From IMG/VR virus record IMGVR_UViG_3300020446_000005: a stretch of DNA of 20,000 nt, one strand, 5' to 3'. Position numbers and translations under genes: made by a program. The stretch comes from an uncultured virus (IMG/VR IMGVR_UViG_3300020446_000005) (taxonomy: Duplodnaviria; Heunggongvirae; Uroviricota; Caudoviricetes). The notes beneath the pieces are model-generated. The model made no database searches. It was not told the origin of the DNA and saw only the letters and a list, made by a program, of their open reading frames with translations. Below are positions 1 to 20,000 of this stretch, piece after piece (position 1 is the first letter of the stretch; each line of letters opens with the position of its first letter).

Positions 1-402
1 GTGTTTAAAACTAGCTCCTTCATTATCTATTTTGTAATGAACTAACGACATTTCTTTTTCATCTTGAATTATAAATAATGCTTCTTTTTGAGGATCTAAC
101 TGTTCAGCTCTATTAATTGCTTGTTTCATTACATTTGCAGCACCTTCCATATCTCGTTTATTAAGGTCATCTACTGCTGTAATTAAGTTATCTACGGTAA
201 GGTAAAACATTGATTTTTTCTCATCTTCATGATTAGGAACATAAACCATAGCCCCAGCACCTTCTTTGTTATAAAACCTAAAATAATAATCACACATATC
301 GGCACAAATTCGTTCAATTGTTAATTTATACAGTTTTGACTCATCTTCATTTAATCCTTTACCTATTAATTGATTTAATAGTCTGTTTCTTCTGCTGGTC
401 AT
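1..402 (-). CDS. Hypothetical protein, 3'-truncated by window edge (MTSRRNRLLNQLIGKG...SLVHYKIDNEGASFKH, >=134 aa)
   Basis: Manually translated. ATG at 402 overlaps the TGA of ORF 399..1025 (ATGA) and the frame stays open to base 1. Not in the ORF track. Confidence 0.85.
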   Translation of the reverse strand, partial: MTSRRNRLLNQLIGKGLNEDESKLYKLTIERICADMCDYYFRFYNKEGAGAMVYVPNHEDEKKSMFYLTVDNLITAVDDLNKRDMEGAANVMKQAINRAEQLDPQKEALFIIQDEKEMSLVHYKIDNEGASFKH

Positions 403-1025
403 TTTTTATTTACTGCTTCTACATTCTTATCATTTTTTAGCTTTTTGTCAATTTTTACAAATTTACCAAGTCCTGATTTTCTTAGAGTTTCTAATAGTTT
501 TGGTAAAGGTCTGTATAAAACTACGGCTTTTTGCATATTTCCAATTTTTTTTATTAATTTTCCATTTTCATCTCTCAATTTAGCTAATTCTCCCTGTCTT
601 ATTAAGTACTCAGCAACACATCTGTATCTACGTTTTTCAGCTAAATTTATTTCAGGATATCTATCACATATGGTACTAGTTTTCATATCACTAAAAGTAA
701 TTCTAATTTGATCAGCTAATGAAAGTCCTAAAACTAGATCAGTAGTACTGGTTTCATAACCAGATATTAATTCTAAATATCTTCGTAAATCTGCATTAGA
801 AAAACTTCCTGATGGAGGTATAAATATTTCTACTTGTTCTATTAAAGAGTCACAAAGTTTCTTTTTAAAATTTCTAGTTGTTACGGATGCTATATCTAAA
901 TTTTTAAATCTATAGCTTTGATATGTGTTATCTGGGTCTTTAAGAGGAGCGTAATTAGTAGTATCTAAAATATCTAACCAATCCTCTGTTATTTCTACTG
1001 GCATTTGAGGATCATATCTTTTCAA
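399..1025 (-). CDS. Hypothetical protein (208 aa)
   Basis: Long ORF with TTG start just after an in-frame TAA, coupled to the downstream gene. No recognised family. Confidence 0.8.
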   Translation of the reverse strand: MKRYDPQMPVEITEDWLDILDTTNYAPLKDPDNTYQSYRFKNLDIASVTTRNFKKKLCDSLIEQVEIFIPPSGSFSNADLRRYLELISGYETSTTDLVLGLSLADQIRITFSDMKTSTICDRYPEINLAEKRRYRCVAEYLIRQGELAKLRDENGKLIKKIGNMQKAVVLYRPLPKLLETLRKSGLGKFVKIDKKLKNDKNVEAVNKK

Positions 1026-1090
1026 ATGTTAGCTCACTTTTGTAAATCTTCCCAATGTTCGCTAATATCATTTTAGAAAGAATATTTATT

Positions 1091-1222
1091 ATGCGTCGTC
1101 CAATTACTTATGCGGAGTTAATTCTAATTTTAATTTTTGTACCAATGGTTTGGATTGGAGGTACTAATTTATATGAGTTTGTTTCAGATAGAATCTATAT
1201 AGAAGTAAGACTTAAAAAGTAA
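1091..1222 (+). CDS. Small single-TM protein (MRRPITYAELILILIFVPMVWIGGTNLYEFVSDRIYIEVRLKK, 43 aa)
   Basis: Manually translated. Basic N-terminus plus a hydrophobic helix; the stop at 1222 sits 1 nt before the GTG of the next ORF. Confidence 0.7.
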   Translation: MRRPITYAELILILIFVPMVWIGGTNLYEFVSDRIYIEVRLKK

Positions 1223-1223
1223 C

Positions 1224-1814
1224 GTGGGCGGATCAAAACCTCAACCAAATACAATAATAATGCCTGCTCAGACTCAGCCTCAGCAGTTTCAAACAATAAT
1301 TCCAGAAAAAAGTTATAAAGATCTAGCTGAATCAATGGGACGAATTGAGGCAGAGACTGGAAAGATACAAGATCAAAGATATGACGAAGTAGGAACTCCT
1401 TCTGAAATAGGAGCTAGAGCTAAAGGAACTAATATGTTAGCTGCTGCTGCATATTTATCATCATTACCAAAAGGCACTGGAGACACTAGTTTTCAAACAA
1501 CTCCAAGACCTTTTGATATTACATCAACTAAAGGCACTTTTGAACAAAAACCTGGTCAAACAATTGCAAAAGGCTTTGGTACTTCTACTGGTTCTGGTAC
1601 AGCACCAAAAACTCAATTAGATGCTGTAAAGGATGCAGCAAAACAAAATTTAGATAATGCCAAAAAAGATTATTTAGACGCTGTGAAATTAGCTAAAACT
1701 AAGGGAAGACCAAAACCAACAATAACTAAAAATCCTTCATTTGCTAATCAAGATCCTAAAGATTTCTTGCCAAAAAGATATAATCCAGAAACTGGTAATA
1801 TGGATATTGTTTAA
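1224..1814 (+). CDS. Hypothetical protein (196 aa), possibly virion-associated
   Basis: ORF track. MGGSKP start and G/T/A/K-rich low-complexity composition; the virion role is a guess. Confidence 0.7.
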   Translation: MGGSKPQPNTIIMPAQTQPQQFQTIIPEKSYKDLAESMGRIEAETGKIQDQRYDEVGTPSEIGARAKGTNMLAAAAYLSSLPKGTGDTSFQTTPRPFDITSTKGTFEQKPGQTIAKGFGTSTGSGTAPKTQLDAVKDAAKQNLDNAKKDYLDAVKLAKTKGRPKPTITKNPSFANQDPKDFLPKRYNPETGNMDIV

Positions 1815-2485
1815 GTTATAGTTCCAAAATCTAAAGAAGATTCTGCATTATCACTTACTAAACCAAAATTTATACTTTCAGTTACTGTTTCTTTTACAAA
1901 ACGCCAATCCAAAACAGAAACATTTAAACTTATAGAATAATTTGTTTCAAGATATCTAATATCATTTGTAATTAAAAATAAATATTCACCTCTATCTAAA
2001 CTTGTTTTTGGAAAATCTGTCTGTAAAACTCCATTATCATCATCAAGATAATCAATAGCACTTTCTTTATGGACATAACCATCGTTATTTATTGGTAACT
2101 CTTCTCTTCTACCATCTTCTAATATTTGGTAAAAAGCTAATAAAGTATTTCTATTAGTATTTTCTTCATATGAAAACTGAGAAAAATCCTGTGTAAATTG
2201 AATTGTTCGCGGTTTTTGTAAACTTATTTTATAAAAAGTCGTTTGTTTTCTAGTTAGACCACCATGAGTATTTCTTATCGTAAATGATTTAAATATAGAT
2301 GAAAAATCACCTAAATCTATTGGATTATTTAAATTATCACCTTGTTCTGCTGGTAATGGGTCAGACCCAAAGTAAGATGTCGGACCATAAGCTGTAGGTC
2401 CACCACCACCAGTAGGATATGTTTCTACTAATCCTAAATTAACGAAGCCTTTATTACTTGGTATTGTAGTTAGGAATCTTGACAT
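1811..2485 (-). CDS. Hypothetical beta-rich protein with possible PPC-like (pre-peptidase C-terminal) beta-sandwich
   Basis: GDNLNNPIDLG...TTFYKISL...LDRGEYLFLI...NYSISL pattern; short C-terminal repeats (SINFGLVS / SLDFGTIT). Confidence 0.6.
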   Translation of the reverse strand: MSRFLTTIPSNKGFVNLGLVETYPTGGGGPTAYGPTSYFGSDPLPAEQGDNLNNPIDLGDFSSIFKSFTIRNTHGGLTRKQTTFYKISLQKPRTIQFTQDFSQFSYEENTNRNTLLAFYQILEDGRREELPINNDGYVHKESAIDYLDDDNGVLQTDFPKTSLDRGEYLFLITNDIRYLETNYSISLNVSVLDWRFVKETVTESINFGLVSDNAESSLDFGTIT

Positions 2486-3606
2486 TTTTGGCAGTTGAGT
2501 TGTTGTCTATTCTTGTAATATTCGAATATGTTGTCATGACTTAGTTTAATCGAGGTAATTTTTTTTGGATAATCATTATCTTTTAATTCTTTTATTGTCA
2601 GATGTTTGGGGTTACAACAAAAAGATTGACAGCTTGGTTTACTAAATATTCTATATTTACCTGTATATCCTCTACTTAGCCAAAAAGCTATTCGTGGTGC
2701 GGATTGTGTCTTACCTGAATGAAAAGGTGAGGGAAAATATGCTGTTGATTCCGTATTATTTTTTCTTGTTGCACCTTTCCAAGGCCAGCAGGAATCTTCA
2801 TCTTTAACCTCTACCTGCTCCCAAAATCTTTTTACCTGCCAATACCATCTAAAGTCAAATTCTCTAACATCAACCAGACATCTTCCTTCTTTTATCTGCT
2901 TCATACAATCTAGACACTCTCCCATAATTCCAAAATTACCCTTATGCTCTTTTGTATTTTTTATGTGCCAAGGGCATTCTAAATTTTGAGTCACAAGAAA
3001 ATTTAATTTATATTTTTTTGATTCTTCTGGAAATGAATGACTTATCTGTTCACAGATTTTAGAGAGATTATCCCAGATTTCTTTTTCATTGTAATCATTT
3101 TTTCTGTCTTCAGCATCCTCATATGTCTCATAAGAACATATTCTTCTAACGGAATGATATGGAAGTCTATAAGTCTTTGATAATTTTCTACTACTTATTC
3201 CTTTCTTACTTTCCTGTCTTAATTTACTTATTAAGAAAGTATCTATACTATTTTCTTTTATAGAAGCACATTCATAAGCTACATCTTTTCTTGTGCCCCA
3301 ATAATAATGACTAGGGTTTAAACAATATGGAGACTGACAAAATCCTTTGCGTACTATTATTGTTTTTTCTTCTTTTGGTATTCTTCCAGTTAAGTAAAGT
3401 AAAAGTTCTCTAGCATCTTTTCCAGAATATAATAATTTATTTTTTTTACTGGTATTAAAACCTTCAAATGCAGAATGTTTTATTTTTTTCATACACCAGC
3501 ATTTTTCTTTTCCAAGTACTTTTAAACCTGTTTTAAAAGCATTTATAAATTTTATTTGGTCATAAGGAGTTAAAAGGTTGTACAGGAAAGGGTTTTCGAT
3601 TTGCAT
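2470..3606 (-). CDS. Tandem HNH/His-Me-finger-like protein with central HTH and Zn-finger; probably nuclease-dead
   Basis: Two copies of CW...CxxxxCxNPxH (CQSPYCLNPSHY; SCWPWKG...CQSFCCNPKHL), an HTH-like segment ISSRKLSKTYRLPYHSVRRI, and CPWH...CLDC. Confidence 0.75.
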   Translation of the reverse strand: MQIENPFLYNLLTPYDQIKFINAFKTGLKVLGKEKCWCMKKIKHSAFEGFNTSKKNKLLYSGKDARELLLYLTGRIPKEEKTIIVRKGFCQSPYCLNPSHYYWGTRKDVAYECASIKENSIDTFLISKLRQESKKGISSRKLSKTYRLPYHSVRRICSYETYEDAEDRKNDYNEKEIWDNLSKICEQISHSFPEESKKYKLNFLVTQNLECPWHIKNTKEHKGNFGIMGECLDCMKQIKEGRCLVDVREFDFRWYWQVKRFWEQVEVKDEDSCWPWKGATRKNNTESTAYFPSPFHSGKTQSAPRIAFWLSRGYTGKYRIFSKPSCQSFCCNPKHLTIKELKDNDYPKKITSIKLSHDNIFEYYKNRQQLNCQKCQDS

Positions 3607-3638
3607 GTGAGTAGGGGGTGGTGTGATTTTTAGTATAG

Positions 3639-3853
3639 ATCCCTTTTATAGCAATGGCAATCATTGAACACCCAAAACCTAATTTTTTTTGCCTATTTTA
3701 TTTACTTCTAAGGAAGATGAGGTTAGGTATGTGACTGTTAAATTTTATATATACACTCTTTTACCTATCCTCAACATATACGTAGCCGAGTAAAACCGCT
3801 ATTTTTTTTACGAATTTGGGTGTTCATAGTAAACTTCAATTATAAAAAGGGAT
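3639..3853. repeat. Long imperfect dyad with three inverted motif pairs symmetric about 3745/3746
   Basis: CCCTTTTATA 3641-3650 / TATAAAAAGG 3841-3850 (9/10); TGAACACCCAAA 3665-3676 / TTTGGGTGTTCA 3815-3826 (12/12); TGAGGTTAGGTA 3718-3729 / TACCTATCCTCA 3762-3773 (11/12). Spacers are 14 and 41 nt on both arms. Confidence 0.85.
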
Positions 3854-3888
3854 TTTAAGAATTATTTTTATAAAAAAACAATAACCAT

Positions 3889-3912
3889 ACCTTTAAGTCT
3901 ATATTTAAAGGT
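3889..3912. repeat. Short inverted repeat ACCTTTAA-N8-TTAAAGGT
   Basis: Perfect 8-bp arms in the intergenic region. Confidence 0.55.
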
Positions 3913-4054
3913 CATAATTAAAAAAAATATGGTAGTAGGGGTAGGTATTTGATTGTATATTTTAAATAAAAATAATATACAAGCTCTTTCTAACCTCAAT
4001 AGTCAAGTAGTTTTGTAAGTGGTAAAATAAAAAAAAGTAAAAATTTTTAATAAA

Positions 4055-4288
4055 ATGACAAATTATGCTGGCTTTGATCAGTCTGGATTAGAAATGAATG
4101 CTGATCTAGGTGATCCGCGTAGACAATCTAAATTACCAGGTGGATATGCAACTCAAGGTCAGGCAGTATCTGCACCTTATGCAGAAGCTAATATGAAAGC
4201 TGCAGAAAAAACAAACCCTATGAATGCAAAGTCTCAAGAAACACCTGTAGGAGATAGGGTTAATGAGTTTTTAAATAGGGTTACTTAA
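4055..4288 (+). CDS. Hypothetical protein (77 aa)
   Basis: ORF track; first gene of the plus-strand block and abuts the next ORF. Confidence 0.75.
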   Translation: MTNYAGFDQSGLEMNADLGDPRRQSKLPGGYATQGQAVSAPYAEANMKAAEKTNPMNAKSQETPVGDRVNEFLNRVT

Positions 4289-4471
4289 ATGGGAGATAAT
4301 GATTTTCCAGCAGTTATGGCAAATGGGGGAAAAAGTTTTTTAGATGGCTATATGAAAAGAAAGGATCTGTATAGTCAATCGGGTACGAGTATTCCTGACT
4401 TGTCAATTGAAAGAGATTTTGAACAAGAATTAGGAAAACCAGCAATAGAAACGGTAAAAATTCGTAGATAA
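4289..4471 (+). CDS. Hypothetical protein (60 aa)
   Basis: ORF track; ATG immediately follows the previous TAA. Confidence 0.7.
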   Translation: MGDNDFPAVMANGGKSFLDGYMKRKDLYSQSGTSIPDLSIERDFEQELGKPAIETVKIRR

Positions 4472-4509
4472 AGAGCGTTTAAAATTAATCTATATATTAC
4501 AAGATATAG

Positions 4510-5289
4510 ATGTCACAAACAGAAGTACAACTGATTAAAAACAACGCAGTTGTAGAAGCTGATATAGCAAATGATGCTGTGACGAGGGATAAGATAAATG
4601 TAGTTTCTACTTCATCCGCACCTGGAATTGAAATCAAAGGTGATGATGGCTCTCAAGAGGGTTATCTACAACTTAATTGCCGTGTGAATAGTCATGGAGT
4701 AAAGATACAATCTCCGCCACACAGTGCCTCTCAATCTTATAAAATTATCCTTCCAGATAACCAGATTGCTGCCGATAAGGTTTTAAAGGTAAAGAGTATT
4801 ACCGGATCAGGCTCTACTGCTACGGGACAATTGGAGTTTGCAGATGCTCCTGGTGGGGGTAAGGTTATTCAAGTTATTCATAAGTCAGCTAGTGGATCAG
4901 CAAGTACTTCGTCAGGTAGTTATCAAGATTATTCTGATTTAACTCAAGCCATAACTCTTTCCAATTCTTCTAATAAAGTATTAGTTTCGCTTGATGTGCA
5001 ATGGCAAGCTTATGGTGGTGATGACAGAAGAATAGAAGTAAGACTGTATCACACCTCTATATCTGATTCAAATGCAATTACACAAAATGCAGGAGGGGAA
5101 TACAAATCTGGTAGTAGTAATTCTTATAGTTTTGGTACAATAAATCAATTTGTATTAGATGTACCAGGCTCAACTTCAAGAACTTATAAAGTAGGTTATA
5201 GAAGTATAGATGGCAGTGACGTAGGGCTACAAGGTGAAAGCTCTGGTAGAAGTAGATCTACTTTAACTTTAATGGAGATATCAGCATAA
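4510..5289 (+). CDS. Tail-fibre-like structural protein
   Basis: IANDAVTRDKI repeat and a C-terminal GGGKVIQV...NKVLV...TYKV...STLTLMEISA beta domain, as in marine phage fibre proteins. Confidence 0.7.
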   Translation: MSQTEVQLIKNNAVVEADIANDAVTRDKINVVSTSSAPGIEIKGDDGSQEGYLQLNCRVNSHGVKIQSPPHSASQSYKIILPDNQIAADKVLKVKSITGSGSTATGQLEFADAPGGGKVIQVIHKSASGSASTSSGSYQDYSDLTQAITLSNSSNKVLVSLDVQWQAYGGDDRRIEVRLYHTSISDSNAITQNAGGEYKSGSSNSYSFGTINQFVLDVPGSTSRTYKVGYRSIDGSDVGLQGESSGRSRSTLTLMEISA

Positions 5290-5600
5290 TGGCTAATCTG
5301 GATCACCCAGCAGTTAGGAAGGCATATCCTAATGTTGTAACTATTGATGATGGAACAGGTGCGTTTGATAAAAATGGTAAATCTGTAACTTTACAACAAA
5401 GCAAAATAGATGCTGCTAGAGCAACATTAGATGCTGAAGCTGCTGCAATAGCTTATAAATCTGTTAGACAACCTTTATATCCATCTTTAGGTGATTTTGC
5501 AGATGCTATGTATTGGAATAGTAAAGGAGATTCGACTAAACTAGAAGCATATTACGCTGCCTGTGAAAAGGTAAAAGCTGACAACCCAAAGCCTAGTTAG
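5289..5600 (+). CDS. Putative tail-fibre assembly/chaperone-like protein
   Basis: TAATG-coupled to the fibre gene; YKSVRQPLYPSLGDFADAMYW...VKADNPKP C-terminus typical of fibre-adjacent small proteins. Confidence 0.6.
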   Translation: MANLDHPAVRKAYPNVVTIDDGTGAFDKNGKSVTLQQSKIDAARATLDAEAAAIAYKSVRQPLYPSLGDFADAMYWNSKGDSTKLEAYYAACEKVKADNPKPS

Positions 5601-5647
5601 AAGATTAGTCAATTTAAAATACTTATATAAAAAAGATATTTTTTTAG

Positions 5648-6499
5648 ATGGCATACATAGGACCAGAGCCTAAACTTGGGCGTAATAGAGAAGTAGATGA
5701 TATTTCTGGTAGTTTTAATGGAAGTACAACTGCATTTACTCTTCAGGTAGGAGGTTCTAATGTATCTCCAGGAACTGCTAATGATATTACTGTGAGTCTT
5801 GGAGGTGTTATACAAAATCCGAATAATGATTATACAATAGCAGCCAGCACTATTACATTTACTACGGCTCCAGCAAGTGGATTGAGTTTTTTTGCCGTAG
5901 TTTTAGGGCAAGGTATTGACTCAGATGTGGGAACTCCATCTGATGGATCAGTCACAACTGTAAAGTTAGTCAACGATGCAGTGACGGCAGCAAAATTAGC
6001 CAAGCCAATAGATTTAGCAGATAACGAGAAGATAAGATTTGGAACGGGAAATGATCTTGAGATATTTCACAATTCGAGCAACTCTGTAATTAATGATGCA
6101 GGCACAGGAGATTTGTTACTTCAGTTAGGAGGATCAACTAAGTTTCAGGTAGCCAGTGGAGGAGTAGCACTTACAGGAGGAGCTGCAGCAAATATCACAG
6201 CACTATCAGATGGAGCAACAATAACAATTGACATGGCTACAGCCTGTCATCATTCAGTAACACTAGGTGGTAATAGAACATTCGCAGCACCAAGTAATCA
6301 GGCAGTAGGTCAGGCAGGTTCGATATTTATTACACAAGATGGTACTGGGTCTAGGACTGCATCATTCAATAGTGCATTTAAATTTGTAGGAGGATCTGCA
6401 CCAACACTAACTACGGGAGCAGGATTGACAGATAGGATCGATTACATCATAAAAAGCAGCAATGTAATTCATTGTGCAGTTTCATTGGATGTTAAGTAA
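5648..6499 (+). CDS. Tail-fibre/virion structural protein
   Basis: MAYIG start, FNGSTTAFTL and ITFTTAP motifs, LVNDAVTAAKLA, DNEKIRFGTGNDLEIFH repeat, HSVTLGGNRT...ITQDGTGSRT C-terminal domain. Confidence 0.75.
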   Translation: MAYIGPEPKLGRNREVDDISGSFNGSTTAFTLQVGGSNVSPGTANDITVSLGGVIQNPNNDYTIAASTITFTTAPASGLSFFAVVLGQGIDSDVGTPSDGSVTTVKLVNDAVTAAKLAKPIDLADNEKIRFGTGNDLEIFHNSSNSVINDAGTGDLLLQLGGSTKFQVASGGVALTGGAAANITALSDGATITIDMATACHHSVTLGGNRTFAAPSNQAVGQAGSIFITQDGTGSRTASFNSAFKFVGGSAPTLTTGAGLTDRIDYIIKSSNVIHCAVSLDVK

Positions 6500-9279
6500 T
6501 GAGTTTTTATGACGCTATAAGAGTCGGAGCTTCTGGTGCTGCTGGTGCTTTTACGGTAGAACGTAGTTTAAGGTTTAATTCTGGTGATAGTCCTTATTTA
6601 GCACACACTCCCTCTGGTGCTGGTAGTAATCAGATGACCTTTTCCTTTTGGATGAAAAGAGGAGCTATAGGAACTCAACAAGTTATTTTTAGTTCTGGAG
6701 CAGTTAATGCAAGGGGTCATATTTATATTTACAATGACAAATTAACTGTTCAACCTTTTAATAGCTCAGGGGCTAATGGTTATATTGAACTAAATAGGGT
6801 ATTTAGAGATCCAAGTGCTTGGTATCACATAGTAGTAACTCTAAATAATGCAGCTTATAGTAATATGGCAAGCACTATAAATGTTTATGTTAATAATGTT
6901 GCTGCTACTTTTACAACTCATGTCTCTAATACTCCCACTGGTGGTAATAGATTAAATGATGCTCAAGCAAAAAGAATTGGAGAGTTTGCACCTGATAGTG
7001 GTAGTCATTTTGATGGATATCTAACAGAATTTAATTTTATTGATGGACAAGTTTTAACTCCATCATCTTTTGCAGAGACAGATTCTACAACAGGTCAATG
7101 GAATCCAATAGAATATACAGGTTCTTATGGAACAAATGGATTTTATTTAAATTTTTCAGATAATTCTGGAACAACAGCAACAACACTTGGCAAAGATTCA
7201 TCTGGCAATAGTAACAATTGGACACCAAATAATTTTTCTGTAAGTACTGGATTAGGGAATGATTCTTTTGAAGATACACCGACAAAAAACTTTCCAACTT
7301 TAAATCCAAATCACGCTTTTTTAAACGGCTCATCAAGTACTGCCGAAAATGGAAATTTACAATGGAATGGTCAAAGTAATAACCAAGCTGGTTGTCCAGC
7401 TACAATGGCATTTCCTAAAACTGGTAAATGGTATTGGGAAGTAAAATTATTATCGAGTAATTCAAACTTTTCATTTGGAATAACCCCTGCTACATATTCA
7501 AATGTCATAAACCCTGTCAGTCCAACTGGTGCCATAGGTTATGCAGCTTATGGTTCTAAGGCTGTAAGTGGAGTTGAAACACCAAACTGGGCTGCGACTT
7601 TTAGTAGTAGTGATAATATTGGTGCTGCTCTTGATATGGACAATAATGAAATTAAATTTTATAAAAACAACTCTTTAGTTGGCACAATATCTCTTGTTTC
7701 TGGATATGAAGATATTGAATATTTAGCTTGGATAAAAGGTGATACTCAGACTCAGCTTATTCAAGGTGCTATTAATTTTGGGGGTAATGGTTTCGTATAT
7801 ACACCGCCAACAGGATTTAAGGCACTAAATTCAGCAAACTTACCCGACCCAACAATACTTCTACCTAATAAACATTTTGATACTTTGCTTTGGTCTGGAA
7901 ACGCTACTACTTCTGATAGATCAATAACAGGTTTAAATTTTCAACCTGATTGGGCTTGGACAAAAACAAGAAATTTTGGGTATCATCATGCTTTATTTGA
8001 TTCTGTTAGAGGAGTTAGTAATTCATTAAATTCAGATCAAAATTTTGTTGAGAACCATACAAATGGAGGTAAGTTAGCTAGTTTTGACGCTCCTACATCT
8101 GGCAATAACGATGGTGGTATTACATGGGATTATGGCACGGGTAATAACGATACCAGATTATGGTGGAATGTATCTGGATATAATTACGTTGCATGGAACT
8201 GGAACGCTGGCAATACAGATGGCAAGACCTACACAGTAAAAGTTGCTTCTCCTCAAAATTATCAGTTTGATAATTTTGCAACAAATGCTGTAACTCTTGA
8301 TCTTGCAGAGGGCGGTACTTATATCTTTAATATGGATGATTCATCCAATGCATCTCATCCATTCAGTATCGGAACGGCAGCAAATGGAACTGTATATACT
8401 TCTGGAATTACATATTTCTTAGATGGAGTATCTAAAACTTATAGTGAATACACTTCTGGTTTTTCTTCTGCTACTACTAGAAGATTACATTTTACAGTAC
8501 CAGCATCCGCACCAGTGCTTTACTATTGGTGTTCAGTTCACAGTGGGATGGGAGGGCAGATAAATACAAACTCAACTCTTGGATCAAGTAATTTTGATGG
8601 GTCAATACAATCAACTGCGAAAGTAAATGCCTCGGCAGGGTTTTCCATAACTCGATACACAGGAACGGGAATAAATGCAACTGTTGGTCATAGTCTAGGC
8701 GTTAAGCCAGATTGTGTGATATTAAAAAGAAGAACTGGAGGTGATTCTGATTGGTTTGTTTTTCACAAAGATATAGGAAATACAAAAAACTTAAGACTTA
8801 ATTTAACAAATTCAGTATTTACAACTGCAAATATTTGGAATAATACTGACCCTACAAGTAGTGCTGTAAATATTGGAGTAAGTAGTGCTGTGAATGGAAG
8901 TGGAAGCACTTATGTAATGTACTGTTTCAGCGGAGTTACCTCATATTCAAAATTCGGGTCATATACAGGCAACGGAACAAGTGATGGCCCATTTGTTTTT
9001 ACTGGATTTACACCTAGATGGATTCTTATGAAATGTGTTGGTTCTACTGGTAATTGGGTTTTAATAGATACAGAAAGGCCATCTGGAGGTAATTTCGTTA
9101 ATTATAATACTCTCTCACCAAACTTAAGTTCTGCTGAAAATTCATCAGGAGGAGTAACAAATGATATTCTTTCAAATGGATTTAAACTTAGAGGAGGAAC
9201 TGATCGAAATATTAGTGGTCAACAACATATATTTTTAGCATTTGCGGAATCACCATTTAAAAATGCTCGTGCTAGATAA
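6499..9279 (+). CDS. Large receptor-binding/tail-fibre protein: LamG/ConA-like, SPRY, inserted cupredoxin-like domain and C-terminal repeats
   Basis: SLRFN...TFSFWMKR...WYHIVV (LamG-like); GKWYWEV...IGAALDMDNNEIKFYKN (SPRY); GLNFQPDW, GHSLGVKPD, TGFTPRWILMK repeats; HPF...YYWCSVHSGMGG. Confidence 0.8.
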   Translation: MSFYDAIRVGASGAAGAFTVERSLRFNSGDSPYLAHTPSGAGSNQMTFSFWMKRGAIGTQQVIFSSGAVNARGHIYIYNDKLTVQPFNSSGANGYIELNRVFRDPSAWYHIVVTLNNAAYSNMASTINVYVNNVAATFTTHVSNTPTGGNRLNDAQAKRIGEFAPDSGSHFDGYLTEFNFIDGQVLTPSSFAETDSTTGQWNPIEYTGSYGTNGFYLNFSDNSGTTATTLGKDSSGNSNNWTPNNFSVSTGLGNDSFEDTPTKNFPTLNPNHAFLNGSSSTAENGNLQWNGQSNNQAGCPATMAFPKTGKWYWEVKLLSSNSNFSFGITPATYSNVINPVSPTGAIGYAAYGSKAVSGVETPNWAATFSSSDNIGAALDMDNNEIKFYKNNSLVGTISLVSGYEDIEYLAWIKGDTQTQLIQGAINFGGNGFVYTPPTGFKALNSANLPDPTILLPNKHFDTLLWSGNATTSDRSITGLNFQPDWAWTKTRNFGYHHALFDSVRGVSNSLNSDQNFVENHTNGGKLASFDAPTSGNNDGGITWDYGTGNNDTRLWWNVSGYNYVAWNWNAGNTDGKTYTVKVASPQNYQFDNFATNAVTLDLAEGGTYIFNMDDSSNASHPFSIGTAANGTVYTSGITYFLDGVSKTYSEYTSGFSSATTRRLHFTVPASAPVLYYWCSVHSGMGGQINTNSTLGSSNFDGSIQSTAKVNASAGFSITRYTGTGINATVGHSLGVKPDCVILKRRTGGDSDWFVFHKDIGNTKNLRLNLTNSVFTTANIWNNTDPTSSAVNIGVSSAVNGSGSTYVMYCFSGVTSYSKFGSYTGNGTSDGPFVFTGFTPRWILMKCVGSTGNWVLIDTERPSGGNFVNYNTLSPNLSSAENSSGGVTNDILSNGFKLRGGTDRNISGQQHIFLAFAESPFKNARAR

Positions 9280-9303
9280 ACGGGCATACATTAAAATAAA
9301 ACT

Positions 9304-9831
9304 ATGGCATTTAAACTAGACGGCAAACCATTAGCAGTTGATGTGGCATTTAGTCACAACGATATTAACTACCCTGCTAACTGGCTTAGATTAGCTTCCA
9401 AGACAGATAAAGAAGCTATTGGTATTACTGAAGTAGCAGACGATCCAGTATATGACTCAAGGTTTTACTGGGGTGATGGAACTGCAAAAGCATTAGATGA
9501 TGTAGATGCAAAAGATGAAAAGGGTAATTTATTAAAAGATGAAAAGGGAAATCAGGTCGTAACTTTAGGTGTTAAATCAGTATTAAAGGCACAGGAAAAA
9601 ACTACTGCTGGTTCTTTATTAGCAAGATATGATTGGTACGTTGTAAGAAAAGCTGAAAAGGGTACATCAATTCCATCATCAATCTCAACATATCGTGATG
9701 GAGTGCGTACAGCCTGCGATACAAGGGAAAAAGAAATCGATGCTTGTTCTGATACAGCAGCTTTAGTCACATTGTATAGTAGCAAAGAAGATGGTACACC
9801 TAATATGACACAGTATCCTGAAATTAATTAA
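9304..9831 (+). CDS. Fibre-associated protein (assembly/chaperone-like)
   Basis: YPANWLRL...YDSRFYW...LLARYDWYVVRKAE...YRDGVRTAC motifs directly after the fibre gene; KDEKGN tandem duplication at ~9511-9552. Confidence 0.65.
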   Translation: MAFKLDGKPLAVDVAFSHNDINYPANWLRLASKTDKEAIGITEVADDPVYDSRFYWGDGTAKALDDVDAKDEKGNLLKDEKGNQVVTLGVKSVLKAQEKTTAGSLLARYDWYVVRKAEKGTSIPSSISTYRDGVRTACDTREKEIDACSDTAALVTLYSSKEDGTPNMTQYPEIN

Positions 9832-9910
9832 TATTTTTTAGGTGTTGATTAAAGCAATAATTTTACATTTATCTTTTCATCTTAGAGTTTCTCAAATATT
9901 ATATAAAAAG

Positions 9911-10045
9911 ATGGATGATTTATATGATTTAGAAGAAACTAATCACAGATTACTTCTTTTATTTAATATAGAAAAACCATTAAAAGAAGCATCAGATGGT
10001 GCTTGGACAAAATTATCAAAAGAATTAAAAAAAATTAAATTATGA
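9911..10045 (+). CDS. Small hypothetical protein (44 aa, MDDLYDLEET...)
   Basis: ATG at 9911 preferred over the track's GTG at 9842; ATGA overlap with the psbN-like gene. Confidence 0.5.
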   Translation: MDDLYDLEETNHRLLLLFNIEKPLKEASDGAWTKLSKELKKIKL

Positions 10046-10383
10046 ATTATTTTTTATCTTGTCCACCAATATACACATTACCTGGAACTTGGACTGATCC
10101 TGATAAGATTGCTCGATGTAAGGATACATTGATTCCTCACGGAAATTTAGGACAAGGAATAGCTTTTGCTTTATTTATTGGAATTTTATTAATATTATTA
10201 ATACTTTATGGATTATATATGACTTTTGGAAAGGGTGGTAGAAATTTAAAAGATGAAATCAAAGAGCATGCAAGATTACATGAATTAGGAATAGCTCATG
10301 GACATGAAGGTGGAGGAGAAAGGTTTAATTTATCAAAAAAAGCAATGGAAAAAGATTATCCTCAACATAAACATAAAAAATAG
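10042..10383 (+). CDS. psbN: PsbN-like single-TM protein with N-terminal extension and His-rich tail
   Basis: TM helix followed by YGLYMTFGKGGRNLKDEIKEH, resembling the PsbN motif Y(A/S)LYTAFG.PS..LRDPFEEH. N-terminal LSCPPxYTLPGTW matches cyanophage/picocyanobacterial PsbN-like proteins as I recall them. Confidence 0.7.
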   Translation: MNYFLSCPPIYTLPGTWTDPDKIARCKDTLIPHGNLGQGIAFALFIGILLILLILYGLYMTFGKGGRNLKDEIKEHARLHELGIAHGHEGGGERFNLSKKAMEKDYPQHKHKK

Positions 10384-10542
10384 TTATCTTAAACCTCTAT
10401 CTCTACTACCTTTAAACCAATTATCACTCGCGTTTTTTATTTGTTCTTCTTTGTTTTTACAATGAGGACAGTTACATTTACCTTCAGCTGCTAATCTAGC
10501 ATCTATAAAAAAAGGTAAATTCTTCAATTTATACGTTTGCAT
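10384..10542 (-). CDS. Small Cys-motif protein (MQTYKLKNLPFFIDARLAAEGKCNCPHCKNKEEQIKNASDNWFKGSRDRGLR, 52 aa)
   Basis: Manually translated. CxCPHC motif; its stop abuts the psbN-like stop. Confidence 0.6.
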   Translation of the reverse strand: MQTYKLKNLPFFIDARLAAEGKCNCPHCKNKEEQIKNASDNWFKGSRDRGLR

Positions 10543-10572
10543 TAAAAGAAGTATTATCTTTAATTTTATTAT

Positions 10573-10674
10573 TTATACTTCCAATAGACCATTCATTCCT
10601 GCTATTGTGCCGACAATAACAAAAAAGATAAATTCAAATAATGAATAATAAGGGCTGTAAAAAATTTTACTCAT
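10573..10674 (-). CDS. Micro membrane protein (MSKIFYSPYYSLFEFIFFVIVGTIAGMNGLLEV, 33 aa)
   Basis: Manually translated; ATGA overlap with the upstream ORF; single hydrophobic helix. Confidence 0.7.
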   Translation of the reverse strand: MSKIFYSPYYSLFEFIFFVIVGTIAGMNGLLEV

Positions 10675-10745
10675 GCGAAGACAAACGAGCCGGCATTAGT
10701 AAAGATGTAAATAGAAATAACAGTTGTGAAAAGAATGTGATTCAT
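10671..10745 (-). CDS. Micro membrane peptide (MNHILFTTVISIYIFTNAGSFVFA, 24 aa)
   Basis: Manually translated; ATGA overlaps at both ends. Confidence 0.65.
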   Translation of the reverse strand: MNHILFTTVISIYIFTNAGSFVFA

Positions 10746-10909
10746 CGTGTTGATTGATATACAGGAGTCATAACGCCACCGCCTTGATCGTCATCATCAT
10801 CGTCGATAGCTCGTAATATTAGTTCTATTAAAACTAAAGAGCCTATGGGATATAAAACCCATAAGGCTGCCATAGAAGGGGGAAATGAAGAAGGATCACC
10901 AAATCCCAT
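10742..10909 (-). CDS. Small TM protein with acidic DDDDDDQGGG motif (55 aa)
   Basis: MGFGDPSSFPPSMAALWVLYPIGSLVLIELILRAIDDDDDDQGGGVMTPVYQSTR; TAATG-coupled to the last hli. Confidence 0.8.
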   Translation of the reverse strand: MGFGDPSSFPPSMAALWVLYPIGSLVLIELILRAIDDDDDDQGGGVMTPVYQSTR

Positions 10910-11052
10910 TAGATAAAGCCAGGTATTAACTGACCTGTTGTGAGATAAGCACCCACTGCAGCAATGACACCTAACATTGCAAGTTGACCATTTAATCTTT
11001 CAGCAATAATTTTTTGCTTCTCGATTGGTTTTGAGTAAGAATCTATATCCAT
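10909..11052 (-). CDS. hli: High-light-inducible protein (47 aa)
   Basis: MDIDSYSKPIEKQKIIAERLNGQLAMLGVIAAVGAYLTTGQLIPGFI; AExxNG motif and TGQxIPG tail. Confidence 0.93.
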   Translation of the reverse strand: MDIDSYSKPIEKQKIIAERLNGQLAMLGVIAAVGAYLTTGQLIPGFI

Positions 11053-11165
11053 TAAACAAAACCTGGAATTAATTGTCCTGTAAACCCATAGACTGTGCAG
11101 ATTGCGATGAAACCCATCATTGCTGCTCGTCCTTGTGCTTTTAGAAAAATTTCTCTGTTATTCAT
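11052..11165 (-). CDS. hli: Divergent high-light-inducible protein (37 aa)
   Basis: MNNREIFLKAQGRAAMMGFIAICTVYGFTGQLIPGFV; GRxAM and TGQLIPG are retained but ExxN is replaced by LxxQ. Confidence 0.88.
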   Translation of the reverse strand: MNNREIFLKAQGRAAMMGFIAICTVYGFTGQLIPGFV

Positions 11166-11272
11166 TAGAAAATTCCAGGAATTATATTACCTGTTGTTGC
11201 GTATGCACCAACTGCTGCGACGAATCCAAGCATTGCTGCCCAGCCGTTAAATCTTTCTGCTTCAGGAGTCAT
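11165..11272 (-). CDS. hli: High-light-inducible protein (35 aa)
   Basis: MTPEAERFNGWAAMLGFVAAVGAYATTGNIIPGIF, the short multicopy Prochlorococcus/cyanophage-type Hli. Confidence 0.95.
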   Translation of the reverse strand: MTPEAERFNGWAAMLGFVAAVGAYATTGNIIPGIF

Positions 11273-11292
11273 GATAAAAAAGGGGGTTTAAT

Positions 11293-11484
11293 TTAAAAAA
11301 TGCCAGGAATAATCTGACCTGTTGTGGAATAAGCACCTATTAAAGCTACGAAGCCGATCATTGCCCAACGTCCATTAGCTTTTTCAGCTTCTTCTGGATA
11401 GCCTTTATAATTAGGATCTACATCAGTAGTTGGCTCAATAGAATAGATGTTTTGGCGACCGCCACTTTCAGTAACTGTTGTCAT
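11293..11484 (-). CDS. hli: High-light-inducible protein (63 aa)
   Basis: MTTVTESGGRQN...AEKANGRWAMIGFVALIGAYSTTGQIIPGIF, with the canonical ExxNGRxAM motif. Confidence 0.96.
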   Translation of the reverse strand: MTTVTESGGRQNIYSIEPTTDVDPNYKGYPEEAEKANGRWAMIGFVALIGAYSTTGQIIPGIF

Positions 11485-11517
11485 TAGGTATTTATATCTT
11501 CTTAATATTTTAACAAT

Positions 11518-11555
11518 GTTACACTTTGTAACACAAGTTTACATTACTTAATATT
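11518..11555. promoter_or_regulatory. HLR1-like (RpaB-type) direct repeats upstream of the hli cluster
   Basis: Octamers at 10-nt period: GTTACACT 11518, GTAACACA 11528, TTTACATT 11538, TTAATATT 11548. Resembles (G/T)TTACA(T/A)(T/A)-N2 repeats. Confidence 0.6.
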
Positions 11556-11594
11556 CTATATATAAGCTATAAGTATTTCTAATATCCTTTGGTA

Positions 11595-14156
11595 CTACTG
11601 TTTTTCTGGTAATATAGTTTCGCAATTTTTATATTTTTCATCTGAATTTCTAACTGCTAAACCCTTAATAAAGGGTCTACCTTTTTTACTAAACTGTTTA
11701 ATTTCTTTCATACCTAGTTGATTTTTACAACAATCCAAAAGTAAAGATATAAATCTTTTTTGTCCTACAGGTTTTGAACCAGTATCTTCACAATAGGAAC
11801 AGTAACTAGCATATAAATGAAAATTAGAATTGCAGTATCTTTCTTTAGACTCTTTAGCTGCTGGTATTTTTTTACCTACAGCTGCTACAGCTTTTTCATC
11901 ATGTACAACCTCGGATTGTAACCATTCAACAAGATTATTACTCGTCAATAAAATACTATTTCTTACAGATTTTAAGTGATTAACTTTTTCGTATGTATCT
12001 AAAAGATATTCACGCATATCTTTAGTTTTCATTTCTAAAACCCAGTTAACTAATCCTGGTAAATAACTCTTCCATAATCCTTTTACTTCTCCGTTTTCTA
12101 GTTTTATCATCTCTATTGCTTGTGAATTTTTATCCCATAAAGGTCTGTTAAATTCAATAGTCAATCTTCTTCTTGTTAAACCAGAAGTATTATCCGTTGT
12201 TTGTATAGGTTCATTTGCACAAACCATTACCATGCCTGTATAGACAAAAGGTTCTCCTACATTTTTATTTTTTTCTTCAAATCGTAAATTGTCACCTCCA
12301 GTTAAAGCTTTAAAAATTTGTGCAGATCCACCATATCTTTCAGAATCATTAATTAGAGTCAAACGCTTACCTTTAATAGAAGCAATTTCAAATCTACTTT
12401 GTTCTAATTGATTTAAGGTTGTACTTGCGTAATTACCATTACCTACAAGAGCACAACATAAATTAGCAAAAGTTGATTTACCTCTTCCGCCAGGGCCTAT
12501 AACTTCTAAAAATCTCTGTAATTCATGACCTTTACCTACTAAACAAGCTTTTAACCATGCTCTTAATACTTGGACTCTTTCATTATCACCATATTGAGTT
12601 TTCTTTAACCATTCAATAATAGGTCCTGAGTCAGCTTGTGGGTCATAATCAAAATCTAAGCCCCACGTTAAATAATGTTCACAATCATGATCTAAAAACT
12701 CTCCTGTACTCATTTCTAAAACGCCATTTTTAAAAGCTAATTTATCAGGATCATCATTCCAATAGGGTTGTGTAATATAAGCCTTTGTTAAATTAGTAAC
12801 ATCAGACAGTAGATGAGAAGTAAAACCACCTGGAGTAGGTATATTTTCCCTTAGAAATAAATCTTGTACAAAATGTTTATATTCATCTTTATATTCCTCT
12901 CTCCGCCAAGTACCTTTACTGGATTGGTAAAACATAAAAGTATCATATTTAGGATCAAATCTCCATCCACACTCTATAACCATCTGAGTTACATACTCGG
13001 CTAATTCAGAAGCTGGTGGTGTTTTTGGTCTACCTTTATTTTGTAATTTTTGATTAACTACATTTAATTCTTTTTTTGAGGGTTGTCCAAGTATTTCATT
13101 TAATACGTCGTCTACTACATTATTTGCAATAGTATTATCATTTTCAAAAAGTTTTTTAGCCTTTTCTTTTAAAGATTTTCCTGTTTCTACTACAAAACCA
13201 CCTACATCTACATAACCATCTTCTTTTGCCATTGCACGTAGATGATGAAGACCACAATGATTTTCTGGATTAGGACCACCCTCTACTACTTCAAAAGTAT
13301 CCCATTTTCTTTCACATGCACCTTCTTCAAAATTATCAGCTTGTTTTGACCAATCTATCCACTCTGACAAAAGTGAGTCATCAACTTGTTTAAGACACAT
13401 TCCCACTTTTACCCATGAGTCATATTCTTGCGATCTTTCAAGACTTAAATGATCAAGATAAATTTTTGCATCGTTTATATAAGATTCTTGCTCATACTCT
13501 GAACCCTCTTCGTATTCAATATTTACTTGTTGAGTTAATATGCCTTCTTTTACGGGTTTTTTATATTTATTAAGAGGATAAGCTTTTATAATTGCGTCAT
13601 AAAGCCATTCAGGAAGCTCAGGAGGGTTCTTAGCGTGTTCAAAACCACCATGAGGTGTAGTAAAGTATCCATCGGTATCAGGATGGCTTCCCATTATAGC
13701 TCCTTGTCTTGATCTAAATAAAATCTCGAAAGAAGGGATACCTATTTTTATTGTTGCTTTATCTGGTATTAAAGATAATTTTTTTGTAGGAATACTAAAT
13801 AGCATTCTTTGTCTTGATTCTTTTCCAGAAGATATAGTTAAAGTTGGTGGAAAAGCTGCAGCTATTGGAGCTCCTGCTAATTCTTCTAAAGGTTTTATTG
13901 AATCAGGTCCATCTATATCTACCCAAACTAATCCATATTCGTTTGACCATACTCCAGTAATTAATCCAATTCCTGTTGCCTTTCCCTGATCAAACTCACG
14001 TTTAATTTGATCTATCGTATAGGGTTGTGATGTCCAACCAGCAATATAAGCCCTTTTACCTTGTAAAGGAGTCAAAGCCCAATCTCTGGGGATTAAATCA
14101 AAATTAATCTCACCTGCTTTTAAATGATTATTAGATTCTGGTGATGCAGTTGACAT
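11595..14156 (-). CDS. Phage primase-helicase (bifunctional Prim-Pol, PriCT-2, D5/P4-type SF3 helicase)
   Basis: N-terminal LTPLQGKRAY...WVDIDG; YDSWVKVGMCL...W.DWS (PriCT-2); LAFKNGVL (D5_N); Walker A GPGGRGKST, Walker B LTLIND, motif C VCANE. GAGGA RBS upstream. Confidence 0.92.
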   Translation of the reverse strand: MSTASPESNNHLKAGEINFDLIPRDWALTPLQGKRAYIAGWTSQPYTIDQIKREFDQGKATGIGLITGVWSNEYGLVWVDIDGPDSIKPLEELAGAPIAAAFPPTLTISSGKESRQRMLFSIPTKKLSLIPDKATIKIGIPSFEILFRSRQGAIMGSHPDTDGYFTTPHGGFEHAKNPPELPEWLYDAIIKAYPLNKYKKPVKEGILTQQVNIEYEEGSEYEQESYINDAKIYLDHLSLERSQEYDSWVKVGMCLKQVDDSLLSEWIDWSKQADNFEEGACERKWDTFEVVEGGPNPENHCGLHHLRAMAKEDGYVDVGGFVVETGKSLKEKAKKLFENDNTIANNVVDDVLNEILGQPSKKELNVVNQKLQNKGRPKTPPASELAEYVTQMVIECGWRFDPKYDTFMFYQSSKGTWRREEYKDEYKHFVQDLFLRENIPTPGGFTSHLLSDVTNLTKAYITQPYWNDDPDKLAFKNGVLEMSTGEFLDHDCEHYLTWGLDFDYDPQADSGPIIEWLKKTQYGDNERVQVLRAWLKACLVGKGHELQRFLEVIGPGGRGKSTFANLCCALVGNGNYASTTLNQLEQSRFEIASIKGKRLTLINDSERYGGSAQIFKALTGGDNLRFEEKNKNVGEPFVYTGMVMVCANEPIQTTDNTSGLTRRRLTIEFNRPLWDKNSQAIEMIKLENGEVKGLWKSYLPGLVNWVLEMKTKDMREYLLDTYEKVNHLKSVRNSILLTSNNLVEWLQSEVVHDEKAVAAVGKKIPAAKESKERYCNSNFHLYASYCSYCEDTGSKPVGQKRFISLLLDCCKNQLGMKEIKQFSKKGRPFIKGLAVRNSDEKYKNCETILPEKQ

Positions 14157-14317
14157 TATGTCCTCTTCATGTGTGTAGTGAATCCATCTAGAGATTAGCC
14201 TTTATTTATACAAGCGAAACCCCCATATATAGGAAAATTTTCTATTTTCTTTGTATTTTGGTACTAAATGTGCTGATTCCTATACTTAATTTATTATGCA
14301 TAGGTTTTTATTTTTGT

Positions 14318-15136
14318 CTATAAGTTATCTCCATCGATACCAAGCATTTCAATCTCTCGCTCAAGTTTTTCTGGTAATATAACTTCATAATATTTTTTTA
14401 CTGTATCTTTCCACTTTTGTTTATATTTTTCTATGGTTACTTTTTGAATTACAAACACTTGAGAAGTTTCCTTAGTAGCTACAAAAGTCATACATAATTC
14501 TGGAATAACTCCAATAGTATGTTCTAAACCTAATGCATAAGCAGCTAATTGCATCTGACATTTTTGATATTTCATAAATCCAGCTCTTTTTTTACCGAAT
14601 TCATTTTTAGGAGTACTAGAGTCAGGCCATTTGGAATAGTAAGGTCCATTACTAGTTTTCAAATCTCCAAGCATTATTTTGCCTTTATATTCAGCGACAA
14701 TGTCAGGGGCTCCAGCCCATCCATAATTTTTACCCTCCGTAAAACCTGGATGCCATACTCTTGAGATCCCATCAGAGCCTCTACACCAAGCATAATCATC
14801 CAAGTTTGCAGGATTTTCAGCCCAAATTACATTTTCTAATTTTGATAAATTAGCCGGTAAACCCTCCCAAAACTGTGATATTTCAGGGTCTTCTATGACA
14901 GGATTACGATCTACTCCTAATAAGTAGTCTTCCATTAATGAGTGAACTTTTGTTCCTCGTGCAGCTGCAGCCTCTCGACCACCTGGGTTTTTCTTTGCCC
15001 ATCTTTCAAGAGCTGCTTTATTTCCTGATGTTTCAGAAAGAATGGTTGTTACAGAGGGTAATTCACCGTATGGGGTTTTGTAATGACGTGACCCATTGAT
15101 GGATACCCTTGTATCACCTTTAGATCTATAATCCAA
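14318..15136 (-). CDS. PD-(D/E)XK exonuclease (MGME1/RecB-like phage nuclease)
   Basis: LPSVTTIL, RGTKVH, AGAPD, GDLKTS and QLAAY motifs. Confidence 0.88.
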   Translation of the reverse strand: MDYRSKGDTRVSINGSRHYKTPYGELPSVTTILSETSGNKAALERWAKKNPGGREAAAARGTKVHSLMEDYLLGVDRNPVIEDPEISQFWEGLPANLSKLENVIWAENPANLDDYAWCRGSDGISRVWHPGFTEGKNYGWAGAPDIVAEYKGKIMLGDLKTSNGPYYSKWPDSSTPKNEFGKKRAGFMKYQKCQMQLAAYALGLEHTIGVIPELCMTFVATKETSQVFVIQKVTIEKYKQKWKDTVKKYYEVILPEKLEREIEMLGIDGDNL

Positions 15137-15184
15137 GAAAGTGTATTTAAGGATGTTGGAAGGATAACGCCCCTACACCTAAAG

Positions 15185-15493
15185 TCAATCGTGTTCTACT
15201 TCTGGAGGTTTTTCCTCAAAAACATTTTCTATTTTCGCAGCAAATTGAATGTTTTGATGATTTGCCACATGGTATTGAATTCTTTTATGAATATCAAATG
15301 CTGATTTAATTGCATCTTCAGGAGATATCATTAATTTTGAATTAGCTAATAGACCTGATGTCAACATAGTTATCGCTAACTCTTGAGGATTTAAAGTGAA
15401 ACCTCTTAATGATTTACCATTATCAGTAAAAGATGAAACTAAAAAATCAAGATGTTCAATGTAAGGATCTTGACTTGGATTTTTTTCTGTCAT
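15185..15493 (-). CDS. Hypothetical protein (102 aa)
   Basis: ORF track; TAATG-coupled to the HTH gene. Confidence 0.75.
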   Translation of the reverse strand: MTEKNPSQDPYIEHLDFLVSSFTDNGKSLRGFTLNPQELAITMLTSGLLANSKLMISPEDAIKSAFDIHKRIQYHVANHQNIQFAAKIENVFEEKPPEVEHD

Positions 15494-15756
15494 TATTCCT
15501 CCGATTTAAAAATTTGATAAAGAGTAATTGTATTTCTCTTTATTATGGGTACAAGTAATCCTTCATCTTTAAGGGCATTAATTCTTCTTTGAATAGTCCT
15601 ATGGTTTCTATCAAATTTTTTAACAACATCTGTAATTGGAGTTAAAACAAAATGATTACCTTCAAACTCAGTCGATACCTCATAAAGATGCTTATGAATA
15701 TTTTTTGCAAGCTCATCCATAAGTTTAGTCATACTGGTCGTTGTTGTCATTAGCAT
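15493..15756 (-). CDS. Winged-HTH DNA-binding protein
   Basis: PITDVVKKFDRNHRTIQRRINALKDEGLL followed by a beta-hairpin wing. Confidence 0.75.
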   Translation of the reverse strand: MLMTTTTSMTKLMDELAKNIHKHLYEVSTEFEGNHFVLTPITDVVKKFDRNHRTIQRRINALKDEGLLVPIIKRNTITLYQIFKSEE

Positions 15757-15783
15757 AATTTTTACAAGTTGATTCTAATAAAT

Positions 15784-16023
15784 TTACTTAATTTTTTCTT
15801 TTTTTGATTTCATATGTTGCTGGTATTTTAGTACTCCAGCTTGAGCTTCTTGTAAATTACTAGTCCAACAATTTTCCCAATTATGGTTTTTACTAGGATA
15901 TTTATATAGGACATGACCAGTATTGCCATGTTTCAGACTTTTAATCTCATAGTCAGAATAAATAATAGATTCAAGGATCTCACTAGCTTGTCCTCGATAC
16001 TTAAAGTTCTTCGAACTTGTCAT
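15784..16023 (-). CDS. Hypothetical protein (79 aa)
   Basis: ORF track, co-oriented with its neighbours. Confidence 0.7.
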   Translation of the reverse strand: MTSSKNFKYRGQASEILESIIYSDYEIKSLKHGNTGHVLYKYPSKNHNWENCWTSNLQEAQAGVLKYQQHMKSKKEKIK

Positions 16024-16076
16024 GTGATTTATGTGAGTATCTTAAGGATATATGCCCTTTATCTACAAAAAATTTT

Positions 16077-16220
16077 CTACCTGTCGTAAAGTCTGTAAGC
16101 CTCTATAGTTCCAGTTTTTGTTAAGTTTTTTTGTTGTTGTACCATTTCTACAAAATTTTCACTGCTAATAGATTTTGCAGCATTTTCAATAAATTTGTTG
16201 AATTTTTCTTTATTTTTCAT
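16077..16220 (-). CDS. Small hypothetical protein (47 aa, MKNKEKFNKF...)
   Basis: Internal ATG at 16220 preferred to 16259 because the extra N-terminus is AT-rich and looks intergenic. Confidence 0.5.
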   Translation of the reverse strand: MKNKEKFNKFIENAAKSISSENFVEMVQQQKNLTKTGTIEAYRLYDR

Positions 16221-16269
16221 GAGTATAATAATTTTTATTATTGTAGGGACACTAAACATAAAATCAAGA

Positions 16270-16872
16270 TTATATACCTTTTCTTAATCTTTTTCTGAGA
16301 TTGTAAGTTAAAGAAACTCTACGAACAATTTTTACATTCTCAGGGATGGTAGTGGGATCTTCAGACATGACTTTTCTAAGTTGTTCTTTATCTGGTAACA
16401 TCTCTTCTTTCCAATCAACCGTAGATCCATTAAATAATCTTTGAATCATAGTAGTTTTGTAGAGACTAAATTTATTCTTTTCATCTTTTGTCCACGAATT
16501 ATAATTATCAATTATTTTAGATTTTACTTTTTTAATTGTGGCTTGATATTTATTTCCTGTTGGCATTGCTGTTATTAAATTCTTTTCATAAGCAGTCTTA
16601 ATAATGTTAATAATATTTTTTCTTTTATTTTTCCAAAATTCTTGATTTTTTTTTAATTCAGATATTTCTTTTTCTCTGGATGAAATTTGTTTATCACAAT
16701 CTTTAATAAGACTGATAATCGCATCAAATTTTGATTCTTCTCTAGACTCTAAAGAGCTCCATATATATTCAAGTTCTTCTTTTTCTTCTTTATCTATATC
16801 ACCAGTCTTTAGCATTTGATCTATATATTTTTTATTTTTTAAAATCTGCTCGTATGAAAGTTTATCTGCCAT
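16270..16872 (-). CDS. Siphovirus Gp157-like coiled-coil protein
   Basis: ESKFDAIISLIK...EKEISELKK coiled coil and C-terminal PDKEQLRKVM...IPENVKIVRRVSL, a Gp157-type pattern. Confidence 0.7.
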   Translation of the reverse strand: MADKLSYEQILKNKKYIDQMLKTGDIDKEEKEELEYIWSSLESREESKFDAIISLIKDCDKQISSREKEISELKKNQEFWKNKRKNIINIIKTAYEKNLITAMPTGNKYQATIKKVKSKIIDNYNSWTKDEKNKFSLYKTTMIQRLFNGSTVDWKEEMLPDKEQLRKVMSEDPTTIPENVKIVRRVSLTYNLRKRLRKGI

Positions 16873-16893
16873 AATTTTTTTATAACCGTTTAA

Positions 16894-16921
16894 ATTGTAA
16901 TTGTTGTACGGTAGCTGTCAA
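16894..16921 (-). promoter_or_regulatory. Sigma70-type promoter for the Gp157-like gene block
   Basis: Minus strand TTGACA (16921-16916)-N16-TACAAT (16899-16894), 21 nt upstream of the ATG at 16872. Confidence 0.7.
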
Positions 16922-16955
16922 TAATTAGAGTAGAATAAAAGAAAAGCGAGATCTT

Positions 16956-17204
16956 ATGTCTTCCTATGAATTAGTAGAGTTAACACTTGATCCTGATGAG
17001 GCAGAGCCTACATTGGAGGATGAATTCACTATGACTCTAGTAGGTAAAGACATTGACAAATTAAAGGATCCCGAAAGTTTAAAAATTGTATCTAAGCAAT
17101 TACTAAAAGTTATAGTTCATAAACAAGCTATGATAAGAGCTCTTTGTAAAAGACTAATAGATTTGGAGAGTGATACTAATTTAAGAAAAATAAAAATTCA
17201 ATGA
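16956..17204 (+). CDS. nblA: NblA-like proteolysis adaptor (putative)
   Basis: PTLEDEF matches the NblA L(S/T)LEQxF motif and is followed by a two-helix pattern ending KQAMIRALCK. TAGAAT at 16931 upstream. Confidence 0.55.
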   Translation: MSSYELVELTLDPDEAEPTLEDEFTMTLVGKDIDKLKDPESLKIVSKQLLKVIVHKQAMIRALCKRLIDLESDTNLRKIKIQ

Positions 17205-17329
17205 AAAAATTTAAGAAATTTATATCTTTAATAAAAAAAGCTGAAGAGTGTGATACAAGAAAAAAAGCTACAAAAATCATAAAAAAAGCAGAGAAGTTAA
17301 ATAAACCCCTCTGCCAAAATAATATTTAA
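17201..17329 (+). CDS. Small basic protein (MKKFKKFISLIKKAEECDTRKKATKIIKKAEKLNKPLCQNNI, 42 aa)
   Basis: Manually translated; ATGA overlap with the NblA-like gene. Confidence 0.6.
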   Translation: MKKFKKFISLIKKAEECDTRKKATKIIKKAEKLNKPLCQNNI

Positions 17330-17335
17330 TTTGTT

Positions 17336-18253
17336 TTAGGTCAAACCACCAACAAGAGCACCAGTTTCATCTCTATCTCCTAAATTATCAGCAGCTGGTA
17401 AAACAGGATTAGTTATGTCTACGCCTGGCTTTAGGGCGTTAATACCGATTTCACGTTCACACTGTTGAAAGAATTTACGTGCATAAACTTGAGGAGGACA
17501 AGTTTCATATACATCCTCAAAGTCATCGATTATTGAATCTTTAGTAGGCCAGAAACTTTCAATACTATCTTCATCAGGTATTACCCATGATTTTGGTACA
17601 GCAATGTCAGATTTTCTAGTCTCTCCATATTTTTCACTACCAAAAGTAGGAGTCCAAATTACAGAGGCACACATCTTACCGCCAAAACCTTGAGCTCCCT
17701 TGTCTCCAGTAGCATTAGAGTAAGCAACTTCAAGTTGTTCTAAGAATTGAGCATACTTTTGACAGAGAATCTTTGCTGCTCCACCATGTAATGAAAGAAT
17801 CAATGGTTTCTTATGGAGAGGAGCTCCTTTTGCATCGACTAAATAACAAAGCACTAAACGCCTTCTTCTATAAGGAGTAGCCTTATCTGGATTATTTTGT
17901 GCCCAGACATCCCATAAATGACTCATATCTGAATACAAGCCTTCAATAGCACCTTTTTCTGCACTGTTTTCTACGAAAGTAGGATCATCTTTATAACCCC
18001 CACGAAGAATAACTATTCTTGGAGTTCTAATTAAAAGTCCATCTTCAAGTTTGCCATTGTCACCAAATTCTTCTTGTGTGTGCTCAGCATCTGGTAGTTG
18101 GGTGGGTTTACCGAACCATCCACACCTATCCGCATGAATATCTTTTAGAAAAATTCCAGGATTTGATCTTCTGTTAAGAATGATCAGCATTCCTAGTTCA
18201 CGCATCTGACGTGGATACTTTTCGGTATCTTTAAAACGGTCTAATACAGACAT
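17336..18253 (-). CDS. DUF5895-like protein (cyanobacterial mobile-element family), candidate ssDNA-binding/annealing protein
   Basis: GIFL...CGW...GLLIRTPRIV...YLVDAKGAPLHKKPL.L..HG motifs recalled for DUF5895; immediately downstream of SSB. Confidence 0.6.
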   Translation of the reverse strand: MSVLDRFKDTEKYPRQMRELGMLIILNRRSNPGIFLKDIHADRCGWFGKPTQLPDAEHTQEEFGDNGKLEDGLLIRTPRIVILRGGYKDDPTFVENSAEKGAIEGLYSDMSHLWDVWAQNNPDKATPYRRRRLVLCYLVDAKGAPLHKKPLILSLHGGAAKILCQKYAQFLEQLEVAYSNATGDKGAQGFGGKMCASVIWTPTFGSEKYGETRKSDIAVPKSWVIPDEDSIESFWPTKDSIIDDFEDVYETCPPQVYARKFFQQCEREIGINALKPGVDITNPVLPAADNLGDRDETGALVGGLT

Positions 18254-18312
18254 AATTGGTCAAATAATTTCGAAGTTTTTAGATTGTCAGACTAGCTGAC
18301 TTATTTAATCTA

Positions 18313-19002
18313 TCAAAAGGGAACATCGTCGGCCACATTTTTCTTAACATAACTTTTAGTATTAATTACTTCTTTATTTATTTTTTCTTCTATCTCTGCA
18401 TTTTCTCGGTTTTTTCCGTGGTATTGATACTGCATTGACCTTACTCTAACTTTGTATTGATTTCGTCTATTACCATCTTTATCAAGCCAAGTATCAAATT
18501 TTAAGGTTCCACCAAGAGAAATGGCTCTACCTTCATAGATACATCTCGATAATCTTTTTGCGTCATCTCCCCAACTCTCGCATTTAAAACCAAGACTATC
18601 TTGCCAAGTATGACCTAAAGCTTTTTGTGGAGGTGCTTTAAGCATCATTCCAAAATTAAATGCATCTTCACGAACTTGATCAAAAATGTAACCTACGTTC
18701 CCAGCTAAAACAATTTGATTGAGATTTACAGGCATTTTTAAACTTTCTAGGGGCTGTGTGGGGACTACATACATTTTTCCATCTTCATGAGGATATAATC
18801 GTCCGTTAATTATGATGTGAGTGCCCTCTGCATATCTACCAGCTGCACAAGTATCTTGGGCTGCAAAACTTGGAATTAAATAAATAGGGATTGCTATTGG
18901 TTTTTTACTAGCAGGAGAAGGTATTTCAAATAACATGGTTCTTAAACCACGTTCAGTTTTTGTGTCGCCTTTGTATTTAGCACAAATAGTAATGTTGTTC
19001 AT
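18313..19002 (-). CDS. ssb: Single-stranded DNA-binding protein with two OB folds
   Basis: MNNITICA...IIINGRL and LNQIVLAGNVG...CESWG...ISLGGTLKFDTWLDKDGNRR; acidic tail DDVPF. Confidence 0.88.
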   Translation of the reverse strand: MNNITICAKYKGDTKTERGLRTMLFEIPSPASKKPIAIPIYLIPSFAAQDTCAAGRYAEGTHIIINGRLYPHEDGKMYVVPTQPLESLKMPVNLNQIVLAGNVGYIFDQVREDAFNFGMMLKAPPQKALGHTWQDSLGFKCESWGDDAKRLSRCIYEGRAISLGGTLKFDTWLDKDGNRRNQYKVRVRSMQYQYHGKNRENAEIEEKINKEVINTKSYVKKNVADDVPF

Positions 19003-19163
19003 GAATCAAACCTTTTTTCTAAACGATCATGCAAAATTTTTGTAATATTTTCTAAACCACGAGTTGCATGAGATCGTAGTTGTATAAAGCCATCTTGTAA
19101 TTTTAGAAGTTCATCATCTGACATATCTTCTAATTTACTTTGTTTTTTTAATTTAGTCTTCAT
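18999..19163 (-). CDS. Small helical hypothetical protein (MKTKLKKQSKLEDMSDDELLKLQ...LEKRFDS, 54 aa)
   Basis: Manually translated; ATGA overlap with the ssb start. Confidence 0.7.
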   Translation of the reverse strand: MKTKLKKQSKLEDMSDDELLKLQDGFIQLRSHATRGLENITKILHDRLEKRFDS

Positions 19164-19238
19164 AGGCTTAATTGTGGTGAATTTATAATACTCATATATC
19201 TTAGGATTACAAGAGAGTATTTTCTTCTGTTAAGTATT

Positions 19239-19544
19239 ATGATGAACTCAACAAATGACAAATCTAGAGATATCCAAGATTTTTTAAAAAAAATTAAAGA
19301 AGGTGGTGACGAAGATAAATTTAAAGACATCCTAAATAAAATGAGCACAACAGAAAAAGTTGATAATTTTCTTAGTAATCAACAGGATCAACAAATAGCT
19401 GGAGGATTTCCTAAAGTTTATAATCCTGCAGGATTACCTGTTGATGTATATGAATCAATTATGCGTCAATATGGTAAAAAAGGATTTGGTCCTTATACCA
19501 CTGAAGATAAAATAAGAGTACAAAATTTTTATAAACAATCCTAG
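19239..19544 (+). CDS. Hypothetical protein (101 aa)
   Basis: ORF track; its stop overlaps the convergent gene at CTAG. Confidence 0.65.
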   Translation: MMNSTNDKSRDIQDFLKKIKEGGDEDKFKDILNKMSTTEKVDNFLSNQQDQQIAGGFPKVYNPAGLPVDVYESIMRQYGKKGFGPYTTEDKIRVQNFYKQS

Positions 19545-19756
19545 ACAGAAAGTTTTTCTGAAAGTTGTGTAATAATACTTACGTCTATATCCATAAAAGG
19601 TGGTATTACTCCTAAAACTCTAAATAGTCCATCTGCAAAAGCTCCCATAAATATGAATCCTAATGTGGCACTAATCATTGAAGCGTTGCGATTATGCCTG
19701 TTTATTGCAATAGCAATAGATTGATCAATCAATTCTTGTATTTCTTGGTTGGACAT
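19541..19756 (-). CDS. Small membrane protein of picocyanobacteria/cyanophage type
   Basis: HNRNASMIS-TM-DGLFRVLGVIPPFMDID motif. Confidence 0.75.
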   Translation of the reverse strand: MSNQEIQELIDQSIAIAINRHNRNASMISATLGFIFMGAFADGLFRVLGVIPPFMDIDVSIITQLSEKLSV

Positions 19757-19769
19757 AGATTTTACGTGT

Positions 19770-19798
19770 AAATAAGGTCAGCACAGAAAGTACTGACC
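19770..19798 (-). terminator. Rho-independent terminator after the OMP gene
   Basis: Minus strand GGTCAGTAC-TTTCT-GTGCTGACC (9-bp stem with one G-U) followed by TTATTT, 17 nt after the OMP stop. Confidence 0.65.
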
Positions 19799-19815
19799 AA
19801 TAATTAGGGTGTTAT

Positions 19816-20000
19816 TTAGAAATTATATTTGACCCCTAGTTTTGTACCCCATGTATTATCTGTCGTATCATTTGTTACTACAGAAAATTCACCATATACA
19901 TTAGTGCTATCAGCTATCTCATAGCCACCACCAATTTTACCTGAGCCTTTTGTTTCTGAGTCAGCATCTTTTGGATTAGAAAGGTAAGGACCACCTTGTA
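19816..20000 (-). CDS. Outer-membrane beta-barrel protein, C-terminal part (5'-truncated)
   Basis: Manually translated: QGGPYLSNPKDADSETKGSGKIGGGYEIADSTNVYGEFSVVTNDTTDNTWGTKLGVKYNF*. Amphipathic strands and a terminal GxxYxF beta-signal. Confidence 0.85.
   Translation of the reverse strand, partial: QGGPYLSNPKDADSETKGSGKIGGGYEIADSTNVYGEFSVVTNDTTDNTWGTKLGVKYNF

Follow-up and report, generated by a model that had tools for sequence, protein, structure and literature searches.

An imperfect palindrome with covarying arms lies upstream of a nuclease-like gene in uncultured marine phages and is a candidate DNA-level cis site

The dyad in an intergenic gap of an uncultured marine phage is the core of a single-copy, ~290-bp imperfect palindrome (about 3610–3893) made of nested arm pairs, G, M, and S, around a variable centre. 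The palindrome is conserved among related phages, its two arms covary, it is linked to the nuclease-like gene on its left, and it carries a promoter-like site. Our preferred reading, which we hold tentatively, is that the block is a hairpin-forming cis site at the DNA level, with a replication origin, a nick or entry site, and the target of the nuclease as candidate roles.

Composition and symmetry of the block

The window, by which we mean the whole 20,000-nucleotide stretch of phage DNA analysed, has 33% G+C. The dyad lies in the gap between two genes (3607–4054), which is 448 bp long with 27% G+C. The parts of the block and its neighbours are listed below; strand is given for genes and promoters, and the other features have none.

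2470–3606, minus strand: nuclease-like gene, 378 aa, with two His-Me/HNH-type C..C.NP.H motifs and a central helix-turn-helix (HTH)
3610–3619: G+ arm, AGTAGGGGGT; outermost conserved arm, within the short 5′ leader of the nuclease-like gene
3632–3660, minus strand: sigma-70-type promoter of the nuclease-like gene, TTGCCA-N17-TATACT (10/12 match), within the left arm
3639–3650: outer-left motif of the first-pass annotation (9/10 with 3842–3853), overlapping the promoter spacer
3665–3677: M+ arm, TGAACACCCAAA (12/12 with 3815–3826; double-sided change in 9/12 pairs)
3682–3714: left spacer, a T-run and then conserved TATTTTATTTACTTCTAAGGA; T columns almost invariant, mostly unpaired across lineages
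3718–3738: S+ arm, TGAGGTTAGGTATGTGACTGT; double-sided change in 10/17 pairs, stems lineage-specific
3739–3752: centre or loop, AT-only in the window; length and composition vary among relatives
3753–3773: S− arm, ACACTCTTTTACCTATCCTCA, partner of S+ on the same evidence
3774–3812: right spacer, conserved ACATAYACGTA..TAAGTAAAA and then a T-run, from the alignment of relatives
3814–3826: M− arm, TTTGGGTGTTCA, partner of M+ on the same evidence
3842–3853: outer-right motif of the first-pass annotation, unconserved among close relatives
3883–3893: G− arm, AACCATACCTT in the window and CCCCTACC in relatives, followed by a T-rich run; pairs with G+
3936–3998: second S-like palindrome (site 2); many relatives, not all, have a copy
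4000–4028, plus strand: promoter-like site for the 77-aa gene, TAGTCA-N17-TAAAAT with TG, giving an extended −10 (TGnTAAAAT)
4055–4288, plus strand: 77-aa gene, function unassigned, followed by tail-fibre genes

The three inverted motif pairs that the first-pass annotation had placed on one axis at 3745/3746 were all found at the coordinates it gave, with spacers of 14 and 41 nt equal in length on both arms; the weaker core symmetry described there as GAnTGT is present as TGAsTGT. The middle pair, TGAACACCCAAA at 3665–3676 versus 3815–3826, is complementary at 12/12 positions, and the inner pair (3718–3738 versus 3753–3773, 21 nt) is 76% complementary. We compared the gap with 500 dinucleotide-preserving shuffles of 3607–4054. 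The best axis in the gap is complementary at 54/107 positions, where the best axes of the shuffles averaged 46.5 ± 2.3 and 7/500 reached 54. Perfect runs of at least 6 sum to 25, against 10.6 ± 2.7 in the shuffles, and this run score was equalled by none of the 500, so the dyad withstood the shuffled control that had been proposed for it. Axis 3745 is also the highest-ranking ungapped dyad across the entire 20-kb window.

The proposed outer pair fared less well. Its 9/10 match exists, but it is not above chance when taken alone: the G-to-M segment in which it lies scores z = 1.2 in the window and reaches z ≥ 3 in 4/50 relatives, and its right arm (3842–3853) is lost in the nearest relatives. 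The true conserved outermost pair is 3611–3616 versus 3885–3890, which had been overlooked.

The additional copies of the inner motif at 3936–3947 and 3990–3998 were confirmed, and together they form a second S-like palindrome. This site 2 is a paralogue of the inner pair S, with half-sites TAGGTA-nn-TGAsTGT, and it lies 220 bp to the right of S, outside the G pair. It is missing in L096, L101, L102, L092–L094, L141, and L115, and in some relatives its right arm is within the 3′ end of a small gene. The right arm of S also complements the left arm of site 2, so an alternative pairing is possible.

Conservation and linkage among relatives

We scanned IMG/VR with protein seeds and recovered the nuclease-like gene at 77 loci and the 77-aa gene at 80; the two occur together at 74 loci, separated by gaps of 374 to 2201 bp. 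For alignment, we took 141 loci that include the gene start plus 310 nt upstream and reduced them to 80 distinct sequences, then to 50 at <90% mutual identity. One distant locus (L131, 30% protein identity) aligned poorly and was left out of the 50-sequence set; an S-like hairpin is still visible there by eye. A scan with an exact 19-mer found five loci, three of which (L001, L002, and L005) were discarded as chance matches in unrelated coding DNA. Cultured phages gave no match to 3400–4300 by blastn or to the nuclease-like protein by tblastn, and bacterial genome contigs scanned for the protein held no relative.

Motifs M and S are kept in the relatives, but the outer pair of the first-pass annotation is lost, and the spacers, which it had described as divergent and expected to drift, are conserved in sequence. 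They are indeed asymmetric between the arms, yet they rank among the best-conserved parts of the alignments. The M–S spacers are mutually complementary at z ≥ 3 in only 7/50 sequences. Overall, the block is conserved to about the same degree as the adjacent gene, with DNA identities of 0.59–0.77 for the block versus 0.62–0.69 for the nuclease-like gene, and the block is higher in 6/7 pairwise comparisons. Contig depth over 3633–3817 is 3–9 times that of the flanks in four DNA runs from four studies; we read this as many co-occurring relatives with a common stretch.

The motifs hold constant positions relative to the start of the nuclease-like gene, and the surplus DNA of longer gaps lies to the right of the block. 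Both M arms are within one mismatch of the window's 11-mer in 35/67 distinct gaps. The 18-mer at 3816–3833, which covers the right M arm, occurs in 28 viral contigs, 27 of which carry the nuclease-like gene; the remaining contig ends before the gene. Whatever the other flank, the block is always directly upstream of the start codon of the nuclease-like gene. The first-pass annotation placed the element at a transcriptional divergence point. This describes the window, where the flanking genes are divergent, but in many relatives the block has on its right a 62–69-aa gene that shares the strand of the nuclease-like gene, so it is not always at such a point.

In long-gap relatives, this 62–69-aa gene encodes a Cys-containing protein (MxxIxTFPNGTT...C..GG.C.Y...) and sits directly upstream of the block (minus strand at gap positions 369–569 in L139, 461–655 in L127, and 289–498 in L123); it is missing in the window.

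Within the 82.5-kb genome of a relative, G002, clustered M, S, and G motifs are confined to 28.59–28.92 kb, which gives a single copy per genome. The block locus is also the highest dyad match in that genome, at 65/140.

A/T runs flank M in most sequences of the alignment. Those at 3682–3689 and 3803–3810 switch between A-run and T-run among close relatives (on the left A2T8, A3T7, A4T6, and A5T5). Helix M is lengthened in some lineages by pairing of the left A-run with the right T-run; in the window, where both are T-runs, no such pairing can occur.

The two arms change together

RNAalifold with ribosum scoring predicted the same three nested helices on both strands: G (3611–3616/3885–3890), M (3665–3677/3814–3826), and S (3718–3738/3753–3773). 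Another consensus folding, of alignment A2 (50 sequences), returned no pairs. We counted covariation on A2 over 35 pairs; three small predicted features, namely a pair of 2 bp at 3642/3657, a hairpin of 4 bp at 3705–3716, and an isolated pair, did not enter this count.

The paired share of cells in A2 is 84.5%; shuffles gave 75.5 ± 0.5, and none (0/500) was as high. Double-sided changes occur in 22/35 pairs and in 132 cells, where the shuffles gave 50.3 ± 6.2 (0/500), and none of five covariation measures was matched by any of the 500 shuffles. Sliding the partner by 1–3 columns drops pairing to 31–46%. Helix G is paired in 88.1% of cells and has double-sided changes in 3/6 pairs. When the sequences are put in the order of the protein tree, the arm sequences are swapped clade by clade with complementarity kept; the M arm, for example, appears as TGAACACCCAAA, TTATCTACCAAA, TAAACGACCAAA, or TCAACGGCCAGA according to clade. 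Given this joint change of the arms among many related phages, we consider the block a real working element.

Mismatches occupy about 19% of the aligned arm positions, loss of 1 nt from one arm is tolerated in the L096 group, and the M arms lie ~150 bp apart. The length of the inner loop varies between about 6 and 45 nt (A2 columns 156–191), and the loop is C-rich in L075 and mixed in L068–L072. The first-pass annotation had inferred a symmetric multi-protein DNA platform. The variable loop and tolerated bulges fit pairing within a strand better than a rigid protein platform, and together with the arm covariation they favour, as judged from the aligned sequences, intrastrand pairing over a rigid symmetric dimer or protein site.

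Wobble, folding, and promoter signals

Base-pair covariation had been named beforehand as the mark of a structured RNA. The arms do covary like pairs, but no G·U over A·C bias goes with it. The counts that follow are phylogenetically non-independent. On alignment columns, plus-strand mismatches comprise 100 G·T versus 83 A·C. When the arms are aligned with a score that treats both alike, the counts are 92 for plus-strand G·U versus 133 for minus-strand G·U (1.45 to 1 towards the minus strand), with 251 other mismatches. The minus-strand excess comes largely from helix M, at 45 on the minus versus 20 on the plus strand. The lack of a clear bias on either strand argues against a classical one-strand RNA. 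A search of Rfam, HEARO, ROOL, GOLLD, and cyanophage motifs included, with 3400–4300 on both strands (E ≤ 10) returned seven weak matches only, the best being mir-84 at 16.9 bits versus a cut-off of 60. Folding z-scores of the block are −3.1 and −2.8, there is no tRNA in the window, and no terminator-like site was found.

A leftward sigma-70-type promoter (TTGnCA-N16–18-TAnnnT) is found at one of two aligned positions in 42/50 relatives. It is located between M+ and G+, outside the M–M interval. Across relatives, no conserved plus-strand promoter was found left of the block, and no mirror-image promoter was seen by eye in the right arm. The sole conserved outward promoter is thus the leftward one, and the earlier suggestion of a symmetric divergent promoter does not hold. 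On the right, the TG-n-TAnnAT of the promoter-like site at 4000–4028 is conserved in the alignment of close relatives, and site 2 contains a minus-strand promoter-like sequence, TTGAGG-N16-TATTAT, at 3999–3972.

The bases just before the AUG of the nuclease-like gene (3610–3619; mirror 3883–3893) read ACCCCCUACU on the mRNA and are almost invariant in relatives. Rich in C, this sequence looks like the complement of a ribosome-binding site, not like the site itself.

The neighbouring nuclease-like protein

The protein encoded next to the block matches the PHROG endonuclease family phrog_1872 (E 6.5e-14, residues 259–345), with further HNH matches in PHROG and profile leads to HNH_3 and zf-His_Me_endon. 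Invariant Cys, His, and Asn-Pro columns at 90–100 and 326–335 form the two C..C.NP.H motifs. Confidence in the AlphaFold model is middling (pLDDT 67.9). Structure comparison identifies a three-helix HTH at residues 118–171 (Z 5–6.8) and a weak resemblance of residues 4–117 to I-HmuI (Z 4.5 over 86 aligned residues). Foldseek against the PDB found nothing at E ≤ 0.001, a PDB sequence search found nothing below E 0.4, and Pfam and NCBIfam have no family for the protein. Names among its 171 homologue clusters are uninformative, and we found no RuvC part and no match to an IscB-like fold. The gene belongs to the syntenic core of the lineage and is not a mobile element.

Genome context

The phages belong to an uncultured marine lineage of about 82–87 kb that carries psbA, with S-EIV1 as its nearest cultured relative. 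A literature search for a palindromic replication origin in cyanophage returned no match. In the window, replication genes lie further right, with a Prim-Pol/D5-type primase-helicase at 11595–14156. G002, estimated in its record to be 96% complete, is an 82.5-kb cyanophage genome that carries psbA, DNA polymerase, primase-helicase, tail genes, and large terminase. Its block is at 28.4–28.9 kb and TerL at 64.7–66.2 kb, ~35 kb off. G001 and G002 are mutual circular permutations, so contig ends are arbitrary and not termini. The tyrosine integrase family PF00589 was found in 0/3 records, two of them 96–100% complete, with 14/14 control genomes positive. The lineage is probably the one described from metagenomes in bioRxiv 10.1101/325100, the main text of which does not mention a palindrome, inverted repeat, origin of replication, or HNH.

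Cumulative GC skew in G002 tracks gene strand. Its global minimum lies near 72 kb, and the block at 28.5 kb coincides with a small local dip, so the skew check for an origin did not single out the site.

One further candidate, a protelomerase target of the telRL type, was rejected: the centre at 3739–3752 is not self-complementary and varies in length, and no protelomerase is among the family matches.

A hairpin-forming DNA site and its alternatives

Nested covariation, the variable loop, the lack of wobble bias, the single copy, and the strict linkage to the nuclease-like gene lead us to infer, tentatively, that the block acts as DNA through intrastrand pairing and forms hairpins. An initiator, or negative supercoiling in the wake of the embedded promoter, would open the duplex, and each strand could then adopt hairpins nearly equivalent to those of the other, with conserved bases at constant places in the stems. 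These hairpins and the conserved unpaired stretches would make a recognition surface for a phage DNA enzyme, and the left arm would double as the carrier of the promoter of the nuclease-like gene. The likeliest role would be a replication origin or a nick/entry site, and the candidate users are the adjacent tandem His-Me/HNH-like, HTH-bearing protein and/or the D5-type primase-helicase. Genes for site-specific DNA enzymes often lie beside their own sites, and SF3-helicase and herpesvirus systems typically have origins with dyad symmetry. As a bidirectional origin, one of the functions first suggested for the dyad, the block would have the expected conserved, single-copy, non-coding palindrome, but it shows no GC-skew switch in G002. 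The distance of 4–8 kb to the primase-helicase gene also counts against this reading. Since the centre is not AT-rich in GC-richer relatives such as L075, a universal unwinding element at the axis is unsupported. Cruciform extrusion from duplex DNA would be hard given the arm mismatches, and hairpins leave the strongly conserved, asymmetric spacers unexplained.

A minus-strand structured RNA, a long leader or intercistronic element folding into G/M/S, is the main alternative, if a somewhat less likely one. Transcripts would enter from the right; their source would be the small upstream gene in many relatives and the promoter-like sequence of site 2 in the window. G−/G+ pairing would cover the bases before the AUG; read-through transcripts would be processed or translationally silent and those from the internal promoter active. 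Compensatory covariation in three nested helices, both folding z-scores, the slight minus-strand G·U lean with its concentration in helix M, and the minus-strand promoter-like sequence at 3999–3972 are consistent with such an RNA. So is the anchoring of the block at the start codon, with G+ 4–13 nt before the AUG, and its position between two minus-strand genes in many relatives, where the 62–69-aa gene of long-gap loci ends right at G− or site 2. Functional RNAs also usually have conserved unpaired stretches. Against it, G·U is not clearly above A·C and other mismatches are the largest class, and this dominance of non-wobble mismatches is unlike the pattern in curated RNA families. There is no Rfam family, a conserved promoter lies within the proposed RNA, and we found neither a terminator-like site nor a conserved plus-strand promoter to its left. 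A bolder version is very improbable in our view: that a new structured RNA of ~280 nt, with three nested helices and conserved loops, partners the adjacent tandem His-Me/HNH nuclease, which would be RNA-associated or RNA-guided, in a module domesticated as a core gene pair of a widespread marine cyanophage lineage. Such a module would be a functional analogue of the omega RNA–IscB pair, unrelated in sequence.

The remaining readings seem less probable again than a leader RNA. We regard as unlikely an operator array in which the palindromes are sites of dimeric regulators, such as the adjacent protein acting on its own promoter, with half-sites that co-evolve with the protein. That protein has an HTH, M+ adjoins the −35 of the promoter, S and site 2 have common half-sites in each genome (TAGGTA-nn-TGAsTGT) with identical C/G asymmetry, and operator–repressor co-evolution can also yield clade-specific palindromes. 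The M half-sites, however, are ~150 bp apart, the S half-sites are separated by about 6–45 nt and tolerate a 1-nt deletion in one arm, and the motifs occur at no other place in the G002 genome; with three distinct motifs (G, M, and S), each of which covaries, several co-evolving proteins would be needed. Another kind of DNA transaction site, for packaging (pac/cos), attP, or recombination/resolution, is more doubtful still. A unique palindrome beside a nuclease-like gene would suit it, and HNH proteins aid cos cleavage in HK97-type phages. Packaging or a terminus, as the first-pass annotation had suggested, agrees poorly with a large terminase gene ~35 kb away and with contig ends that are not termini. 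Its recombination-site candidate (attP or inversion) finds neither an integrase or recombinase nor a flipped interior, there is no tRNA in the window and no relative of the nuclease-like gene in bacterial genomes, and the axis is not the perfect palindrome that a hairpin-telomere site would require. We consider extremely improbable an invertible promoter switch, in which the M arms would be the recombination sites and the promoter-bearing interior would flip. In the window, 12-bp inverted repeats do surround a 138-bp segment between divergent genes, but the interior has one orientation in 80/80 distinct relatives, contigs of four DNA runs show no strand-switch joints, no recombinase was found, and the conserved promoter lies outside the M–M interval.

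Relation to known systems

The closest known things to the hairpin-forming site that we propose may be dyad-symmetric viral origins, with the HEARO/omega RNAs as the bolder analogy; the likeness to either is a candidate one. The SV40/polyoma core, the papillomavirus E1 site, and HSV oriS/oriL are likewise single-copy non-coding palindromes with a variable or AT-rich centre, flanking A/T tracts, promoter proximity, and possible arm hairpins, and the phage has a primase-helicase of SF3 type (D5). The phage block differs in being much longer (~290 bp), with large conserved unpaired stretches and no repeated short initiator boxes that we recognised; its centre is not AT-rich in all relatives, and it is linked to the nuclease-like gene, not the helicase gene. 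The iteron origins of P4 alpha and SaPI Rep also combine a primase-helicase of the broad type with inverted copies of a short motif around a centre. Unlike them, the block has a single inverted pair per motif and no arrays, its motif is replaced between clades, and it is not beside the primase-helicase gene. What we take to be a resemblance of M to the P4 iteron was given no weight, since M is replaced in other clades.

HEARO/omega RNAs, upstream of IscB-type HNH nucleases, are similarly conserved non-coding blocks of a few hundred bases that touch an HNH-type gene. The phage block differs in its lack of an Rfam match, its internal promoter, and the absence of a clear G·U bias, and its neighbour has no RuvC or IscB-like fold and is a syntenic core gene, not mobile. 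The RNase III hairpins between T7 and lambda cistrons are also long and imperfect with internal loops, and like the block in many relatives they lie between same-strand genes. The block is five times longer, with conserved unpaired sequence, an internal promoter, and no wobble signature.

Conservation equal to that of the adjacent gene, a single copy, and arm covariation make the block a concrete and testable candidate for a key cis site of these phages. Should it prove to be an origin, it could be used for replicons or marker-frequency work in an uncultured group; should it prove to be an RNA, it would represent a new nuclease-linked family. The block also carries a caution for covariation-based RNA discovery, as DNA palindromes can mimic strong "compensatory" signals, and the balance of G·U versus A·C helps to separate them from RNA.

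Other sites in the region

At 4288/4289 of the window, precisely where the 77-aa gene gives way to the next small ORF, relatives have an additional 236–343 nt, and several contigs terminate nearby; the position looks like a variable junction opening the tail-fibre cassette. In G002, a 612-bp gap at 72921–73533 (L166 12921–13533) sits at the main strand-divergence point and the global GC-skew minimum and is an alternative origin candidate by skew alone. Dyad scores near 73475 and 74645 are within the top eight of that genome. At 10042–10383 of the window, a 113-aa ORF matches phrog_8051 and has a weak PsbN-like Pfam match (E 7e-4, 19.8 bits, cut-off 25) that may reflect a hydrophobic helix only. 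The ~1.2 kb that follows (10384–11594), between the tail-fibre cassette and the primase-helicase gene, holds short ORFs only, and G002 has a comparable gap after its primase-helicase gene, at 24.4–25.1 kb.
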